Source: an uncultured Acidobacteriota bacterium
GTDB taxonomy: Bacteria > Acidobacteriota > JAQAZP01
NCBI GenBank assembly: GCA_963836075.1
Contig: CAWIIB010000009.1
Location: 1,248,001 to 1,312,000 of the forward strand
Length of the DNA stretch: 64,000 nucleotides
Reading direction: 5' to 3'
A program made the translations under genes and the position numbers. The notes below the pieces were generated by a model. The model made no database searches. It saw nothing but the letters and a program-made list of their open reading frames with translations, and was not told where the DNA came from. Below are positions 1 to 64,000 of this stretch, piece by piece (positions within the stretch are counted from its first letter, which is position 1; each line of letters opens with the position of its first letter).

Positions 1-573
1 GGGCCACGGAGCGATATTTGTGTGAAAAGTATTCGAGCTTGAGGCCTGGATTGCCCCAGACCATCACCTTCGTTCACACCGCGGAGCTGGAGCGGCGCTT
101 TCCCGATCTGACCCCCAGGGAGCGGGAGGACCGGATTTGCCGGGAGCACGGAGCGGTGTTCCTCATCGGCATCGGAGCACCGCTGGCCAGCGGAGAGCCC
201 CACGACGGTCGCGCCCCGGACTACGACGACTGGTCCACGGAGACCGAACACGGACGAGGACTGAACGGCGATATCGTTGTCTGGAGCCCGGTCCTGGAGC
301 GGTCATTCGAGTTGTCGTCCATGGGCATTCGAGTGGATGTGAAGACCCTGACGCGGCAACTGGAGATGACCGGCACCGAGGACCGGAAAGAACTGGCCTT
401 CCACCGGGCGCTGCTCGAGGGGAGAGCTTCCCCTGTCGGTGGGGGGCGGCATCGGGCAATCGAGGCTGTGCATGTTCCTGCTGGGCAAGGCCCACATCGC
501 CGAAGTTCAGTGCGGAGTGTGGCCCGCAGACATGCTGGAAGAAATGACGAGGAACAATATCCGGTCCTTGTGA
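1..573 (+). CDS. asnA: Aspartate--ammonia ligase, 5'-partial, with one apparent frameshift at about 420
   Basis: Motifs [16 protein letters not shown] and [10 protein letters not shown] are present. Removing one G from the G-run at 419-422 restores [29 protein letters not shown], ending at TGA 571-573. Confidence 0.9.
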
Positions 574-698
574 TCTCAGAGCCGAAGGGTGACGCCGGAC
601 AGGTCCGGACCCGGCGGCAGGAGCCCCACGTCCGCGCTTGACACGGAGGACAGATCGGCTATGGTGGCCCGGAATACAAATCATGGAGGGCCATCGCG

Positions 699-1834
699 GT
701 GGAGAGTCTGTTTGCCAACCTGTCATCCTTCTTCGACCTGGCTGATGCAGAATCACGGGGTGCTGATCCTGCAGGCCTTCCTGGTGATCCTCGGTGCGGC
801 GGTGATCGACTTTGTCCAGCGCCGCCTGCTCAACCGCCTGGCCCGCCAGCTGGAAAAGACAAAAACCCCCTGGGACGACGCCTTCCTCGACTCGGTGCGC
901 CGGCCGCTCTCCATCCTGATCTGGGTGGTGGGCATCAGCTTTGCCGCGGAAATCGTGGTCCGTATTTCCCCCAACTACACGCTCATCTTCGAGGCGGTGG
1001 GGCCGCTGCGCAACGTGACGATCATCACCCTCTGCGCCTGGTTCCTGATCCGTTTCATCGGCCACGCGGCGAACAACGTCATCACCATGCGGCGCGAGGC
1101 GGGCAAATCAGGTGGACGTGGTGGCCGTGGAGGCCATGGCCAAGCTGGCCCGAATCTCGGTGATGGTCACCGCCGCCCTGGTCACCCTGCAGACCCTCGG
1201 CTTTGACATCGCCGGCATCTGGGCCTTCGGCGGCATCGGCGGTCTGGCCATCGGCCTGGCGGCCAAGGACCTGCTCTCCAACTTCTTCGGCGGGCTGATG
1301 CTCTACATGGACCGGCCTTTTTCACCCGGGGACTGGGTCCGTTCGCCGGACAAGGAGATCGAGGGAACGGTGGAGGAGATCGGCTGGCGGCTGACCCGTA
1401 TCCGCTCCTTCAGCAAGCGGCCGCTCTACGTGCCCAACTCGGTTTTCTCCACCATCACCGTGGAGAACCCGTCACGGATGACCAACCGGCGGATCAACGA
1501 GACCATCGGTATCCGCTACGAGGACTCGGGCAAGATGGGCGACATCACCGCCGAGGTGAAGCAGATGCTCACCGACCACCCGGCCATCGACGAGACCCTG
1601 ACCCTGATGGTCAACTTCAACAGTTTTGCCCCCTCGTCCCTCGACTTCTTCATCTACTGCTTCACCCACACCACGGTCTGGACCGAGTTCCACGAGATCA
1701 AGCAGGACGTGCTGCTGCGCATCGAGGCTATCATCGCCTCCCACGGCGCGGAGATCGCCTTCCCCACCTCCACCATCCACCTCGATGGCGGAGAGTCGGG
1801 TATCAGCCCGGAGCCGGAGCCAGAGAAACAGTAG
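699..1834 (+). CDS. mscS: Small-conductance mechanosensitive channel (MscS family), split by two apparent frameshifts (about 730 and about 1110)
   Basis: The C-terminal frame has GGIGGLAIGLAAKDLLSNFFGG, RPFSPGDW, GTVEEIGWRLTRIR and VPNS. The TM-rich N-terminal part lies in other frames (GTG 699, then the 589-1206 frame). Confidence 0.85.
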
Positions 1835-1849
1835 AAGGGTGAATACGGA

Positions 1850-2152
1850 TCAGCCTGCCGCGCTGAGGGCGTGAACCTCTTCATCGAGCCTTGTGCCGAG
1901 CTTGTCCTTTGTCACCTCCAGGTCGTATCGTGCCTGAAGATTGATCCAGAACCGCTCGGACATCCCGAAGAAGCGGGAGAGGCGCAGGGCAGTGTCGGCG
2001 GAGATTGCCCGTTTGCCGTGAACGATCTCGTTGATCCGTCGTGGTGGGACACTGATCTCCTTGGCCAGCCGTTACTGGCTGATCCCCATGGGAAGCAGGA
2101 ACTCTTCGAGCAGGATCTCCCCGGGATGGATGGGGTCGAGTTTCTTGGCCAT
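1850..2152 (-). pseudogene. higA: HigA-family antitoxin with an in-frame TAA at codon 27 (2072-2074)
   Basis: Manual translation gives [62 protein letters not shown]...FWINLQARYDLE. It is absent from the ORF track because of the stop. Confidence 0.9.
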
Positions 2153-2168
2153 GTTCCTCACCTGGTCT

Positions 2169-2240
2169 CTAGTGGTAGTCGACGATTTCGACACCGCGGG
2201 CCTGACCTTCCTTCCAGCGAAAGCAGATACGCCTCTTCCC
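2169..2240 (-). pseudogene. higB: C-terminal remnant of a HigB toxin
   Basis: Reads RICFRWKEGQARGVEIVDYH*, the typical HigB ending, directly upstream of higA. The 5' part is missing because the next gene ends at 2242. Confidence 0.8.
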
Positions 2241-2241
2241 G

Positions 2242-4008
2242 TTACCCTGCACCACCAGGCAGCACCTGCCGCCGGGCGAACAGTTCCCGGCTCAGCAGCC
2301 AGGCGCCGGCCAGGCAGACCAGGGCGGTGGTGAGCGAAAGAAACGCCCCGGGCATCTTTGCGGCAAGCTGGGATGTCACCACCGCGACGAAATAGATTAG
2401 CCAGAGAATCGATCCCGCCGAGGTCTTCATGGTGATGAAGAGAACGGTGAGGACCAGGGCCAGGCCGGCGACGACCAGGGCCTGCACATTTTGTCGCTGT
2501 TTCCTCACCCGGGTCCGGGGCGCCCAGCGGGAGAGGAGGGCATAACCGGCGGTGAGCAGCGCCCAGACTGCACTGAAGATGATGATGCTCAGGGCGGTCC
2601 GTTGCGGGCCCCCGGTCAGGGTGAGGCCCTCCACGGTGTCCAGCCTCCCCTGATACCTGGTCATCAGCAGCTCCGCTCGCTCCGGGTCCAGATCGATGCC
2701 ATACACGGCCTTGACCGCCCGGGTGTATTGCTCAATGGCGAAGGTTTTTGACGCCCCGCGGCCCACCTCGAACGGGTTGTAGATCACGGGCCAATCCTGA
2801 GCGTCATATGTCATTTTTGTCAGCATCATGGTCGTCGTGTGTGTGTCGCCGTTGCTGTCCACCACCACCGGCGGCTGTCCGTCCCAGGCGATGCGGCGAA
2901 ACCGGGGCGGAACATGGATGAAGTAGCTGGTCTCCCCATTGTGCTCCCGCTCCCTCGCCACCACCCACCCGGGATAGGTGTCACCGGCCAGAAGAAAGCC
3001 GACCTGCACGGCGGCGCCGAAGCCGACGGCAGCCAGCAGCGGCAGGAGCAGGGCGGCATGGAGCCGGCGGCGGGGCAGGGGCAGGTGGGCATAGGGCGAC
3101 CCGCTGCGGTTCTGTTCCGCGGAGAGGAGACTGAGGATGATCAGGGTGGAGAGCAGTGAGACGATCACCGTGCCGAACCCCACACCCGGTGTTACCAGCG
3201 CCCCGCCAAGGGAGGTCAGGATCAGGAACCCGAAGATGACGGCGATGAGGGAGTGCTGGCGCAGGTTGAGGATGCCCAGCATCCAGAGGGTGGAGAGCCG
3301 GCGGCCTGCCCGGGCCGGCCCCTTGAGGAGCACCGGGGTGGACCTGCCGCGCTCGTCGCCGGCCGGTTCCCAGCGGCCCAGGCTTCCGTATCCCCCCCTT
3401 GGCTCCGGCCGGTCATCCACCAGGGTGAGCGACTCCCTGACCCGGCGGCTGGCCGCCAGCAGCAGCAGGCCGGCGGCAACAACCGTGAGGAGAGAAAGCC
3501 ATGGCGAGCGGAAGACGAGGAGGAGCACGGTGACGATCAGGCCGGCCACCACGGCGCCGTTGAGCTGTCCGGCATTCCGCACCCGGTTGCAGCCCGGCTC
3601 GATCCGGTGGACCAGGGCGCCGGTGAAGATCAGACCGGGGAGCACATACCCGCCGGTGGTCAGGTATTGACGGATGATATAGGGCTTGCAGATCAGGGTG
3701 ATCGGCACCAGGAAAAGCGCCACGTGCACCGCGGTCTGCACCAGGCTTGAGAAGACGTGGTTCTTCCAGATCCGGACACCAGAGAGCGGCAGGGCCAGCT
3801 CGAGTTCGCTGCAGCGGTCCCGGGTGACCAGCACGGTGTAGATCAGGCACCAGAAGAAGCCGAGGAAGGTGGAGAAAAAGAGGCCCTTGTCACCTGCGTG
3901 ACGAGCGTTGAGCTGCCAGGCCACAAAAAGCCCCAGGGCAATGGGGACCTGCAGCAGTTGCAGGGCCTTCCTGTCGAAAAGTTCGTTCAACTGGAATCGA
4001 TCGTACAT
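2242..4008 (-). CDS. Polytopic membrane protein, probable ABC transporter permease
   Basis: 588 aa with many hydrophobic segments, coupled to the upstream ABC ATPase. Confidence 0.7.
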   Translation of the reverse strand: MYDRFQLNELFDRKALQLLQVPIALGLFVAWQLNARHAGDKGLFFSTFLGFFWCLIYTVLVTRDRCSELELALPLSGVRIWKNHVFSSLVQTAVHVALFLVPITLICKPYIIRQYLTTGGYVLPGLIFTGALVHRIEPGCNRVRNAGQLNGAVVAGLIVTVLLLVFRSPWLSLLTVVAAGLLLLAASRRVRESLTLVDDRPEPRGGYGSLGRWEPAGDERGRSTPVLLKGPARAGRRLSTLWMLGILNLRQHSLIAVIFGFLILTSLGGALVTPGVGFGTVIVSLLSTLIILSLLSAEQNRSGSPYAHLPLPRRRLHAALLLPLLAAVGFGAAVQVGFLLAGDTYPGWVVAREREHNGETSYFIHVPPRFRRIAWDGQPPVVVDSNGDTHTTTMMLTKMTYDAQDWPVIYNPFEVGRGASKTFAIEQYTRAVKAVYGIDLDPERAELLMTRYQGRLDTVEGLTLTGGPQRTALSIIIFSAVWALLTAGYALLSRWAPRTRVRKQRQNVQALVVAGLALVLTVLFITMKTSAGSILWLIYFVAVVTSQLAAKMPGAFLSLTTALVCLAGAWLLSRELFARRQVLPGGAG

Positions 4009-4901
4009 CAGATGGTCCCTCCGGCCAGCTCGATGAACAGCTCTTCCAGGGGCAGGCGGCTGCAGGCCGATGTTTCGAGACCCAGCTGCTCCCTGATCCC
4101 GGCGGACGCTGATTCAGGGGCGAGGTGAAAGACGGCGTGCAGGGCGCCGCCCCGCTGACGGGCGGCAAGGAAGCCGTCCAGGTGCCGAAGCTCGGAGGGC
4201 GTGGTGCCGTTGCCGCCGGGGATGATGGCCCGGCAGTAGTCCTCGCGCAGTTCGTCGAGGCCGGTGTCGAGGAAGATCCGGCCACCCTGGAGCATCACCA
4301 CCCGCCGGGCCAGCCGCTCCACGTCGTTCATGTGGTGCGAGGAGAAGAGGATGGAGGTTCCCGACTCGGCCAGCAGCCGCACCGCGGTCTCAAGGAACTC
4401 CCGGCGGGCCACCGAGTCGAGACCGCCGGCCGGCTCGTCCAGCAGCAGCAGTTCGGGCCGGTGGGCCACGGCGCCGATCAGTGCCACCTGCCGCGCCTGG
4501 CCCTTGCTCAACTGCTCGATACGCATTTTCGGCGCGAGAGCGAAGCGCTCCAGCAGTTCGGTGGCAAAATTGTCATCCCAGGAGGGGTAGAGGGAGCGGT
4601 GGAGGTTGATCACTTTCTCCACCGTGGTCCTGGGCGGCAGGGTCTGGTCTTCCGAGACGTAGCCGATCCGCTGCTTCACCGCCACGGCGTCAACGGCCGG
4701 GTCGGAGCCGAATACGGTTACCGTTCCCGCCTGGGGCCGGATCATACCCATGGCGGTGCGGATCAGGGTGGTTTTGCCGGCGCCGTTGCGGCCCAGCAGT
4801 CCCACCACCTCACCCGGGGCGAGGGAGAAACTGACCTCGTCGAGCACGTTGGTACCGCGTTTGAAGGCGCGGGTGACGCTGTGGAATTCCAGGATGGTCA
4901 T
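4008..4901 (-). CDS. ABC transporter ATP-binding protein (YtrB-like)
   Basis: Walker A GRNGAGKTT, signature LSKGQ, Walker B LLLLDEP, H-loop SSH. Confidence 0.95.
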   Translation of the reverse strand: MTILEFHSVTRAFKRGTNVLDEVSFSLAPGEVVGLLGRNGAGKTTLIRTAMGMIRPQAGTVTVFGSDPAVDAVAVKQRIGYVSEDQTLPPRTTVEKVINLHRSLYPSWDDNFATELLERFALAPKMRIEQLSKGQARQVALIGAVAHRPELLLLDEPAGGLDSVARREFLETAVRLLAESGTSILFSSHHMNDVERLARRVVMLQGGRIFLDTGLDELREDYCRAIIPGGNGTTPSELRHLDGFLAARQRGGALHAVFHLAPESASAGIREQLGLETSACSRLPLEELFIELAGGTI

Positions 4902-4904
4902 GAT

Positions 4905-5327
4905 TCAGTCCTCCTCTTCGTCTCGGCTGGTACGCCCCGGCTCCCGTCCGGTGGCCATCTGGTCCCGCACTTCACCCAGCATCTGGAGCACCTCTTCAAA
5001 GGGCACCCCGCTGAGCCAGGCCTGGGAGACCAGGCGCCTGCAGACCGGGCGCAGGCTTTCCTTCCGCTCAGCCGAACCGGGCATTGCCGCTGTCTTTGCA
5101 ACGAACGTCCCTCGCCCGCGCCGGGTCTCGATCACACCCTCCCGCTCCAGCTCGTCGTAGGCTTTCTTGACGGTGAGATGGGAGATGACCAGTTGCTCGG
5201 CCAGCTCGCGCTGGGAGGGCAGTTTGTCACCCGGCGCCAGACGGCCCCCGGCAACCGCTTCGCTGACCTGTCGCATGATCTGCCGGTAGATCGGAAGTTC
5301 GTCGCCCGGCTGAATGTTGATCATCAT
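4905..5327 (-). CDS. GntR-family (YtrA subfamily) transcriptional regulator
   Basis: PIYRQI...GDKLPSQRELA...TVKKAYDELEREG...RGRGTFV, short protein, sits ahead of ABC genes. The start is placed at ATG 5327 behind an AGAGGA RBS. Confidence 0.9.
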   Translation of the reverse strand: MMINIQPGDELPIYRQIMRQVSEAVAGGRLAPGDKLPSQRELAEQLVISHLTVKKAYDELEREGVIETRRGRGTFVAKTAAMPGSAERKESLRPVCRRLVSQAWLSGVPFEEVLQMLGEVRDQMATGREPGRTSRDEEED

Positions 5328-5344
5328 CTGGTTGTCCTCTGCTC

Positions 5345-5387
5345 TAGTGCTATATAAGACTATAGCACTAAGATGATGAAACGTCAA
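5345..5387 (-). promoter_or_regulatory. Sigma70 promoter overlapped by a palindromic YtrA-type operator
   Basis: TTGACG (5387-5382), 17 bp spacer, TATAGT (5364-5359) with an extended TG. Perfect inverted repeat TAGTGCTATA-N6-TATAGCACTA at 5345-5370. Confidence 0.8.
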
Positions 5388-5439
5388 GCCGTTTTTTGAT
5401 TTTGTTTGCAAGCGGATTATTTTTCAGCAGGTTGATGGG

Positions 5440-8400
5440 TCAGCGTCGGGCGGCGGCGACCCTGACACCGTGGCTGAACAGCCCCGGATCATAGGCCAGG
5501 AGCTCCATTTCAGGCAGGTTGGACACGATCAGTCCATCGTAATTCCAGCAGCGTACCATGGCCGGCGCGTTCGGGCCGGGCCCCCGGCCGGTGACGATCT
5601 CGTCAATGCCGTTGCCGTCCAGGTCGCCGCAGGCTACGTTGACTCCCCAGAAGGCCGGGGACCAGGCGATGAAATTGACGCCGCCGATCGCCTCGGCGGC
5701 GCCGGTTCCGTCCCAGTTCCAGCCGCGGACGTGGGAAGTGAACATGATGCCCGGGCCGGGGCCGGTGACAATTTCGTCGATGCCATCGCCGTCGATGTCG
5801 CCGCAGGCGACGTTGACCCCGTACTTGCTGGTGCCGTAGGCCAGGAATGAGACGTCGGGCAGGGGCTGGGTCGTTCCCGATCCATCATAGTCCCAACCGC
5901 GGACGTGGGGGCCGAACACGGCGCCCGGGCCGGGGCCGGTGACGATCTCGTCGAAGCCGTCGCCGTCGATGTCACCGCAGCTCACGTTGACCCCGTACTT
6001 GTTCGTGCCGTAGGCCAGGAAGGATACGCCGGCCAGCGGCTGGACCGTTGAGGTCATATCACGGTTCCAGCCCCTGACGTGGGGGCCAAAGACATCGCCC
6101 GGCCCGGCGCCGGTGAGCACCTCGTCGAAGCCGTCGCCGTCGATGTCCCCGCAGGCCACGTTGACCCCCCAGCGGTTGGTGCCGTAGGCGAGAAAGGAGA
6201 ATCCGGGCAGGGGCGTGCCGTCGGCCGAGAACCCGCGCACGTGCGGCCCGAACACCGCTCCGGGCCCGGCGCCGGTCACCACTTCGAGGCCCAGCCCTCC
6301 GTCCACGTTGCCCAGGGCCGTGTTCACGCCGTAGCGGGAGACACCGTAGGCCTGCCACTGGGCGGTCCAACTCCCCGGGAGCCCCGGGTGGAAGACTCGC
6401 ACCAGCGGCGGGTTGTCCTCGCCGGGCCCGGGCCCGGTCGCCAACAGGCCGGCATTGCCGAAGCCATTCACAAGGCAGATGGTCCGGCCGTCCGGATAGG
6501 CCGCAGCGAGATCTGCACCGCCGTCACCATCGAAGTCCTCGATCAGGATCGAACGCAGGGGGACGGAGCAGTAGTCGACCGGCTGACCGACGCCCAGCAC
6601 ACCATTGCCGGGTATGAAGGTCAAACCTTGTTGGGTGGTCAGCGCCAGGTCGATGGTACCGTTGCCGTCCAGGTCGGCTGCGGTGATCGATTCCGGGGCG
6701 TGGGAGATCGGAATGGCGGTCGCCTCGCCGAAAGTGCCATCCCCCAGCCCGGGCAGCAGGGCGACGGTCTGATCGACGTTGTTCGCTACCACCAGGTCGG
6801 GGTAACCGTCGAAGGTCATGTCGGCGACACAGACATCTCGGGGGCCGTTGCCGGACGCATATTGGACCGGGTCGGCGAAGGTATCGTCGCCATTGTTCAG
6901 CAGCACCACGGTGAAGCCGCCGCCGCGCTGGCCAACCACCAGGTCGAGGTCCCCGTCGAAGTCGAGGTCGGCCGGGACCGGGGTGCTGGGGGAAGACCCG
7001 GCCGAAAAAGTGATCGGCGGGGCAAAGGCACCGCCCCCCAGACCAGCGAAGATCGAGACGCTGTCCGCCAGGTTGTCGGCGGTCACCAGGTCGAGGTTTG
7101 CATCGCCAAAGAGCTGGGCCGCGGCCAGTCCCAGGGGTGCCTCACCGGTGGCCAGGTCCAGGGGCGGCCCAAACGTCCCGTCCCCATTCCCCGGCAGGAT
7201 GGCCAGCCGGTCTGCCTGCTCGCTCACCCCGGCCATGTCGAGCACACCGTCGCCGGTGAGCTCAGCGGCGATCACCGCGGTGAATGGATAACCCAGCTGG
7301 TTGACGAGGGGATCGGTGAAACTCCCGTCGCCCAGCCCCAGCAGGGCAAAGAGGTCGCCGTCCCCGGGAAAGCCGGCTTCGCCATCTTCCGCTGCCACGC
7401 CCAGGTCGGGCACGCCGTCGCCGTTCCAATCAGCACGTGCCGCGTCCAGGGGATTCAGGTGTTCGGGAGTAGCCCGTTCGGCGGCGAACAGGGCTTCGCC
7501 GTACCCCAGGTACACGGTGACCATCTGCTCGGTGCAGACGGCCGCATCGAGGTCACCGTCCCCGTCGAAATCGGTAAGAACCGACGAATCGCCCTCCTCG
7601 GTGAACCAGAGCCGGGTGTGTGACAGGTACACGCCTGACTCGCTCCCCATGAAGAATTTCGTCTGGTGATCCCCGACAATGGCAAAAACGGTTCTGCCGC
7701 TCGAAGCCTCTTCCGCGGTAATGATATGCCGGGGATTGTAGACGGTGCTCAGCCAGACCCTGTCTCCGAATGTCCCGTCCCCAAGGCCATGCCAGATCTC
7801 CACACCGAAGTTGTCGAAATAGGTGTCGTAATAATCGGTGCAGATCAGGTCGAGGTGGCCATCACCGTTCGCGTCCCCGGCGGCGACGTAAAACCGGCCG
7901 CTGTAATACTCGCCGTACGCTGTCGGCACATCGAAGGAGCAGTCGCCCAACCCTTTCATTACCAGAAGCTTGCCATTGTACCGGCCAAGAGGGTCGACCC
8001 AGAGGGTGGCGGCCGCCGCATCGGGGATACCGTCTCCGTCGAAATCCGCCACGTCGAGGGAGGTGACCGTGGAATGCCCGGTTTCGGTCGACAATTCGGT
8101 GAAAATATCTTCACCGTCGTTGCGCAGCACCATCAGGAGATTGCTGTTCTGGTAGATGATGTCCTGGTCGCCGTCGGCATCCAGGTCGGCGGTGCGGATG
8201 ACCGAATCGTTGGTACCGTACTCCGGTTCGATGACCAGGGGTGGGTGCAGGGTGCCGTCCCCCTGGCCGTGGGAGATGCAGACAAACATGCCGTAGTTGG
8301 GATAGCCGGTCCAGACCACGTCCTGGAAGCCGTCGCCGTTCATGTCGGCCACGGTTAGCTGCTGGGCGAACATGTCGATGGGGGTGAGGACCGTCTCGAA

Positions 8401-8676
8401 GGTGCCGTCGCCCCGGCCGAGCAGGACGGCGATGTGGTTCGGACCGCTGAATTGATCTGCATCCGACAGCACCAGATCGGGGAATCCGTCATTGTTCATG
8501 TCGGCGGTGGACAGGGTGGAGAGGTAGATCCCGTGATGGACGGCAAGCCCGGCCGAGAAGAGGCGGTGGCCGTCCACGGCGGCCGGGGCTGGGGAATTGC
8601 AGAATATCGCCAGGAGGAGAGCGGCGCAGAGGAGCAGGGCAGAATCCGAAAACGAACTCGGATGGTTGCCGCGCAT
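5440..8676 (-). CDS. Secreted FG-GAP/VCBS repeat (integrin-like beta-propeller) protein
   Basis: Signal peptide and many DxxGDGxxD repeats. The C-terminal block has about five GVNVACGDIDGDGxDEIVTGPGPG...PHVRGW repeats. Confidence 0.9.
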   Translation of the reverse strand: MRGNHPSSFSDSALLLCAALLLAIFCNSPAPAAVDGHRLFSAGLAVHHGIYLSTLSTADMNNDGFPDLVLSDADQFSGPNHIAVLLGRGDGTFETVLTPIDMFAQQLTVADMNGDGFQDVVWTGYPNYGMFVCISHGQGDGTLHPPLVIEPEYGTNDSVIRTADLDADGDQDIIYQNSNLLMVLRNDGEDIFTELSTETGHSTVTSLDVADFDGDGIPDAAAATLWVDPLGRYNGKLLVMKGLGDCSFDVPTAYGEYYSGRFYVAAGDANGDGHLDLICTDYYDTYFDNFGVEIWHGLGDGTFGDRVWLSTVYNPRHIITAEEASSGRTVFAIVGDHQTKFFMGSESGVYLSHTRLWFTEEGDSSVLTDFDGDGDLDAAVCTEQMVTVYLGYGEALFAAERATPEHLNPLDAARADWNGDGVPDLGVAAEDGEAGFPGDGDLFALLGLGDGSFTDPLVNQLGYPFTAVIAAELTGDGVLDMAGVSEQADRLAILPGNGDGTFGPPLDLATGEAPLGLAAAQLFGDANLDLVTADNLADSVSIFAGLGGGAFAPPITFSAGSSPSTPVPADLDFDGDLDLVVGQRGGGFTVVLLNNGDDTFADPVQYASGNGPRDVCVADMTFDGYPDLVVANNVDQTVALLPGLGDGTFGEATAIPISHAPESITAADLDGNGTIDLALTTQQGLTFIPGNGVLGVGQPVDYCSVPLRSILIEDFDGDGGADLAAAYPDGRTICLVNGFGNAGLLATGPGPGEDNPPLVRVFHPGLPGSWTAQWQAYGVSRYGVNTALGNVDGGLGLEVVTGAGPGAVFGPHVRGFSADGTPLPGFSFLAYGTNRWGVNVACGDIDGDGFDEVLTGAGPGDVFGPHVRGWNRDMTSTVQPLAGVSFLAYGTNKYGVNVSCGDIDGDGFDEIVTGPGPGAVFGPHVRGWDYDGSGTTQPLPDVSFLAYGTSKYGVNVACGDIDGDGIDEIVTGPGPGIMFTSHVRGWNWDGTGAAEAIGGVNFIAWSPAFWGVNVACGDLDGNGIDEIVTGRGPGPNAPAMVRCWNYDGLIVSNLPEMELLAYDPGLFSHGVRVAAARR

Positions 8677-8699
8677 GGTGCCGCTCTCCTCTCAGGCTC

Positions 8700-9335
8700 T
8701 CAAAACAGCTCCTCCGACGTGACGATGATTGCCCCGGCCTGCTTCAATTCCTGAAAGGCCGATTCAGCGGTACCTTCGGGAATGTCCACCCCGCGGCAGG
8801 CGTCGCGGATCACCACCGCTTCGAACCCCATCTGTAGCGCGTCCAGGACGGTGGAGCGCACGCAGAAATCGGTGGCCAGCCCGCAGGTGAAGATCCGCTT
8901 GACCTTCAGGCCCAGGAGGTAGCCGCGGAGGCCGGTCTCGGTCCAGTGGTCATTCTCCCGCAGGGCAGAGTAGCTGTCCACGTCCCGGTTGACCCCCTTG
9001 TGGAAGACGGCGTGGAACCGGGTCTGGTCCAGCTCGTGGTGGAACCGGGCGCCCCGGGTGCCCGCCACGCAGTGGTCCGGCCAGAGTTCCTGCTCGATAC
9101 CGTCCAGGCTGACCACCTCCAGCGGGCTGCAGCCCGGGTGCTGTGAGGCGAACGAGCCGTGGTCGGCGGGGTGCCAGTCACGGGTGGCCACCACCAGGGG
9201 GAATTTCTCCATCAGTCGGTTGATCACCGGGATCACTTCGTCACCGTTTTTCACCGGCAGGGCGCCGCCGGGACAGAAGTCGTACTGGATGTCCACCACG
9301 ATCAGGGCGTCGGTGGGGGTGATCTCGATGGCCAT
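8700..9335 (-). CDS. pncA: Nicotinamidase/pyrazinamidase
   Basis: VDIQYDFCPGGAL, DWHP, WPDHC, KG...DSYSA, GLATDFCV. Confidence 0.9.
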   Translation of the reverse strand: MAIEITPTDALIVVDIQYDFCPGGALPVKNGDEVIPVINRLMEKFPLVVATRDWHPADHGSFASQHPGCSPLEVVSLDGIEQELWPDHCVAGTRGARFHHELDQTRFHAVFHKGVNRDVDSYSALRENDHWTETGLRGYLLGLKVKRIFTCGLATDFCVRSTVLDALQMGFEAVVIRDACRGVDIPEGTAESAFQELKQAGAIIVTSEELF

Positions 9336-9525
9336 GGTATCGCCTCCCCGTTGATTGCATTTCCCCAAGTATTTCGATCCGGTGGCCCAACGTCAAGCCC
9401 GGACCCGGTAGTTTCCATTGCGGCTCCCCGGCCGATGAACTAGAATTTGATATCCGGCATCAAAGCAGACGTCCGGGACCGGTGAGGCCGCTCCGGTGAA
9501 CAGCGTGCGGCGCAAGGAGTGTTTG

Positions 9526-10692
9526 ATGAAGAAATTCAACGGTGTCGACTACATGGGGATCGACGGTCTCCTTGACGAGGATGAACTGGCCATCCGCCAG
9601 ATGGTTCGCGATTTTGTCGACGAACAGGTCATCCCCATCATCGGTGAGCATTACGAGGCAGGCACCTTTCCCCGCCAGTTGGTTCCGCAGATGGCCGAGC
9701 TGGGGATCCTCGGTGCCACTCTGGAAGGCTACGAGTGCGCCGGGGTGAACAGCGTGGCCTACGGCCTGATCAACCAGGAGCTGGAGCGGGGCGACTGCGG
9801 CGTGCGCAGCTTTGTCTCGGTGCAGAGCTCGCTGGTGATGTGGCCCATCTATACCTACGGCAGCGACGAGCAGAAGGAGAAGTGGCTGCCCCGCCTGGCC
9901 CGCGGCGAGGCCATCGGCTGCTTCGGGCTCACCGAGCCCGACCATGGCAGCGACCCGGGCGGCATGATCACCCGGGCCGAGCGGGTGGACGGCGGCTTCC
10001 GGCTCAACGGGGCCAAAATGTGGATCACCAATGGCTCCATCTCCGACGTGGCCGTGGTCTGGGCCAGGATGGACGACTCGGTCTGGGCCTTCCTGGTGGA
10101 GAAGGGCACTCCGGGGTTCGAGGCGCCGAAGATGCTGAACAAGCTCTCCATGCGCGCCTCGGTGACCAGTGAGCTGACCTTCAATGACTGCGTGATCCCC
10201 GAGGAGAACTTGCTCCCCGGTTCCCAGGGCCTCTCCAGGGCCCTGCGCTGCCTCAACCAGGCCCGTTACGGCATCTGTTGGGGGGTCATCGGCTCGGCCA
10301 TGGCCTGCTATGACGAGGCGCTCGGTTACGCCGGCGAGCGGGTCCAGTTCAAGAAGCCGATCGCCAGCTACCAGCTGGTGCAGAGCAAGCTGGCGGCCAT
10401 GGTGAACGAGATCACCAAGGCCCAGCTGCTGAACCTGCACATGGGCCGGATGAAGGACAAGGGCCAGTTGAAGCACCACCATGTCTCGCTGGCCAAGTAC
10501 AACAACGTGAGCCAGGCGCTGGAGATCGCCCGCACCGCCCGGACCATCCTCGGGGCCAACGGGATCAGCCTCGAGTACCAGAGCATGCGCCACGCCTGCA
10601 ACCTGGAGTCGGTGCTGACCTACGAGGGGACCCACGATGTCCACTCGCTGGTGGTGGGGGCGCAGGTAACCGGTATCGAGGCGTTTCGTTAG
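9526..10692 (+). CDS. Acyl-CoA dehydrogenase, glutaryl-CoA dehydrogenase-like
   Basis: GCFGLTEPDHGSDP, LNGAKMWITNG, ARYGICWG, TYEGTHDVH. Confidence 0.9.
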   Translation: MKKFNGVDYMGIDGLLDEDELAIRQMVRDFVDEQVIPIIGEHYEAGTFPRQLVPQMAELGILGATLEGYECAGVNSVAYGLINQELERGDCGVRSFVSVQSSLVMWPIYTYGSDEQKEKWLPRLARGEAIGCFGLTEPDHGSDPGGMITRAERVDGGFRLNGAKMWITNGSISDVAVVWARMDDSVWAFLVEKGTPGFEAPKMLNKLSMRASVTSELTFNDCVIPEENLLPGSQGLSRALRCLNQARYGICWGVIGSAMACYDEALGYAGERVQFKKPIASYQLVQSKLAAMVNEITKAQLLNLHMGRMKDKGQLKHHHVSLAKYNNVSQALEIARTARTILGANGISLEYQSMRHACNLESVLTYEGTHDVHSLVVGAQVTGIEAFR

Positions 10693-10714
10693 AGCACCTT
10701 TTGAAGGTATCGCC

Positions 10715-11197
10715 ATGAGCAGCCAGGAAGACGACCGCCGGTTCATGCAGCTGGCCATCGACAAGGCCCGGGAGGGGATCGAACAGGGGCAGTCCCCCTT
10801 TGGCGCCTGTATCGCCCGGGAGGGCCAGATGATCGCGGTGGCCCACAACACGGTCTGGCGGGACGGGGACAGCACGGCCCATGCCGAAGTGAACGCCATT
10901 CGTGAGGCCTGCCGCTCCCTGGACACAATAGACCTCGAGGGCTGTACGATCTACACCACCTGCGAACCGTGCCCGATGTGTTTCAGCGCCTCCCACTGGG
11001 CCGGGGTCAGCCGTATCGTTTTCGGTGCCGGAATCACCGACGCGGCCGGCGCCGGCTTCAGCGAGTTGCGGATCAGCGCCCAGCAGATGAAGACCCAGGG
11101 GAGGAGCACGGTGGTGCTGGTCCCCGATTTCATGCTCCAAGATAACCAGCTCCTGTTCAGCGACTGGATGAGCCGGGAGGACCGCCGTCCCTACTGA
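10715..11197 (+). CDS. Zinc-dependent nucleoside/guanine deaminase (TadA/GuaD-type fold)
   Basis: SPFGACI, HAEVNAIR, CEPCPMC. Confidence 0.85.
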   Translation: MSSQEDDRRFMQLAIDKAREGIEQGQSPFGACIAREGQMIAVAHNTVWRDGDSTAHAEVNAIREACRSLDTIDLEGCTIYTTCEPCPMCFSASHWAGVSRIVFGAGITDAAGAGFSELRISAQQMKTQGRSTVVLVPDFMLQDNQLLFSDWMSREDRRPY

Positions 11198-11236
11198 CCG
11201 GCGAAGCCGGCCGCTCAACAACCTTCGAGAAACACC

Positions 11237-12610
11237 ATGCCAGGGAAAAAACTCTTACGGGGAATGGCCGCGTGCCTCTTCCTGCTGCTGCTTTCAATCG
11301 CGCCTGCCTGCGCTCCGGACCGGACGGAACCCGCGACGCCGCCGAACATCCTGCTGATCTCCCTCGACACGCTGCGGGCGGACCACCTGGGCTGCTACGG
11401 GTATGCCCGTGACACCTCGCCCTTCCTCGATTCGCTGACCCGCCGGGGGACCTGGTTCCCCTGGTTCTTCATCAACACCCTGGGGACCACCCCGTCGCAC
11501 ACCACCATGCTCTCCTCGCTCTACCAGGAGACGCACAAGGTGGAGTACCACCACCTCGACGGCGAGTCCGCCTTCGACGTTATCCCCCAACAGATCGCCC
11601 TGCTGCCGCAGATCCTGAAAAGCGAGGGCTACTCCACCCTCGGCGTCTGCGGCGGCGGCCGCATGTCGCCAAAGTTCGGTTTCAACCGCGGGTTTGACGA
11701 ATACAAGCCGGTGGCCGAACTGGATCGGCAGATCGACAATATGGTGGGGCTGGTGCGACGGTACCGGGACGCCGGCACGCCGATGTTCGCGTTTTTCCAC
11801 ACCTACGAGGTCCATGCGCCCTATCTTCCGCCGCCGCACTACCGGGTTCATTTCGGTGAGTCCACGGGCCGCTACGAGGGCACCATCGAGAACCTGCAGC
11901 AGTTCAAGAACTCCGCTAACCGGAATCTGACCAAGCAGGATCTGGCCCACCTGGTCACCATGTATGACGCGGGCATCCGTTACACCGACGAGAGGCTGAA
12001 GTGGATGTTCGCCCGGCTGCGCCGGCTGGGGTTTATGGACAACTGCCTGGTGGTGATCACCTCCGACCACGGGGAAGAGTTCGCCGAGCATGGCGGTCTG
12101 CTCCACCGGGCGTTGAACTACGAGGAATTCATCCACGTGCCGCTGATCATTCTGGGGCCCGGAGTCCCGCAGGGGGTGATGGACCACCGGTTGGCCGAGG
12201 CGGTGGACATCACCCGGACCATCCTCACCTATGCGGGTTTCGAACCGCTGCAGGGGATGGAAGGTTTCGATCTGCTGGCCCCGGCACCGGCGGAGCGGGA
12301 CGGTCCCGAGGCCACCATCTTTGCCCAGGCCGGCAATGTCTGGTACACCATTCGCACCCGGGACTGGAAACTGATCCACAACAACAAGGTGGACCGGGTG
12401 AAATTGTTCCACCTGGGGAGCGATCCGGCCGAGCGCCGCAACCTGGCTAACCGCCGGCAGGCCCGGCGCGACGCCATGATGCGGCGTCTGGAGCGCTGGA
12501 AGTCGGAACGGATGGTTCTGCCCGACGAACGGCAGCAGGCCGAGATGACCCGTGAGGAACTGGATATGCTCAAGGAACTCGGGTACGTGTATGACGATAC
12601 CGGGGACTGA
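11237..12610 (+). CDS. Sulfatase-like (alkaline phosphatase superfamily) protein, probable lipoprotein
   Basis: NILLISLDTLRADH, TTPSH, HAPY, SDHGEEF and a C-terminal LKELGYV. Signal peptide with Cys. Confidence 0.85.
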   Translation: MPGKKLLRGMAACLFLLLLSIAPACAPDRTEPATPPNILLISLDTLRADHLGCYGYARDTSPFLDSLTRRGTWFPWFFINTLGTTPSHTTMLSSLYQETHKVEYHHLDGESAFDVIPQQIALLPQILKSEGYSTLGVCGGGRMSPKFGFNRGFDEYKPVAELDRQIDNMVGLVRRYRDAGTPMFAFFHTYEVHAPYLPPPHYRVHFGESTGRYEGTIENLQQFKNSANRNLTKQDLAHLVTMYDAGIRYTDERLKWMFARLRRLGFMDNCLVVITSDHGEEFAEHGGLLHRALNYEEFIHVPLIILGPGVPQGVMDHRLAEAVDITRTILTYAGFEPLQGMEGFDLLAPAPAERDGPEATIFAQAGNVWYTIRTRDWKLIHNNKVDRVKLFHLGSDPAERRNLANRRQARRDAMMRRLERWKSERMVLPDERQQAEMTREELDMLKELGYVYDDTGD

Positions 12611-14534
12611 GAGATTCAGCAGGCTGGAATGGCTCGGCCTCGCCGCGCTCCTCGTCGCGGCCACGGCGTCGCTGGTCTGGGGCTGGCGACTGTTCTGGTT
12701 CCTCACCGACGATGCCTTCATCTCCTTTCGCTATGTCAGCAACAGCCTCGCCGGCCACGGATACGTCTGGAACCCGCCGCCCTTCCGCCCCGTGGAAGGC
12801 TATACCAGCTTCCTCTGGGTGGCGCTGCTGGACGGGGCCTGGCGGCTGTTCGGGGCGCCGCCGCCGGTGTCGGCGAACCTGATCTCCCTGGCCTTTTCCT
12901 GGGCCACGCTACTCCTCGGTGTCACCATGGTGCTGCGGCTGGCGTCCGGCGGCCGGCTGGCCCGGCACCGACTGCTGCTGGCCGTGCTCTTTGTTTTTGG
13001 TACGCTCACCAATCGCACCTTCCTCGCCTGGACCAGCTCCGGCCTGGAGACGGCCATGTTCAACTTCTTTCTCCTGCTCTGGGTCTTCTGCGGCCTCATG
13101 CTGCCACGGGGGGGGACTGGTCGGCCGGCGGGACTTGCCGTCTCGGCGACGCTGATCTATCTCACCCGTCCGGACGGGCTGCTCTTTGCCGCGGCCACCG
13201 TCGCCCTGCTGTTGCTTGACGCCCTTGACGGTCGGGGGCCCGCCGTTCGCCGGGCAGCCGGCCGGCTGGCGGCGGCGCTGCCCCTCCTGGGGATTCCGGC
13301 GCACCTTCTCTGGCGGCACCGGGTCTATGGTGAATGGCTGCCCAACACCTATTTTGCCAAGCACACCGCCGGGCGGATCTGGCCGGAGAGCGGAGTGCGC
13401 TATCTGGCTTCGTTTCTGGTGGAGTATTCCTTCTGGACCGTGGCCCTGGTGTTTCTGGTGCTGCTGGCAGTGCTGGTCCGGAAACAGGGGATCGCCAACT
13501 GCCTGAGCCGGCCCGTCGTTTTCGCCGCACCGGCGGAAAACAGCACCGGGGTCGGGATGGCCCGCTTCGCTCATCCGGCGGCCTGGGCCGTCTTCGCGGT
13601 TCCGGCCGTGACCGGCCTGCTGCTCCTGCTTTCCGGCCGGGTGCACCAGGGGCTGTTCTGCCTCCTGGTCGGCCTCTTTGCCCTGGCCGTCCTGGGGGTC
13701 CTGAGGATCTCGCCCGCCGCCGCCGTGGTCTCTTCGACCCTTCTGGCCCACGCCTGGTACTACACGGTGGTCATCGGTGGGGACCACTTCGAGTTCAGGG
13801 TGTACAGCCACCTGGTGCCGCTGCTGCTGCTGGCCCTGTTCTGGATGCTCCTGGAACTGGGGATGCGCGCCCGGCTCCTCGTCCCGCTGGTCCTGCTGGC
13901 CCTGGCGCTCTCCTGGCCCGTGCAGTGGACCCACTATGCCCTTTCGCGCAACCGGGTGCAGTGGAGCCAGTTCAAGTTCATGAAGGTCTCGGTGCTGCAG
14001 GGTCTTGAAGAGCGGTACGGGCGGCTGCCCCAACCGCTTCGCGGCTATCTTCACCGATACGACCGGATGCAGTTCTGGCTCATCGACCACGCCGTCTGCA
14101 TGCGGCACCAGGAGCACAAGGGCGTGTGCCTGCACCGGATACGGACTCTGCCGACCCGGGAGGAGGGCCTGCGGATCAGTCCCGACGGCTTCCCGGTGAT
14201 CACCGAGGGTTCGGTGGGTGTGACCTCCTGGGTGCTGCCCCGGGTCAACGTGATCGACGTGCGGGGGCTCAACGACTATATTATTGCACGGCACCGGAGT
14301 GCACGGCACCGGAGTTCCAGGCAGCAGAGCGGGGACGAGGTGCGGCTGATGGCCCACGAGCGGACGCCGCCGCCGGGCTATCTGGACTGTTTCCGGCCCA
14401 ACGTCACCATCGTCGGCGGAGTGGCCGTGGTCCGGGTGCGGGACCGGGAACTGACCGGCAGGGAGATCATCGACTGTGAGGAGCATTTTGCGAATCTGGT
14501 GGGAGAGGACCGGTCCGGAGTCGGGGATGAGTAG
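12591..14534 (+). CDS. Polytopic membrane glycosyltransferase-like protein (GT-C fold candidate)
   Basis: DDAFISFRY after the first TM helix, plus VEGYTS, SGLET, TRPDG, PNTYFAK, GGDH and IDVRGLND. Many TM segments. Confidence 0.65.
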   Translation: MTIPGTERFSRLEWLGLAALLVAATASLVWGWRLFWFLTDDAFISFRYVSNSLAGHGYVWNPPPFRPVEGYTSFLWVALLDGAWRLFGAPPPVSANLISLAFSWATLLLGVTMVLRLASGGRLARHRLLLAVLFVFGTLTNRTFLAWTSSGLETAMFNFFLLLWVFCGLMLPRGGTGRPAGLAVSATLIYLTRPDGLLFAAATVALLLLDALDGRGPAVRRAAGRLAAALPLLGIPAHLLWRHRVYGEWLPNTYFAKHTAGRIWPESGVRYLASFLVEYSFWTVALVFLVLLAVLVRKQGIANCLSRPVVFAAPAENSTGVGMARFAHPAAWAVFAVPAVTGLLLLLSGRVHQGLFCLLVGLFALAVLGVLRISPAAAVVSSTLLAHAWYYTVVIGGDHFEFRVYSHLVPLLLLALFWMLLELGMRARLLVPLVLLALALSWPVQWTHYALSRNRVQWSQFKFMKVSVLQGLEERYGRLPQPLRGYLHRYDRMQFWLIDHAVCMRHQEHKGVCLHRIRTLPTREEGLRISPDGFPVITEGSVGVTSWVLPRVNVIDVRGLNDYIIARHRSARHRSSRQQSGDEVRLMAHERTPPPGYLDCFRPNVTIVGGVAVVRVRDRELTGREIIDCEEHFANLVGEDRSGVGDE

Positions 14535-15840
14535 GCGGGCGATCATAGTGCTGTCCGCCATTTTCATGGTGTTATCCGGCTGCGGCGGTGGTGAGCCCGC
14601 GGCGGATACGGATGTGCCGCCGGAACCGGTGGCCGCCGAGACCACACCCGCGGCGGCCGGGCCGGAGCAGCCGTCCACCGGGAGGTGGCACCGGGCCGGC
14701 GCCCGTCCGGGCGGGATGTCGGCGGAAGACGAGGCGGTGGTCCAGCAACTGGAGGCCATCGGCTACGTCTCGGGATCCCAGCCCGCCCCGTCGCAGATGG
14801 ACGTGACGGTCCATGATCGGGACGCGGCGTACAACGGCCTGAACCTCTATGTCTCGGGTCACGGGCCCGAAGCCGTGCTGATGGACATGGAGGGCCGCGA
14901 ACTCCACCGCTGGCGCTACCCGTTTCACGACGTCTGGCCCGACTGGAAGTTCAACGAGGAGAATGTGAACTGGCAGTTCTGGCGCCGCGTGCACCTTTTC
15001 GAAAACGGCGACCTGCTGGCCATCTTCGAGGGGTTCGGCCTGATCAAGCTGGACAAGGACTCCAACCTGCTCTGGGCCTTCGACGGCAAGGCCCACCACG
15101 ACCTGCAGGTGGCCGGCGACGGCCGGATCTACACCCTGACCCGGGAGGCCGTGGTCGATCCCAAATACCACGAGGGTGAGTGGATCCTCGACAATTTCAT
15201 CAGCGTCCTCAGCCCTGACGGAGTCGAACTCGAGCGGGTGTCGCTTCTGCGGTGCCTGGAGAACTCCGACTACGCGCCGGTGCTCAGCCGGATGCCGGAG
15301 TGGGGCGATATCTTCCACAGCAACACGGTGGAACTGCTGGACGGCCGGCTGGAGCACCGGTCGCCCGCCTTCCGCGCGGGCAACGTGCTGGTTTCCATCC
15401 TGCATCTCGACCTGGTGGGGGTGGTGGACATGGAGGCCGGCCGCATGGCCTGGGCCCTCACCGGCCTGTGGCGGCAGCAGCACCAGCCCACCATGCTGGA
15501 CAGCGGGAACATGCTGGTTTTCGACAACCTGGGCAATGGCGGCAAGACCCGGATCCTCGAGCTGGATCCCCTGACCCAGCAGATCCACTGGATCTATACC
15601 GGCACGCCCGAGAATACCCTCTGCTCGAAGGATTGCGGGTCGAGCGCCGTGCTGCCCAATGGAAACGTGCTGATCACCGAATCCAACACCGGCCGGGCGC
15701 TGGAGGTGACCAGGGACAAGCGGGTGGTCTGGGAGTTCTTCAACCCCCACCGCGCCGGGGCGGATGACGAGCTGATCGCCACCCTTTTCGAGGTGGTTCG
15801 CCTGGAGCCGGACTTCCCGCTCCACTGGCTGGCCCCCTGA
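14527..15840 (+). CDS. Arylsulfotransferase-family beta-propeller lipoprotein
   Basis: Lipobox VLSGC, AHHD, DIFHSN, QQHQP, LVFDN, LPNGNVLITES. Confidence 0.75.
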   Translation: MSRRAIIVLSAIFMVLSGCGGGEPAADTDVPPEPVAAETTPAAAGPEQPSTGRWHRAGARPGGMSAEDEAVVQQLEAIGYVSGSQPAPSQMDVTVHDRDAAYNGLNLYVSGHGPEAVLMDMEGRELHRWRYPFHDVWPDWKFNEENVNWQFWRRVHLFENGDLLAIFEGFGLIKLDKDSNLLWAFDGKAHHDLQVAGDGRIYTLTREAVVDPKYHEGEWILDNFISVLSPDGVELERVSLLRCLENSDYAPVLSRMPEWGDIFHSNTVELLDGRLEHRSPAFRAGNVLVSILHLDLVGVVDMEAGRMAWALTGLWRQQHQPTMLDSGNMLVFDNLGNGGKTRILELDPLTQQIHWIYTGTPENTLCSKDCGSSAVLPNGNVLITESNTGRALEVTRDKRVVWEFFNPHRAGADDELIATLFEVVRLEPDFPLHWLAP

Positions 15841-15849
15841 TATTTTTCA

Positions 15850-15906
15850 TTGACCACGCCGGGTGAAGCTGTTAGGTTTATTATCAGGAAATGTTGTGAC
15901 CTGATA
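15850..15906 (+). promoter_or_regulatory. Putative sigma70 promoter and downstream inverted repeat for the two-component operon
   Basis: TTGACC (15850-55), 17 bp, TAGGTT (15873-78). TATCAGG...CCTGATA inverted pair at 15882-15906. Confidence 0.5.
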
Positions 15907-15988
15907 TGACCGTGAGCGTGACGCCCGGGACCAGGGGGCCCTGCTCCCGATTCGCCGTTAACGCCTCGCAGTACCGGACCGGGCGGCC

Positions 15989-17743
15989 ATGCGCTTCAAC
16001 ATCCAGTTCAAAATGCTCGTGGGCTACCTCCTGGTGGTGTTGCTCGTCTCGGTGGGCAGCTGGTGGAGCGTCGAAATCCTTGAACAGACCTGGGCTGATC
16101 AGGAAGAAATAGCTGATTTCCGCGAGGCGGAGGAGAGACTTGAGGATTACTCTTCCGCATTACATCTGACCAGCTTGATTCAACTCGACAAGCTGCGCAT
16201 GAAATCGCTGGCCCTGGACCCGCGCCCAGCCGTTTTCTCCACGGCCACGCCCGATCCGGAGGCCACTGGAGTGCTGCAGGGCCTGGAAGTTGCGAACGGT
16301 GACGGCTCAGACGATGAAACATATTACGCTGAGACGTTCGACAAGACCGCGAATGACGTCGATGAGCAACTGCATCAACTGCTTGACTTATTGCTGCGGC
16401 TTGATGATTCGGCGGTGATGCAGAGGGTTCAGGCCAGAGACGGGAAAAGACCTCCGTCGGAAGTTTTACGATACATCCTGGCCGATTTTATCGAGTACCG
16501 GCGGCTGTTCCACCTGGAACTGCAATCTCCTCGGAGTGAGGAGGAATTGGAATTCAGTGAGGACGACTGGCATCCCCTGGTGATCTCGATTCGCGACAGA
16601 ATCTCCGAAGATGTGATGGTTCCTGTTACCGAAGCCCGAAAAGAACTCAAGAATATTGCGTTGCAGCACAAGAGGAAAGGGAAACGTCTGGCAACGGTGC
16701 TTCCACTGCTGCCCGGTCTGATCGCCTTGCTCCTCTCCATTCTGATCACCAGGCGAGTTGCCAATCCGATCCGCGAGCTGCGCCGGGCCACCGAGCGTAT
16801 TGCAGGTGGAGATTTCTCCAAACCGATTCAGGTGCGATCCCGCGATGAGGTCGGCGACCTGGCCCGGGCGATGAACCGGATGAGCCAGCGTCTGGCCGAA
16901 CTGGACGAGATGAAGTCCGGCTTCCTGTTCAACGTCTCCCACGAGTTGAAGACTCCGTTGACCTCGATCAAGGAAGCGGCGGCGCTGCTGCAGGAGGAAG
17001 TGCCGGGGCCGGTCAACGACAAACAGCAACGCCTGCTGGCGATCATCAGTGCCGAAACACGGATCTTGATCGGGATGATCGTCGATCTGTTGGACCTGGC
17101 GCGCATGGAAGCCGGCCGCATGGGCTACAAGTTCGAGCGCACCTCGCCCGGAGCCATCGTCCGGCGGGCGGTGGACGAGTTGCAGTTCATGGCCCAGCGC
17201 CGGGGCGTGATCCTGACCGTCGAGGAGGCGCCGCAGGTGGGCAATTTTATCCTCGACGGGGACAAGTTGATCAACGCAGTGAAAAACCTGGTGGGCAACG
17301 CGATCAAGTTCTCGCCCCGTGGCGGGGACGTGGTGATCCGCACCAGGCTGGGCCCGCCGTCGGCGGAGCCTGTGGGAGAGGGCGAGGCGTTCTGGTCCAC
17401 CAGCGGGACCGACCGGCCGGACCGGGTCCGGGCGCCGTCGGTGCTGATCTCGGTGAGCGACCAGGGGCCGGGAATCCCGGAGCGGGATCTGCCCCTGATT
17501 TTCGAGAAGTTCTACCAGTCGGAGCGCCGGAGCGACTCCAAGGTCAAGGGCACCGGTCTGGGGCTGGCCATCGTGAGGCACGTTGTGGAGGCCCATGGTG
17601 GTTCGGTGGCGGTGCGCAGTGCCCCGGCAAGCGGAAGCACCTTTACCATCTCCCTGCCTCTGCCGGCAGGATCAGGACTGCGGGAGCCGGCTGATCGCCG
17701 TCCCTCCGTGGCCCCTCTCGAGGTGAAACCTGATGCGGTATGA
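15989..17743 (+). CDS. Membrane HAMP sensor histidine kinase
   Basis: Two TM helices, HAMP, H-box SHELKTPL, NLVGNAIKF, DQGPGI, GTGLGLAI. Confidence 0.95.
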   Translation: MRFNIQFKMLVGYLLVVLLVSVGSWWSVEILEQTWADQEEIADFREAEERLEDYSSALHLTSLIQLDKLRMKSLALDPRPAVFSTATPDPEATGVLQGLEVANGDGSDDETYYAETFDKTANDVDEQLHQLLDLLLRLDDSAVMQRVQARDGKRPPSEVLRYILADFIEYRRLFHLELQSPRSEEELEFSEDDWHPLVISIRDRISEDVMVPVTEARKELKNIALQHKRKGKRLATVLPLLPGLIALLLSILITRRVANPIRELRRATERIAGGDFSKPIQVRSRDEVGDLARAMNRMSQRLAELDEMKSGFLFNVSHELKTPLTSIKEAAALLQEEVPGPVNDKQQRLLAIISAETRILIGMIVDLLDLARMEAGRMGYKFERTSPGAIVRRAVDELQFMAQRRGVILTVEEAPQVGNFILDGDKLINAVKNLVGNAIKFSPRGGDVVIRTRLGPPSAEPVGEGEAFWSTSGTDRPDRVRAPSVLISVSDQGPGIPERDLPLIFEKFYQSERRSDSKVKGTGLGLAIVRHVVEAHGGSVAVRSAPASGSTFTISLPLPAGSGLREPADRRPSVAPLEVKPDAV

Positions 17744-18389
17744 AGCAATTCGAAAAGGGGGATCCCTTGTGATGTTGCTGGCCGCCCTCGCCGGACTCAC
17801 TGGCTGCAACCTGATGCGTGGCAAACCTGAGCCGCCGCAGCCTTCAGCTTCGGAGCAGCTGACAATCCAGGCCGACGAGGCCTGGCGGGCCCGTGACTTC
17901 GAGGAGGCCCGCCGGCTCTACGGGATGATCGCCGAGAGCTTTCCCGGCGACCCGGCCCGCGAAGGGGCGTTACTGCGGCTGGCGGCGATGGATGTGGTCC
18001 TGCCCGGTGACGGTCCGGATGTGAAAAAAACTCTCGAACTGCTGGCTCTCATGGATCAGAATGTAATGACAGCCGGCCAGGCCGTCTTGCGGGAGGCGCT
18101 GCTCAAGCTGCTCGACCTTTACAGCAGAAACCGCGAGGCGATCCGGATGCTGTCGGACTTGAGCCGTCGCCAGGAAGCCCAGCTGGACAGCCGGGAGCTC
18201 GAGGCGATCCGCCAGAAAGCGAGCCTCTACCAGTGGCGCCTCGACGTGGACCAGGCCAACCAGCGAGTGGAGCAGATGGAACTGGAACTGGACAAAATAC
18301 GGCAGGAGATCAAGCTGCTCAAGGACATCGACATGATGCTGCAGACGGAGACCGGGGAAGAACCGCCGCCTCCGCCTGATGAACAATGA
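17733..18389 (+). CDS. Lipoprotein with TPR-like and coiled-coil regions
   Basis: Lipobox LTGC and a helical C-terminus. Lies between the kinase and the regulator. Confidence 0.7.
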   Translation: MRYEAIRKGGSLVMLLAALAGLTGCNLMRGKPEPPQPSASEQLTIQADEAWRARDFEEARRLYGMIAESFPGDPAREGALLRLAAMDVVLPGDGPDVKKTLELLALMDQNVMTAGQAVLREALLKLLDLYSRNREAIRMLSDLSRRQEAQLDSRELEAIRQKASLYQWRLDVDQANQRVEQMELELDKIRQEIKLLKDIDMMLQTETGEEPPPPPDEQ

Positions 18390-18412
18390 TACTTTTTGTG
18401 GCATAAGGCAGT

Positions 18413-19762
18413 GTGATGCCCAATAAAAAAATACTGGTAATCGACGATGACCGGAGCATTCTCGAAGTGCTCTCCATGCGTCTCGAATCCCACGGATATT
18501 CGGTGACCGCCCACGCCCTGGCCCGGGATGCGCTCTACGACTTCAAGCGGGCGATGTACCGGGCCGCGGTGGTGGACCTGAAGCTCGACCGGGAAAACGG
18601 GATCGAGGTGATGGAGCAGCTGCACGAGCACGACCCCGCACTGCCGGTGGTCATCATGACCGCTTACGGCACCATCGAGTCGACGGTGGAAGCCATGCGG
18701 CGCGGCGCCAGCGGGTACGTGACCAAGCCCTTCGAGATGGATGCGGTGCTCGAAGAGGTGGACCGTGCGGTGATGAGCCGGCGGGCCAAGCCGCCCGCCA
18801 CGTCCTATCTCGACGAGATCATCGGTGCTTCCCCGCCGCTGGAGCGGGTCAAGCAGCAGATCCTCCAGGTCTCATCCAGCGATTCCACGGTGCTGGTCCT
18901 CGGCGAGAGCGGCACCGGCAAGGAGTTGGTGGCCCGGGCGATCCACTCCTGCGGGCGGCGGGCCAACGGCCCGTTCATCGCGGTCAACTGCGGGGCAATC
19001 CCCGAGCCGCTGCAGGAGAGCGAGCTCTTCGGCCACGTCAAGGGAGCCTTCACCGGAGCGATTCGCGACAAAAGGGGTCTCTTCCGCCGGGCCGAGGGCG
19101 GTACGCTGCTTCTCGACGAGATAGCCGAAACCTCTCCGGCCTTCCAGGTGGGGCTATTGCGTGTATTGCAGGAGAAAGAGGTTCGTCCGGTGGGCGGCAA
19201 CAGCTCCGCCCGGGTCAATGTCCGTGTCCTGGCCGCCACCAATCGCAAACTGGACGAGGAGGTGAACAGGGGCAAGTTCCGCAAGGACCTTTTCTACCGC
19301 CTGCACGTCATCCCGCTGACCATCCCGCCGCTGCGCGAGCGCAAGGAAGACATCCCGCTGCTTGTGGCCCACTTCCTTAAACGCCTGGCCCGCACCTCAC
19401 CCGCCGGGGTCAAGAAGCTCGGCCCGGCCACCATCGAAGCGCTGCAGCATTACTCCTGGCCGGGCAACGTGCGTGAGTTGCAGAACGTTATCGAGCGGGC
19501 GGTTATCACGTCGCCCGCTGACGAGATCAAGGCCACCGACCTCGCCCTCTCCCGCATGGATTTCGACCATGACCCCGATGGGGAGCGGTTGCTCAACCTG
19601 CCCCCCGGCGGCATCTCTCTGGAGGCGATCGAAAAAGAGGCGATCCTTCAGGCGCTCCGCGCCCAGGACTGGGTGCAGAAGAAAGCCGGCGCCCTGCTCG
19701 GCATCAGCCCGCGGGTGATGACCTACAAGGTCAAGAAATACGGGATCACCAGGGAAAAGTAG
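18413..19762 (+). CDS. Sigma54-dependent (NtrC/AtoC-family) response regulator
   Basis: REC domain, GESGTGKE, ESELFGH.KGAFTGA, LDEI, WPGNVREL and a C-terminal Fis-type HTH. Confidence 0.95.
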   Translation: MMPNKKILVIDDDRSILEVLSMRLESHGYSVTAHALARDALYDFKRAMYRAAVVDLKLDRENGIEVMEQLHEHDPALPVVIMTAYGTIESTVEAMRRGASGYVTKPFEMDAVLEEVDRAVMSRRAKPPATSYLDEIIGASPPLERVKQQILQVSSSDSTVLVLGESGTGKELVARAIHSCGRRANGPFIAVNCGAIPEPLQESELFGHVKGAFTGAIRDKRGLFRRAEGGTLLLDEIAETSPAFQVGLLRVLQEKEVRPVGGNSSARVNVRVLAATNRKLDEEVNRGKFRKDLFYRLHVIPLTIPPLRERKEDIPLLVAHFLKRLARTSPAGVKKLGPATIEALQHYSWPGNVRELQNVIERAVITSPADEIKATDLALSRMDFDHDPDGERLLNLPPGGISLEAIEKEAILQALRAQDWVQKKAGALLGISPRVMTYKVKKYGITREK

Positions 19763-19821
19763 CGACCGCGCTACACATTATTTCCGCGCGCTGCTTCCTC
19801 TTGTTCGCAGGCAGGGGCGCT

Positions 19822-20337
19822 CTATCGATGCGACCGCGATGACCGCACCAGGTAGAAGCTGATAACTGCAAATATCGAGATGAGTATCAGCGGTAAAAAT
19901 GCGACTCCCAGGCCGGCCCCGTTCCCGAGCGCCGTTTGAATCGTTCCCCAGAGGATCCATCCGAAGGTCCACACCAGGATCGCTTTCAGGCACACCACCA
20001 GTACCCGTGCTTGCAGATACTGAACGGGTGCATTCTCCGCTGTAATCGTCGAGAGATAGTTGAACTTCTGCGGATACCTCGACAGTATCGACAGGCCAAG
20101 GTAGAACACCACCGAGATCGCCGGAAGAATCAGCAACAAACCCTTGTCGCCCCAGGCATCGGGTTGCCCCGAAGCACCGAAGTGCTTCGGTATCTGATCG
20201 GGCAGCCGGTTCCAGTACCAGGCAGTCAGTGTGAGGGTGAGCACTACCCCGAAAAGCGCGAAGGACTCCATGGCCTTTTCGAAACCGGAGCGCGGAATCA
20301 CCAGAACCGGTCTCTTTTCAGTTTCCTTCATCGCCAT
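19822..20337 (-). CDS. DUF1648-type membrane protein
   Basis: LPDQIPKHFGASGQPDAWG motif and four hydrophobic segments. Confidence 0.75.
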   Translation of the reverse strand: MAMKETEKRPVLVIPRSGFEKAMESFALFGVVLTLTLTAWYWNRLPDQIPKHFGASGQPDAWGDKGLLLILPAISVVFYLGLSILSRYPQKFNYLSTITAENAPVQYLQARVLVVCLKAILVWTFGWILWGTIQTALGNGAGLGVAFLPLILISIFAVISFYLVRSSRSHR

Positions 20338-20470
20338 CACCCTTCCATTCCGACCGTAAAATACCGAACACCATGTCATCGACCCATTCACCCTTGAGCC
20401 ACAGGCTCTCGCGGAAGTGAGCTTCTTTCCGCATGCCAACACGCTTGAGGAGCGCGATGCAGGGCTCGTT
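20318..20470 (-). pseudogene. C-terminal remnant of a RimJ/RimL-type GNAT acetyltransferase
   Basis: RNEPCIALLKRVGMRKEAHFRESLWLKGEWVDDMVFGIL..EW, with no intact N-terminal half. Confidence 0.75.
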
Positions 20471-20504
20471 TCGCGCGAAGCGCCGCCTCGCAGTTTGCCT
20501 GACA

Positions 20505-20747
20505 TTACGTCTTGCGGGGAGTTTCATTCAGTTTTTCACGCCTTCTCCAAATCAGGAACAAGCTGAAACCTCCGATCAACGTTGCCAGCGACAGCAGCGC
20601 AAGGGAAGGAGTGAAGCAAAACACCGTTTTTTCGCCATAGAAGTAGCAGCCAGAATCGATAAACAGTTCAATCACACCAAGCATACCAAGCGCCACGGCC
20701 GTGAGCAGGAGAACGAGATTCAGAGCGGTAAACATTATAATTCTCAT
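20505..20747 (-). CDS. Small two-TM hypothetical protein
   Basis: 80 aa, ATG start, two hydrophobic helices, same orientation as the cassettes. Confidence 0.55.
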   Translation of the reverse strand: MRIIMFTALNLVLLLTAVALGMLGVIELFIDSGCYFYGEKTVFCFTPSLALLSLATLIGGFSLFLIWRRREKLNETPRKT

Positions 20748-20910
20748 AAGATATTCTCAAAAGAACTCAATACATTGGATTGCCGCTCTTTGTCTCCTTC
20801 GGCACTTCCTGGATGGCATTCTTCCTCTTTGCTTCCAGGTGGTTCGGGATATCTTCACTCCTGGTCAGGCCGTTCAAGATACCTCAACTCGTTGAGCAGG
20901 CAGGTCAATA

Positions 20911-21408
20911 TTACAGCCACATCCTGTCCAACCCGGCGGCGCGGCGCGCGTCAGCCAACTGACCGCGGTGCATATGCCAGTGATCGGCAACATACTGCAG
21001 GCAAAGGCGGTAGGTGCCGAAGGTGTCTTCGTAGCCTTCAGGTGTTTTCGCGCTAACCTTGTTGAGATCCTCTTCCGAGAGCGAATCAAGAAGAGCCAGC
21101 GTCCATGCGCGCATCTCACGACACTTGGCAACAACCTGGTCGAACGGGGGGAACTGGCTGATGTCACCGGTCGTGCCGGGTCCGTCGAAAAGTTCCTCCC
21201 ACCCGGCCAGCGGATTCGGTTCATCGAGCATGAACCTGCGGATAACAAGCGCCTCGATGTAGGCCAGGTGCCCAAGCACCCAAAGCGTGTGACCGCCCCC
21301 ATTCGGGGTCGGGAACACCACGCAATGCTCCCGCATCTCGTCGACGCGTGCGAGGACGCGGTTCATGCTCATCTCCAAATTGCTGCGTATCAGATCAATG
21401 GATTGCAT
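20911..21408 (-). CDS. DinB-family protein (cassette gene)
   Basis: WVLGHLA..E and HWHMHRGQL histidine pattern. Confidence 0.8.
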   Translation of the reverse strand: MQSIDLIRSNLEMSMNRVLARVDEMREHCVVFPTPNGGGHTLWVLGHLAYIEALVIRRFMLDEPNPLAGWEELFDGPGTTGDISQFPPFDQVVAKCREMRAWTLALLDSLSEEDLNKVSAKTPEGYEDTFGTYRLCLQYVADHWHMHRGQLADARRAAGLDRMWL

Positions 21409-21480
21409 ATGTCATTTACAACCATTAATTGTCGCTCTGCCTTTGAGTGTGTCGTTCCACTTCCAGGCCATGTTCGCACC

Positions 21481-21597
21481 GCCTGACGTCCTGCCCATCG
21501 CCTGATGGCAGGTGGCGCGGCCGTTGTCACCAGAAGAGCGACCATTTGTTAAGCAACAGACGTGACACCTGGCTGCCTGGGTATGGACTTGTTAGGT
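21481..21597 (-). repeat. attC site, family B, degenerate (R' reads GTCAGGC)
   Basis: Similar to 28112-28228 (CCCATC...CAGGTGGC.CGGCCGTTG...CGTGACACCTG). R'' ACCTAAC contains the GNAT stop codon. Confidence 0.8.
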
Positions 21598-22041
21598 GTT
21601 ATCTTCTAACGATTTATCAAAAACACGTTGCTCCTTGGCTTTGGAGAACCCAAGGTTTTCGAAGAACAGCCTTGCTTCATCACGCTCTATTCGACTGCGA
21701 ACACGAAGCTTGGTCAATCCATGGTCCTTCGACCATTTTTCCGCTGATGCAAGTAACTTACTTCCGATGCCCATTCGCCGATGCTTTCCGGAGACGACGA
21801 ATCCACCTAGCTCGGCAAATCGATTGGATTCAACCCGATAAACTAAATATGCGTGAATCCAGCCAACGACAATGCCAGTTGGCGAGCAAGCGACGAATAC
21901 AGAATGATCATCGGCTTGAAGAATGGCGCTCAGCCGGCGTTCGGAATCAGCCTCCGATGAGGGATAACCTAACTGACACGACAAATTAGCTATCGCATTT
22001 GCGTCATATATCACAGCCTCTCTAATGTTCATTTGACTCAC
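21592..22041 (-). CDS. GNAT-family acetyltransferase (cassette gene)
   Basis: QLGYP, acetyl-CoA motif HRRMGIGSKLL, ARLFFENLGF. Confidence 0.9.
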   Translation of the reverse strand: MSQMNIREAVIYDANAIANLSCQLGYPSSEADSERRLSAILQADDHSVFVACSPTGIVVGWIHAYLVYRVESNRFAELGGFVVSGKHRRMGIGSKLLASAEKWSKDHGLTKLRVRSRIERDEARLFFENLGFSKAKEQRVFDKSLEDNT

Positions 22042-22066
22042 ACGATATTAAATCTTGGTTGAATAC

Positions 22067-22128
22067 GCCTAACCATTGCCCGATAAGCTGCTGGCGCTGA
22101 ACGCGGCGGACAACTTCATCGGTTAGAC
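22067..22128 (-). repeat. Short attC site (62 bp)
   Basis: Minus strand reads GTCTAAC...GTTAGGC, between two cassette genes. Internal pairing is imperfect. Confidence 0.65.
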
Positions 22129-22148
22129 GGCGCCTCCCATTGCAAGCT

Positions 22149-22340
22149 CTAGGAACCTTTATCGAAAACCACGCGCCAACGCCCGTCTTCGTCTCTTCTC
22201 CAGATAGAATTGAAGCGTCCGACGACATCTCCGGACGCCCCGCGAACAGGACCGGAACTGAACGCCAGACGACCTGACTCCAGCACTTCGATCACGTCAG
22301 GATGCCATGAGAAAGGCGCTGTCTCACCCTCAAAGAAAGG
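22149..22340 (-). pseudogene. C-terminal remnant of an NTF2-like/DUF4440-type protein
   Basis: Manual translation gives PFFEGETAPFSWHPDVIEVLESGRLAFSSGPVRGASGDVVGRFNSIWRRDEDGRWRVVFDKGS*, with no start codon. Confidence 0.75.
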
Positions 22341-22653
22341 CGGCTACATTGACCGTGAAGAAGCGGCCGAGCGTAAGAATGGACAGCCACCGTACGACCA
22401 GGCCGATAACCATGAACCCTAGTGCAAGCAACTGCAGGATGACAGTAGGGACGTGAATGGTCGCGGCAGACACCCACTGAGAAGCAGCGGCCATGCAAAC
22501 GCTGGCACCGATTACCAGCCAGATGAGTCCCATGGATCCCCGGTCCCGCACAGCGGCAGCTCGTGAGTCAGCGCGTTTCAACACAGCAAGCGTGATCTCC
22601 GAGATCGGGAACAGAACTACTACAGCCAGGAGAATACTGCGCAAGATCGTCAC
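22330..22653 (-). pseudogene. N-terminal half of an isoprenylcysteine carboxyl methyltransferase-family protein
   Basis: DRGS...RWLSILTLGRFFTVNVA stops just before the expected GPY..RHP region. Confidence 0.75.
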
Positions 22654-22672
22654 TCCTTTTGGCTTAGCCTCG

Positions 22673-22715
22673 CATTAACCCATCACCTGCAGGTTGGTGG
22701 ATGGGATGGTCAGGG
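22673..22715 (-). repeat. Collapsed attC-like hairpin derived from family B (43 bp)
   Basis: Retains CCCATCACCTG...GGTGGATGGG. R' is GTTAATG and R'' is the non-canonical CCCTGAC. Confidence 0.55.
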
Positions 22716-23036
22716 GGCCTCACTCACGCCCCCCCCATAACCAGGGGAATGACCACGTAAGCCAGAATGTGGTGGTTCACCGTTCAACTCTACAACCTTA
22801 CGAATACTATCCAATATCGGTTCAAGCTCTTGCTTCACCTTGTCCTGCCCTTCTTCGAAAGTAACATTGTCAGCTTCAAAGATTGGAAGCTCTCTGCCAG
22901 TAGCTGAAGAATAGGCTTTTGCGCGAATATTGAATCTCCATGGTTCGGAAGTCACTGTCGAGACTATAAGTTCGACTTGAGTCATGATAAAGCTGACTGC
23001 CAGGTGCATGGGTTTGTCAGCCTTCCGCAAACTCAC
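22710..23036 (-). CDS. Hypothetical protein coupled to brnA
   Basis: 108 aa ORF overlapping the brnA stop and ending in the attC-like site. Confidence 0.5.
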   Translation of the reverse strand: MSLRKADKPMHLAVSFIMTQVELIVSTVTSEPWRFNIRAKAYSSATGRELPIFEADNVTFEEGQDKVKQELEPILDSIRKVVELNGEPPHSGLRGHSPGYGGGVSEAP

Positions 23037-23320
23037 CGCTGATGGTGGAACTCTTTCTCTATTCGCTCGGCCAGGAAGATTTTCAGTAGTGACTGGTAAG
23101 GGATGTCCCGCTTGTTTGCTAGCAATTTGAGGTTTTCGAGCATTGCTTCAGGAAGACGGAGGGAGATGGTCTTGGTCGATGGCTTAAGCTCAGAGAAGAC
23201 ATCGCGCTTGCCCCGCTGCCAGTCGATATAATCGGCAGAGTCCTGATCCGCCCAAAAATCTCTCTCGTGATCTTCGCTCTTGAATTTCGGGATTTTCTTC
23301 TTTTCCTTAATTCTCGGCAT
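23033..23320 (-). CDS. brnA: BrnA/CopG-like antitoxin
   Basis: IPKFKSEDHERDFW and TKTISLRLP...KLLANKRDIPYQSLLK. Confidence 0.85.
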   Translation of the reverse strand: MPRIKEKKKIPKFKSEDHERDFWADQDSADYIDWQRGKRDVFSELKPSTKTISLRLPEAMLENLKLLANKRDIPYQSLLKIFLAERIEKEFHHQR

Positions 23321-23538
23321 TGAAATATATCCTTCTTTCTCTTTTGCTCATGTCGCGTGCGGATATGACTCGGATCAGTTGGTCGCGGACAGTGAAGACG
23401 AGAAAGAGAAATCTCGTTCTATCAGTGTGTCCGAGGGCATAGAACCTAGTTTCGTTCTTCTGCGAGTGTTCTGGGTCATGTCCAACTAACAGAGGATGAT
23501 TGAAGAAAATTTGCTCCCACTCAGCTCTGGATACCTTG
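23307..23538 (-). pseudogene. brnT: BrnT toxin, 5'-truncated
   Basis: VSRAEWEQIFFN, HSQKNETRF..LG, LVFTVR..IRVISARDM..RER. It lacks the N-terminal FEWD...N..KH segment, and the in-frame upstream DNA is the non-coding element. Confidence 0.8.
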
Positions 23539-23735
23539 TTCTCACGGGCCCTCAAAGAACCGGAGAAGCCATCTTTAACCACCGCACTCTTCAGTTTCTG
23601 GAGAGCCTCTGAAAAGGCAAGCTCTTATCCGAGATCTTATCGAACCATCATCTGCGCTATGGCTCTTATCCAGGCACCTTCCCTGCACGGCCGATCAGGT
23701 ATCAAGAGCCGTTGGCTGATCAAACATCTTTGCGC
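23539..23735. repeat. Conserved cassette non-coding element, copy 1
   Basis: Aligns by eye with 30524-30633 and more loosely with 30134-30366. Confidence 0.7.
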
Positions 23736-23844
23736 CCCTCAAAATATCCGAAAGAGAACTTTGGAACCAGCCGCTCCACCCTTTATTGTTAAACGGGTTA
23801 ACTTCTTATGCAGCGAATTTGGCCTCGAAAAGCCTACGCCATCT

Positions 23845-24468
23845 CTATTGCTTTCCACCTTTTAAGAGAAGCCATGTAGCAAATGACATTTCTCCTAAAA
23901 TACTCGGAATAGCTACAAGTGCTAAAAAAATAGATTCATAGGTTTCATAATTTGGAAGCACGAAATGTGCTGCTGTATCAGCCATATACATAATTCCGGC
24001 AAGCGCGAGAAAGAACGCAATGATTTGTGGCTTACCAATTATATTGCCTAATATAATGAGATGAACTCCAAAAAAGAAAAGCCCTAGAAGCCAAATAGTA
24101 TTAAAAGTGTCTACGTGCTCGAGAATTTCCTCACTAGTAGTTGAAGAAAGCGCTCCAGGAAGCGAATAAATGGCAACACCCATAAGGGCTGCATGCATCA
24201 TTCTAAAGAGCGTGCTCAAGACAGACAGGATATTATCTTTGAATAATTCATAAAGAGCCCATGCAACAACAACGTCGAAAACGACAGTTACTATAAAGGC
24301 CACAATTCCTATTCTGACAGAAATATGATTTTGCTGGATAGTAGCTAGGGGAGAATTAATTAAAGAATCAAGAACAATAAAATTAGCGTATATAGCGGCA
24401 AAGAATATAATCCAATAGCTAACACCTGCTAGTATAGAAAGAGGTCTTGGCCTTATAGCCCCGTGCAT
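23845..24468 (-). CDS. DUF4386-type membrane protein (cassette gene)
   Basis: DVVVAWALY..FK, FFGVHL, GEMSFATWLL.KG. AT-rich. Confidence 0.75.
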   Translation of the reverse strand: MHGAIRPRPLSILAGVSYWIIFFAAIYANFIVLDSLINSPLATIQQNHISVRIGIVAFIVTVVFDVVVAWALYELFKDNILSVLSTLFRMMHAALMGVAIYSLPGALSSTTSEEILEHVDTFNTIWLLGLFFFGVHLIILGNIIGKPQIIAFFLALAGIMYMADTAAHFVLPNYETYESIFLALVAIPSILGEMSFATWLLLKGGKQ

Positions 24469-24498
24469 TCTTAAGTCTCCCGATAGATTGTATTGAAC

Positions 24499-24557
24499 AT
24501 ATAACGCTACGGCTCAGGCGCAGCTTGAAGGCTGCCGCCTGAAGCCGATTGTTGGTG
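24499..24557 (-). repeat. Short attC site (59 bp)
   Basis: Minus strand reads CACCAAC aatCGGCTTCAGGCGGCAGC...GCTGCGCCTGAGCCG tagc GTTATAT, a palindrome with unpaired extra bases. Confidence 0.85.
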
Positions 24558-25028
24558 ACGGATTTCCTCTATCCATGCCGGTCTTCTTCTTCTCGTCCAT
24601 CGTGCGAACGCCAGTTTCTCACCGACATAGAATCTCCGGTACGCCTGTACTGGATCCCCGGGCACTTTGTACTGTTCAGGCATGGCCTGTGGGAAGTCGG
24701 TGAATCCTGCCGACTCAAACGTCATCCCCTCAATCTGGTCCACCGCCGCGAGAGAACGGTGATCCTCAGATTTGCGGTACCGGTATCTGAATTCACGGTT
24801 CAGCGCTCTCGCCAGCTTCTTCAACCATTGCAGGTTTGTGAAGGATGCCCCAGCCCACAGAACGCACGGATGCTTGACGTGGGTGGACCTGTATGGCGTT
24901 GCGAACCCCCTCTCATTCAGTGCAGTACAGGCAATCTGAGCGCTCTCCAGAATCATCTTCACAACGTGTTGATCACAGTGATAACGTGCGCACTTTTCTA
25001 AGTTGAGATCAAGTACGAAGATGTTCAT
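24507..25028 (-). CDS. Pyrimidine-dimer DNA glycosylase-like (T4 endonuclease V-related) protein
   Basis: MNIFVLD...HCDQHVVKMILESAQ...THVKHPC..W...PQAMP...DPVQAYRRFY. Confidence 0.75.
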   Translation of the reverse strand: MNIFVLDLNLEKCARYHCDQHVVKMILESAQIACTALNERGFATPYRSTHVKHPCVLWAGASFTNLQWLKKLARALNREFRYRYRKSEDHRSLAAVDQIEGMTFESAGFTDFPQAMPEQYKVPGDPVQAYRRFYVGEKLAFARWTRRRRPAWIEEIRHQQSASGGSLQAAPEP

Positions 25029-25037
25029 TTTTTTTCG

Positions 25038-25154
25038 CGCCAACGTCACCCATCACTTGCGGACAGGTGGCACGGCCGTTGCCTCCAGCGTGAACGAACG
25101 GATGCTCAGCAAGGGCCGTGACACCTGGCGGACAGGTGTATGGGCTTGTAATGC
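25038..25154 (-). repeat. attC site, family B (R'' altered to GCATTAC)
   Basis: 117 bp, close match to 28112-28228 and 29184-29299. Confidence 0.9.
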
Positions 25155-25159
25155 GCATC

Positions 25160-25459
25160 TCAGTCCTCCGGCGACTCAGGAAGCTGAGCACTATGCCAGA
25201 CTCCCACAACCCATATGACGTCGTCCTTCTCTCGGTAAAAGAAACGATAAGGAGGAATGACCACCTCACGAAATGGCAGATCAGGAAACTCGAGTAAGTG
25301 TCTTCCGGAGTTTGGGAAATCCTCAAGTCTCCGGAGGATGCCTTCAGCTTTGTCACGAAAATTCTGGGCTGCGATTTGATTATCTAATTTGATGTAGGCG
25401 AGGGCAGCAAGAAACTGTAAGCGACCGGTGGGTGTGAAGCGGACTTTCAAATTGGTCAC
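25160..25459 (-). CDS. RelE/ParE-family toxin
   Basis: VRFT...YIKLDN..AA...LEDFPNSGR...PYRFFY...VWH, overlapping the antitoxin stop. Confidence 0.85.
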   Translation of the reverse strand: MTNLKVRFTPTGRLQFLAALAYIKLDNQIAAQNFRDKAEGILRRLEDFPNSGRHLLEFPDLPFREVVIPPYRFFYREKDDVIWVVGVWHSAQLPESPED

Positions 25460-25728
25460 TCCTTCAACACTGCATCTGCTTCAGCTAGAACTGAATCCAA
25501 ATCGTAGCCCTCACCGAGGGTGACCTCTTTCTCGCCCTTGGCCAGCAAGTGCAGAATCTGACGCTCAGAACTTTCGCGCTCATATTCCTCAATGCTGATC
25601 AGCACTGCGGCAGCTCTACCCCTTTGAGTAATGATCATAGGATCACGCGAATCACGGAGTTTCTTTAAGACAGCCGCGGCGTCTTGGCGGAGGTCTGTAA
25701 CTGGAACGATTTCTGGTATTTTATTCAT
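25456..25728 (-). CDS. Phd/YefM-family antitoxin
   Basis: VPVTDLRQ...PMIITQRGRAAAVLISIEEYE. Confidence 0.9.
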   Translation of the reverse strand: MNKIPEIVPVTDLRQDAAAVLKKLRDSRDPMIITQRGRAAAVLISIEEYERESSERQILHLLAKGEKEVTLGEGYDLDSVLAEADAVLKE

Positions 25729-25731
25729 TGG

Positions 25732-25751
25732 ACGTACCTCCTACGGTACGT
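25732..25751 (-). promoter_or_regulatory. Palindromic operator overlapping the SD of the phd-like gene
   Basis: ACGTACC-N6-GGTACGT, overlapping AGGAGG on the minus strand. Confidence 0.6.
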
Positions 25752-25810
25752 ATAACAATACATTCAAGAGGGTTTAAAAATCAAGTGAGAAATGCTCTCT
25801 CTTCTATTGA

Positions 25811-25956
25811 GCATAATGCCCCACATCAGCGGCAAGCTCCGGCGCGCTGGTTGCTTTTGCAATGCCTGGAAGTGCCGGCACATGCCATTAGATTGATCGC
25901 ACGGAATGCAACCAGCGTGACGGATTCGGCTTGACCGTTGAATGTGGTTGTTATGC
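25811..25956 (-). repeat. attC site, family A (R' altered to ATTATGC)
   Basis: 146 bp with CCACATCAGCGGCAAGC...GCGCTGGTTGC...GCAACCAGCGTGACGG..CGGCTTG.CCGTTGAATGTGG arms. Confidence 0.9.
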
Positions 25957-25985
25957 CAATTATCTGCTAGCCAAGCCAATTCTGT

Positions 25986-26288
25986 CTATGCTGCAGGAAA
26001 GTCGAGCTGCTTGATCTTTTTCCAGTCGGTTGATTCGTGTGTAGCCACCCAAAGATCAAAAGCCTGCTGCAAGTTCATCCAAAGCTCCGCAGAGGTACCA
26101 AAGGCTTTAGAAAGCCTAAGAGCCATATTGGGCGTTACAGAACCACGCTCATTGGTGATTTTGGATACAGTTTTTCGAGAAACACCTAGAATGCTCGCAA
26201 GTCCAGACACAGAGAGACCGAGCACATCAAGATACTGCCTCTTTAAAATGCCACCGGGATGGGCAGGCTTTCTCTTTCTGTTCTTCAT
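25986..26288 (-). CDS. higA: HigA-family antitoxin
   Basis: PAHPGGIL...MALRLSKAFGTSAELWMNLQ. Confidence 0.9.
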   Translation of the reverse strand: MKNRKRKPAHPGGILKRQYLDVLGLSVSGLASILGVSRKTVSKITNERGSVTPNMALRLSKAFGTSAELWMNLQQAFDLWVATHESTDWKKIKQLDFPAA

Positions 26289-26300
26289 ATCAGCACCTCA

Positions 26301-26579
26301 TCAGTGATAGTCAATGTAATCAACAACATATGCGTCCCCACTTTTGAACGTGAAAATGACGCGCCAATTGCCAGATACTTTCACGCTATAGTGATCTTTA
26401 AGTTTGCCCTTCAGCCTATGCAGCCCTGAGCCAGGAAATCGCATATCTTCTACAGTCACCGAGGCATCAAGTAAATCAAGAATATCGCTCAATTTCTGTG
26501 CATGAGCAGCCTGAATGCCCTTCATGGTGCCGTTAAGGAAAAACCTCTCAAGGCCTTTGTGCGCGAAGCTTCTTATCAT
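26301..26579 (-). CDS. higB: HigB-family toxin
   Basis: MIRSFAHKGL...LHRLKG...SVKVSGNWRVIF...DYIDYH. Confidence 0.9.
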   Translation of the reverse strand: MIRSFAHKGLERFFLNGTMKGIQAAHAQKLSDILDLLDASVTVEDMRFPGSGLHRLKGKLKDHYSVKVSGNWRVIFTFKSGDAYVVDYIDYH

Positions 26580-26585
26580 ATTCTG

Positions 26586-26614
26586 ACTGTAACCTCTGGG
26601 GTTACGTCTGTCAA
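26586..26614 (-). promoter_or_regulatory. Cassette-internal higBA promoter and operator
   Basis: TTGACA, 17 bp, TACAGT. Palindrome GTAACC-N5-GGTTAC at 26589-26605. Confidence 0.7.
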
Positions 26615-26624
26615 GATGTTTTTG

Positions 26625-26771
26625 GCATAACGCTCCACATCAGCGGCAAGCTGCCGGCGCGCTGGTTGCTTTAGCAAAGCCTGGAACCACCATGACGGGC
26701 CATCTGATTGACCGCTCGGTTTGCAACCAGCGTGACGAAAACGGCTTGGCCGTTGAATGTGGTTGTTGGGC
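26625..26771 (-). repeat. attC site, family A
   Basis: 147 bp, GCCCAAC...GTTATGC on the minus strand, family A arms. Confidence 0.95.
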
Positions 26772-26773
26772 TT

Positions 26774-27109
26774 TTAATATATGCAAGCGTCCATTAGAGC
26801 TAAAACTTCTGAGAGCAAATCATCACTGGCCTTACCAATTCGCTTTGCCCTTCGAGATCGATAATCAATTGACTTCATCTGTTCAACCATGACAAATCCA
26901 GTCACGTCGGGAGTGTCGAAAATGGCAACGTGGAAAGGGAAACGACGATCTGTGTTTGTGAGCGGGCAAACTACGGCTAGGCCAGTATGTTTGTTGAACA
27001 AGTTGTTGCTTACGACAAGCGCAGGTCGTCGCCCCATTTGTTCATGGCCGGACTGAGGATCAAAGGAAAGCGCCACAATATCACCTTTTCGTGGGATATA
27101 GTCTGGCAT
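26774..27109 (-). CDS. mazF: MazF/PemK-family toxin
   Basis: GDIV..SFDPQSGHEQMGRRPALVVS...VCPLT...EQMKSIDY. Confidence 0.95.
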   Translation of the reverse strand: MPDYIPRKGDIVALSFDPQSGHEQMGRRPALVVSNNLFNKHTGLAVVCPLTNTDRRFPFHVAIFDTPDVTGFVMVEQMKSIDYRSRRAKRIGKASDDLLSEVLALMDACIY

Positions 27110-27358
27110 CTACCACACCTCTTTTCCGGTCGGCTTCCCCCAGTCGATCTCTTCTGCCACGTAGTCCTTTGGAATTCTTTTAACGAGGTCCTTCAGGCAG
27201 TACTTTCCGTGCACGCGCCTTGATGGTGAAATCACGATCACCCCTTCTCGTACTTCCACATTGACTTCATCACCAATAGAAATCTGTGCGTCTTCGAGCA
27301 CATTTTTAGCGATACGGAGACCCTGGCTATTGCCCCATTTCTGAACTTTCGTAACCAT
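27110..27358 (-). CDS. mazE: MazE/AbrB-family antitoxin
   Basis: KVQKWGNSQGLRI...EIDWGKPTGKEVW, with an AGGAGGT RBS before ATG 27358. Confidence 0.95.
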   Translation of the reverse strand: MVTKVQKWGNSQGLRIAKNVLEDAQISIGDEVNVEVREGVIVISPSRRVHGKYCLKDLVKRIPKDYVAEEIDWGKPTGKEVW

Positions 27359-27383
27359 TCCCTCACCTCCTGTGGCTATACAT

Positions 27384-27412
27384 AGTATAGCCCTTACAGG
27401 GCTATCTGTCAA
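27384..27412 (-). promoter_or_regulatory. Cassette-internal mazEF promoter and operator
   Basis: TTGACA, 17 bp, TATACT. Palindrome ATAGCCC-N5-GGGCTAT at 27387-27405. Confidence 0.85.
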
Positions 27413-27423
27413 GTTTCGTTAAG

Positions 27424-27569
27424 GCCCAACGTCCCAAATCAGCGGCAAGCCCCGGCGCGCTGGTTGCTTTGGCAATGCTCGATGGCGCCCAAACGAGCCA
27501 TCTGATTGACAGCTCGGACTGCAACCAGCGTGACGGAATCGGCTTGCCCGTTGAATTTGGTTGTTGGGC
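27424..27569 (-). repeat. attC site, family A
   Basis: 146 bp, GCCCAAC...GTTGGGC. Confidence 0.95.
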
Positions 27570-27571
27570 GA

Positions 27572-28081
27572 TTATTCGGTTACCTTAAATCGCTGAATCT
27601 CTTCTTCAGAAAGGTCCTTGATATATTTGAAGGCACTTACTGGTTTACCCTCATCGCTCTCTAATTCCACAGGCCGCCAGACCTCCCCAGGTTTTAAACT
27701 ATCACGGTTAATGCTTATAGGCTGTCCAGTTACGAACCCAACAACCTCTACTTTGTCGCTTATATAAACGGCCATAGTATTGAGGCCTGTATTAGCATCA
27801 AACACGAAAATCACTGTCGTCCAACCATTTTCTCTCGCTGCTGGTAGTAAATATGGAGAAACATCGGAATCTCCTCGTAACGAGTCTAGTTCCTCTGGCT
27901 TGAGGACGATTGCGAAGCATCCAGCAAGTGATTCAATGCCATTAGCTTTGAGCACATCTGAAGCTATCAGTAACTGTTCATGTGTTTTAGCTTGTGAGGC
28001 TTCAGGGGGACTGGCTGCTTGCGCTGGTAGAATTAACATGAAGAAGAAAAGTGTGAGGGACAATAATCTAAATGTATTCAT
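27572..28081 (-). CDS. Hypothetical secreted protein (cassette gene)
   Basis: Signal peptide MNTFRLLSLTLFFFMLILPAQA; the ORF fills the cassette. Confidence 0.75.
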   Translation of the reverse strand: MNTFRLLSLTLFFFMLILPAQAASPPEASQAKTHEQLLIASDVLKANGIESLAGCFAIVLKPEELDSLRGDSDVSPYLLPAARENGWTTVIFVFDANTGLNTMAVYISDKVEVVGFVTGQPISINRDSLKPGEVWRPVELESDEGKPVSAFKYIKDLSEEEIQRFKVTE

Positions 28082-28111
28082 CAGATCACCCCATAAGTTG
28101 GTTACAATCTC

Positions 28112-28228
28112 GCCCAACGTCACCCATCACCTGCGGGCAGGTGGCACGGCCGTTGCCACCAGTGAGTACGGCCGGATGACCAGCAAGGGCCGTGACACCT
28201 GACTGACAGGTGAATGGGTTTGTTATCT
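28112..28228 (-). repeat. attC site, family B
   Basis: 117 bp, AGATAAC...GTTGGGC on the minus strand. Confidence 0.95.
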
Positions 28229-28262
28229 CGATTACTGTCAAATAGTGTAATATTAAATCTAG

Positions 28263-29150
28263 CTATTCAACAATAATACTGATTACTGCTTTATCGATTG
28301 AGTCAAGTGCTCCACCTTCCAGTTTGCATTTTATATTGATCTTGCAGTTTCCCTCATCTTCTTCTATTTCTCTTGATTTGTATTCCGATGATACAATATC
28401 ACCAGAATCATTATAAAGTGAAATTCCTATGGATGCGTTATAGTCTCGTTTTCCTGAATTACCTGTATTTAATGTGAATATAATAATATTCCTATTGTTC
28501 AACTTTTCTTTTCTCGTAATGATTAAATCCCTGAAGTAAATAGGACGCATGAAATAATTGATATTATGAATATGAGTATTCATATCGATCGTAAATATGA
28601 CTTCGCCAATACCCTTTTGTTCGATAATGATTCCATCGCTATCGTCAATGCGGGAACGATTGACTATATTGACATTATTGGTTGTATTCAATTCAGGATA
28701 TGGCCATGACGTGCCGTCAGAGAAGGTTACTGAGGTGATGGATACGGTATAGCGCTTGATCTTGGTTTCAGGCGGTTCAAGGTGTAATTTACCAGTTCCT
28801 GAATTGCCAGGGAGTACCGGTGGATCACACTCCACGGATGAGTTAATCGTATGGACTATCTTTCCTTTCTTGTCATAACCAACCCATGTGGCGCTAATGG
28901 AGGTAATGTGTTTTTGTGATCGATTTACGAAAGGGAATACATAGACAATTGGATTAGATTTTAATACTTGCGCTCCCCAGGCAAAATCGGCGGGGCAGTC
29001 ATAAGATCTAATTAATTTAAGCTTGTATTTGCCTCCAAAGGTAAATTCTACACTCTGGCCGAAGCTATCTGAATGAGAAACTAATATAATCATTGTAATG
29101 CAGACTAATGATATAAAGATTGGTCGTGATGGCGCCTGAATATATATCAC
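28263..29150 (-). CDS. Hypothetical exported beta-rich protein (very AT-rich cassette)
   Basis: 295 aa ORF filling the cassette, with an N-terminal hydrophobic segment. Confidence 0.75.
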   Translation of the reverse strand: MIYIQAPSRPIFISLVCITMIILVSHSDSFGQSVEFTFGGKYKLKLIRSYDCPADFAWGAQVLKSNPIVYVFPFVNRSQKHITSISATWVGYDKKGKIVHTINSSVECDPPVLPGNSGTGKLHLEPPETKIKRYTVSITSVTFSDGTSWPYPELNTTNNVNIVNRSRIDDSDGIIIEQKGIGEVIFTIDMNTHIHNINYFMRPIYFRDLIITRKEKLNNRNIIIFTLNTGNSGKRDYNASIGISLYNDSGDIVSSEYKSREIEEDEGNCKINIKCKLEGGALDSIDKAVISIIVE

Positions 29151-29183
29151 TGCGTTTACTCCATTTGAAACGAAATATTAATG

Positions 29184-29299
29184 AGATAACGTCACCCATC
29201 ACCTGCGGACAGGTGGCACGGCCGTTGGCACAAGGAGAACGACCGGCTGCTCAGCAATGGCCGTGACACCTGGACGCCAGGTGAATGGGCTGGTTAGAA
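29184..29299 (-). repeat. attC site, family B
   Basis: 116 bp, TTCTAAC...GTTATCT on the minus strand. Confidence 0.95.
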
Positions 29300-29309
29300 G
29301 GCTCTTCAG

Positions 29310-29621
29310 TTAACCAACACTTATCTGAACCTGCTTGATCATTCTGAGATCGTCTGATTCAGTGCGTTGGGCGTGGTAAAGATCCCAGCGTAGCTGTAGG
29401 TTCATCCAGAATGCGGCAGAATTTCCAAAGAATTTTGAGAGGCGAAGAGCAGTGCTTGGAGTGATGCCCCTTTTCCGGTTGATGAGCTCATTAATCCGTT
29501 GGTAGGGCACACGGATGCCGTTGGCCAAATCACGCTGGGTGATGTTCATTGGCACCAAGAACTCTTCGAGGAGCATTTCGCCAGGGTGTGTGGGCTCTCG
29601 ATGTGTTGGAACTCTAATCAT
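29310..29621 (-). CDS. higA: HigA-family antitoxin
   Basis: PTHPGEMLLEEFL...RINELI..KRGITPSTALRL..FFG...FWMNLQ. Confidence 0.9.
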   Translation of the reverse strand: MIRVPTHREPTHPGEMLLEEFLVPMNITQRDLANGIRVPYQRINELINRKRGITPSTALRLSKFFGNSAAFWMNLQLRWDLYHAQRTESDDLRMIKQVQISVG

Positions 29622-29639
29622 ATGAGATGCCCTCCTCTA

Positions 29640-29933
29640 TCAATGGTAGTCAACAATCTCTACTTCAAGCGGGCCTTTTTCAGACCAACCGAAGCAGATT
29701 CGATATTGGTCATTAATTCGGATGCTATATTGCCCTCGCCGGTCACCGGATAGCGGTTCGAGCCTGTTACCGAAGGGTACCCGTAAATCATCAAGCTGAT
29801 CGGCGGAATCAAGCAATTCTAGCTTTCTCGCCGCCACTTTCCACACTTGACGGGGGCAAGCTTTCCTTGCACGGCTCGTATTCTTGCCGTTGAAAATATC
29901 TTCAGTTCCACTGTCTGAAAACGACCTTATCAT
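29640..29933 (-). CDS. higB: HigB-family toxin
   Basis: MIRSF...NRLEPLSGDRRGQYSIRINDQYRICF...VEIVDYH. Confidence 0.95.
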   Translation of the reverse strand: MIRSFSDSGTEDIFNGKNTSRARKACPRQVWKVAARKLELLDSADQLDDLRVPFGNRLEPLSGDRRGQYSIRINDQYRICFGWSEKGPLEVEIVDYH

Positions 29934-29983
29934 GATAGCATTATAACACGGATAGTGTGCTATGATAAATTAATTTTCACGCC

Positions 29984-30133
29984 TTCTAACGCCCCACATC
30001 AGCGGCAAGCCCCGGCGCGCTGGTTGCATCATGAAAGCCAGGTAGCGGGGACACTGGCCTGATGATCGACCGAGCGAGCGGTTTGCAACCAGCGTGACGG
30101 ATTCGGCTTGCCCGTTGAATGTGGTTGTTATCT
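29984..30133 (-). repeat. attC site, family A
   Basis: 150 bp, AGATAAC...GTTAGAA on the minus strand. Confidence 0.95.
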
Positions 30134-30366
30134 TTTGGCTTTAACAACCCTTCTAGACGCTTAACGGCAATCCACTTCCCGCTGTGCTATTCAGTTCTCT
30201 TAGTGCTATCAGCCTTTCCAGGCCGCTTGGTATGACTTCTTTGGAAATATTATAAGCTATCACCAGTGGCAGATCTTCCTCCGCCATCTTCCTGGCTTTT
30301 GGCCTTTCAGGCTTCTACGGCCTCACTAGACCCTGAATTCTCTTCAAACCCTTACATCTTTCCGAA
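30134..30366. other. Apparently ORF-less cassette (233 bp insert), non-coding element copy 2
   Basis: Bounded by two intact attC sites, with no ORF of 60 aa or more. There is only a 44-aa ORF at 30287-30153 (-). Confidence 0.8.
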
Positions 30367-30512
30367 AGATAACGTGCCAAATCAGCGGCAAGCCCCGGCG
30401 CGCTGGTTGCTGTGGCATTGCCTTACAGCGATTTAACGGGCCATCTGATTGACCGCTCGGTTTGCAACCAGCGTGACGGAATTGGCTTGCCCGTTGAATT
30501 TGGTTGTTATCT
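30367..30512 (-). repeat. attC site, family A
   Basis: 146 bp, AGATAAC...GTTATCT. Confidence 0.95.
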
Positions 30513-30523
30513 TTAGACTTCAT

Positions 30524-30633
30524 TTCTCATCGGCCCTCAAAAACCCGAGAAGCCATCTTCAACCACCAGCAATATTCAGTTACTGTAGAGACGTTGACAA
30601 GAAATCAATCTTCAGGATCTCTTCGAACCATCA
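30524..30633. repeat. Conserved cassette non-coding element, copy 3
   Basis: TTCTCA..GGCCCTCAAA.A.CC.GAGAAGCCATCTT.AACCACC...TTCAGTT.CTG.AGAG...TCGAACCATCA is shared with 23539-23650. Confidence 0.8.
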
Positions 30634-30648
30634 CCCCGGCACTCACTC

Positions 30649-31176
30649 TCATACCGTGAGCGACTGTCGGCCAATCTTTGTTTTAATAAACGTTGTCCAT
30701 TCGTTCATCTCGGTATTATCAGCAAAGATCCGCTTAGGTATCCTGGCAAGACCTAACGGTTCTGTGTGGACGACTAACATCGTGGGCATATCTTCGAATC
30801 GAACCACAGTGTCCCAAGCCATCCTCAATTCATGGCCCTGCTTTCGGAAAACAAGCGCATCCTCAGACAGTTCATATTCCGCCGGTATCGATTCCTTCGT
30901 GCCCTGGGCTTTTATCAGCATCTTCCGGATGTTGTTCTTTGTGATCGGCCCGATAGCGAGGATGAAGAAAGCTGTCGGAAAGAAAGACAACATGGCTGCC
31001 AAAATTACCTTCACCCATGGTTCATCATTTGGGACAATGAAGTAGAAGAAAAAGGTGAGCACTGGGAGCCATAACAACCCCATCCAACGCTGCTTACGCA
31101 GCTGGCCGGTCATTTTTGCTAGTTCGTATCCCGTGTTGACGGCTTCTTGAAGCCTGGATTCATAGGCTTTCTTCAT
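30649..31176 (-). CDS. YcxB-like two-TM membrane protein (cassette gene)
   Basis: Two TM helices followed by YELSEDAL...MAWD...IPKRIF. Confidence 0.65.
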   Translation of the reverse strand: MKKAYESRLQEAVNTGYELAKMTGQLRKQRWMGLLWLPVLTFFFYFIVPNDEPWVKVILAAMLSFFPTAFFILAIGPITKNNIRKMLIKAQGTKESIPAEYELSEDALVFRKQGHELRMAWDTVVRFEDMPTMLVVHTEPLGLARIPKRIFADNTEMNEWTTFIKTKIGRQSLTV

Positions 31177-31200
31177 TTCATTTCCTTACAGCTTTCCAAA

Positions 31201-31348
31201 AGATAACGCCCCACATCAGCGGCAAGCCGGCCGGTGCGCTGGTTGCTCCGGCAATGCTTGAAAGCGCCGACACGGGCCATCTGATTTACCCACCAGAATG
31301 CAACCAGCGTGACGGATTCGGCTTGGCCGTTGCATGTGGTTGTTAGGC
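31201..31348 (-). repeat. attC site, family A
   Basis: 148 bp, GCCTAAC...GTTATCT on the minus strand. Confidence 0.95.
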
Positions 31349-31359
31349 CGAGCTTTGCT

Positions 31360-31836
31360 TCAATGAACACGCTTCAGTTGCACCTTGGCCCTATGAGTTT
31401 GCCTCGGAAATTCCCAAAATGTCTCTGCTGTTCCTACAAGTCGCTCACCTGAGATAGTTACCGTCATATAGATCCCGCCGTATCCAGTGCTGAAACAAAT
31501 TTCGATTTTGCCATCCTTACGAATCTCCCAAAATGAGTAGCTGTGGATGACTTTAGAACCATCCGGAAAGGGCTTTATTAGACGAACACTTTGATCTTCC
31601 GGCTTCGGCCCTGGTGCCTTCTCTGTGCTAAGCGATATTTGGTGAGGTGGAGTGAAGTATTGGATGTCAGCTCCCAATTCCAGTGCCGGCTCCCAGTCAC
31701 CCAACTCAACTTCATACGGACCAGACAAATCTATTGGATCAAGCTTCAACGGAGGCTCATTTGATAAGCCGACTGGACATATGCAAAAGGCTGTCAATAA
31801 CACTGTGGCGCATAGAATATGTTTTGTCATAATCAT
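31360..31836 (-). CDS. Hypothetical exported protein, first cassette after attI
   Basis: 158 aa with an N-terminal hydrophobic segment and a GGAG RBS right after GTTAGGC. Confidence 0.75.
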   Translation of the reverse strand: MIMTKHILCATVLLTAFCICPVGLSNEPPLKLDPIDLSGPYEVELGDWEPALELGADIQYFTPPHQISLSTEKAPGPKPEDQSVRLIKPFPDGSKVIHSYSFWEIRKDGKIEICFSTGYGGIYMTVTISGERLVGTAETFWEFPRQTHRAKVQLKRVH

Positions 31837-31847
31837 GCTTTTCTCCG

Positions 31848-31866
31848 GCCTAACAATTGATTATCT
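31848..31866 (-). other. attI recombination site
   Basis: Minus strand reads AGATAAT-caatt-GTTAGGC (L box, 5 bp, R box). It is not part of a long palindrome and is complementary to R'' of the first attC. Confidence 0.85.
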
Positions 31867-32161
31867 GGAATTCCGTATATTAGCTTTTTTGAGTTATTTC
31901 TTGAGTCGAACTCGGCCTTGGGTTGTCTGGTGACCTGATGGCATGAGATCTGCATAACTCATGAAGTATCTAATACATACTAGCTGGGTTTGGCGAGAAT
32001 GACAAGTGATTACGTGATACGCAATGAAGGATTTTTCCAGATAAGCCCGGCTGGACGATGATATGTGGAAGGCTGGGTAAGCAGTAATATCATCACTGTG
32101 TGGATATCTTGTTCGCATGGAAGTCTGTATAAGCACGATATTCCGTTGATATCTGGAAAGG

Positions 32162-33181
32162 ATGGCCGAGGTCAGACGAAGATTCAAGTGGCGAGGATGG
32201 TTCGTGCCTGAACAGCATGACGACCTGGCGGGATTTGCTACGTGGCTCCGCAAGCAGCGCATGGCCCGTGAGAACCGGATTCCCTACTTCATCAAATGGG
32301 TCCGGCGGTTCCAGGTGCTGGCCCGGGGACGGCCGCCGGTGGAATCCTGGTACGATACGCTGAGCGTGTTCCTCGAGGACCTCGAGCAGGGTGGTGTCCC
32401 GGACTGGCAGATCAGGCAAGCCGCTGATGCGGTCACGCTCTTCTGTAGCCAGTTCCGCGATGACGCCGGAGATGGCACAGTGCCGGGTTTGACGGAAGGG
32501 AGCGATCCGGCATCCCCTACCGGTCGATCCGCGGGAGAGAGCAGCATTCCCGAGAGTCCGGAAGCGATGATCAGCGAACTTGGGCGGGTGCTCCGCCTCC
32601 GCCACTATTCGCCGCGGACCGTGCGCAGCTACTTGGGCTGGGTGCGCCGGTACCTGGAGTACCTGGAGAAAACCGGCGGCAGCCCGGGCTCGCGGGAGGC
32701 AAAGTCATTCCTCAGCCAGCTGGCCACAGTGGGTCGGGTCGCCGCGTCGACGCAAAACCAGGCGTTCAACGCACTCCTCTTCCTGCACCGCAACGTGCTG
32801 CACGACGAACTGGCCGACATGTCGTCCACGCTGAGGGCCCGGCGAGGGCGCAAGCTTCCCGTGGTACTGTCGGTCGAGGAAGTTCGCGACATCCTCTCCC
32901 GGCTAGAGGGCACCTCCCGCCTGATGATCGAAATGATCTACGGCGGCGGGCTGCGCCTGAGCGAGCTGGTTCGGCTGCGGGTCAAGGACATCGATTTCGA
33001 TGCGGGGACGATCACCGTGCGCTCGGGCAAGGGGGACAAGGACCGTGTGACCCTGCTGCCCGATCGGTTGCACGGCAGCGCACCGGGATTCCGCTCTGCG
33101 TCGCCGCCAGGCCGGAGAGGGGGCCGCAGGAAACTCGGGACCATTCAAGGCGGAAGCTGGCGCGTCAAGGGGAGCCGGTGA
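32162..33181 (+). pseudogene. intI: Integron integrase, C-terminally truncated (homology ends at about 33070)
   Basis: HYSPRT..SY..W, ASTQNQAFNALLFL, KLPVVLSVEEV, YGGGLRLSE..RLRVKDIDF and GKGDKDRVTLLP are present. There is no HxxRH or catalytic Tyr region. Confidence 0.9.
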
Positions 33182-35368
33182 TCATCCCCGCAGGCGTTCG
33201 GCGAGGCGGGTGTAGCGCTGGCGGATTTTGTCGTTCTTCACCGCCAGGGTCACCGCCCGGCGGCTGCCCACCAGCACCACCAGTTTTTTGCCCCGGGTGA
33301 TCCCGGTGTAGAGCAGGTTGCGCTGCAGCATCAGGTAGTGCTGGGTGTGGATCGGGATGACCACCGCCGGGTATTCACTGCCCTGGGATTTGTGTACCGA
33401 GCAGGCGTAGGCCAGGACCAGCTCGTCCAGGTCGAGGGCGTCGTAGCGCACCAGGCGGCTGTCGAAGCGAACCGTCACTTCCCGCGCCTTCTCGTCCACC
33501 ATCACGATCCGGCCGATGTCCCCGTTGTAGACGTTGAGGTCGTAGTTGTTGCGTATCTGCATCACCTTGTCCCCGATGCGAAACCCCTTGGCGCCGGTGC
33601 CCACCGCCGCGCCCTCGGGATTGAGCAGCCGCTGCAACTCGCTGTTCAGGTTGGCGGCGCCGATGGTGCCGCGGTGCATCGGTGAGAGGACCTGGATGTC
33701 GTCCAGCGGGTCGAGGTGGAAGCGCTGGGGAATGCGGCGAGCCACCAGCTCGAGGATGGTGGACAGCGCCTCCTCCGGCTCGTCACGCTCGATGAAGAAA
33801 AAATCGAGGTCGTCGCCGGCCAGCTCGAGATTGGGCACCTGGCCCCTGTTGATCAGGTGGGCGTTGACCACGATTGAGCTCTCCTGGGCCTGACGGAAGA
33901 TCTCGGTGAGCCGGGCCACCTCCACGGCGCCGCAGCGGATCAGGTCGCGCAGCACGCTCCCCGGTCCCACCGAGGGCAGCTGGTCCATGTCGCCCACCAG
34001 GATCAGCTGGCACCAGGGGGGCAGGGCGGCGAGGATCGACTGGAAGAGCGAGATGTCCACCATCGACACTTCGTCGACGATAAGCACGTCGGCCTCCAGC
34101 GGGTTGTCCTGGTGGTGGTCGAAACCGAAGTTCCGCGGGTTGAACTTCAGCAGCCGGTGGACGGTTTTGGCCTCGCGGCCGGTGGCTTCCTGCATTCGCT
34201 GGGCCGCCCGGCCGGTGGGGGCGCAGAGCAGGATCCGCCGCCCCTTCTTCTCCAGGATGCTGATCACGCCCTTGACCAGGGTGGTCTTGCCGGTGCCCGG
34301 GCCGCCGGTGATCACCAGCACCTTGCCGGAGAGGGCGCGGCTGATCGCCTCCCTCTGTTTCTCGGCCAGCTGGATCTGCTGCCGCTCCTCGAACCAGGCC
34401 AGCGCCCTGGGCACGTCGATGGCCACCGGGTTCACCGGCGTTTCCAGCAGCCGGCGCAGCAGTTTCGCCGCGCTATCCTCGCGGGCGTATAGCGTCCGGA
34501 GGAAGACGGCGTCGTCATCGGCCAGTACGCCCTGCTCCACCACCAGTCGCGAGTCACGGCCCGCCGAGGCGGCGTCCACGGCGCCAGCCACCACCTCTTC
34601 GGGAACGCCGAGCATCTCCGCGGTGCGCGAGACCAGCTCCCGGGCCGGCACGAAGACGTGGCCTTCCTCCGAGGCCTGCCCCAGGCTGTAGAGGGTGCCC
34701 GCCTCGGCCCGTTGCGTCGACGCCGGCTCCACGCCGAGGCTGGACGCGATCCGGTCGGCGGTCTTGAAGCCGATGCCGTGGAAGTCGGTGGCCAGCCGGT
34801 AGGGATTGTCCCGAACCATCCGCACCGCGTCGTTGCCGTATTTCTTGTAGATGCGGATGGCGAAGGCGGTGGAGACGGAGTAGGACTGGAGGAAGATCAT
34901 CACATCCTTGATCTCCCGCTGTTCGGCCCACGACTCGCGGATCAGCCGGGCCCGCACCTTGCCGATCCCCTCCACCTCGGTGAGCCGTTTGCTCTTTCTT
35001 TCGATCACCTCCAGGGTCCGTTTGCCGAAGTGCTTGACCAGCCGTTCGGCCATCACCTTGCCGATGCCCTTGATCAGCCCCGAGCCGAGGTATTTCTCGA
35101 TCCCTTCCAGCGTACCGGGGAGCACCGACTGGAACGACGCGGCCTTGAACTGCCGGCCGTACTTGGGGTCGCGGACCCAGTTGCCGGTGAGCTTGAGGCT
35201 CTCGCCGGGCTGGACGCCGAGGAAGTTGCCCACCGCGGTCACCGTGTCCCGCCGGCCGGGGACCGACAGCCGTACCACGCTCCAGCCGTCGTCCTCGTTG
35301 CGGTAGACAAAGTGGTCCAGCACGGCTTCCAGCTGTTCGGCGGGTTGTGATGGTGCGTCGGCGCTCAA
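33182..35368 (-). CDS. recD2: ATP-dependent RecD2-like DNA helicase
   Basis: HhH repeats, TGGPGTGKTT, APTGRAA, DEVSM, GDMDQLPSV, HKSQGSE. Confidence 0.95.
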   Translation of the reverse strand: MSADAPSQPAEQLEAVLDHFVYRNEDDGWSVVRLSVPGRRDTVTAVGNFLGVQPGESLKLTGNWVRDPKYGRQFKAASFQSVLPGTLEGIEKYLGSGLIKGIGKVMAERLVKHFGKRTLEVIERKSKRLTEVEGIGKVRARLIRESWAEQREIKDVMIFLQSYSVSTAFAIRIYKKYGNDAVRMVRDNPYRLATDFHGIGFKTADRIASSLGVEPASTQRAEAGTLYSLGQASEEGHVFVPARELVSRTAEMLGVPEEVVAGAVDAASAGRDSRLVVEQGVLADDDAVFLRTLYAREDSAAKLLRRLLETPVNPVAIDVPRALAWFEERQQIQLAEKQREAISRALSGKVLVITGGPGTGKTTLVKGVISILEKKGRRILLCAPTGRAAQRMQEATGREAKTVHRLLKFNPRNFGFDHHQDNPLEADVLIVDEVSMVDISLFQSILAALPPWCQLILVGDMDQLPSVGPGSVLRDLIRCGAVEVARLTEIFRQAQESSIVVNAHLINRGQVPNLELAGDDLDFFFIERDEPEEALSTILELVARRIPQRFHLDPLDDIQVLSPMHRGTIGAANLNSELQRLLNPEGAAVGTGAKGFRIGDKVMQIRNNYDLNVYNGDIGRIVMVDEKAREVTVRFDSRLVRYDALDLDELVLAYACSVHKSQGSEYPAVVIPIHTQHYLMLQRNLLYTGITRGKKLVVLVGSRRAVTLAVKNDKIRQRYTRLAERLRG

Positions 35369-35372
35369 GGGA

Positions 35373-36698
35373 TCAGTTGTCCTCCTCGAACCAGCTGTCG
35401 GCCACCAGGGAGTCGATGATCTGCTGGCCGCGGTGCCCGGTGAGCGGGTGCTCCACCATGGACAGCTCGTCGGCCAGGGCCATGGCCACCACTGCCGGCG
35501 GCTCTCCGCTTTTCTTCGAGCGCTCCAGCACCCGGGTGGCGGCCTGGTGGATCGAGTGCTCCCACTCCTTCTCCAGATGGCGTTCGATCATCGGGTCGTG
35601 GTTCACCGAGCCGTCCTGTTCGTTGGCGCAGTTGACGATGCCCATCCGGTTGGTCAGGAAATCCGGGACGTAGAGGATGCCCCGTTCGTGGAGCAGGCGG
35701 TCATCCCGGGCCGCGTCCTCCAGCTGGTTGTTGGCCGCACCGCAGACGACTTTCGCGCGGATCATCGGGATGGTCTCCGGGTTGAGCACCGCGCCGCAGG
35801 CGCAGGGGGAGAGGATGTCGCACTGCTCGGCAAAGATCGAAAGGTCATCGGGCGCCACGATTCGCGGTTCCACCAGCTCGTCGGGGAACGACTGGCGGAT
35901 CGGTTCGGCCAGGGCGGGGTTGATGTCACAGGCCGTCACGTGGGCCACCTTTTTCTCCAGCAGGAAGCGGATCATCGGGGCGGCCACGTTGCCCATGCCC
36001 TGGACCGCCACCGTCTTGCCTTCCAGGGTGCCGTCGTTGAGGAAGGCAAGCGCTGCCTCCATGCCGGCCACCACCCCGCGGGCGGTTGGCGCCGAGGGGT
36101 TGCCGCTGCCGCCCACGCCCTGGGGGATGCAGGTGGTGAAGCGGGTGCGGGTAAAGATGTTGGCCATGTCGGTGACGTGGGTCCCCACGTCCTCGGCGGT
36201 GACGTAACAGCCGCGGATGGCGGTCATCAGCTCGCCGAACTCGCGATAGATGTCTTCGCGGATGTCATGGTCGTATTTATCAACCTCGGGGTTGTGGGCC
36301 ATCACCCCCTTGCCGCCGCCCCACCAGAGTCCGGCCAGGGCGTTCTTGCGGGTCATGCCCTTGGCCAGGCGCAGCCCGTCCCGCAGATAGTCCTCCATGG
36401 TCTCGTACTGCCAGTAGCGCACCCCGCCGGCGGCCTGACCGCGCCGGGTGCGGTGGACAAAGGCGCCCTGCAGGGTGTCGTGCTCGTGGCTCACCTGGAA
36501 GAAAGCCCCTTCGTGCTCCATGAAGTCCCGCTGGTCGGCCAGGATGAAATCGGCCACCGGTTGCAGCTGGGGGTGCGAGGCGGTCATTCTCCCGCCGCCC
36601 GGGTCATAGACGAAGTGGAAGCGTCGGATGCCCTCGGCGTGGAGGAAGCGGACAAATTCCTGGGGGTGCATGTTCAGCAGCGGACGGTTGGTACTCAT
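35373..36698 (-). CDS. Glu/Leu/Phe/Val amino acid dehydrogenase
   Basis: GGVR, GMTRK, GGGKG, TAEDVGT, QGMGNV, GAANNQL, PDFLTN. Confidence 0.9.
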   Translation of the reverse strand: MSTNRPLLNMHPQEFVRFLHAEGIRRFHFVYDPGGGRMTASHPQLQPVADFILADQRDFMEHEGAFFQVSHEHDTLQGAFVHRTRRGQAAGGVRYWQYETMEDYLRDGLRLAKGMTRKNALAGLWWGGGKGVMAHNPEVDKYDHDIREDIYREFGELMTAIRGCYVTAEDVGTHVTDMANIFTRTRFTTCIPQGVGGSGNPSAPTARGVVAGMEAALAFLNDGTLEGKTVAVQGMGNVAAPMIRFLLEKKVAHVTACDINPALAEPIRQSFPDELVEPRIVAPDDLSIFAEQCDILSPCACGAVLNPETIPMIRAKVVCGAANNQLEDAARDDRLLHERGILYVPDFLTNRMGIVNCANEQDGSVNHDPMIERHLEKEWEHSIHQAATRVLERSKKSGEPPAVVAMALADELSMVEHPLTGHRGQQIIDSLVADSWFEEDN

Positions 36699-36954
36699 GA
36701 TTTCAACCTGTTTGAGAAAGTATTGAAAACAAAGGTTTCCGATGCCCCAAGGGGGCGGAGTGCCCGAACGGACGGCGATATTATCGCACAGGTGGCAGGA
36801 TTTGACATGCTCCCGGTGCAATTCCACCGAAAGACGATGCCGATCGGGACATGCGGTGGGTTTTGTCAGTTTTTTCTTTCGTATTGTATGTTCTGCTGTT
36901 ACCATAGCGTACACGTTCGCGGACGGCCCGCATCAGCCCGAAAACATAATCCGA

Positions 36955-39900
36955 ATGAAAATGAACTCAGCCAGGTTCACTGTTGTCGTTGTTTCGTTCC
37001 TTCTCCTGGCGGTCCGGTTCGTCGGAGCGGCTCCTGACCGTATTCCCGAATTCCATGTCCGGCACATCGACAGCAGCGGCGGGCTGTCCCACAACTCGGT
37101 ATACTCGATCCTTCAGGACCAGGACGGCTTCCTCTGGATCGGCACAATGGACGGTTTGAACCGCTATGACGGATACGAGTTCGTCACCTATCGCCACGAT
37201 CCGGACGATCCGCAGTCGCTTTCCCACAATTTCATCGGGACCCTGCTGGAGGACCGCTCCGGGAACCTCTGGGTGGGCACCCCCCGGGGCCTGAATCGGC
37301 TCGATCGCCAGAACAACACGTTCACGCGTTACACCCTCGAATCCGAAGGAGTGGGGGATGAGGGGCGATACGTCCTGTGCCTCCATGAAGACAGCGGTGG
37401 GTTGCTGTGGGTCGGTACCCGCCACGGGCTCCGGCGAATCGATCCGGCGCGCGGCAGTTGGGAGGTCTGGCAGCCCGACCCGTCCGATCCCGGCAGCCTG
37501 GCGCACAATCATGTGGTCAGGGTTCGGGAGGATCCGGCCGGCCGCATATGGGTGCTCACCGGGGAACCATCCATCAACCAGATCACTCTGAGCCTGTGGG
37601 ATCCGGGAAAAGGAGGATTCAAGCATGTTACCACCACCGGGGAGTGGCCCATGCTGCAAGACATGTTCATCGACCGGTCCGGCGGCTTCTGGCTTGATGA
37701 GAGAGGACCGGTATCGTTCAATGAGGAAACCGGGGCATTCCCGCCTCCCCTCTCTGCTGAGGTTCATGTCCAGGAATTTCATCAGGGCCGGAATGGTGTT
37801 ATCTGGATCGGATCGGAAGATGGCATTTTCCGCTTTGATCCTGCCGTGGGTGAGGTTGCACCATTGGCCACGGCCCGGTCCAGCGACGCCTGGCTGGCAA
37901 ACATCGTTCAGGCCGTTTACGAGGACCGGTCCGGAACCTTGTGGATCGGTACCCACACCGGGCTGTACCAATACGACCCCCATGCCAAGCCGTTCACCTT
38001 GCTGCGGCACGATCCCACCGACCCGAACAGCCTGAGCAGCGATCTCGTTTCCTCCATTGCGGAAGACCCGTCTGGGTCGCTCTGGGTGGGGACCTTTGGC
38101 GGCGGACTGAACCTGGTGGACCGCGCATCGGGAAAGGTGGTGCGCTTCCGCCACGACCCCGCTGCCCGGGATGGCTTGATCAATGACATCATCTGGTCGC
38201 TCCATGGCGACCAGCGGGGCAGGCTCTGGATCGGAACCGAGGATGGGCTTTGCCGCTGCGAAGACAGCAGCGGACGGTTCACCCGACATCAGCTCAGGGA
38301 ACCGGTCTCCGGGACACCGAACCGGATCGAGGACATCGCTGAAGACTCGACCGGGGCCATCTGGATCGCCGGGTTGATGGGTCTCCAGCGATATGACCCC
38401 GGTACCGGGGATGTACAGCGTTTTCCAGAAACAGGAGATGAGAGAGGTCCCCGGGCCGCTGTCTGGGGTGCACTCCTCGTGGGGAGCGATGGCCACCTGT
38501 GGATCGGCGGTTTCACGCTGGAAAAGTTGGACTTGGAACGCAATCTGTTCGAATCTTTTCCATTCAACACGCCGGTGGGTGCCGATCTGACGGGAGAGGA
38601 GTTTTATGATATCCAGCAGGATCGTTCAGGCCGTGTCTGGGCTGGGACCTATGCCGGGCTTCATCGGTTTGATCCCCGAACCGAGTGTTTCCGGAATTAT
38701 GGTACGCAGGACGGGCTCCCGGGCTCCGTGGTCTACAGTCTCGTGGAGGATGACCAGCACCGCCTCTGGTTGGGCACCAACCAGGGGCTCTCCTGCTACG
38801 ATCCCCGGCTGCCGGAGGGACGGCAGTTCCGCAATTTCACTGTGGCCGACGGCATCGGCAGCACCGAGTTCAACCGGGGGGCGGTGTGCCGCGGCAGCAG
38901 TGGAGAGATCTTCTTCGGGGGGATGAACGGGCTGACCTCCTTCTTCCCCGACCAGATAAATGACAATCCATATATCCCGCCCCTGGCCCTGACCCGTATC
39001 CGGAGTTTCAGCCGGGAGGGGGTCAATACCATTCAGCCCGCCGGTATCGAACGCCTGGTGCTCTCCCACCGGGAGGCAACGTTTTCGTTCGAGTTTTCCG
39101 CGCTGAGCTTCACCGATTCCGAACGCAACCGCTATTCCCACTTTCTTGAGGGCTTCGACGAGGCCTGGGTGGAAGCGGGGCACCGCCGTCACGCCCGCTA
39201 TACGAATGTGCCGCCCGGGAACTACGTATTCAGGGTTAAGGGCTCCAACAACGACGGTCTGTGGAACGAGGAGGGGCTGTCGCTGATGCTGACCATCACC
39301 CCTCCATTCTGGCAGACCTGGTGGTTCAGGACGCTGGCCCTGCTGCTGGTGGCGACGGCCCTCTGGGCGGCCCACCGCTTCCGCCTGGAGCAGAAATTGA
39401 AGGTGGAGCGGATGCGCCTGCGGATCGCTGGCGATCTGCACGACGATCTGGGAAGCAACCTCAGCGGCATCGCCCTGATCAGCGAATTGGAGCGGGAGGA
39501 GGCGGAGCCTGGCTCCCCCTCACACCAGCGGCTGTCGGTCATCACCAGCACCACCCAGCAGATGGTTGGCGACCTGCGGGATATCGTCTGGTTTGTCGAC
39601 CCCGGGCACGACAAGCTGTTGGACCTGCGGCAGAAGATGAAATCCGTCGCCGAGACCATGCTCGACGGCGTGGATTACTCGTTTCGAGCGGAGGGGATGG
39701 CGCTGCAGGAGAGCGTGAGCCCTGACTTCAGGCGCAACATCTTCCTGATCTACAAGGAGATCCTGCACAACATCGTGCGGCACGCCCGGGCCGGCAGGGT
39801 GGAGATAGAGCTTTGCGGAAAGCAGCCGGACCTGGTGCTCTCAGTGACCGACGACGGAATCGGTTTCAACAAAGAGCAGGTTGAGCAGGGCCACGGCCTG

Positions 39901-40002
39901 AACAGCCTCCGCCGCCGGGCGAAGGAACTGGGCGGCACCCTTGAGATAACCAGCAGCCGGGGCCAGGGGACCAGGATCGTCTTGACCGCAGCCATGGAAT
40001 GA
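36955..40002 (+). CDS. Sensor histidine kinase with periplasmic beta-propeller, Y_Y_Y domain and HisKA_3 core
   Basis: D..G.LWIGT..GL repeats, YTNVPPGNYVFRVKGSN, PPFWQTWWF, RIAGDLHDDLG, DDGIGF, GHGL. Confidence 0.95.
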   Translation: MKMNSARFTVVVVSFLLLAVRFVGAAPDRIPEFHVRHIDSSGGLSHNSVYSILQDQDGFLWIGTMDGLNRYDGYEFVTYRHDPDDPQSLSHNFIGTLLEDRSGNLWVGTPRGLNRLDRQNNTFTRYTLESEGVGDEGRYVLCLHEDSGGLLWVGTRHGLRRIDPARGSWEVWQPDPSDPGSLAHNHVVRVREDPAGRIWVLTGEPSINQITLSLWDPGKGGFKHVTTTGEWPMLQDMFIDRSGGFWLDERGPVSFNEETGAFPPPLSAEVHVQEFHQGRNGVIWIGSEDGIFRFDPAVGEVAPLATARSSDAWLANIVQAVYEDRSGTLWIGTHTGLYQYDPHAKPFTLLRHDPTDPNSLSSDLVSSIAEDPSGSLWVGTFGGGLNLVDRASGKVVRFRHDPAARDGLINDIIWSLHGDQRGRLWIGTEDGLCRCEDSSGRFTRHQLREPVSGTPNRIEDIAEDSTGAIWIAGLMGLQRYDPGTGDVQRFPETGDERGPRAAVWGALLVGSDGHLWIGGFTLEKLDLERNLFESFPFNTPVGADLTGEEFYDIQQDRSGRVWAGTYAGLHRFDPRTECFRNYGTQDGLPGSVVYSLVEDDQHRLWLGTNQGLSCYDPRLPEGRQFRNFTVADGIGSTEFNRGAVCRGSSGEIFFGGMNGLTSFFPDQINDNPYIPPLALTRIRSFSREGVNTIQPAGIERLVLSHREATFSFEFSALSFTDSERNRYSHFLEGFDEAWVEAGHRRHARYTNVPPGNYVFRVKGSNNDGLWNEEGLSLMLTITPPFWQTWWFRTLALLLVATALWAAHRFRLEQKLKVERMRLRIAGDLHDDLGSNLSGIALISELEREEAEPGSPSHQRLSVITSTTQQMVGDLRDIVWFVDPGHDKLLDLRQKMKSVAETMLDGVDYSFRAEGMALQESVSPDFRRNIFLIYKEILHNIVRHARAGRVEIELCGKQPDLVLSVTDDGIGFNKEQVEQGHGLNSLRRRAKELGGTLEITSSRGQGTRIVLTAAME

Positions 40003-40027
40003 ACGGTGCGCGCCGGGGAGAGAACAG

Positions 40028-40708
40028 ATGAATTCGACAGAGGGATCAGGGGCCAGTATACCCGAAGAACCGGTGAACATCTGGATCATCGAAGACAACG
40101 ATCCCCTCCGGATGTCGATCGAAAGCGTGATCAACAGGGCGGAGGACATGCGGTGCCCGCTGGCCGTCCCCTGCTGCGAGGACGCGCTGGCCGTGCTGAA
40201 AGAGGGCGATGCCCCCGATATCGTCCTGATGGACATCGGACTGCCCGGCATGAGCGGGATCGAGGGTGCCCGGCTGATCCACGATCTCTCCCCCTCAACC
40301 CGGGTGATCATGCTCACCGTGCACGAGGACAACGAGAAGATCTTCGCGGCCCTTTGCGCCGGCGCTTCCGGATACCTGCTCAAGCCCGCCTCCATGGATC
40401 ACGTGGTGACGGCGATCCGTGAAGTGCAGCGCGGCGGAGCGTCGATCAATGCCCAGGTGGCCCGGAAGGTGCTCGGCATGTTCACGAAAATGGCGGTCCC
40501 CAAGGGGGATTACGGCCTGTCGGCCCGTGAGACGGAGATCCTCCACCTCCTGGTGGAAGGCCTGGGCCAGGCCGCCATCGCCGAAAAGATCCACCGCAGC
40601 CAGCACACGGTCAACAACCACATTCGCAACATCTACGCCAAGCTGCACGTCAACACCCGCTCCGGCGCCGTGGCCAAGGCCCTGAAGGAGCGTCTGATCC
40701 AGCCATAG
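40028..40708 (+). CDS. NarL/LuxR-family response regulator
   Basis: DIVLMDIGLPG, GASGYLLK, LSARE...HIRNIYAKLHV. Confidence 0.95.
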   Translation: MNSTEGSGASIPEEPVNIWIIEDNDPLRMSIESVINRAEDMRCPLAVPCCEDALAVLKEGDAPDIVLMDIGLPGMSGIEGARLIHDLSPSTRVIMLTVHEDNEKIFAALCAGASGYLLKPASMDHVVTAIREVQRGGASINAQVARKVLGMFTKMAVPKGDYGLSARETEILHLLVEGLGQAAIAEKIHRSQHTVNNHIRNIYAKLHVNTRSGAVAKALKERLIQP

Positions 40709-40860
40709 CCGGACACGCCCCTCCGGTTTTGTGAAATCCCCTCTTTTTGGCCATATCCTCTCGAAAACGACATGTTCGTGTCATGCCCGCAGGCTGTCGG
40801 GTTCCCTATATTTACATATGTACTACAGTCGTTATTGAACTACTCCAGGGGGACAGGATC

Positions 40861-42471
40861 ATGAGGCATCGCTTGACACTCGACAATTGCCGGAAAAAGA
40901 GAAACCTGTGGATGCTGCCGATGGCACTGATCATTGCGGTGGTCATTGCCGGCTGCCTGCCAGGACCTGCCGCCCATGCGCAGTGTGATCCGCAGCAGAC
41001 GTTCAAGATCGTGCCGAGCGACGGCATTTATCAGCAGGGTTTCGGCTCCGCTGTGGCGACCAATGGGACCACCGCCATCATCGGGGCGCCTTATGACGAA
41101 GACGGCGACTTCTGGTCGGGCTCGGCCTATCTCTTCGACGTCGCCACCGGCACCCAAGTGGCCAAGCTGCTGGCCGACGACGGCGCCGAGCAAGATTTAT
41201 TCGGCTTCTCCGTGGCGATCAGCGGCACCACGGCCATCGTCGGGGCACATCAACACCACGAAAACTATACTGCACCCGGCGCGGCCTATCTCTTCGACAT
41301 CACCACCGGGGCCCAGATCGCCACGCTGCAGCCCGATGACGGTGCCGTGGGTGACCAATTCGGCTACGCCGTTGCGATCAACGACACCATTGCCTGCGTC
41401 AGTTCCCCCAGGAGAGTCGACTGGGATCACCTCGGCGGTGTGGTCTACCTGTTCGACCTGGCCACCGGGGCCCAGATCGGCAAAATCTGGCCCGACGACC
41501 ACGACTATGATGATTACTTCGGAAACTCCCTGGCGATGGACGACACTACCGCCATCGTCGGTTCACATTATGACGACGACAACGGTTCCGGCTCCGGCTC
41601 GGCCTATCTCTTCGACCTCACCACCGGGGCCCAGCTCGCCAAGCTGCTGCCCGGCGACGGTGATGAGGGTGACTCGTTCGGCTACTCCGTGGCGATCAGC
41701 GGCGGCACGGCCGTTGTCGGAGCCTGGTTCGATGAGCACAACGGCCTCCAATCGGGCTCGGCCTATCTCTTCGATACGGCCACCGGGGCCGAGATCGCCA
41801 AGCTGCTGCCCGGAGACGGCGCGGCCCAGGATGTCTTCGGCTGTTCCGTGGCGATCGACGGCACCACGGCCATGGTCGGAGCCTTCGGTGACAACTCCCG
41901 GACCGGAGCGGCGTATCTTTTCGACGGAGTAAGCGGGACTGAAACCGCCAAGCTCGTGGCCGATGACGGTGAGGAGTGGGACAGTTTCGGCAATTCCGTG
42001 TCGCTCTGCGGAAACGTAGGCATTGTCGGGTCGTACCTGGACACACACGGCACCATTTACTCCGGCTCGGCTTATCTTTTCGACACGAACTGCCCGGAAC
42101 CGCTCACCATCGGTGTCGATTACAGCTGTTCGCCGGCCGGCGGCACCCTGCCCTTCAGCACGCAGATGGATGTGTCTTTTCACAATTTATACTCCGAACA
42201 GGCACGCCGGGTTGCCGCCCGTATCGATGTCACGCTGGCCAACGGCCAGTTCTTCCACAACTGGATGGCCGGTTCCACCAACATTGCTGCCGGGGGGAGC
42301 TACAACACCAGCTGGAGCACGACGATCCCGCAATTGGGCTCCGTGCTTGGTGACAATATCTTCCTGCTGGTTGCCGAGGACGTGACCCCGGCACCCTTCA
42401 ACCAGCCGCCCCATCCGCCGGCCGGGGATAGCGACCAGGCATCATGCACGGTCACCGGGATCGCACCTTGA
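40861..42471 (+). CDS. Secreted FG-GAP beta-propeller protein with a conserved C-terminal domain
   Basis: Seven FGxSVA...VGA...GSAYLFD repeats and a tail VAEDVTPAPFNQPPHPPAGD. Confidence 0.9.
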   Translation: MRHRLTLDNCRKKRNLWMLPMALIIAVVIAGCLPGPAAHAQCDPQQTFKIVPSDGIYQQGFGSAVATNGTTAIIGAPYDEDGDFWSGSAYLFDVATGTQVAKLLADDGAEQDLFGFSVAISGTTAIVGAHQHHENYTAPGAAYLFDITTGAQIATLQPDDGAVGDQFGYAVAINDTIACVSSPRRVDWDHLGGVVYLFDLATGAQIGKIWPDDHDYDDYFGNSLAMDDTTAIVGSHYDDDNGSGSGSAYLFDLTTGAQLAKLLPGDGDEGDSFGYSVAISGGTAVVGAWFDEHNGLQSGSAYLFDTATGAEIAKLLPGDGAAQDVFGCSVAIDGTTAMVGAFGDNSRTGAAYLFDGVSGTETAKLVADDGEEWDSFGNSVSLCGNVGIVGSYLDTHGTIYSGSAYLFDTNCPEPLTIGVDYSCSPAGGTLPFSTQMDVSFHNLYSEQARRVAARIDVTLANGQFFHNWMAGSTNIAAGGSYNTSWSTTIPQLGSVLGDNIFLLVAEDVTPAPFNQPPHPPAGDSDQASCTVTGIAP

Positions 42472-42492
42472 GAAATTCTGGGAGATACATCG

Positions 42493-43134
42493 ATGGATGT
42501 ACAGAAAACTTCAGGCCCTGCACCCGGGGAAGCGGTGGAAATCTGGGTGGTTGAAGCCAACGAACTGCTGCGGAATTCGCTGGAGGATGTGATCAGCCGG
42601 ACGGAGGGAATGCGCTGCCCGCTGGCGGCCAACTGCTGTGAAGCGGCGATCAGGGCGCTGGAAGCCGGTGAAGCGCCGGACATGGTGCTGATGGATATCG
42701 GCCTGCCCGGGATGAGCGGTGTGGAGGGGGCGCGGCGGGTTCGCGCCCTCTCCCCGTCAACCAGGGTGATCATGCTGACCCTTCACGAGGACCATGCGCA
42801 CCTCTTCGATGCACTCTGCGCCGGGGCTTCCGGCTACCTGTTGAAGCCGGCGTCCCGGGCCCGGGTGGTGGAGGCCATCCGCGAGATGTGCCACGGTGGT
42901 ACGGAAATCAATGCTGAGGTGGCCCGCCGAGTGCTGGGCATGCTCACCGAGCTGGAAGCACCGCCAGAGCAGATCGGACTGTCGGATCGGGAAGTGAAAA
43001 TCCTCCAGCTCCTGGTGGAGGGACTGCCACGCAGCAAGGTGGCCGAGAGGATCCTCCGTAGCGAGCAGATGGTCAACACCCACATTCGCAACATCTACGC
43101 CAAGCTGCAGGTAAACACCGGGGCCGGTCATTGA
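42493..43134 (+). CDS. Second NarL-family response regulator, shortened paralog of 40028-40708
   Basis: Near-identical blocks to the first regulator. The acidic pocket is EAN and the protein ends at LQVNTGAGH. Confidence 0.85.
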   Translation: MDVQKTSGPAPGEAVEIWVVEANELLRNSLEDVISRTEGMRCPLAANCCEAAIRALEAGEAPDMVLMDIGLPGMSGVEGARRVRALSPSTRVIMLTLHEDHAHLFDALCAGASGYLLKPASRARVVEAIREMCHGGTEINAEVARRVLGMLTELEAPPEQIGLSDREVKILQLLVEGLPRSKVAERILRSEQMVNTHIRNIYAKLQVNTGAGH

Positions 43135-43162
43135 AGAAGGAGACCCGGCGGCTGATGGTTGC

Positions 43163-43340
43163 TTATTCCGTCCGGCCCTCGATGGTGCAGTCCGCCGAAT
43201 TGGAGGAGCCCGCCGCCGGGTAGGGCGGCTGGTTGTCAGGCGCGGGCGTGGCGGCGGAACATTTTATCGTTCGCTCTCCTGTCGGATACGTCGAAGGTGC
43301 TGGTCGTTGAGAGGTCAATCCGCTCGCCTGGGTCCGCACT
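43163..43340 (-). pseudogene. Orphan remnant of the TPAPxNQPP C-terminal domain
   Basis: Manual translation gives ...ATPAPDNQPPYPAAGSSNSADCTIEGRTE*. Confidence 0.7.
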
Positions 43341-43341
43341 G

Positions 43342-43374
43342 AAAAAGCCGCACCGGAATCGAACCGGTGCGGCT
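43342..43374 (-). terminator. Rho-independent terminator of the 43406-45187 gene
   Basis: Stem AGCCGCACCGG/CCGGTGCGGCT followed by a T-tract on the minus strand. Confidence 0.85.
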
Positions 43375-43405
43375 GTATTGGCGTTCCGTGCGAACAGGTC
43401 CGCTA

Positions 43406-45187
43406 CTAAAGGGAGCCCTCCACGGTGCTGGTGCTCTCCCCGGTGTCGCCTGCCGGCGGGTAGGGCGGCTGGTTGTAGGGCGCCGGTGTAACGTCCTCGG
43501 CGACAATGGTGAATTCTGTCAGCCCGTTAAGCGCTCCGAGAGCCGGCAGGTTCTGGCTCCAGGAGGTGACGTAGGTGGCTCCTGCCGCGATGTTTGCATA
43601 CCCGGCCCGCCAGGTGGCGATGAATCCGCCTCCGGCAAGGTCGATGTCGATGTGGGCGGCCATGCGGCGCGTCAAACCGGGATAGGTGTTGGTCAGGGTG
43701 ACGGTTATCGTTGTGGCGAACGGCAGGATTCCCATGTTCGGGGTGCAGTCGATTCCGGGGATGACCGTCGACACGGCCGGGAAGCCGCCAAGCAGGCCGC
43801 TGCTGTCCACCATCTGGGCGTAGACATCGTTGTTGCCCCAGCGGTGGTCGGTCCAGACGAGGATGGCGCCGTCGGCCCCGTCGGCGATGAGACGGGAGGA
43901 GGCCTGGATCTCCGGGCCCACCGTGAACGGCACGCCGGCGGCGGCCCAGAGGGTTGTTCCGGATGAGTCGATCCGCTGGCCGTAAATGTCGTAATCGATA
44001 CTGTTTCGGAAGTCCCGCCAGGTAATCACCGCGCCGCCGGTTCCGCTGCTGACGATCTGGGGGAAGCCACTCTGATCGCCGGCCGCGGTGCAGACCGGGA
44101 CGCCGTCGACCGTCCAGAGCGCCGTGCCCGCCGGGTTCAACCGCTGGGCGTAGATGTCGTAGTCGGTCCCGCGGTTGTCGGTCCAGGCGATGATGGCTCC
44201 GTTGGAGCCGTCGCTGATGATATCGGGATCGACCTGCTCGTTTGCCGCAGCGCACAGCAGGACGCCATTGGCGGTCCAGAGCGGGTTGCCCGCGGCAGTG
44301 ATCCGCTGGGCGTAGACATCGTGCTGCAGGCTGTCGCGGTAGTCATACCAGGTACAGATGGCGCCGCCGGCGGTGGTGGCGATCAGACGGGGTGCCGTCT
44401 GGGAACTGACCGCCGTGCAGGCCCCCACGCCGTCCACCGCCCAGACCGGAGAACCACTGGAATCGATCCGCTGGAGGTAGATGTCGAAGGAACTGCTGCG
44501 AAAGTCCTCCCAGGCCACGATGACCCCGCCGGCCCCGTCACTGACAGCTTCGGGAGCGGTCTGGTTGCCGGCGGCCGTGCAGACCGGTACGCCGTCGGCC
44601 GTCCAGAGCGGGGTGCCCGAGCTGTCCACCCGCTGGGCGTACAGGTCTTCGGTCCCGGAGGCCCGGTAGTCCTTCCAGATGATGATCACCCCGCCGGCGC
44701 CGTCGAGAACGATCTGGCTGTCCTGCTGGGAACTGGTCTCGGTGCAGACCGCCACACCGTTGGCTGTCCAGAGCGGTGTGCCGCTGCTGTCCAGCCGCTG
44801 GACGTAGATATCGGAGTTCGTCGCCCGGTAATCGTTCCAGGCGATGAAGGAGCCACCGGCCCCGTCTGCCACCACGGCCGGGCTTTCGGCAACGGTGGTG
44901 GCCGTGGTGCATACGGCCACGCCGTTTGCGGCCCAAAGCTCCATGCCTTCGTCATCCAGACGCTGGGCGTGGATATCGGAGGTGCCGATGCCGTTGCGCT
45001 GGTCGGTCCAGGCGATGATCGCGCCGGACGAACCGTCCCCGACCATTGCCGGCAAATACTGGTGGTCGTCCAGCGTGCAGACCGGTGTGTTGGCGATGGG
45101 CTGATCCGACCACTGGGCCGTGGCCGGCCAGGTGAAGGAGATAATTATCAGCAGCGAGAACCATGTGAAAGCAGCGGGGAATCTCAT
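43406..45187 (-). CDS. Secreted repeat (beta-propeller-like) protein with the same C-terminal domain
   Basis: Signal peptide, about seven DG.GGAII.W.D.R...DIYAQR.D..G..LW...GV.VC repeats, and a tail VAEDVTPAPYNQPPYPPAGD. Confidence 0.9.
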   Translation of the reverse strand: MRFPAAFTWFSLLIIISFTWPATAQWSDQPIANTPVCTLDDHQYLPAMVGDGSSGAIIAWTDQRNGIGTSDIHAQRLDDEGMELWAANGVAVCTTATTVAESPAVVADGAGGSFIAWNDYRATNSDIYVQRLDSSGTPLWTANGVAVCTETSSQQDSQIVLDGAGGVIIIWKDYRASGTEDLYAQRVDSSGTPLWTADGVPVCTAAGNQTAPEAVSDGAGGVIVAWEDFRSSSFDIYLQRIDSSGSPVWAVDGVGACTAVSSQTAPRLIATTAGGAICTWYDYRDSLQHDVYAQRITAAGNPLWTANGVLLCAAANEQVDPDIISDGSNGAIIAWTDNRGTDYDIYAQRLNPAGTALWTVDGVPVCTAAGDQSGFPQIVSSGTGGAVITWRDFRNSIDYDIYGQRIDSSGTTLWAAAGVPFTVGPEIQASSRLIADGADGAILVWTDHRWGNNDVYAQMVDSSGLLGGFPAVSTVIPGIDCTPNMGILPFATTITVTLTNTYPGLTRRMAAHIDIDLAGGGFIATWRAGYANIAAGATYVTSWSQNLPALGALNGLTEFTIVAEDVTPAPYNQPPYPPAGDTGESTSTVEGSL

Positions 45188-45456
45188 GTGTTGTTTTCCT
45201 CTGGAAAGTGCCGGATCTCCGGATTGGAACGGGAACGAGCTTCCTGACTTGCGGAAGATCGCGTTTCGCTGTTCATCAGTGGGAATGGAATCCCCTTTGA
45301 TGGCGTCGTATGATCCAGAAAAAAACAGAATAGCTGAAACGAATTTCTGAACGGATTTCCATTCGAATATGGAAACACTATATACCCTACGAAGTTCATA
45401 GGCAATTAAAAAACCCTATGATATTAAAATAAAGATCGGATGATGATATCTGGTTT

Positions 45457-46032
45457 TCACCCCACCTGGCGGTGGCGGAAACAGTCGGTGGTGTGGTCGT
45501 TGACCATGCCCACCGCCTGCATGAAAGCATACATGATGGTGGGGCCTACGAAGGTGAAGCCGCGCTTTTTCAGGTCGCGGCTGAGCGCTTCAGCTTCCGG
45601 AGTTTTTACGGGGATTTCAGCCATACTCTTCCAGCGGTTGCGGATCGGCTTGCCGCCCACAAAGGCCCAGAGGTAGGCGTCGAAGGAGCCGAACTCCTTT
45701 TGCACCTTGAGATACGCCTGTGCGTTGGCCACCGAGGCCCGTATCTTCAGCCGGTTGCGGACGATGCCAGGGTTGGCCAGCAGGGAGGCGATTTTCTTCT
45801 CGGTGTAGCGGGCCACCTTCCGCGGGTCGAAGTTGTCGTAGACCGTGCGGTATTCGGCGCGCTTTTTAAGGATCGTATCCCAGCTCAGCCCGGCCTGGGC
45901 CCCCTCGAGGATCAGCATCTCGAAGAGGTGGCGGTCATCGTGGTTGGGCAGGCCCCACTCCTCGTCATGGTAGGTGATGGCCCGTTCGTTCGCAGCCCAG
46001 CTGCAGCGCTTGATGGTGTTCTTTGCCGTCAT
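45457..46032 (-). CDS. tag: DNA-3-methyladenine glycosylase I
   Basis: RCSW, YHDEEWG, LEGAQAGLSW, IVRNRLKI, GMVNDH..DC. Confidence 0.95.
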   Translation of the reverse strand: MTAKNTIKRCSWAANERAITYHDEEWGLPNHDDRHLFEMLILEGAQAGLSWDTILKKRAEYRTVYDNFDPRKVARYTEKKIASLLANPGIVRNRLKIRASVANAQAYLKVQKEFGSFDAYLWAFVGGKPIRNRWKSMAEIPVKTPEAEALSRDLKKRGFTFVGPTIMYAFMQAVGMVNDHTTDCFRHRQVG

Positions 46033-47054
46033 TCCTCGCTCTCCATCCAGAAGTGGCGGAAGTCCGCCCACTCCTGATGGTCGGTGACCCAGTTGGCGTA
46101 GACGGCCACCCCGGTGAAGGCGCCCCCGCCGGTACCCTCCTTCTCCAGCCCCCGGCGCACGCCCAGTGCGCCGTTGGCCATGTTCTCCACCAGCGGGTCC
46201 GAGGCCGGGCTTCCCTCTTCATACGAGGGGATACCGATCAGCACCTGGTGGCCCGGGTAGGCCGAGGCCCAGCGGACCAGCAGGCGGGTCTGGTGGCCGA
46301 GGAAGGCCAGGTAGTGTTCGGCGGTATCCAGGCTGGTGTCATACCCCATCAGCACCGTCTGGTCGGTCCGGGCCATGGTTTGGCGGTAGAAATCGCCGGA
46401 CCAGAAGAGGCGGTCCATGAACCCGAGGGATATGCCGAAGGGGCCGCTGCGCCGGGTGGCGTGGCTGAGGACCGCATCCGGGCCGAGGCGCTGCTTCACG
46501 GCGGCCAGCAGATCGAGATAGCCCGGGTGGTGGTCCAGCAGCGGTTCGAAATTGAGGTGCACGCCGTCAAAGCCGGCGGCCATCATCTGATCCACTGTCT
46601 CGAGAAAGCGTTCCACCCACCGCGGGTCCTGGAGGTCCAGCTTGCCGGTGAGTGAGCCCAGCCAGGCCAGGTGAACCACTTCCGGGCTTTGTGCCATCAG
46701 CCGGCCCAGCAGGGGCGAAGGGGAGTCCTCGATACTGCCGTCGGGCAGTACCGGGCCCACGTGGATGTAGATGTAGCGGATGCCATGCCGGCTGACCGTC
46801 TCGGCCATGGCGTCGAGGTCGGCGTCGGTCACCGGTTCTCCGCTGCGGACCGAAACCCCGGTGAACCACTTGTGTCCGGCCCAGAGGCCGTTGAGCCCCT
46901 GGTCGAAACGGGCTTCAGTTTCCGGGCGCGGCTCCCAGACGACCCAGAAGATGGCAGCGGAGAGGATGCCCAGCAGGAAGGCGGCGGTCATGGCTTTCAA
47001 CGCCAGCCTCAGGAACCGTCCGCGCTCCGTATTCCTGGTCGCTCGGCGGTTCAT
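46029..47054 (-). CDS. Membrane-anchored glycoside hydrolase-like (GH18-type barrel) protein
   Basis: GFDGVHLNFEP resembles DxxDxDxE; also LMGYDT and IGIPSY. Confidence 0.55.
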   Translation of the reverse strand: MNRRATRNTERGRFLRLALKAMTAAFLLGILSAAIFWVVWEPRPETEARFDQGLNGLWAGHKWFTGVSVRSGEPVTDADLDAMAETVSRHGIRYIYIHVGPVLPDGSIEDSPSPLLGRLMAQSPEVVHLAWLGSLTGKLDLQDPRWVERFLETVDQMMAAGFDGVHLNFEPLLDHHPGYLDLLAAVKQRLGPDAVLSHATRRSGPFGISLGFMDRLFWSGDFYRQTMARTDQTVLMGYDTSLDTAEHYLAFLGHQTRLLVRWASAYPGHQVLIGIPSYEEGSPASDPLVENMANGALGVRRGLEKEGTGGGAFTGVAVYANWVTDHQEWADFRHFWMESEE

Positions 47055-48442
47055 GGTGCCTCCTCCCCGGCCAGCAGCCGGGCCGCTTCCGGGGCCAGGG
47101 TTTCGGCAATCACCCGGTGCCCCTCGCTGTTCCAGTGGCTGGCCACCCAGTAGCTGTCAAACTCGCCGGTATAGGCGCTCTCCGTTTCCAGGTAGGGGAT
47201 GCCCAGCTCACTCAGGATAGCACGCAAGCGGCGGTCCGCGTCCAGGTTCTCCTGGTCGGCGTTGAACACGGCAAGCTGGGCCCCGTCCTCCCGCACCAGG
47301 CAATCCAGGTCGCGGAGCAGCAGCCCGGTCACTGCCCAGGCCTCCTCCTCGTCCACCTCCCCGGTCGCCACGTGGCCCAGGGCCACCTGGCGCAGCAGTG
47401 ACTCCACGAAGATCAGGGTGGAGGAATGGCGGAGCAACGGGCCCGAGGCCAGGCCGGTACCGCTCTGGTCGGGCACCGGCACGTTGGTCAGCAGCAGCGT
47501 CGAACCGTGGCGGATGAAGCAGGGTTTGTGCCCCCGCCAGTAGCGGTCTCGCACGTTGAACGGCACATCGTTGCTGCAGAACTGCAGCAGCACCAGGTCG
47601 GGACTGCAGCCCCGGCCGTAGTGCACATAGGCCAGCAGTTCCTGGTCGGTGGAGAAGCCCCCCACGCCGAGGTTGATCACTTCCAGCGGGCCCCGGGGAG
47701 CCAGCAGCCGGGCCAGCCGCGCGGTGTAGGTCTCGTCTTCGTTCACCGTGTAGGCTTCGGTGTGCGAGTCGCCGAGACAGACGATCCTTCTCACGCCCGC
47801 CGGTTTCTCCTCCGCGGGAAGCACGGTGCGGAAGCCATCCAGGCTGATTTCCTCACGGGAGGTGAACAGCTCGTTGTCCCGCTCCACCACCAGGCCGGGC
47901 CGCAGTTTCCAGCCCAGTTGCGGGTCGTGCACCGCGAAGAGGTTGTTGTGCGAACGTCCGGGCAGGATAAAGGCGCCGATGAACAGGTCGAGGAGCAGGA
48001 AGAGGACAAGGTAGATGACGATCAGCGCCGCCTGGCCCCGGAATCTCCCCCGGTCCGCCCTGCGGGACCGGACAGCGGATTTGACGGTGAGGAGGACCAG
48101 CCCCACGGCCAGGCCGGCGGCAAAGGGGCCCCGGTGGCCGCCGAATCCCACGACCGCCGCGACCAGCGCCAGGAGCGCCAGGGGGACAAAGCCCACCCGG
48201 CGCAGGATGGGCCGGGTCAGTTCCAGCAACAGCTCCCGCCAGGAGGAGCTGAAAAAGAGGCCGGTCCAGACCAGCCCGGCCAGCAGTGCCAGCAGGCGGA
48301 AAGGGCCGGTGCGGCCGGTGGCGATCAGCTCCGCGGCGGCGGAGATTGCCGGGAAGAGGGCCGGGGCAAGCCAGGCCGCCAGAACCACCAGGCGCAAAGG
48401 CCCGTTCTCGGTCGGTGCTGGCTGGTCTTTACCCAGGATCAT
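47051..48442 (-). CDS. Membrane-anchored SGNH/GDSL hydrolase (possible O-acyltransferase component)
   Basis: LGDSHT, NLGVGGFSTDQ, SND and HWNSEGH, with N-terminal TM helices. Confidence 0.8.
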   Translation of the reverse strand: MILGKDQPAPTENGPLRLVVLAAWLAPALFPAISAAAELIATGRTGPFRLLALLAGLVWTGLFFSSSWRELLLELTRPILRRVGFVPLALLALVAAVVGFGGHRGPFAAGLAVGLVLLTVKSAVRSRRADRGRFRGQAALIVIYLVLFLLLDLFIGAFILPGRSHNNLFAVHDPQLGWKLRPGLVVERDNELFTSREEISLDGFRTVLPAEEKPAGVRRIVCLGDSHTEAYTVNEDETYTARLARLLAPRGPLEVINLGVGGFSTDQELLAYVHYGRGCSPDLVLLQFCSNDVPFNVRDRYWRGHKPCFIRHGSTLLLTNVPVPDQSGTGLASGPLLRHSSTLIFVESLLRQVALGHVATGEVDEEEAWAVTGLLLRDLDCLVREDGAQLAVFNADQENLDADRRLRAILSELGIPYLETESAYTGEFDSYWVASHWNSEGHRVIAETLAPEAARLLAGEEAP

Positions 48443-48606
48443 CTGAGCCCCATACGGCGGATGCGGGTGGCGACGCTGGTGCGGTGAAAGGAAAAATTGT
48501 ACTGGGCGGGGGGCCCGGATTCAAGCGGGTTGGCATTGCGGCCCGGGGGCCGGTTTATTACAATGCCGGCTCGCTGTTCGGATGGACCGGAACTGGAAAT
48601 CAAAGG

Positions 48607-49164
48607 ATGAGCACCATGAACAAGGAACTGCTGGAACTGTGGCCCGAAATAGAGTGGATCGAGGATAGTGAACTGCGGGAGAAAACCGCCCGCACCTGGG
48701 AACTGGCCCTGGAGCGCAGCGCGCTCACCGGCGAGGACCTGAAAGAGATCCCCTTCACCCTGCTGGTGAAGGAATGCCCGGCTTCCTTTATGGACCACAA
48801 GCGCTGCGTGGTCCACATCTCCCGCGACTCGGCGAAAGCGATGCAGGCCTTCTTCGGCGACAACCTGCCGATCCACATGGACACCGTGATCGCCGGGGCG
48901 ATCCTGGCCGATGTGGGCAAACTGCTGGAGTACGAGCTCAAGGATGGCAAGTCGGTGGTGGGGATGACCGGCAAGTATCTGCGCCACCCCTTCACCGGTG
49001 TGGCCCTGGCCATGGAGTGCGGGGTTCCCGAGGCGGTCTGCCACATCATCGCCGCCCATGCCGGCGAGGGGGACAAGGTGGTGCGCACCACCGAGGCCTA
49101 CATCGTCCACCACGCCGACTTCATGAGCTACGAGCCGTTCCGCACGGCTGACAAGTGGAAGTAG
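48607..49164 (+). CDS. HD-domain-like metal-dependent phosphohydrolase
   Basis: MDH...AILADVGK...RH...AH...HHADF. Confidence 0.75.
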   Translation: MSTMNKELLELWPEIEWIEDSELREKTARTWELALERSALTGEDLKEIPFTLLVKECPASFMDHKRCVVHISRDSAKAMQAFFGDNLPIHMDTVIAGAILADVGKLLEYELKDGKSVVGMTGKYLRHPFTGVALAMECGVPEAVCHIIAAHAGEGDKVVRTTEAYIVHHADFMSYEPFRTADKWK

Positions 49165-49176
49165 GCGGCAGTTCCT

Positions 49177-49187
49177 GTCATTGCGAG
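49177..49187 (+). repeat. Left fragment of the REP-like palindrome interrupted by IS110
   Basis: GTCATTGCGAG joins to 50846 to rebuild the left arm. Confidence 0.8.
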
Positions 49188-49239
49188 CCGCCGACCCGCT
49201 GGGGCAGCGGGAGATATGTAAAAGAAACAGTTCCTTGTA

Positions 49240-49440
49240 CAGTTAGGCTTTCACGGTCCTGGCAGCAATGACCGGCGGCACATTGGAGCACTGTTGCCCG
49301 CTTGCGAGCCTGGTTCCGGGGTAGGAGAAGGTCTGATTGGTGAAGCTCCGATTCTGGTTAGGCGCCCGAACGAAGCTATCCCGTTTAAGAGATTACTCGA
49401 CGATCTCCTCCGGGCCAGGGCCAGAAGTTAACCACCACAC
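49240..49440 (+). ncRNA. Candidate IS110 bridge RNA (boundaries approximate)
   Basis: The 5' non-coding region contains TTGCGAG (49302-08, equal to target left plus core), GCTCC (49345-49, complementary to target right) and TTAAGAG (49385-91, equal to IS right end plus core). Confidence 0.65.
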
Positions 49441-49453
49441 AAGGAACTGTCAG

Positions 49454-50842
49454 ATGAAGGATAGCAAGAAGAAGCGAGAGAAGTCACGGTCAAAGATGAA
49501 GAAGCTGGACGAGACGATGGAGCAGGTCAACCCTTCGGCGGCTGGTATCGACGTGGGATCCCGCAAGCATCTGGTGGCGGTATCACCGGAGCGGGATGAG
49601 CAGCCGGTTCGTTCGTTTGACTGCAAGACACCTGACCTGCATGAGATGGGCCGTTGGCTGACCAGTTGCGGCGTCACGACAGTAGCGATGGAGAGTACCG
49701 GGGTCTACTGGGTCCCGGTGGCCAATGTGCTGGAGCAGCATGGGCTGGAGGTGGTACTGGTGGATGCCCGCCAGTCCAGGAACGTGCCGGGGCGGAAGAA
49801 GACGGACGTGCTTGACTGCCAGTGGATCCGGAAGCTCCATGCCTACGGTCTTCTCCAAGGCGCCTTCAGGCCCGAACGTCAGATCCAGACGTTGCGGGGA
49901 TACTGGCGTCATAGAGCAGGTCTGGTGGAATCGCGTTCCACGCAGATCCAACTGATGCAGAAAGCACTGGAGCAGATGAACCTGCAACTGCATAAAGTAC
50001 TCAGCGACATTGCCGGCGTCACTGGCATGAAGATCCTCAGGGCCATCATCGACGGTGAGCATGATCCACAGGTGCTGGCCAAGATGAGGCACAAGCAAGT
50101 GAAGAGCAGCGAGGATGAGATCGTCAAGTCGCTGACCGGCGACTACCACGAAGAACAGTTGTTCATCCTCCAGCAGGCCGTGGAGCTCTACGATCATTAT
50201 ATGGAGAAGATCGCGGCCTGTGATGCCGAGCTCGAACGCTACCTGTCAACATTGGAGAGCAAGGGTGATCTGGCCGCCTATGACGGTAAAGCCCAGACCA
50301 GCCGTCGAAAGAACCAGCCCTGCTTCGACCTCAGGCAAGAGCTCTATCGCATCAGTGGTGTTGACCTGACCCGGATCGACGGCATCGATGCACTGACTGC
50401 CCAGACAGTGATCAGCGAATGCGGTATCAACATGAACCCGTTCCCCACGGTTAAGAACTTCTGTTCGTGGCTCGGCCTGAGCCCGAACAACAGGATAACC
50501 GGAGGGAAGATCAAGCGACGTGGGACACGCAAGGTGGTTAACCGGGCATCCACCGCGCTACGACTGGCGGCCCAAAGCCTCCACCGCAGTAACTCATACC
50601 TCGGTGCTTACCTGAGGCGGATGAAGGCCCGCATCGGGCCTCAAAAGGCGACAACTGCAACCGCTCACAAGCTGGCCCAGTTGATCTACCGGATGCTCAA
50701 ACATGGAATGACGTTCGTGGACCAGGGACAAGAGCTGTTCGAAAAGCAACATCAGGAACGATACCTGAAAGCTGTGAAAAAACGTTTGAAAGCAATCGGA
50801 TACGACCTCGTAGCGACAGACACCGGGGTTGTTGTTTCTTAA
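49454..50842 (+). CDS. IS110-family DEDD transposase/recombinase
   Basis: AAGIDVG, VAMESTGVYW, KKTDVLDC, FCSWLGLSP...TGG, TATAHKLA..IY.ML. RBS AAGGAA. Confidence 0.95.
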   Translation: MKDSKKKREKSRSKMKKLDETMEQVNPSAAGIDVGSRKHLVAVSPERDEQPVRSFDCKTPDLHEMGRWLTSCGVTTVAMESTGVYWVPVANVLEQHGLEVVLVDARQSRNVPGRKKTDVLDCQWIRKLHAYGLLQGAFRPERQIQTLRGYWRHRAGLVESRSTQIQLMQKALEQMNLQLHKVLSDIAGVTGMKILRAIIDGEHDPQVLAKMRHKQVKSSEDEIVKSLTGDYHEEQLFILQQAVELYDHYMEKIAACDAELERYLSTLESKGDLAAYDGKAQTSRRKNQPCFDLRQELYRISGVDLTRIDGIDALTAQTVISECGINMNPFPTVKNFCSWLGLSPNNRITGGKIKRRGTRKVVNRASTALRLAAQSLHRSNSYLGAYLRRMKARIGPQKATTATAHKLAQLIYRMLKHGMTFVDQGQELFEKQHQERYLKAVKKRLKAIGYDLVATDTGVVVS

Positions 50843-50845
50843 GAG

Positions 50846-50933
50846 GAGCCCGCAGGGCGACGAAGCAATCTCTCTTCAGGCATTCAAGTGCCGGGGAGAT
50901 CGCCACGTCGCCCTGCGGGCTCTTCGCGATAAC
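50846..50933. repeat. REP-like palindromic element (remainder)
   Basis: GAGCCCGCAGGGCGACGAAGCAATCTC pairs with GAGATCGCCACGTCGCCCTGCGGGCTC, followed by TTCGCGATAAC. Confidence 0.85.
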
Positions 50934-50942
50934 AGAGAGGGA

Positions 50943-51953
50943 TCAGCGGCAGAAGGTGCCGGAGCGGCCGTTGGCGGCGAGGGAGCGCACTTCATCTTCA
51001 CCGAGGCCGAAGGACTCGATGGCCAGAAGATACTCTTTGGCAATGTTGGTGCCCGACACGGTGGTGTTGTCGGTGCAGAGGGTGCAGGGAACCCCGTATT
51101 CGAGGAAGCGGGGCAGGGGGTGGTCCTTGATGTCGGTTATCGCCCCGGTCTGCAGGTTCGAGGTGAGGCAGCACTCCACCATGATGCCGTCGTCGGCCAG
51201 CCGGCGCAGCAGGGCCTCGTCCCTGCCGGCGCTGGTGCCGTGGCCGATGCGGTCCGGGGCCAGCAGTTCCACCGCCTGCCAGATCTTGTCCGGCCCGTCA
51301 GCCTCGCCCACGTGTACCGTGCGGTGGAGGCCCATTTTTTTCGCCAGGGCGTAGGCATCGGTGAAGAGGATCGGGGGGAAGGGCCGTTCAGGCCCGGCGA
51401 TGTCGAACCCCACCACCCCGGGGCCGCTGTGATACTGCTCCATCTCGCCGGCGATCTCCCGCAGCAGGATCTTGGCCATGTTGCCGCCATGGTTGCGCAT
51501 GGCGATGATCACCAGGCCCAGGGTCATCTCCGGTTGCTGCTCGCCGAACTCCTTGAGGCCGGCCAGGGTGGCGTTGATCACCTGGCGGGTGGTCAGGCCG
51601 GCCCGGCGGTGGATCAGCGGGTTGACCCGCAGCTCCAGCAGCCGCACACCTTCGTGCCAGGCATCCTCGGCGATCTCGTAGGAGATGGTGCGGATGTTGC
51701 CGTAAAACTGGGTGTACTGCAGCGGCACGTGGAACTTGTCCAGGTAGTCCATCAGCGTGCTGTCTTTCTTCGGGTCGTAGCGCAGCATCCGCTGGAAGCC
51801 GTGGAAATCCATGCCCGGGATGGCTTCGTAGTAGCGCTCGGAGAGGTCCCAGAGGGTGGAGGGCCGTATCGAACCGTCCATGTGCCGGTGCAGGTCGCCC
51901 AGGCCCAGGGTGCCGAGAAACTCCAGCCAGCGCGTCCTCTCCTTGTCGGTCAT
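50943..51953 (-). CDS. add: Adenosine deaminase-family metallohydrolase
   Basis: DLHRHMDGS, GFDIAGPE, TVHVGE, RIGHG, CLTSN, CTDN. Confidence 0.85.
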   Translation of the reverse strand: MTDKERTRWLEFLGTLGLGDLHRHMDGSIRPSTLWDLSERYYEAIPGMDFHGFQRMLRYDPKKDSTLMDYLDKFHVPLQYTQFYGNIRTISYEIAEDAWHEGVRLLELRVNPLIHRRAGLTTRQVINATLAGLKEFGEQQPEMTLGLVIIAMRNHGGNMAKILLREIAGEMEQYHSGPGVVGFDIAGPERPFPPILFTDAYALAKKMGLHRTVHVGEADGPDKIWQAVELLAPDRIGHGTSAGRDEALLRRLADDGIMVECCLTSNLQTGAITDIKDHPLPRFLEYGVPCTLCTDNTTVSGTNIAKEYLLAIESFGLGEDEVRSLAANGRSGTFCR

Positions 51954-52933
51954 TGTCCACCCTCTCCCCAGGCCGCCGGTACGGTGTAGGCCTCTCCGGC
52001 CAGCGGCGGCCGGGTGGTCAGTTCCTGCCCGTTGGCCAGCCGGGTGACGAACTGCCCGCAGTTGCTGCCAATGGCGTTCTCCCGCAGCTCGCCGATACTG
52101 AGAATCACCTTGAACCCCTCCCGCTCCAGCTCCCGGACCAGCGGGCCGGCGGTGTCCGGGTCCCGGGGGTCGAAGCCGGAGCGGAGGCCAGAGGCCAGGG
52201 CCCGCTCGGTGGGGTTGAGTGGGGTCAGCTTGACCATGAAGCGCGTTGGGTCGAAGTGATGGCGGAGCACCGCGGCGTCGATGGGCATCCCTTCGATGAC
52301 GGTGAAGTTGAGGGTGATCTTCTTGTCCCCCGGCCGGTGGAAGCGGCGGCCGTACTCGGCGATCCGCGCCAGGCCCCAGCGGGGCACCGGCAGCAGGCGT
52401 TCCCGGGCCGCTTCGTCGGTGGAGTGGATGGAGAACTGCATCTGAAACCGCCCGCCGGCGTAGAGCCGGTCCTTGATATCCCGGATGGTCTCCAGCATCT
52501 GCCCGCAACTGCGGGGGGCGATGGTGGAGAGGCAGGGTTCGAGACCCGGGGCGTCGACAATTCCGGGCAGCCGCTCCAGCACTTCGGGGATCGCAGGGTT
52601 GTAGAGCGGTTCGCCCATCCTCGCGAACTGGATCTTGAACCGCGGCACCGGCACCTGCATGCCGGGGTAGCGGCGGCGGACCATGTGGGTGATCTGTTCC
52701 AGGATCTCGTCGGCGGTGAGCCGGCCGCGATATCCCCCGCCGGCGTCGCACATGGCGCAGCCGGCGGGACAGCCAAAGAGCGAGGAGACGATGAGTACCC
52801 ACTTCTGCTCCCGGGGCAGCGGCGGCTGGAGTGATTCGACGAACTCCACCAGCGAGGAGGGGTCATCCTCCCGCATCCGGGCCACGTAGACCCGGGCCAG
52901 GGCGTCATCGCCAAACTCTTTCTCCACGATCAT
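51950..52933 (-). CDS. RlmN/Cfr-related radical SAM protein
   Basis: GCPAGCAMCDA, RMGEP, SIH and a C-terminal NCGQ. Confidence 0.85.
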   Translation of the reverse strand: MIVEKEFGDDALARVYVARMREDDPSSLVEFVESLQPPLPREQKWVLIVSSLFGCPAGCAMCDAGGGYRGRLTADEILEQITHMVRRRYPGMQVPVPRFKIQFARMGEPLYNPAIPEVLERLPGIVDAPGLEPCLSTIAPRSCGQMLETIRDIKDRLYAGGRFQMQFSIHSTDEAARERLLPVPRWGLARIAEYGRRFHRPGDKKITLNFTVIEGMPIDAAVLRHHFDPTRFMVKLTPLNPTERALASGLRSGFDPRDPDTAGPLVRELEREGFKVILSIGELRENAIGSNCGQFVTRLANGQELTTRPPLAGEAYTVPAAWGEGGQ

Positions 52934-53853
52934 GGCCAACCTCTCGCCCGGGCCAGCCGGGCCGCTGCGTGCATGGCGGCCAGCACCCCCTCGCCCGCGG
53001 CGATGGACATCTGGCGGAAACGGCCGTGGGCCGCGTCCCCGGCCAGGTAGAGCGCCGGCAGCGATCCGTCGGCCGCCCCATCATCATAGCAACCCGGACG
53101 GAGCGGATCGAGGCCTTCGGCCAGCGCGGCATCCGGGTCACGGCCCACTGCGGCCAGGAGCGCATCACCGGTAAACCTGAGTTCCTCCGTTTCACCCTCC
53201 CGCCGGCAGATGAGGTCGGCCGTGCCGCCGTGGTCGCGAGACAGGCGCAGCGGTCCGGTTCGGGTGAGCAACTCAATGGCCGGAACCGCCGCGACACGCT
53301 CCAGGAGCAGCGGCAGGCACCGCGGTTCAGCCCCCCGAATTATAACTACCGGCTTCAATCCCCATTGGGCGCACGTAAGCGCGTAATCGAACGCGGCATC
53401 CCCGCCCCCCACGATCAGCACATTGCTGCCCGGGGCAAGCCGCGGAAGACGGCTGACTTCATAGTGCAGCAATCGTTCCCGCTGAGCCTCTTCTGCGCCC
53501 TCCAGCGGCAGGGGCCGCGGCCGGGAGCCAGTGGCCAGCAGCACGGCTTTTGCGGATATCGTCTCCCGGGATGTTTCGGCATGGAACAGCCATTCCGAAC
53601 GCCGAAGAGCGGTCACTTCTGAAATCTCGTGTGGCACGCCGCTGCGCTCCAGGTGCTTGAGCAACAGCCCGGCCACCTCCGGTCCGCCCATCGGCCGTGG
53701 CAGTCCGGGGTGGTTCTCCACCAGGTTGGCATTCCAGATCAGCCCGCCGATCCGCTCCCGCTCCACCAGCAGGGTGTTGAGCCCCGAGCGCTGGGCCTGA
53801 ACCGCTCCGGCCACCCCGGCCGGACCGCCGCCGATCACCAGCAGGTCAATCAT
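52930..53853 (-). CDS. FAD/NAD(P)-dependent oxidoreductase, thioredoxin-reductase fold without CxxC
   Basis: IGGGPAG, LATG, VGGGDAAFD, LAGD. HYEV occupies the usual CxxC position. Confidence 0.85.
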   Translation of the reverse strand: MIDLLVIGGGPAGVAGAVQAQRSGLNTLLVERERIGGLIWNANLVENHPGLPRPMGGPEVAGLLLKHLERSGVPHEISEVTALRRSEWLFHAETSRETISAKAVLLATGSRPRPLPLEGAEEAQRERLLHYEVSRLPRLAPGSNVLIVGGGDAAFDYALTCAQWGLKPVVIIRGAEPRCLPLLLERVAAVPAIELLTRTGPLRLSRDHGGTADLICRREGETEELRFTGDALLAAVGRDPDAALAEGLDPLRPGCYDDGAADGSLPALYLAGDAAHGRFRQMSIAAGEGVLAAMHAAARLARARGWP

Positions 53854-54532
53854 CCATGCCCCCGGTTCTCATTTGATCCAACAGGTCTTCTGTCCGGGCG
53901 AGACAGGCGAAACCGTGGCCCAGCGCCCGCAGCGATCCGAGGTGCAGCGCTTCGCTGGCCGAAGCAGTGGCATCGGTGGCCAGCACCACCTCGTAGTCCC
54001 GGATGAAGGCCTCGCGGGCACTGCTCTCCACACAGAGGTGGGTCATCACTCCGGCGATCACCACCCGCTCCGTCCCCAGTTCCCGCAGACGTTCCGCCAG
54101 CCCGGTTCCCATGAAGGCGCTGTATCGTGTCTTGCGCAGCACCGGAGCCCCGGCCGCCGCCTCGGCCACCACCGGGTCCAGCAGGGCGTCACCGGTTCCC
54201 TCACGCACGGTGTCGCGCCACCAGCGGGCCATCGCTCCCGGGTCCTCGCCGTCGGCCACGGCGTGGCGGGTGAGGACCACCGGCGCGCCGGCGGCCCGCC
54301 AGGCCTGGATCAGCGAGACCACGTTGGGCAGCACGCAGCGGCCGGCCGGGAGATAGGCGTGGGAGCGCTCCTCGAGAAAGAAACGCTGCATGTCGATCAC
54401 CAGCAGGGCGGTTTTCCCGGCCAGCAGCGGCTCCGGGCGGCGGCCGATCCCCATTGCGGCCAGTTCGGCCTCCCAGGCGCGGGCACGTACCTCGAGGGTC
54501 TGCGGTGTGATGTACAGGCCGGGATTCTCCAT
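53846..54532 (-). CDS. Isochorismatase-family cysteine hydrolase
   Basis: LLVIDMQ, KTRYSAF, GVMTHLCVES. Confidence 0.9.
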   Translation of the reverse strand: MENPGLYITPQTLEVRARAWEAELAAMGIGRRPEPLLAGKTALLVIDMQRFFLEERSHAYLPAGRCVLPNVVSLIQAWRAAGAPVVLTRHAVADGEDPGAMARWWRDTVREGTGDALLDPVVAEAAAGAPVLRKTRYSAFMGTGLAERLRELGTERVVIAGVMTHLCVESSAREAFIRDYEVVLATDATASASEALHLGSLRALGHGFACLARTEDLLDQMRTGGMDD

Positions 54533-54585
54533 GAGTGATCGCCTCCAGGTCCCCGGGACGGGATCCCGGGCCTTGACAGGCGGCC

Positions 54586-54615
54586 ATCTTACGAGCCGTT
54601 TCACGGTGGCGTCAA
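54586..54615 (-). promoter_or_regulatory. Putative sigma70 promoter of the four-gene operon
   Basis: TTGACG, 18 bp, TAAGAT on the minus strand. Confidence 0.5.
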
Positions 54616-54924
54616 GGGTGTTGCCGGTACAAAAAAGAAAGCGGAAAGGATCTTTCCCCTTTACGGCGGGCCAGTGAGGATTTATATTGGAAAAAGATGA
54701 CCGCTTGACTTGGACGTCAAGGGGAGCCCGGTGCGGCGAAGCCGGGTTGCAGCTGCTCCGCCGCACCTGAAGCAGGGTGTTTTAAAAAATATGGGGCCCG
54801 GGATCCCGGATAGCCATTCCAGAGGGGAATTGCCGGGTTGCCTTGCCTTGGATAATCCCCCGTAGTTCCCCGGGCCCCATGCAATTGTGTTCGTCTTTTT
54901 TCGAACCCCATTCCCTATTCACGC

Positions 54925-55605
54925 CTAGTGACAGACGCTCCAGGGACTGGTGTCTCCTCCCCGGCAGACCTCGCGGGTTTCCGTTGTGCCGGTGGAGGGT
55001 CTGAAATACTGGTACGTGGCGCTGAGGTAGTCGTGCTCGCCAGACGGTACGTCGACGGTCACCGTACCGATCACGTTGTCCAGAACGATGCTGATCTGTT
55101 CCGCGGTTGTCCAGGAGACCCCGGTGCAACTGGCGTAGAAGGCTGCTCCCGTGCCATCGGCCCGCTGTCGAAACCAGACCAGATGGCACTGGCCGAAATC
55201 GTCATATTGAACGTAGGGCTGATGATCGGAAAAACCCAGGCCCCCGGCAGTGATGGCCGCCGGTTCGCTGAACTCGCCTCGTTGGAGTGCCGAACGGAAA
55301 ATCCGGTATTCGGTGCCCACCTGACGGGACCAGTAAACCACCGGTTTTCCGGAAAGCGGATCGAGGGCAATCACCGGATCCTGGTCGAGGATGGAGTCCT
55401 GGGTGACCCAGATGGCACGCTCATCATTGCCGTTGACGATCAGCCGCAGGTCCCAGCCACTTGAACTCTTGTTGAAATCACGTACCACCATCCATACGGT
55501 GCCGTGGTCATCGACAATGCTGTCGGCCACGGCGGGCGCGGAAACAATTAGAACCGCGGCAAAGACGGCGATCAGGAAGATCAAACTGTTGGTCGTTGGT
55601 TTCAT
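54925..55605 (-). CDS. Hypothetical secreted protein
   Basis: Signal peptide ending APAVA and a beta-rich body. Confidence 0.7.
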   Translation of the reverse strand: MKPTTNSLIFLIAVFAAVLIVSAPAVADSIVDDHGTVWMVVRDFNKSSSGWDLRLIVNGNDERAIWVTQDSILDQDPVIALDPLSGKPVVYWSRQVGTEYRIFRSALQRGEFSEPAAITAGGLGFSDHQPYVQYDDFGQCHLVWFRQRADGTGAAFYASCTGVSWTTAEQISIVLDNVIGTVTVDVPSGEHDYLSATYQYFRPSTGTTETREVCRGGDTSPWSVCH

Positions 55606-55863
55606 CTGTTCTTTCACGATAGGTTGTGTTTCGATACACGCGGACCACGATTGAGTATCCGCCCTGGATTTACTATATGTTCCCGCATACTCGATGTCAA
55701 GAGAAAAATCAACATCTTGTTTATATTCTTCATCATGAGTAATTCTAATGATATGATTATAAATATATTATTTGATTCTCCCCATTTATGTGCCATGGTG
55801 TGCTGCGCAAATCAGAGATCAACTGATACTTGATGCCTGCCCCCGGAGGGGGGGGAGTGTTTT

Positions 55864-55953
55864 GGGGACGTACATGAATTTATGACTTTTTCAGGCCAGG
55901 ATGCGGGTGGTTGGCGCTGAAAGCGAAAAAGTCATAAATTCATGTACGTCCCC
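55864..55953. repeat. Perfect 29-bp inverted repeat with a 32-bp spacer (REPIN/MITE-like)
   Basis: GGGGACGTACATGAATTTATGACTTTTTC ... GAAAAAGTCATAAATTCATGTACGTCCCC. Confidence 0.9.
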
Positions 55954-56030
55954 GGCATTGTCCGCGACAGCGGCCTGCTATATATTGTCGTAACGGAGCA
56001 TGAACGATTTTTCCAGGAGGAACGGGGGTC

Positions 56031-56510
56031 ATGGGCTCGCTGCAGGAAGAACTGATGAAAGCCAGGCTGGTGGACAAGAAGCAGCGGAAAAAGGCTGCCC
56101 ACGAGAAGCGTGTCCACCAGAGCAAGGTCGGCCGGGAGGGGCTGGAGAAAGAGAAGCTGGAGAAGGAGCGTCGGCTGGAGGCCGAGGCCGAAGAAAAACG
56201 AGCCAGGGACCGGCAGATCGATGAAGAGCGAAAAAAGGCCCTCGAGCAGGCGAGCAGCGGGAACCGGTTGAAATCGCTGATCGCCGAGGCCACGCTGCAG
56301 GGCTTTGGCGGCGCTCGGCGGTTCTCCTATGTCAACCGCAACAACCGGGTCCCCTTCCTCGAGGTGAGCGACGATGCTGCCCGCCGGCTGACTCACGGTG
56401 AGCTGGCCATCATTGAAACGGAAGAGGGCAAGGTGGGGTTGGTGCCCGGCACCGCCGCCCGGGAGATCGTTGAGCTGGATGGCGAAATTGTACGCTTCTG
56501 GAACCGCTAG
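56031..56510 (+). CDS. DUF2058/YaiL-like protein
   Basis: SLQEELMKA.LVDKK, a charged coiled coil, and L..GELAI. Confidence 0.75.
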   Translation: MGSLQEELMKARLVDKKQRKKAAHEKRVHQSKVGREGLEKEKLEKERRLEAEAEEKRARDRQIDEERKKALEQASSGNRLKSLIAEATLQGFGGARRFSYVNRNNRVPFLEVSDDAARRLTHGELAIIETEEGKVGLVPGTAAREIVELDGEIVRFWNR

Positions 56511-58606
56511 TCTTCCACTTCAGCCTCGCTGACCCCCAGGGCATCGCGGCGGGACAGTTTCAGCTTCCCCCGGTCGTCCACTCCCAGCACCCGCACCAGG
56601 ATTTTTTCTCCCTCGCGAACCACGTCGGAAGTGCGTTCCACCCTCTCCTTGTCCAGCTCCGAGATGTGGACCAGCCCTTCGGTGCTGTCCATGATCCGGA
56701 CAAAAGCACCGAATTCTTTCACCGAAACCACCTCGCCGCGGTAGACTTTGCCCACCTCCGGGTCATCAGTGATCTGGCGGATGCGCGCCATGGCCTGGCT
56801 TCCCAATACGCCGTCCGTGGCAAAGAGCCGGACCAGCCCGTCGTCAGAGATATCGATTTTGGCCTGGTAGGTTTCCTGGATCTCCTGGATCGTTTTGCCC
56901 CCCTTGCCGATCAGGTCCCTGATCCGGGCGGGGTTGATCCGGTGGGACATCACCCGCGGCGCGTAGTCCGACAACTCTTCCCGCGGGCCGGTAAGCGCCC
57001 GGGCCATCTCGGTCAGGATGTGCAGCCGGGCGGTGCGGGCCTGGGTCAGTGCCTTGTCCAGAATCGTTCGGTCCAGGCCGCCCACCTTGTTGTCCATCTG
57101 CAGCGCAGTGACCCCGGATTCGGTGCCGGTGACCTTGAAGTCCATGTCGCCCAGGTGGTCCTCATCACCGAGGATGTCGGTGAGCACGTGGATCTCCCCT
57201 TCCTCCTGGATCAGTCCCATGGCGATGCCGGCCACCGGGCTGGAGATCGGCACGCCGGCGTCCATCAGGGCCAGGCAGCCGCCGCAGACGGAGGCCATGG
57301 AGGAGGAGCCGTTGGATTCGCTGATTTCGGAGACCACGCGGATGGCGTAGGGGAAGGCCTCTTCGCCCGGCAGTACCGGCTGGAGGGCCCGGCGGGCCAG
57401 GTTGCCGTGGCCGATCTCCCGCCGGCCCGGGCCGCGAACCGGGCGGGTTTCGCCCACGCTGTACGGCGGGAAGTTGTAGTGCAGCAGGAAACTGTGGTGC
57501 TCTTCGCCGAACAGTGTCTCCACCAGCTGGCGGTCCCGGGTGGTGCCCAGGGTGGTGGTGACCAGGGCCTGGGTCTCGCCCCGGGTGAAGATGGCCGAAC
57601 CGTGGGCTCGCGGCAGCCACCCCACCCGGCAGTTGATCGGCCGCACCTGGTCCAGCGGTCTCCCGTCGATCCGCACGCCCTCCCGGGCGATCATCCGGCG
57701 CACCACCTGGTGGTGCAGCTCACTGAACAGCGAGGCCGCCTCGGCGATGCGCTGCGTGTCGCCGTCGGGGCAGAGGGCGGCCAGCGTTTCCTCGCGCACC
57801 TTTGCCACGGCCAGGCTCCGCTCCTGCTTTACCGGTGTGCAGACCGCTTCCCGGAGCGGCGCGGCGGCCAGCTTCTCCAGTTCCTCGGCCAGTTCCCGGT
57901 TCACGGCCGGCGGCTCGAAGGCCCTCTTCTCCCGGCCCACTTCCTCACGCCAGCGGTTCATCAGTTCCAGTGCCGGGGCCACCGCATCCTGGGCGAAGAA
58001 GAGAGCCTGGGCCACCTCCGCTTCCGGCACTTCCCGGGCCTCACCTTCCACCATGGACAGCCCGTCCGGACCTGATGTGACCACCAGCTCCAGGTCGGCC
58101 CGTGCCCGATCACTCTGGCCGGGGTTGACCAGCAGGTTGCCGTCCACCCGGGCCACCCGGATTCCGGCGGCCGGCCCGTTCCACGGAATGTCGGAGATGT
58201 GCAGGGCCAGGGGTACGCCGATCAGGGTCAGCACCGAGGGATCGATGTCCGGACCGCAACTCAGCGTGGTGACGATCACCTGGGTCTCATTGCGGTAGCC
58301 GTCGGGAAAGAGGGGGCGGATCGAGCGGTCGGCCAGCCGGCAGGCCAGGACCTCCTGGTCGGTGGACCGCGCTTCGCGCTTGAGGAACCCGCCGGGAAAC
58401 TTGCCCGCGGCCCATTTGCCTTCGCGGTAGTCCACGGTGAGGGGGAAAAAGTCGATGCCCTCCCGGGCCTTGCGGGCCCCCACCACCGTGGCCAGGATCA
58501 TGGTCTCACCCTGGCGGACGATCACCGCGCCGTCGGCCTGACGGGCGATGGCACCGGTTTCCAGGGATATTTCCGTACCGGCCAGGGAAATGGTTTCACT
58601 CTTCAT
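56507..58606 (-). CDS. pnp: Polyribonucleotide nucleotidyltransferase
   Basis: DFFPLTVDY, RREIGHG, SNGSSSMAS, DHLGDMDFKV, plus KH and S1 domains. Confidence 0.95.
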   Translation of the reverse strand: MKSETISLAGTEISLETGAIARQADGAVIVRQGETMILATVVGARKAREGIDFFPLTVDYREGKWAAGKFPGGFLKREARSTDQEVLACRLADRSIRPLFPDGYRNETQVIVTTLSCGPDIDPSVLTLIGVPLALHISDIPWNGPAAGIRVARVDGNLLVNPGQSDRARADLELVVTSGPDGLSMVEGEAREVPEAEVAQALFFAQDAVAPALELMNRWREEVGREKRAFEPPAVNRELAEELEKLAAAPLREAVCTPVKQERSLAVAKVREETLAALCPDGDTQRIAEAASLFSELHHQVVRRMIAREGVRIDGRPLDQVRPINCRVGWLPRAHGSAIFTRGETQALVTTTLGTTRDRQLVETLFGEEHHSFLLHYNFPPYSVGETRPVRGPGRREIGHGNLARRALQPVLPGEEAFPYAIRVVSEISESNGSSSMASVCGGCLALMDAGVPISSPVAGIAMGLIQEEGEIHVLTDILGDEDHLGDMDFKVTGTESGVTALQMDNKVGGLDRTILDKALTQARTARLHILTEMARALTGPREELSDYAPRVMSHRINPARIRDLIGKGGKTIQEIQETYQAKIDISDDGLVRLFATDGVLGSQAMARIRQITDDPEVGKVYRGEVVSVKEFGAFVRIMDSTEGLVHISELDKERVERTSDVVREGEKILVRVLGVDDRGKLKLSRRDALGVSEAEVED

Positions 58607-58609
58607 TGA

Positions 58610-59878
58610 TCACTCCGCGTCGGGGCCGGGGGGGAAGATGATATACATCCCGTCATCACTCATCTTCGCGTCACCGGGAACCGGGTATCGTTCGTAGAGG
58701 CTGATTTCCAGCCGCTGGGCCAACTCGCCGAAGCGTGCCTTTTTCAACGCCACCGTCCAGGGGACCATCAGCAGGTTGTCCCCCCGCTCCACCTTTTCAC
58801 CCTCCACCCGGAACTGGGCGGCCAGCTGCTCCAGGACCAGGGTCGTTGTCTGCTCGTCCGGGGTGCGGATAATCGCCGAGACCAGGGTGCCGTCGGGGGA
58901 GATGTCCTCGCAGGGACGTTTGACGTGACGCGCCTTGCGGGCCAGCCGGTTGGGGATCTGGGTCAGATACTTGCTGGCCATGCTGCAAAAGTGGACCGCG
59001 GTTTTGCTGCCCGGGGTCTCCAGGGTTTTGCGCATCATCGCCTGGGCTTTTTCCCTGCTGCCCAGGGTGTTGCGCAGGGTGGTGCCGAAACGGGCCGGGA
59101 TGTCGGTGCCAAAGACTTTCTCCGGTGGGGCCTCGAAGGGGATTTTTCGGCTCAACGGCTCTCCCGGCTGGAGGTCGGTCCTTTTGGCCACCCGCTGGAA
59201 GTCCTCATGATCGAAGTAGAGCAGCTCGTGAAGGTTGACGAACTCGGCACCCAGCTCGATGGCTTTCTCCACGATGCGGTCGGTGATGTCAGCGATGGGC
59301 AGGCTGGGAATCTCCACCGCCACGGTCCAGTCGTAGCTCCTGGCCCGCTCCACCAGGTGAGCTTCCTTGTACGAGGCGAGATGGCAACGGATCTCGTCCA
59401 CCCCGGCCCCGTGCATCCGGGTCATCTGTTCCTCGGTCATGTCGGCATTGGCGGTGAAGAACTGGATGTGGAAGTCGGGCCCGCACTCCTCGCGGAGTAG
59501 CCGGGCGTAGTGCTCGGCCCGGTCCATGTAGAGGGTTGGCTCGCCCCCGGTGAGACAGACCGCATCCGGGTCGCTGAAGCGGACCAGCCTGAACAGGTCC
59601 TCGTCGCTGTTGATGGTGAACTCGTCACCCCGGGTCAGGTCGGAACCCATGGGGTTCGAACAGTAGAAACAGTTCTTGTGGCATTTTTCGCCGATGGTGA
59701 GGCAGAGCCGGCCGCCCATCAGACAGCGGCGGCACCCCTCGGGCAGAAAGTGCGCCCACAGATTGAAATCCGGTTTTATCTGTTCCCGGTGGCCGCCAAG
59801 CAACCGTTGCCAGAGGTTGCTGGCCTGGTCCGGGCTGATCATCCCCGGGGTGTCGTTTGTATCGTGATCTATGCTCAT
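58610..59878 (-). CDS. Radical SAM protein (COG2108-like)
   Basis: LPEGCRRC, CHKNCFYC, TGGEP, DEIR.H, EIP, NLHEL, VHFC. Confidence 0.8.
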   Translation of the reverse strand: MSIDHDTNDTPGMISPDQASNLWQRLLGGHREQIKPDFNLWAHFLPEGCRRCLMGGRLCLTIGEKCHKNCFYCSNPMGSDLTRGDEFTINSDEDLFRLVRFSDPDAVCLTGGEPTLYMDRAEHYARLLREECGPDFHIQFFTANADMTEEQMTRMHGAGVDEIRCHLASYKEAHLVERARSYDWTVAVEIPSLPIADITDRIVEKAIELGAEFVNLHELLYFDHEDFQRVAKRTDLQPGEPLSRKIPFEAPPEKVFGTDIPARFGTTLRNTLGSREKAQAMMRKTLETPGSKTAVHFCSMASKYLTQIPNRLARKARHVKRPCEDISPDGTLVSAIIRTPDEQTTTLVLEQLAAQFRVEGEKVERGDNLLMVPWTVALKKARFGELAQRLEISLYERYPVPGDAKMSDDGMYIIFPPGPDAE

Positions 59879-59946
59879 TACCGGCCCCCTTCCACTGCGT
59901 CGGCGGCGATTCGGAATTTCCCGCGGGGCGGGAAAACGGAGCACTC

Positions 59947-59976
59947 ACTATAGGGTGAGGGGTCAAACCTTGTCAA
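59947..59976 (-). promoter_or_regulatory. Putative sigma70 promoter for the radical SAM-pnp pair
   Basis: TTGACA, 18 bp, TATAGT on the minus strand. Confidence 0.55.
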
Positions 59977-60016
59977 CGAAGGGGAAACGGCTGTTCGGAC
60001 GCAGCCTGGGAAGAGG

Positions 60017-62479
60017 TCAGGGCTTGCCGATTTCGGGGAATTCGTTCTTGAGATGGGTCTCCAGCCTGGTGAAACTGGCAACAATCTGCTGGTGCAACTC
60101 CTGTGCCTCGACCAGGTTGCCGGAAGCGGCATTGTTCTCCAGGAGCTTGGCCAGCTCGCCCAGAGTTTCGGTGCCCAGACTGGTGGAGGCGCCCTTGATG
60201 CTGTGCGCCGTGCGGCGGACCGTATCGGCGTCGGAATCGGCAATGGCCTGTTCCAGGTTCTCCAGGCGTTGTGGAATATCCTCCAGGTAATCGCGCAGCA
60301 GTTCTTCGAGGAACCCCCGGTCGCCGGAAACCAGGGCCAGGGCCTTTTTCATGTCGATCGGGCTTTTTCCTGGTTCCCCTGTCTTTGCGGCAGGCTGGTT
60401 TTTCCGGTCCAGGGCGCCGGAGGTGGTTGCGGCGTGATAGTCACCATTCCTGCTGCTGCCGTGACCCAGCCAGGAGGATATTATCCCGTACATCAGCTCC
60501 TGGTTGATCGGTTTGGTAATGTAGTCGCTCATTCCTGAGTCGAGGCACATCTCGCGGTCACCGGTCATGGCATGAGCGGTCATGGCGATGATCGGCAGGT
60601 CAGCGTATTTCTCCTGCTGGCGGATGGCCCGGGTGGCTTCCAGGCCGTCCATTACCGGCATCTGGATGTCCATCAGCACCAGGTCCACCTTTTCCGTTTC
60701 CAGGAGCTCCAACGCTTCGCGGCCGTTTGCCGCAGCCACCACGGTGTAGCCGACGTCCTCGAGCAGCCTCACCGCCAGTTTGGTGTTTACCGGGTGGTCC
60801 TCGGCCAGAAGGATAGTATGCTCGCCGGAATTGCTCGCCTTCCTCTCTTCCAGGTCGTAGCGGGTCAGCAGTTCGGGATCCCCGGCCGAAATCTCGCGTG
60901 CACCATCCTGCGGGGTCATCACCCGGTTGATCGCCTCCAGCAGCAGCGAGTGCTTGATCGGCTTGACGAAGTAGCCGTCGATCCCGATCTCGCGGCAGCG
61001 GTTGGCATCGCCCCGTACTCCGAGGGCCGTCATCAGCAGCAGTTTCGGCTGCTTTTTCAGGTTGGAGGTCCGGATCTGCCGGGCCGTGGCAAATCCGTCC
61101 AGGCCGGGCAACTTGAGATCGAGAATCACGAGGTCGTAGGTTGCCGACCCGGCCGACCGGGCGATCATCTCAATGGCATCGCCGCCGCAGCCGCCCTCCT
61201 CCACCGCACAGCCCAGCTCGCTCAACTCCTGGCGCAGGATCAGGCGGTTGTTGCTGTTGTCGTCCACCACCAGCACCCTGGCCCCCTTGAGCTTCGGGCG
61301 GGCGTTTCCGTTCTCATGGGCCTGGACCGTCTGCACCGGCACCATGGGCAGGGTGAAGAAGAATGTGGCCCCCTCGCCGGCGGTGGTCTTCAGTCCCAGC
61401 TTTCCGCCCATCACCTCCACCAGTTCGCGCGATATGGTCAGGCCGAGGCCGGTGCCGCCGAACGTCCGGGTGAATGATTCGTCGGCCTGGGTAAAGGAGT
61501 CGAATATGCTCTCCACTTTTTCTTCGGGGATCCCCATGCCGGTATCCGAGACGGTGAAGCGGATGTTTGTCATGCCCTCCGGGCCCGCGGGCGCGGTGTC
61601 GATTTTCAGCAGCACTTCGCCTTTCTCGGTGAATTTGATCGCGTTGCCCACCAGGTTGATCAATACCTGACGCAGCCTGGTGGGATCACCCTTCACCTGG
61701 CTGGGGACGTCGCTGTCCACGTGTCCGATCAGTTCCAGTGCCTTGCCGGCCGCGGGATAGGCCATCACGTCGAGGACGCCGTCGGCCAGTTCGCGCAACC
61801 CGAAGGTGATCCGTTCAAGCTCCAGCTTGCCGGCCTCGATCTTCGACAGGTCCAGGATGTCATTGATCAGGGAGAGCAGCGAGTCGGCGCAGCTCTTCAC
61901 CGTGCCCATGTATTCCTGCTGCTCTCCAGTCAGTTTGGTGGTCATGGCCAGATCGATCATGCCCATGATGCCGTTGAGCGGGGTACGGATCTCGTGGGAC
62001 ATGTTGGCCAGGAAACTGCTCTTGGCCGTGCTGGCGGCTTCGATGGACTTGCGTTGCCGGATCAGTTCGGTGATGTCCTCGATGACACCGTGAAAGCAGA
62101 TAACCTCACCCGCTTCGTTGAGGACGGCATGGGAACTCTCCCGGCACCAGATCAGCGTCCCGTCTTTCTTCTTCAGCCGCAGTTCGATTCCCCGGAGTTT
62201 CCCGTCGTCCAGCAGCCGCTGCGAAAACTCTTCCCGGTCGCCCGGATCGGGGTAGAGGTCCACGGCGTCGATGTTCATGAATTCTTCGCGGGAAGCGTAG
62301 CCAAACATGTCCACCAGGGTCTGGTTGACATAGATGAAGGTGCCCCTGATGCCCGGATGGTTCCAGTAGAGGCCCACCGGCAGGTTGTCGATGGTCTGCG
62401 CCAGCTCACCACTGGGAATGATGTGATGTTCACTGGCCTGGGAGACCAGGTCGCTGATTGTGTGGTCCGAAACGCCCAT
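60017..62479 (-). CDS. Cytoplasmic hybrid histidine kinase (PAS-HisKA-HATPase-REC-REC-Hpt)
   Basis: FLANMSHEIRTPLN, GGTGLGL, two receiver domains and Hpt AHSIKGAS. Confidence 0.95.
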   Translation of the reverse strand: MGVSDHTISDLVSQASEHHIIPSGELAQTIDNLPVGLYWNHPGIRGTFIYVNQTLVDMFGYASREEFMNIDAVDLYPDPGDREEFSQRLLDDGKLRGIELRLKKKDGTLIWCRESSHAVLNEAGEVICFHGVIEDITELIRQRKSIEAASTAKSSFLANMSHEIRTPLNGIMGMIDLAMTTKLTGEQQEYMGTVKSCADSLLSLINDILDLSKIEAGKLELERITFGLRELADGVLDVMAYPAAGKALELIGHVDSDVPSQVKGDPTRLRQVLINLVGNAIKFTEKGEVLLKIDTAPAGPEGMTNIRFTVSDTGMGIPEEKVESIFDSFTQADESFTRTFGGTGLGLTISRELVEVMGGKLGLKTTAGEGATFFFTLPMVPVQTVQAHENGNARPKLKGARVLVVDDNSNNRLILRQELSELGCAVEEGGCGGDAIEMIARSAGSATYDLVILDLKLPGLDGFATARQIRTSNLKKQPKLLLMTALGVRGDANRCREIGIDGYFVKPIKHSLLLEAINRVMTPQDGAREISAGDPELLTRYDLEERKASNSGEHTILLAEDHPVNTKLAVRLLEDVGYTVVAAANGREALELLETEKVDLVLMDIQMPVMDGLEATRAIRQQEKYADLPIIAMTAHAMTGDREMCLDSGMSDYITKPINQELMYGIISSWLGHGSSRNGDYHAATTSGALDRKNQPAAKTGEPGKSPIDMKKALALVSGDRGFLEELLRDYLEDIPQRLENLEQAIADSDADTVRRTAHSIKGASTSLGTETLGELAKLLENNAASGNLVEAQELHQQIVASFTRLETHLKNEFPEIGKP

Positions 62480-62591
62480 GGTTGCTACCCCGGCGAAAAG
62501 CGAGGAAATGCAGTTGTCTGCCGCCGGATGGCAGAGTCCTCCCCGTGCAACTCTTCCCGGGTTTAATTATCGGCAGAAAATCGGGAAAGAA

Positions 62592-64000
62592 TTACCTGCG
62601 TTTCCGGCGTGGACGGCTTGAGGGACGGCGGCGGCCCTGTCCGGGCGGTTTCTCCGCTTTCGGTTCGGGCGGCACCCGCTCCGCCGGCTGTTCGGCGGCG
62701 CTGACCGCAGCCTCCGCCGGGTCGGCTTCGGGCGGGTTGAGGTAGAGGTTGAGCAGCAGCGAGACCAGCGAATGGGCATCGTCCTGCTTCAGCAGGTCCT
62801 TGGCCAGCGGCTCCAGAGTTTCCAGGTCACGGGCCGAGGCCTTGTCCTCCAGCACCCGGATCTGGTTCAGCAGGCGTTGGCGGGCCGATTTCTCCACATC
62901 CTCGTCGGTGGGGATGCGGCCCTCCTTGACCACCAGGTGGTGGGCGTTCACCAGGCGGTTGAAGTTGAGCAGGTCCACGGCGGAGACAAAGGATATGGCC
63001 ACGCCCGACTTGCCCATCCGGCCGGTGCGGCCGGCCCGGTGAATGTAATCCTCCGGGGTCTGGGGGGCGGAATAGAGAAAGACGTGGGAGACGTCCTCCA
63101 CGTCGATGCCCCTCGAGGCCACGTCGGTGGTCACCAGGTGCTTGACCTTCTTCTGCCGGAAGTTGGCCATGATCTTCTCCCGCCGCTCCTGGGCCAGGTC
63201 GCCGGTGAGCATCGCCACCTTGAGGCCCCGGCGCCGCAGGGTGTTGAAGACCATCCGCACGTCGTCCTTGGTGTTGCAGAAAATGATCGACGACGAGGGC
63301 CGCTCGATCTCGATCAGGCGGTAGAGGTCCCGGTCTTTTTCCATCTGGCGGGTGATATAGTAGCGATGCTCCACCTCCTGGACGTAGATCGAGTCGTCGG
63401 AGAGGGCGATCTTGTGCGGATCCCGCTGGTAGGACTGACCCAGCCGGACGATGGAGGCGGGGAAGGTGGCCGAGCCGAGCAAAGTCTGCCGATCCTTCGG
63501 GCAGCGCTCGAGGATCGCGGATATCTCCTCGTAGAACCCCATGTCCAGCATGCGATCCGCCTCGTCCAGCACCAGCACCTTCAGTCCACTGAGATCCAGG
63601 GTGCGGCGCCGCAAGTGGTCCAGTACCCGCCCGGGCGTGCCGGCCACCATCAGGGCGCCGGCCTCGAGGTCACGCATCTGCTTGGTGTACGAGGCGCCGC
63701 CGTAGATGCAGGTCACCAGCACGCCGGTGCAGGCGTTGATCTGCGCCAGGTCACCGGCGAACTGCAGGGCCAGCTCGCGGGTCGGAGTGAGGGCGAGGAA
63801 CTGAACCTTTTTCAGGCCGGTGTCCAGCCGCATCGAAGCGGGAATCCCGTAGCAGGCGGTTTTGCCGGTGCCGGTCCGCGACTGGATCATCAGGTCGCGA
63901 CCCGCCATGGCCAGGGGGATTGCTTCGGCCTGGACATCGGTGGGTTTGGTGTAGCCCATCCTGGCCAGCCCCTCAAGGATAGCCGGGCTGAGACCCATCT
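62592..64000 (-). CDS. DEAD-box RNA helicase, probably 5'-partial
   Basis: Q motif, TGTGKT, PTRELA, DEAD, SAT, HRAGRTGR. Confidence 0.95.
   Translation of the reverse strand, partial: MGLSPAILEGLARMGYTKPTDVQAEAIPLAMAGRDLMIQSRTGTGKTACYGIPASMRLDTGLKKVQFLALTPTRELALQFAGDLAQINACTGVLVTCIYGGASYTKQMRDLEAGALMVAGTPGRVLDHLRRRTLDLSGLKVLVLDEADRMLDMGFYEEISAILERCPKDRQTLLGSATFPASIVRLGQSYQRDPHKIALSDDSIYVQEVEHRYYITRQMEKDRDLYRLIEIERPSSSIIFCNTKDDVRMVFNTLRRRGLKVAMLTGDLAQERREKIMANFRQKKVKHLVTTDVASRGIDVEDVSHVFLYSAPQTPEDYIHRAGRTGRMGKSGVAISFVSAVDLLNFNRLVNAHHLVVKEGRIPTDEDVEKSARQRLLNQIRVLEDKASARDLETLEPLAKDLLKQDDAHSLVSLLLNLYLNPPEADPAEAAVSAAEQPAERVPPEPKAEKPPGQGRRRPSSRPRRKRR

Follow-up and report, generated by a model that had tools for sequence, protein, structure and literature searches.

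A probable bridge RNA in the leader of an AG-core IS110-family insertion sequence, and the guide map of its family

The 266-nt leader directly upstream of an IS110-family recombinase gene (49188-49453) very probably encodes the bridge (seek) RNA of an autonomous AG-core insertion sequence, which lies in a REP-like palindrome. The window, that is the whole stretch of DNA that was analysed, is 64,000 nucleotides long. A bridge RNA at this position had been put forward from the letters of the leader, and this was borne out by a fold shared with homologous leaders and by covariation between guides and flanks. The element of the window is itself an ordinary member of the bridge/seek RNA class; the RNA is regarded as real and of a known kind, and its layout may be an undescribed variant.

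Bridge/seek RNA recombinases are under development as programmable DNA-insertion tools, and their natural diversity sets the layouts that can be engineered. From the family studied here, the guides of AG-core, ISPpu9-like elements can be mapped: a left-target guide of 5+2 nt extended by two handshake-like bases, a right flank read over about 1-3 nt from the other side of the loop, and a donor guide of 5+2 nt, the second donor guide being absent.

The insertion sequence and its surroundings

The insertion sequence is 1,658 bp long, counting the right-hand AG. It interrupts a REP-like palindrome that has an HD-domain gene on one side and an adenosine deaminase gene on the other, and its features outside the RNA are as follows.

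49188-50845, + strand: IS110-family insertion sequence, with junctions set by guide matches, a truncated second copy and contig breaks in other DNA runs
49175-49187, + strand: left half of the REP-like target, CTGTCATTGCG and core AG (49186-87), with the left target TTGCG at 49181-85
50846-50933, + strand: right half of the REP-like target, a long palindrome beginning GAGCCCGCAGGGCGACG
49454-50842, + strand: IS110-family DEDD recombinase gene, 462 aa, with PF01548 (8.6e-22) and PF02371 (3.6e-11)
49195-49211, + strand: hairpin CCCGCTG-GGG-CAGCGGG in a left terminal extension of ~34 nt, from the sequence and family folding
49222-49229, + strand: left subterminal inverted repeat AAGAAACA, an inverted copy of 50833-40
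49238-49243, + strand: -10-like box TACAGT, a hexamer match in family leaders
50833-50845, + strand: right end, comprising the subterminal repeat TGTTTCTT (50833-40), a 3-nt extension AAG and core AG (50844-45)

The left junction reads ...GTCATTGCG-AG|CCGCCGAC, with the left end (LE) beginning at 49188, and the right junction reads ...TTCTTAAG-AG|GAGCCCGC, with 50845 as the final base of the element; both flanks are as first described. Intact copies of the REP-like repeat elsewhere in the genome read ...CATTGCGAG|GAGCC... The genome holds one full and one truncated copy of the element only, and the truncated copy shares 49176-49860 with that of the window. Contigs from three other DNA runs carry the element at an identity of at least 99%, with breaks at 49175-85 and 50845-49, and it occurs in several genomic contexts. 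The read-contig comparison listed no joint with an empty site or with a circle junction. One metatranscriptome run gave a single 258-nt contig, covering 49176-49409 only, which is a weak hint of expression and could be DNA. Elsewhere, around 20 repeats in the genome resemble the left end of the element, and contig C1 carries an unrelated, sub-threshold IS110-like fragment.

The recombinase scores 259.5 bits against NF033542 ('IS110 family RNA-guided transposase'; cut-off 140), and only 3 nt of the element follow its stop codon. The solved recombinases of IS621 and ISCro4 are remote matches to it (E about 1e-4), and closer protein relatives (P0002-P0004) share 85-89% amino acid identity. The subfamily comprises at least 8,000 proteins at E 1e-30 or better and includes members on plasmids from clinical Enterobacteriaceae. 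Judging from the organism list, none of the common IS1111-type elements was a close protein match among the plasmid hits at E 1e-10 or better.

By eye, the terminal hairpin is similar to GCCCGCAGGGC, a palindrome at 50848-58 within the right target half. Folding of the first 34 nt of family left ends gave -5 kcal/mol or lower for 82 of 96 distinct ends, with a mean of -8.4 against -6.0 for shuffled sequences. The left repeat begins 31-42 nt inside family elements and the repeats are 7-11 bp long. The two repeats vary jointly across 51 elements (AAATAAC/GTTATTT, AACGAAC/GTTCGTT and AAGGAAC/GTTCCTT, for example), and the two ends of one element share a longest inverted repeat of 7.9 nt on average, versus 5.8 +/- 1.3 nt for ends taken from different elements (n=51). 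The -10-like box may be an internal promoter of the bridge RNA: by raw count, 78 of 98 leaders have a -10-like hexamer with four or more of six positions matching (A2 and T6 required), and these hexamers concentrate 64-73 nt ahead of the end of the target guide. A simple promoter/terminator scan of the + strand of the leader returned nothing.

A fold shared by 117 leaders

The comparison set consisted of 117 homologous leaders; L047 was dropped, L033 was left out of the alignment, and three truncated rows (L024, L035 and L056) were excluded from the stem tests. The fold common to the set has an outer stem followed by two internal loops, each with a hairpin cap.

49255-49422, + strand: structured bridge RNA core with outer stem P1, 49255-63 GGTCCTGGC / 49414-22 GCCAGGGCC
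49270-49315, + strand: target-binding loop, stem GACCG 49270-74 / TGGTT 49311-15, with hairpin P2 at 49284-49300 (RNAalifold)
49316-49413, + strand: donor-binding loop with stem P3, 49316-19/49410-13, 49323-28/49404-09 and 49331-33/49399-401
49339-49381, + strand: donor-loop apical hairpin P4, base GGTGA...TATCC and variable stem 49344-77

Pairing in the two long stems is specific to the strands of each leader. The P1 duplex reaches -22.0 kcal/mol with its own strands versus -10.7 with a strand from another leader, and the own partner ranks best in 32 of 57 leaders and among the top five in 55. For P3 the values are -13.3 and -8.4 kcal/mol, and the own partner ranks best in 12 of 54 leaders and within the top five in 33. 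In the RNAalifold consensus, pairs of the target-loop stem vary across the family as GC 37, GU 12, AU 7 and as AU 31, GU 25, GC 4, and P2 shows compensatory changes; because G-U pairs are abundant in the target-loop stem, the RNA was assigned to the + strand. P4 varies freely in length and sequence between homologues and gives no complementarity signal with any flank. On its 5' side the donor loop has a strand of just about 5 nt.

Single-sequence folding is modest, at z -2.45 for the whole leader and -1.5 for the core. A scan of 48900-51100 against Rfam 15, at E up to 10, returned no bridge RNA family, only miRNA/snoRNA-like noise that came mostly from the REP palindrome; the spurious miRNA-like hairpin matches at 50843-50925 are this palindrome.

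Guide segments covary with flanks and ends

Four short segments of the two loops were compared with the DNA that flanks or ends each element.

49302-49308, + strand: left target guide TTGCG and core AG, covarying with the left flank
49309-49310, + strand: handshake-like extension CC, equal to the element's first two bases (49188-89)
49275-49281, + strand: variable segment V1 (GCGGCA) and C49281 on the target-loop 5' strand, the right-target-reading position of the family
49385-49391, + strand: left donor guide TTAAG and core AG, covarying with the right end

TTGCGAG and TTAAGAG had been named as the left-target and left-donor guides, each with the core, with covariation between leaders and target or donor sites across homologues proposed as the check; both covary with the flanks and ends of their own elements. 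Target-guide columns agree with flank positions -7 to -3 at identities of 0.93-0.98, against 0.27-0.55 expected (n=97), and a leader's own guide locates its flank in 97 of 103 loci while foreign guides do so in 128 of 2060. These identities are partly circular, as the target guide itself served to place the left junctions; this is offset by the foreign-guide control and by the signal from the two-base extension, which is independent of junction calling. The first extension base equals left-end base 1 in 0.93 of loci versus 0.61 expected, and the second equals left-end base 2 in 0.76 versus 0.28 (0 of 5000 permutations; n=97 for both). These two bases after the target guide are the only columns that covary with the left end.

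The donor guide, whose TTAAG recurs within the right end at 50839-43 as the left donor, matches right-end positions -6 to -3 at an identity of 1.00 (0.38-0.87 expected; n=85). A full seven-of-seven match is found for own guides in 73 of 85 loci and for foreign guides in 37 of 1700, and the closest relatives carry TTAGG-AG in donor guide and right end alike. The core had been given as GAG/AG; across the family it is AG, seen at the target guide in 116 of the 117 leaders and at the donor guide in 109.

Right-flank reading was found on the other strand of the target loop, as a weak signal across the family. The three 3'-most bases of V1 complement right-flank positions 1-3 at 1.25 matches per locus, versus 0.79 +/- 0.08 when permuted (0 of 5000; n=85), with the single positions matched at 0.45, 0.38 and 0.44 against 0.25-0.29 expected; over the first 36 loci V1 and the right flank gave z 4.0. 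In the window copy V1 predicts TGCCGC where the right flank reads GAGCCC, a fit at two of six positions. In two multi-copy relatives the left flank fits the guide in 5/6 and 6/7 copies, and the predicted A stands at the first right-flank base in 4/7 and 6/7. The layout had been put forward as possibly non-canonical or extended; it is indeed unlike that of IS621, in another way than proposed, the segment that reads the right target sitting 5' of the left-target guide and not between the two matches that had been taken as guides.

No clear right donor guide had been found in the leader, and none was found at family level in the donor segment before the hairpin, the strand after the donor guide, P4 or the linker. 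A column-by-column test over 36 loci and a mutual-information scan over 69 left and 61 right junctions (some junctions of added leaders having been lost) showed nothing beyond background, and in a longest-run test of own versus foreign flanks every |z| was below 2 except that of the left flank with the target guide (z 11.8). Since the right donor guide was not detected, donor recognition is only half explained. Two candidates were rejected along the way: a hint that left-end bases 4-8 are complementary to the last part of the donor strand, seen by eye in five related loci, failed across the family, and the donor-loop bases after the core, considered as a handshake guide, matched the right flank at 0.34 versus 0.20 for the first base with no signal at the second, which is too weak.

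Other readings of the leader

The right donor guide was found nowhere else, and V1 of the window element (49273-81) might supply it by reading the left end CCGCCG, instead of or besides the right target flank. The segment offers a perfect 7-nt complement to G+CCGCCG, and left end and right target half bear similar palindromes, as reported for ISPpu9 (PMC12288879). We consider this unlikely, as V1 and left end show no complementarity at family level and the match lies in a register off by 2 nt; the truncated copy, moreover, combines an identical V1 with the left end CCCCCG, which is a mismatch, and in the free RNA this stretch of V1 is paired to the target guide and to the CC that follows it.

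The conserved structure might instead be mainly a regulatory 5' untranslated region, acting on recombinase translation or transcript processing, with incidental flank matches. In ISPpu9, translation is described as being inhibited by a 5' untranslated region that is long and structured (PMC12288879), and in the window the 12 nt of 49227-38 are perfectly complementary to 49439-50, a segment that includes the ribosome-binding site. Translational control cannot account for covariation between guides and flanks at 5+2 and 5+2 positions, with foreign-guide controls, and among family members the enrichment of the 12-nt pairing is very slight (6.45 versus 5.68 nt). As the main role of the structure it is very improbable, although regulatory and guide roles are not mutually exclusive.

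The sequence-only reading had arranged TTGCGAG, GCTCC and TTAAGAG in an IS621-like order, with GCAATGAC and CGGCGGC as additional guides. All six of its motifs occur once each in 49188-49453, at the positions that it gave. To estimate chance, the leader was shuffled 20,000 times with its dinucleotides preserved: TTGCGAG arose at 0.026, TTAAGAG at 0.025 and both in that order at 0.0002, compared with 0.28 for GCTCC, 0.025 for CGGCGGC and 0.049 for CTCCTC. The value for GCAATGAC was 0.003 for that fixed 8-mer, before allowing for the many flank 8-mers that could be chosen. Only the TTGCGAG/TTAAGAG pair is clearly beyond chance in the window itself, and it is the sole pair confirmed by homologues.

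The other four assignments do not hold up. GCTCC (49345-49), proposed as the right-target guide, is the 5' arm of the variable P4 hairpin; homologues with the same target carry unrelated sequence there, and the right flank against P4 gave z 0.0. CTCCTC (49405-10), read as a complement of GAGGAG, is the P3 3' strand and pairs with 49323-28. The supposed extra guide GCAATGAC (49265-72) spans the linker and the 5' strand of the conserved target-loop stem, overlapping the GACCG strand that pairs with 49311-15. It is unique to the window copy, being absent from nine other leaders scored as same-target, and its mean longest match is 5.11 in same-target leaders versus 5.10 in 106 others, among which there are at least four same-target leaders. 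CGGCGGC (49273-79), noted as a complement of the left end, perfectly complements the core G together with left-end bases 1-6 and overlaps both the stem and V1; V1 against the left end reaches z 1.2 at most over five registers, the match requires a register 2 nt off that of the family, and no family signal supports it. We give the IS621-like arrangement hardly any chance of being correct.

Proposed mechanism and implications

Under the preferred reading, that of a bridge RNA, the transcript would span approximately 49255-49422, with a start probably a few bases past the -10-like box (49238-43). In the target loop, the CC that follows the left-target guide equals the first two bases of the element and would act in a handshake-like manner, and the end of the 5' strand (~49278-81) would follow the family pattern, in which this segment is complementary to the core G plus one to three initial right-flank bases. 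The 3' strand of the donor loop, TTAAG-AG, would pair with the right end and core, and its 5' strand (~5 nt) would be without a guide. Bound to this RNA, the DEDD recombinase would join a circular RE/LE junction (...TTAAG-AG-CCGCC...) to the target (...TTGCG-AG-GAGCC...), with strand exchange at AG.

More tentatively, the subfamily may represent a third, uncharacterised architecture of RNA-guided DEDD recombinases, a possibility that we rate as somewhat doubtful. It would combine an upstream RNA, as in IS110, with IS1111-like order and repeats, an AG core and a single donor guide, the other donor side being read only by the 2-nt handshake-like extension of the target loop, perhaps with the hairpin-bearing extension of ~34 nt mimicking the right target half. 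If so, strand exchange would have the opposite polarity to that of IS621 with respect to the genes for the RNA and the recombinase. Should the layout be absent from the supplementary catalogues of the 2024 papers, it would link IS110-type and IS1111-type arrangements and would bear on how donor ends are recognised.

Relationship to known systems

In the published main texts covered, an AG-core or reversed-order IS110 layout was found only in the statement of Siddiquee on IS1111 order (PMC11187229) and in the ISPpu9 paper (PMC12288879). The comparisons below follow the descriptions in these and the two IS621 papers.

IS621 is described with a bridge RNA that carries guides, core and handshake guides, its target loop running in the order stem, left-target guide (A50-U58), stem loop, right-target guide (G77-G80) and handshake guide (81-82) (PMC11208160, PMC11208158). 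As in IS621, the left end of the window element is long and non-coding and carries the RNA ahead of a DEDD/Tnp recombinase, one internal loop of the RNA serves the target and a second the donor, the guides include the 2-nt core, a 2-nt extension past the core matches the partner DNA, and specificity for the right flank is short. Unlike IS621, whose core is CT, the core is AG on the recombinase strand, which is CT on the other strand. The order in the target loop is reversed, with the left-target guide 3' of the apical hairpin and the bases that read the right flank 5' of it, and the handshake-like bases come after the left-target guide. The donor loop is without a second guide, the element has a terminal extension of ~34 nt and subterminal inverted repeats, and the recombinase is only remotely similar (E about 1e-4).

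In seekRNAs of the IS1111 type, the complement of the top strand is reported to stand 5' of the match to the bottom strand, and the non-coding region is usually downstream of the recombinase gene, with few exceptions such as ISMtsp17 (PMC11187229). The window element shares this order, with V1 (top-strand complement) 5' of the target guide (bottom-strand match), as well as covarying subterminal inverted repeats and three bases between right repeat and core. It differs in that its non-coding region is upstream of the recombinase gene, and in that its left repeat is set back from the end by 31-42 nt rather than 6-7 bp and the repeats measure 7-11 bp rather than 11-13 bp.

Further parallels are with the published description of ISPpu9 from Pseudomonas putida KT2440, in which AG at both ends is the crossover point, the target is a REP, the left end has a box with a palindrome like that of the right target half, the right end has a short box, and the promoter is native (PMC12288879). 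By that description the window element is alike in its AG ends, its insertion in a REP, a left-end palindrome that resembles the right target half (by eye), its short right-end box and a native rather than a junction promoter, represented here by the -10-like box only. ISPpu9 also has short derivatives with end-like boxes at REPs, to which the roughly 20 left-end-like repeats in the genome of the window are similar.

Boundaries and target of the element

The features of the element body are as follows; a slash within a sequence marks the junction.

49188, + strand: element start, left junction ...CTGTCATTGCG-AG/CCGCCGAC...
50845, + strand: last element base, right junction ...GTTTCTTAAG-AG/GAGCCCGC...
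49195-211, + strand: left-end hairpin in a ~34-nt extension; 82 of 96 left ends in the family fold at -5 kcal/mol or lower
49222-29 and 50833-40, + strand: inverted repeat AAGAAACA and TGTTTCTT; both sides change together across 51 elements
49454-50842, + strand: recombinase ORF, 462 aa, with the leader directly 5'; domains DEDD_Tnp_IS110 and Transposase_20

Many uninterrupted palindromic repeats of the form ...CATTGCGAG/GAGCC... are present in the element's own genome, where CATTGCGAG sites total 56, and the target is therefore a REP-like element; both junctions carry AG. This genome also contains a truncated second copy of the element (L002, contig C9:619901-623585, element part at about 1500-2185, minus strand), which corresponds to window 49176-49860 apart from a single mismatch, at the 49191 equivalent, and has different upstream DNA. 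The copy retains the leader and the first ~135 codons intact, and the break lies near the 49856 equivalent, where it is joined to another REP-like unit. Contigs with the element at 99% identity or higher were also detected in three unrelated DNA runs, and their match to the window ends at 49175-85 and 50845-49.

In the relative L079, from a genome record, the DNA 3' of the right end is the start of its own left end, CACCTCAGACACTGCG, indicating either two tandem copies or an assembled circle junction. The right half of the REP-like palindrome in the window (50843-50925) gave spurious sub-threshold matches to miRNA-precursor models on both strands.

Leader fold shared by homologues

Related loci were taken from genome records (80) and metagenome contigs (80); 60 leaders were aligned and 57 added, giving 117. 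These share one common architecture, in which the outer stem is followed by a target loop and then a donor loop.

49255-63 and 49414-22, + strand: outer stem P1, which closes the whole structure (117-leader comparison)
49270-74 and 49311-15, + strand: basal stem of the target loop, conserved GACCG/TGGTY; the loop is capped by hairpin P2 (RNAalifold)
49275-80, + strand: variable segment V1, followed by C49281, on the 5' strand of the target loop; site of the family right-flank signal
49302-08, + strand: target guide, TTGCG plus core AG
49309-10, + strand: two bases after the target guide, CC, the same as the element's first two bases
3' of the target loop, + strand: donor loop, enclosed by stem P3 and capped by variable hairpin P4 (117-leader comparison)
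49385-91, + strand: donor guide, TTAAG plus core AG

The basal stem of the target loop and P2 were recovered by RNAalifold with compensatory changes and many G-U pairs, which place the RNA on the + strand, and the folds of individual leaders were consistent with the shared architecture. P1 is leader-specific, as its own strands pair at -22.0 kcal/mol versus -10.7 with a strand from another leader, the own partner being best in 32/57 and among the top five in 55/57. The same was seen for P3 (-13.3 versus -8.4 kcal/mol; best in 12/54, top five in 33/54).

Target guide, donor guide and core

Six short motifs had been named as guides or extra segments in the sequence-only reading, and all six were located at their coordinates. 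Two of them, 49302-08 as left target guide with core and 49385-91 as left donor guide with core, are borne out by covariation across the family, with the flank and the right end respectively. Each guide module consists of a conserved CCCGTT, then variable bases with a final AG; of the 117 leaders, 116 have it at the first position and 109 have it at the second (the other one and eight are truncated rows); the core proposed earlier is thus confirmed as AG.

The seven bases of the first module reappear 111-141 nt upstream, at the resulting left junction, where a match of at least 6/7 was found for the own guide at 97/103 loci versus 128/2060 for foreign guides. Those of the second module reappear just 3' of the recombinase gene, and a 7/7 match to the right end was found for the own guide at 73/85 loci versus 37/1700 for foreign guides. 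Column identity is 0.93-0.98 between the target guide and left-flank positions -7 to -3 (n=97), and 1.00 between the donor guide and right-end positions -6 to -3 (n=85). The closest relatives (61-63% aa identity) have the same CATTGCGAG target and the same target guide as the window element, and carry TTAGG-AG in right end and donor guide alike, versus TTAAG-AG in the window. Together, the own and foreign guide counts, the column identities and these relatives show that both guides are correct and that the core is AG. The chance of TTGCGAG followed by TTAAGAG in the leader was 0.02% (20,000 dinucleotide shuffles).

Across 97 loci, the second base after the target guide is identical to left-end base 2 in a fraction of 0.76, versus 0.28 expected, a value reached in 0/5000 permutations. 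As this two-base signal is independent of junction calling, it validates the junctions. The extension resembles the handshake guides of IS621.

Right side of the loops

Between the last three bases of V1 and right-flank bases 1-3, complementarity averages 1.25 positions per locus versus 0.79 +/- 0.08 (n=85; 0/5000 permutations), and on the first 36 loci V1 against the right flank gave a z of 4.0. Two multi-copy relatives have the A predicted at right-flank position 1 in 4/7 and 6/7 insertions, and their left flank agrees with the guide in 5/6 and 6/7. The right-flank signal at V1 is weak, and is consistent with a short right-target guide. The window element itself fits poorly (predicted TGCCGC, actual GAGCCC). 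Its 49275-80 is largely complementary to 49303-10 (target guide plus CC extension), so the free RNA is predicted to close its own target loop; such complementarity was not seen in the other leaders looked at.

The remaining four motifs of the sequence-only reading are not borne out. GCTCC, proposed as the right-target guide, is the 5' arm of P4, where homologues, same-target ones included, have unrelated hairpins, and the right flank against P4 gave a z of 0.0. The supposed extra guide GCAATGAC (49265-72) is linker plus three bases of the basal stem strand, and is missing in nine other same-target leaders, with a mean longest match of 5.11 nt versus 5.10 in 106 others, which include some with the same target. 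CGGCGGC (49273-79), taken as a complement of the left end, is two stem bases plus V1; V1 showed no complementarity to the left end across the family at five registers tested (z at most 1.2), and the CGGCGGC bases are paired with the target guide and CC extension in the predicted free RNA. CTCCTC (49405-10), another suggested extra segment, is the 3' strand of P3. The shuffle chances (20,000 dinucleotide shuffles) were 28% for GCTCC, 4.9% for CTCCTC, 2.5% for CGGCGGC and 0.3% for GCAATGAC.

The failure to find a right donor guide in the window extends to the whole family, as three methods gave none across family leaders and junctions. The donor loop has a 5' strand of about 5 nt.

Promoter, related repeats and relatives

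A candidate -10-like box lies upstream of P1 at a fixed distance in 78/98 leaders (raw count), which suggests that the promoter is internal and not of the junction type. A perfect 12-nt complementarity was observed between 49227-49238, just 5' of the presumed promoter, and 49439-49450, the ribosome-binding region 4 nt before the start codon. Such pairing would block translation only in read-through transcripts begun outside the element; it is barely enriched across the family.

At about 20 of the 56 CATTGCGAG sites in the own genome (e.g. L014, L009, L010, L012 and L018) there is a ~60-nt repeat, the first part of which is the target left half plus AG. After AG it resembles the element's first ~45 nt, i.e. 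CC[C/G/A]C[C/T]GACCC, a hairpin and an AAGRAAC box. A GTTCTT-like inverted box often comes next, with an intact REP unit immediately behind it. The repeats may have arisen from the element's ends, as orphan or MITE-like derivatives comparable to MITEPpu9 of ISPpu9; a fit to a simple insertion was attempted and none was obtained.

The recombinase scored 259.5 bits against NCBIfam NF033542 ('IS110 family RNA-guided transposase'; cut-off 140); the IS621 and ISCro4 recombinases, whose structures are solved, are only remotely similar to it (E about 1e-4). Its family is very large, with at least 8,000 database proteins at E 1e-30 or better, and includes plasmid-borne relatives (about 47-53% identity) in cyanobacteria, rhizobia, Burkholderia and clinical Enterobacteriaceae. 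One of these, L210 (47.5% aa identity; Citrobacter freundii plasmid NZ_CP086288.1, 105841-108936), is found on IncFIB-type plasmids of Citrobacter, Enterobacter and Klebsiella, and has the leader architecture and inverted repeats of the family. Its target-guide position is A-rich with a final AC, not AG, in agreement with an AAAAAAC flank, and its donor guide mismatches the right end at one position; L210 may represent a fixed or degenerate copy. A partial IS110-family-like ORF in the own genome (L212, contig C1:35778-36521, minus strand; 81 bits, under the family cut-off) showed no relation to the element's subfamily at the E 1e-5 level.

Comparison with known systems

In the available text on IS621 (PMC11208158, PMC11208160), the target loop is ordered as stem, left-target guide, stem loop, right-target guide and handshake guide, and the core is CT, whereas the window element has the reverse guide order and an AG core. 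When the opposite strand is read, the guide on the 3' strand together with its two-base extension corresponds exactly in form to the right-target guide of IS621 and its handshake guide, CT core included; crossover polarity therefore seems to be inverted with respect to the genes for the RNA and the recombinase. For IS1111-type seekRNAs, the accessible part of Siddiquee et al. (PMC11187229) describes a top-strand complement 5' of the bottom-strand match, subterminal inverted repeats and a 3-bp right extension, with an upstream non-coding region in a few elements.

ISPpu9, as far as the consulted portion of PMC12288879 describes it, has AG ends, REP targets, a 16-bp right-end box, a native promoter, MITE-like derivatives, and a 43-bp left-end box whose palindrome is like one in the right target half. 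The window element has all of these (the promoter and MITE-like derivatives as candidates), a likeness in described features. The leader encodes a true bridge/seek RNA, belonging to an IS110-family element of the ISPpu9-like, AG-core type, and systems of this kind are already known. The guide map of the subfamily may be an undescribed variant, and figures or supplements of the cited papers may already cover it; in this map the RNA lies upstream, the guide order is like that of IS1111, the donor loop has a single guide, and the left-target guide is followed by a handshake-like extension.
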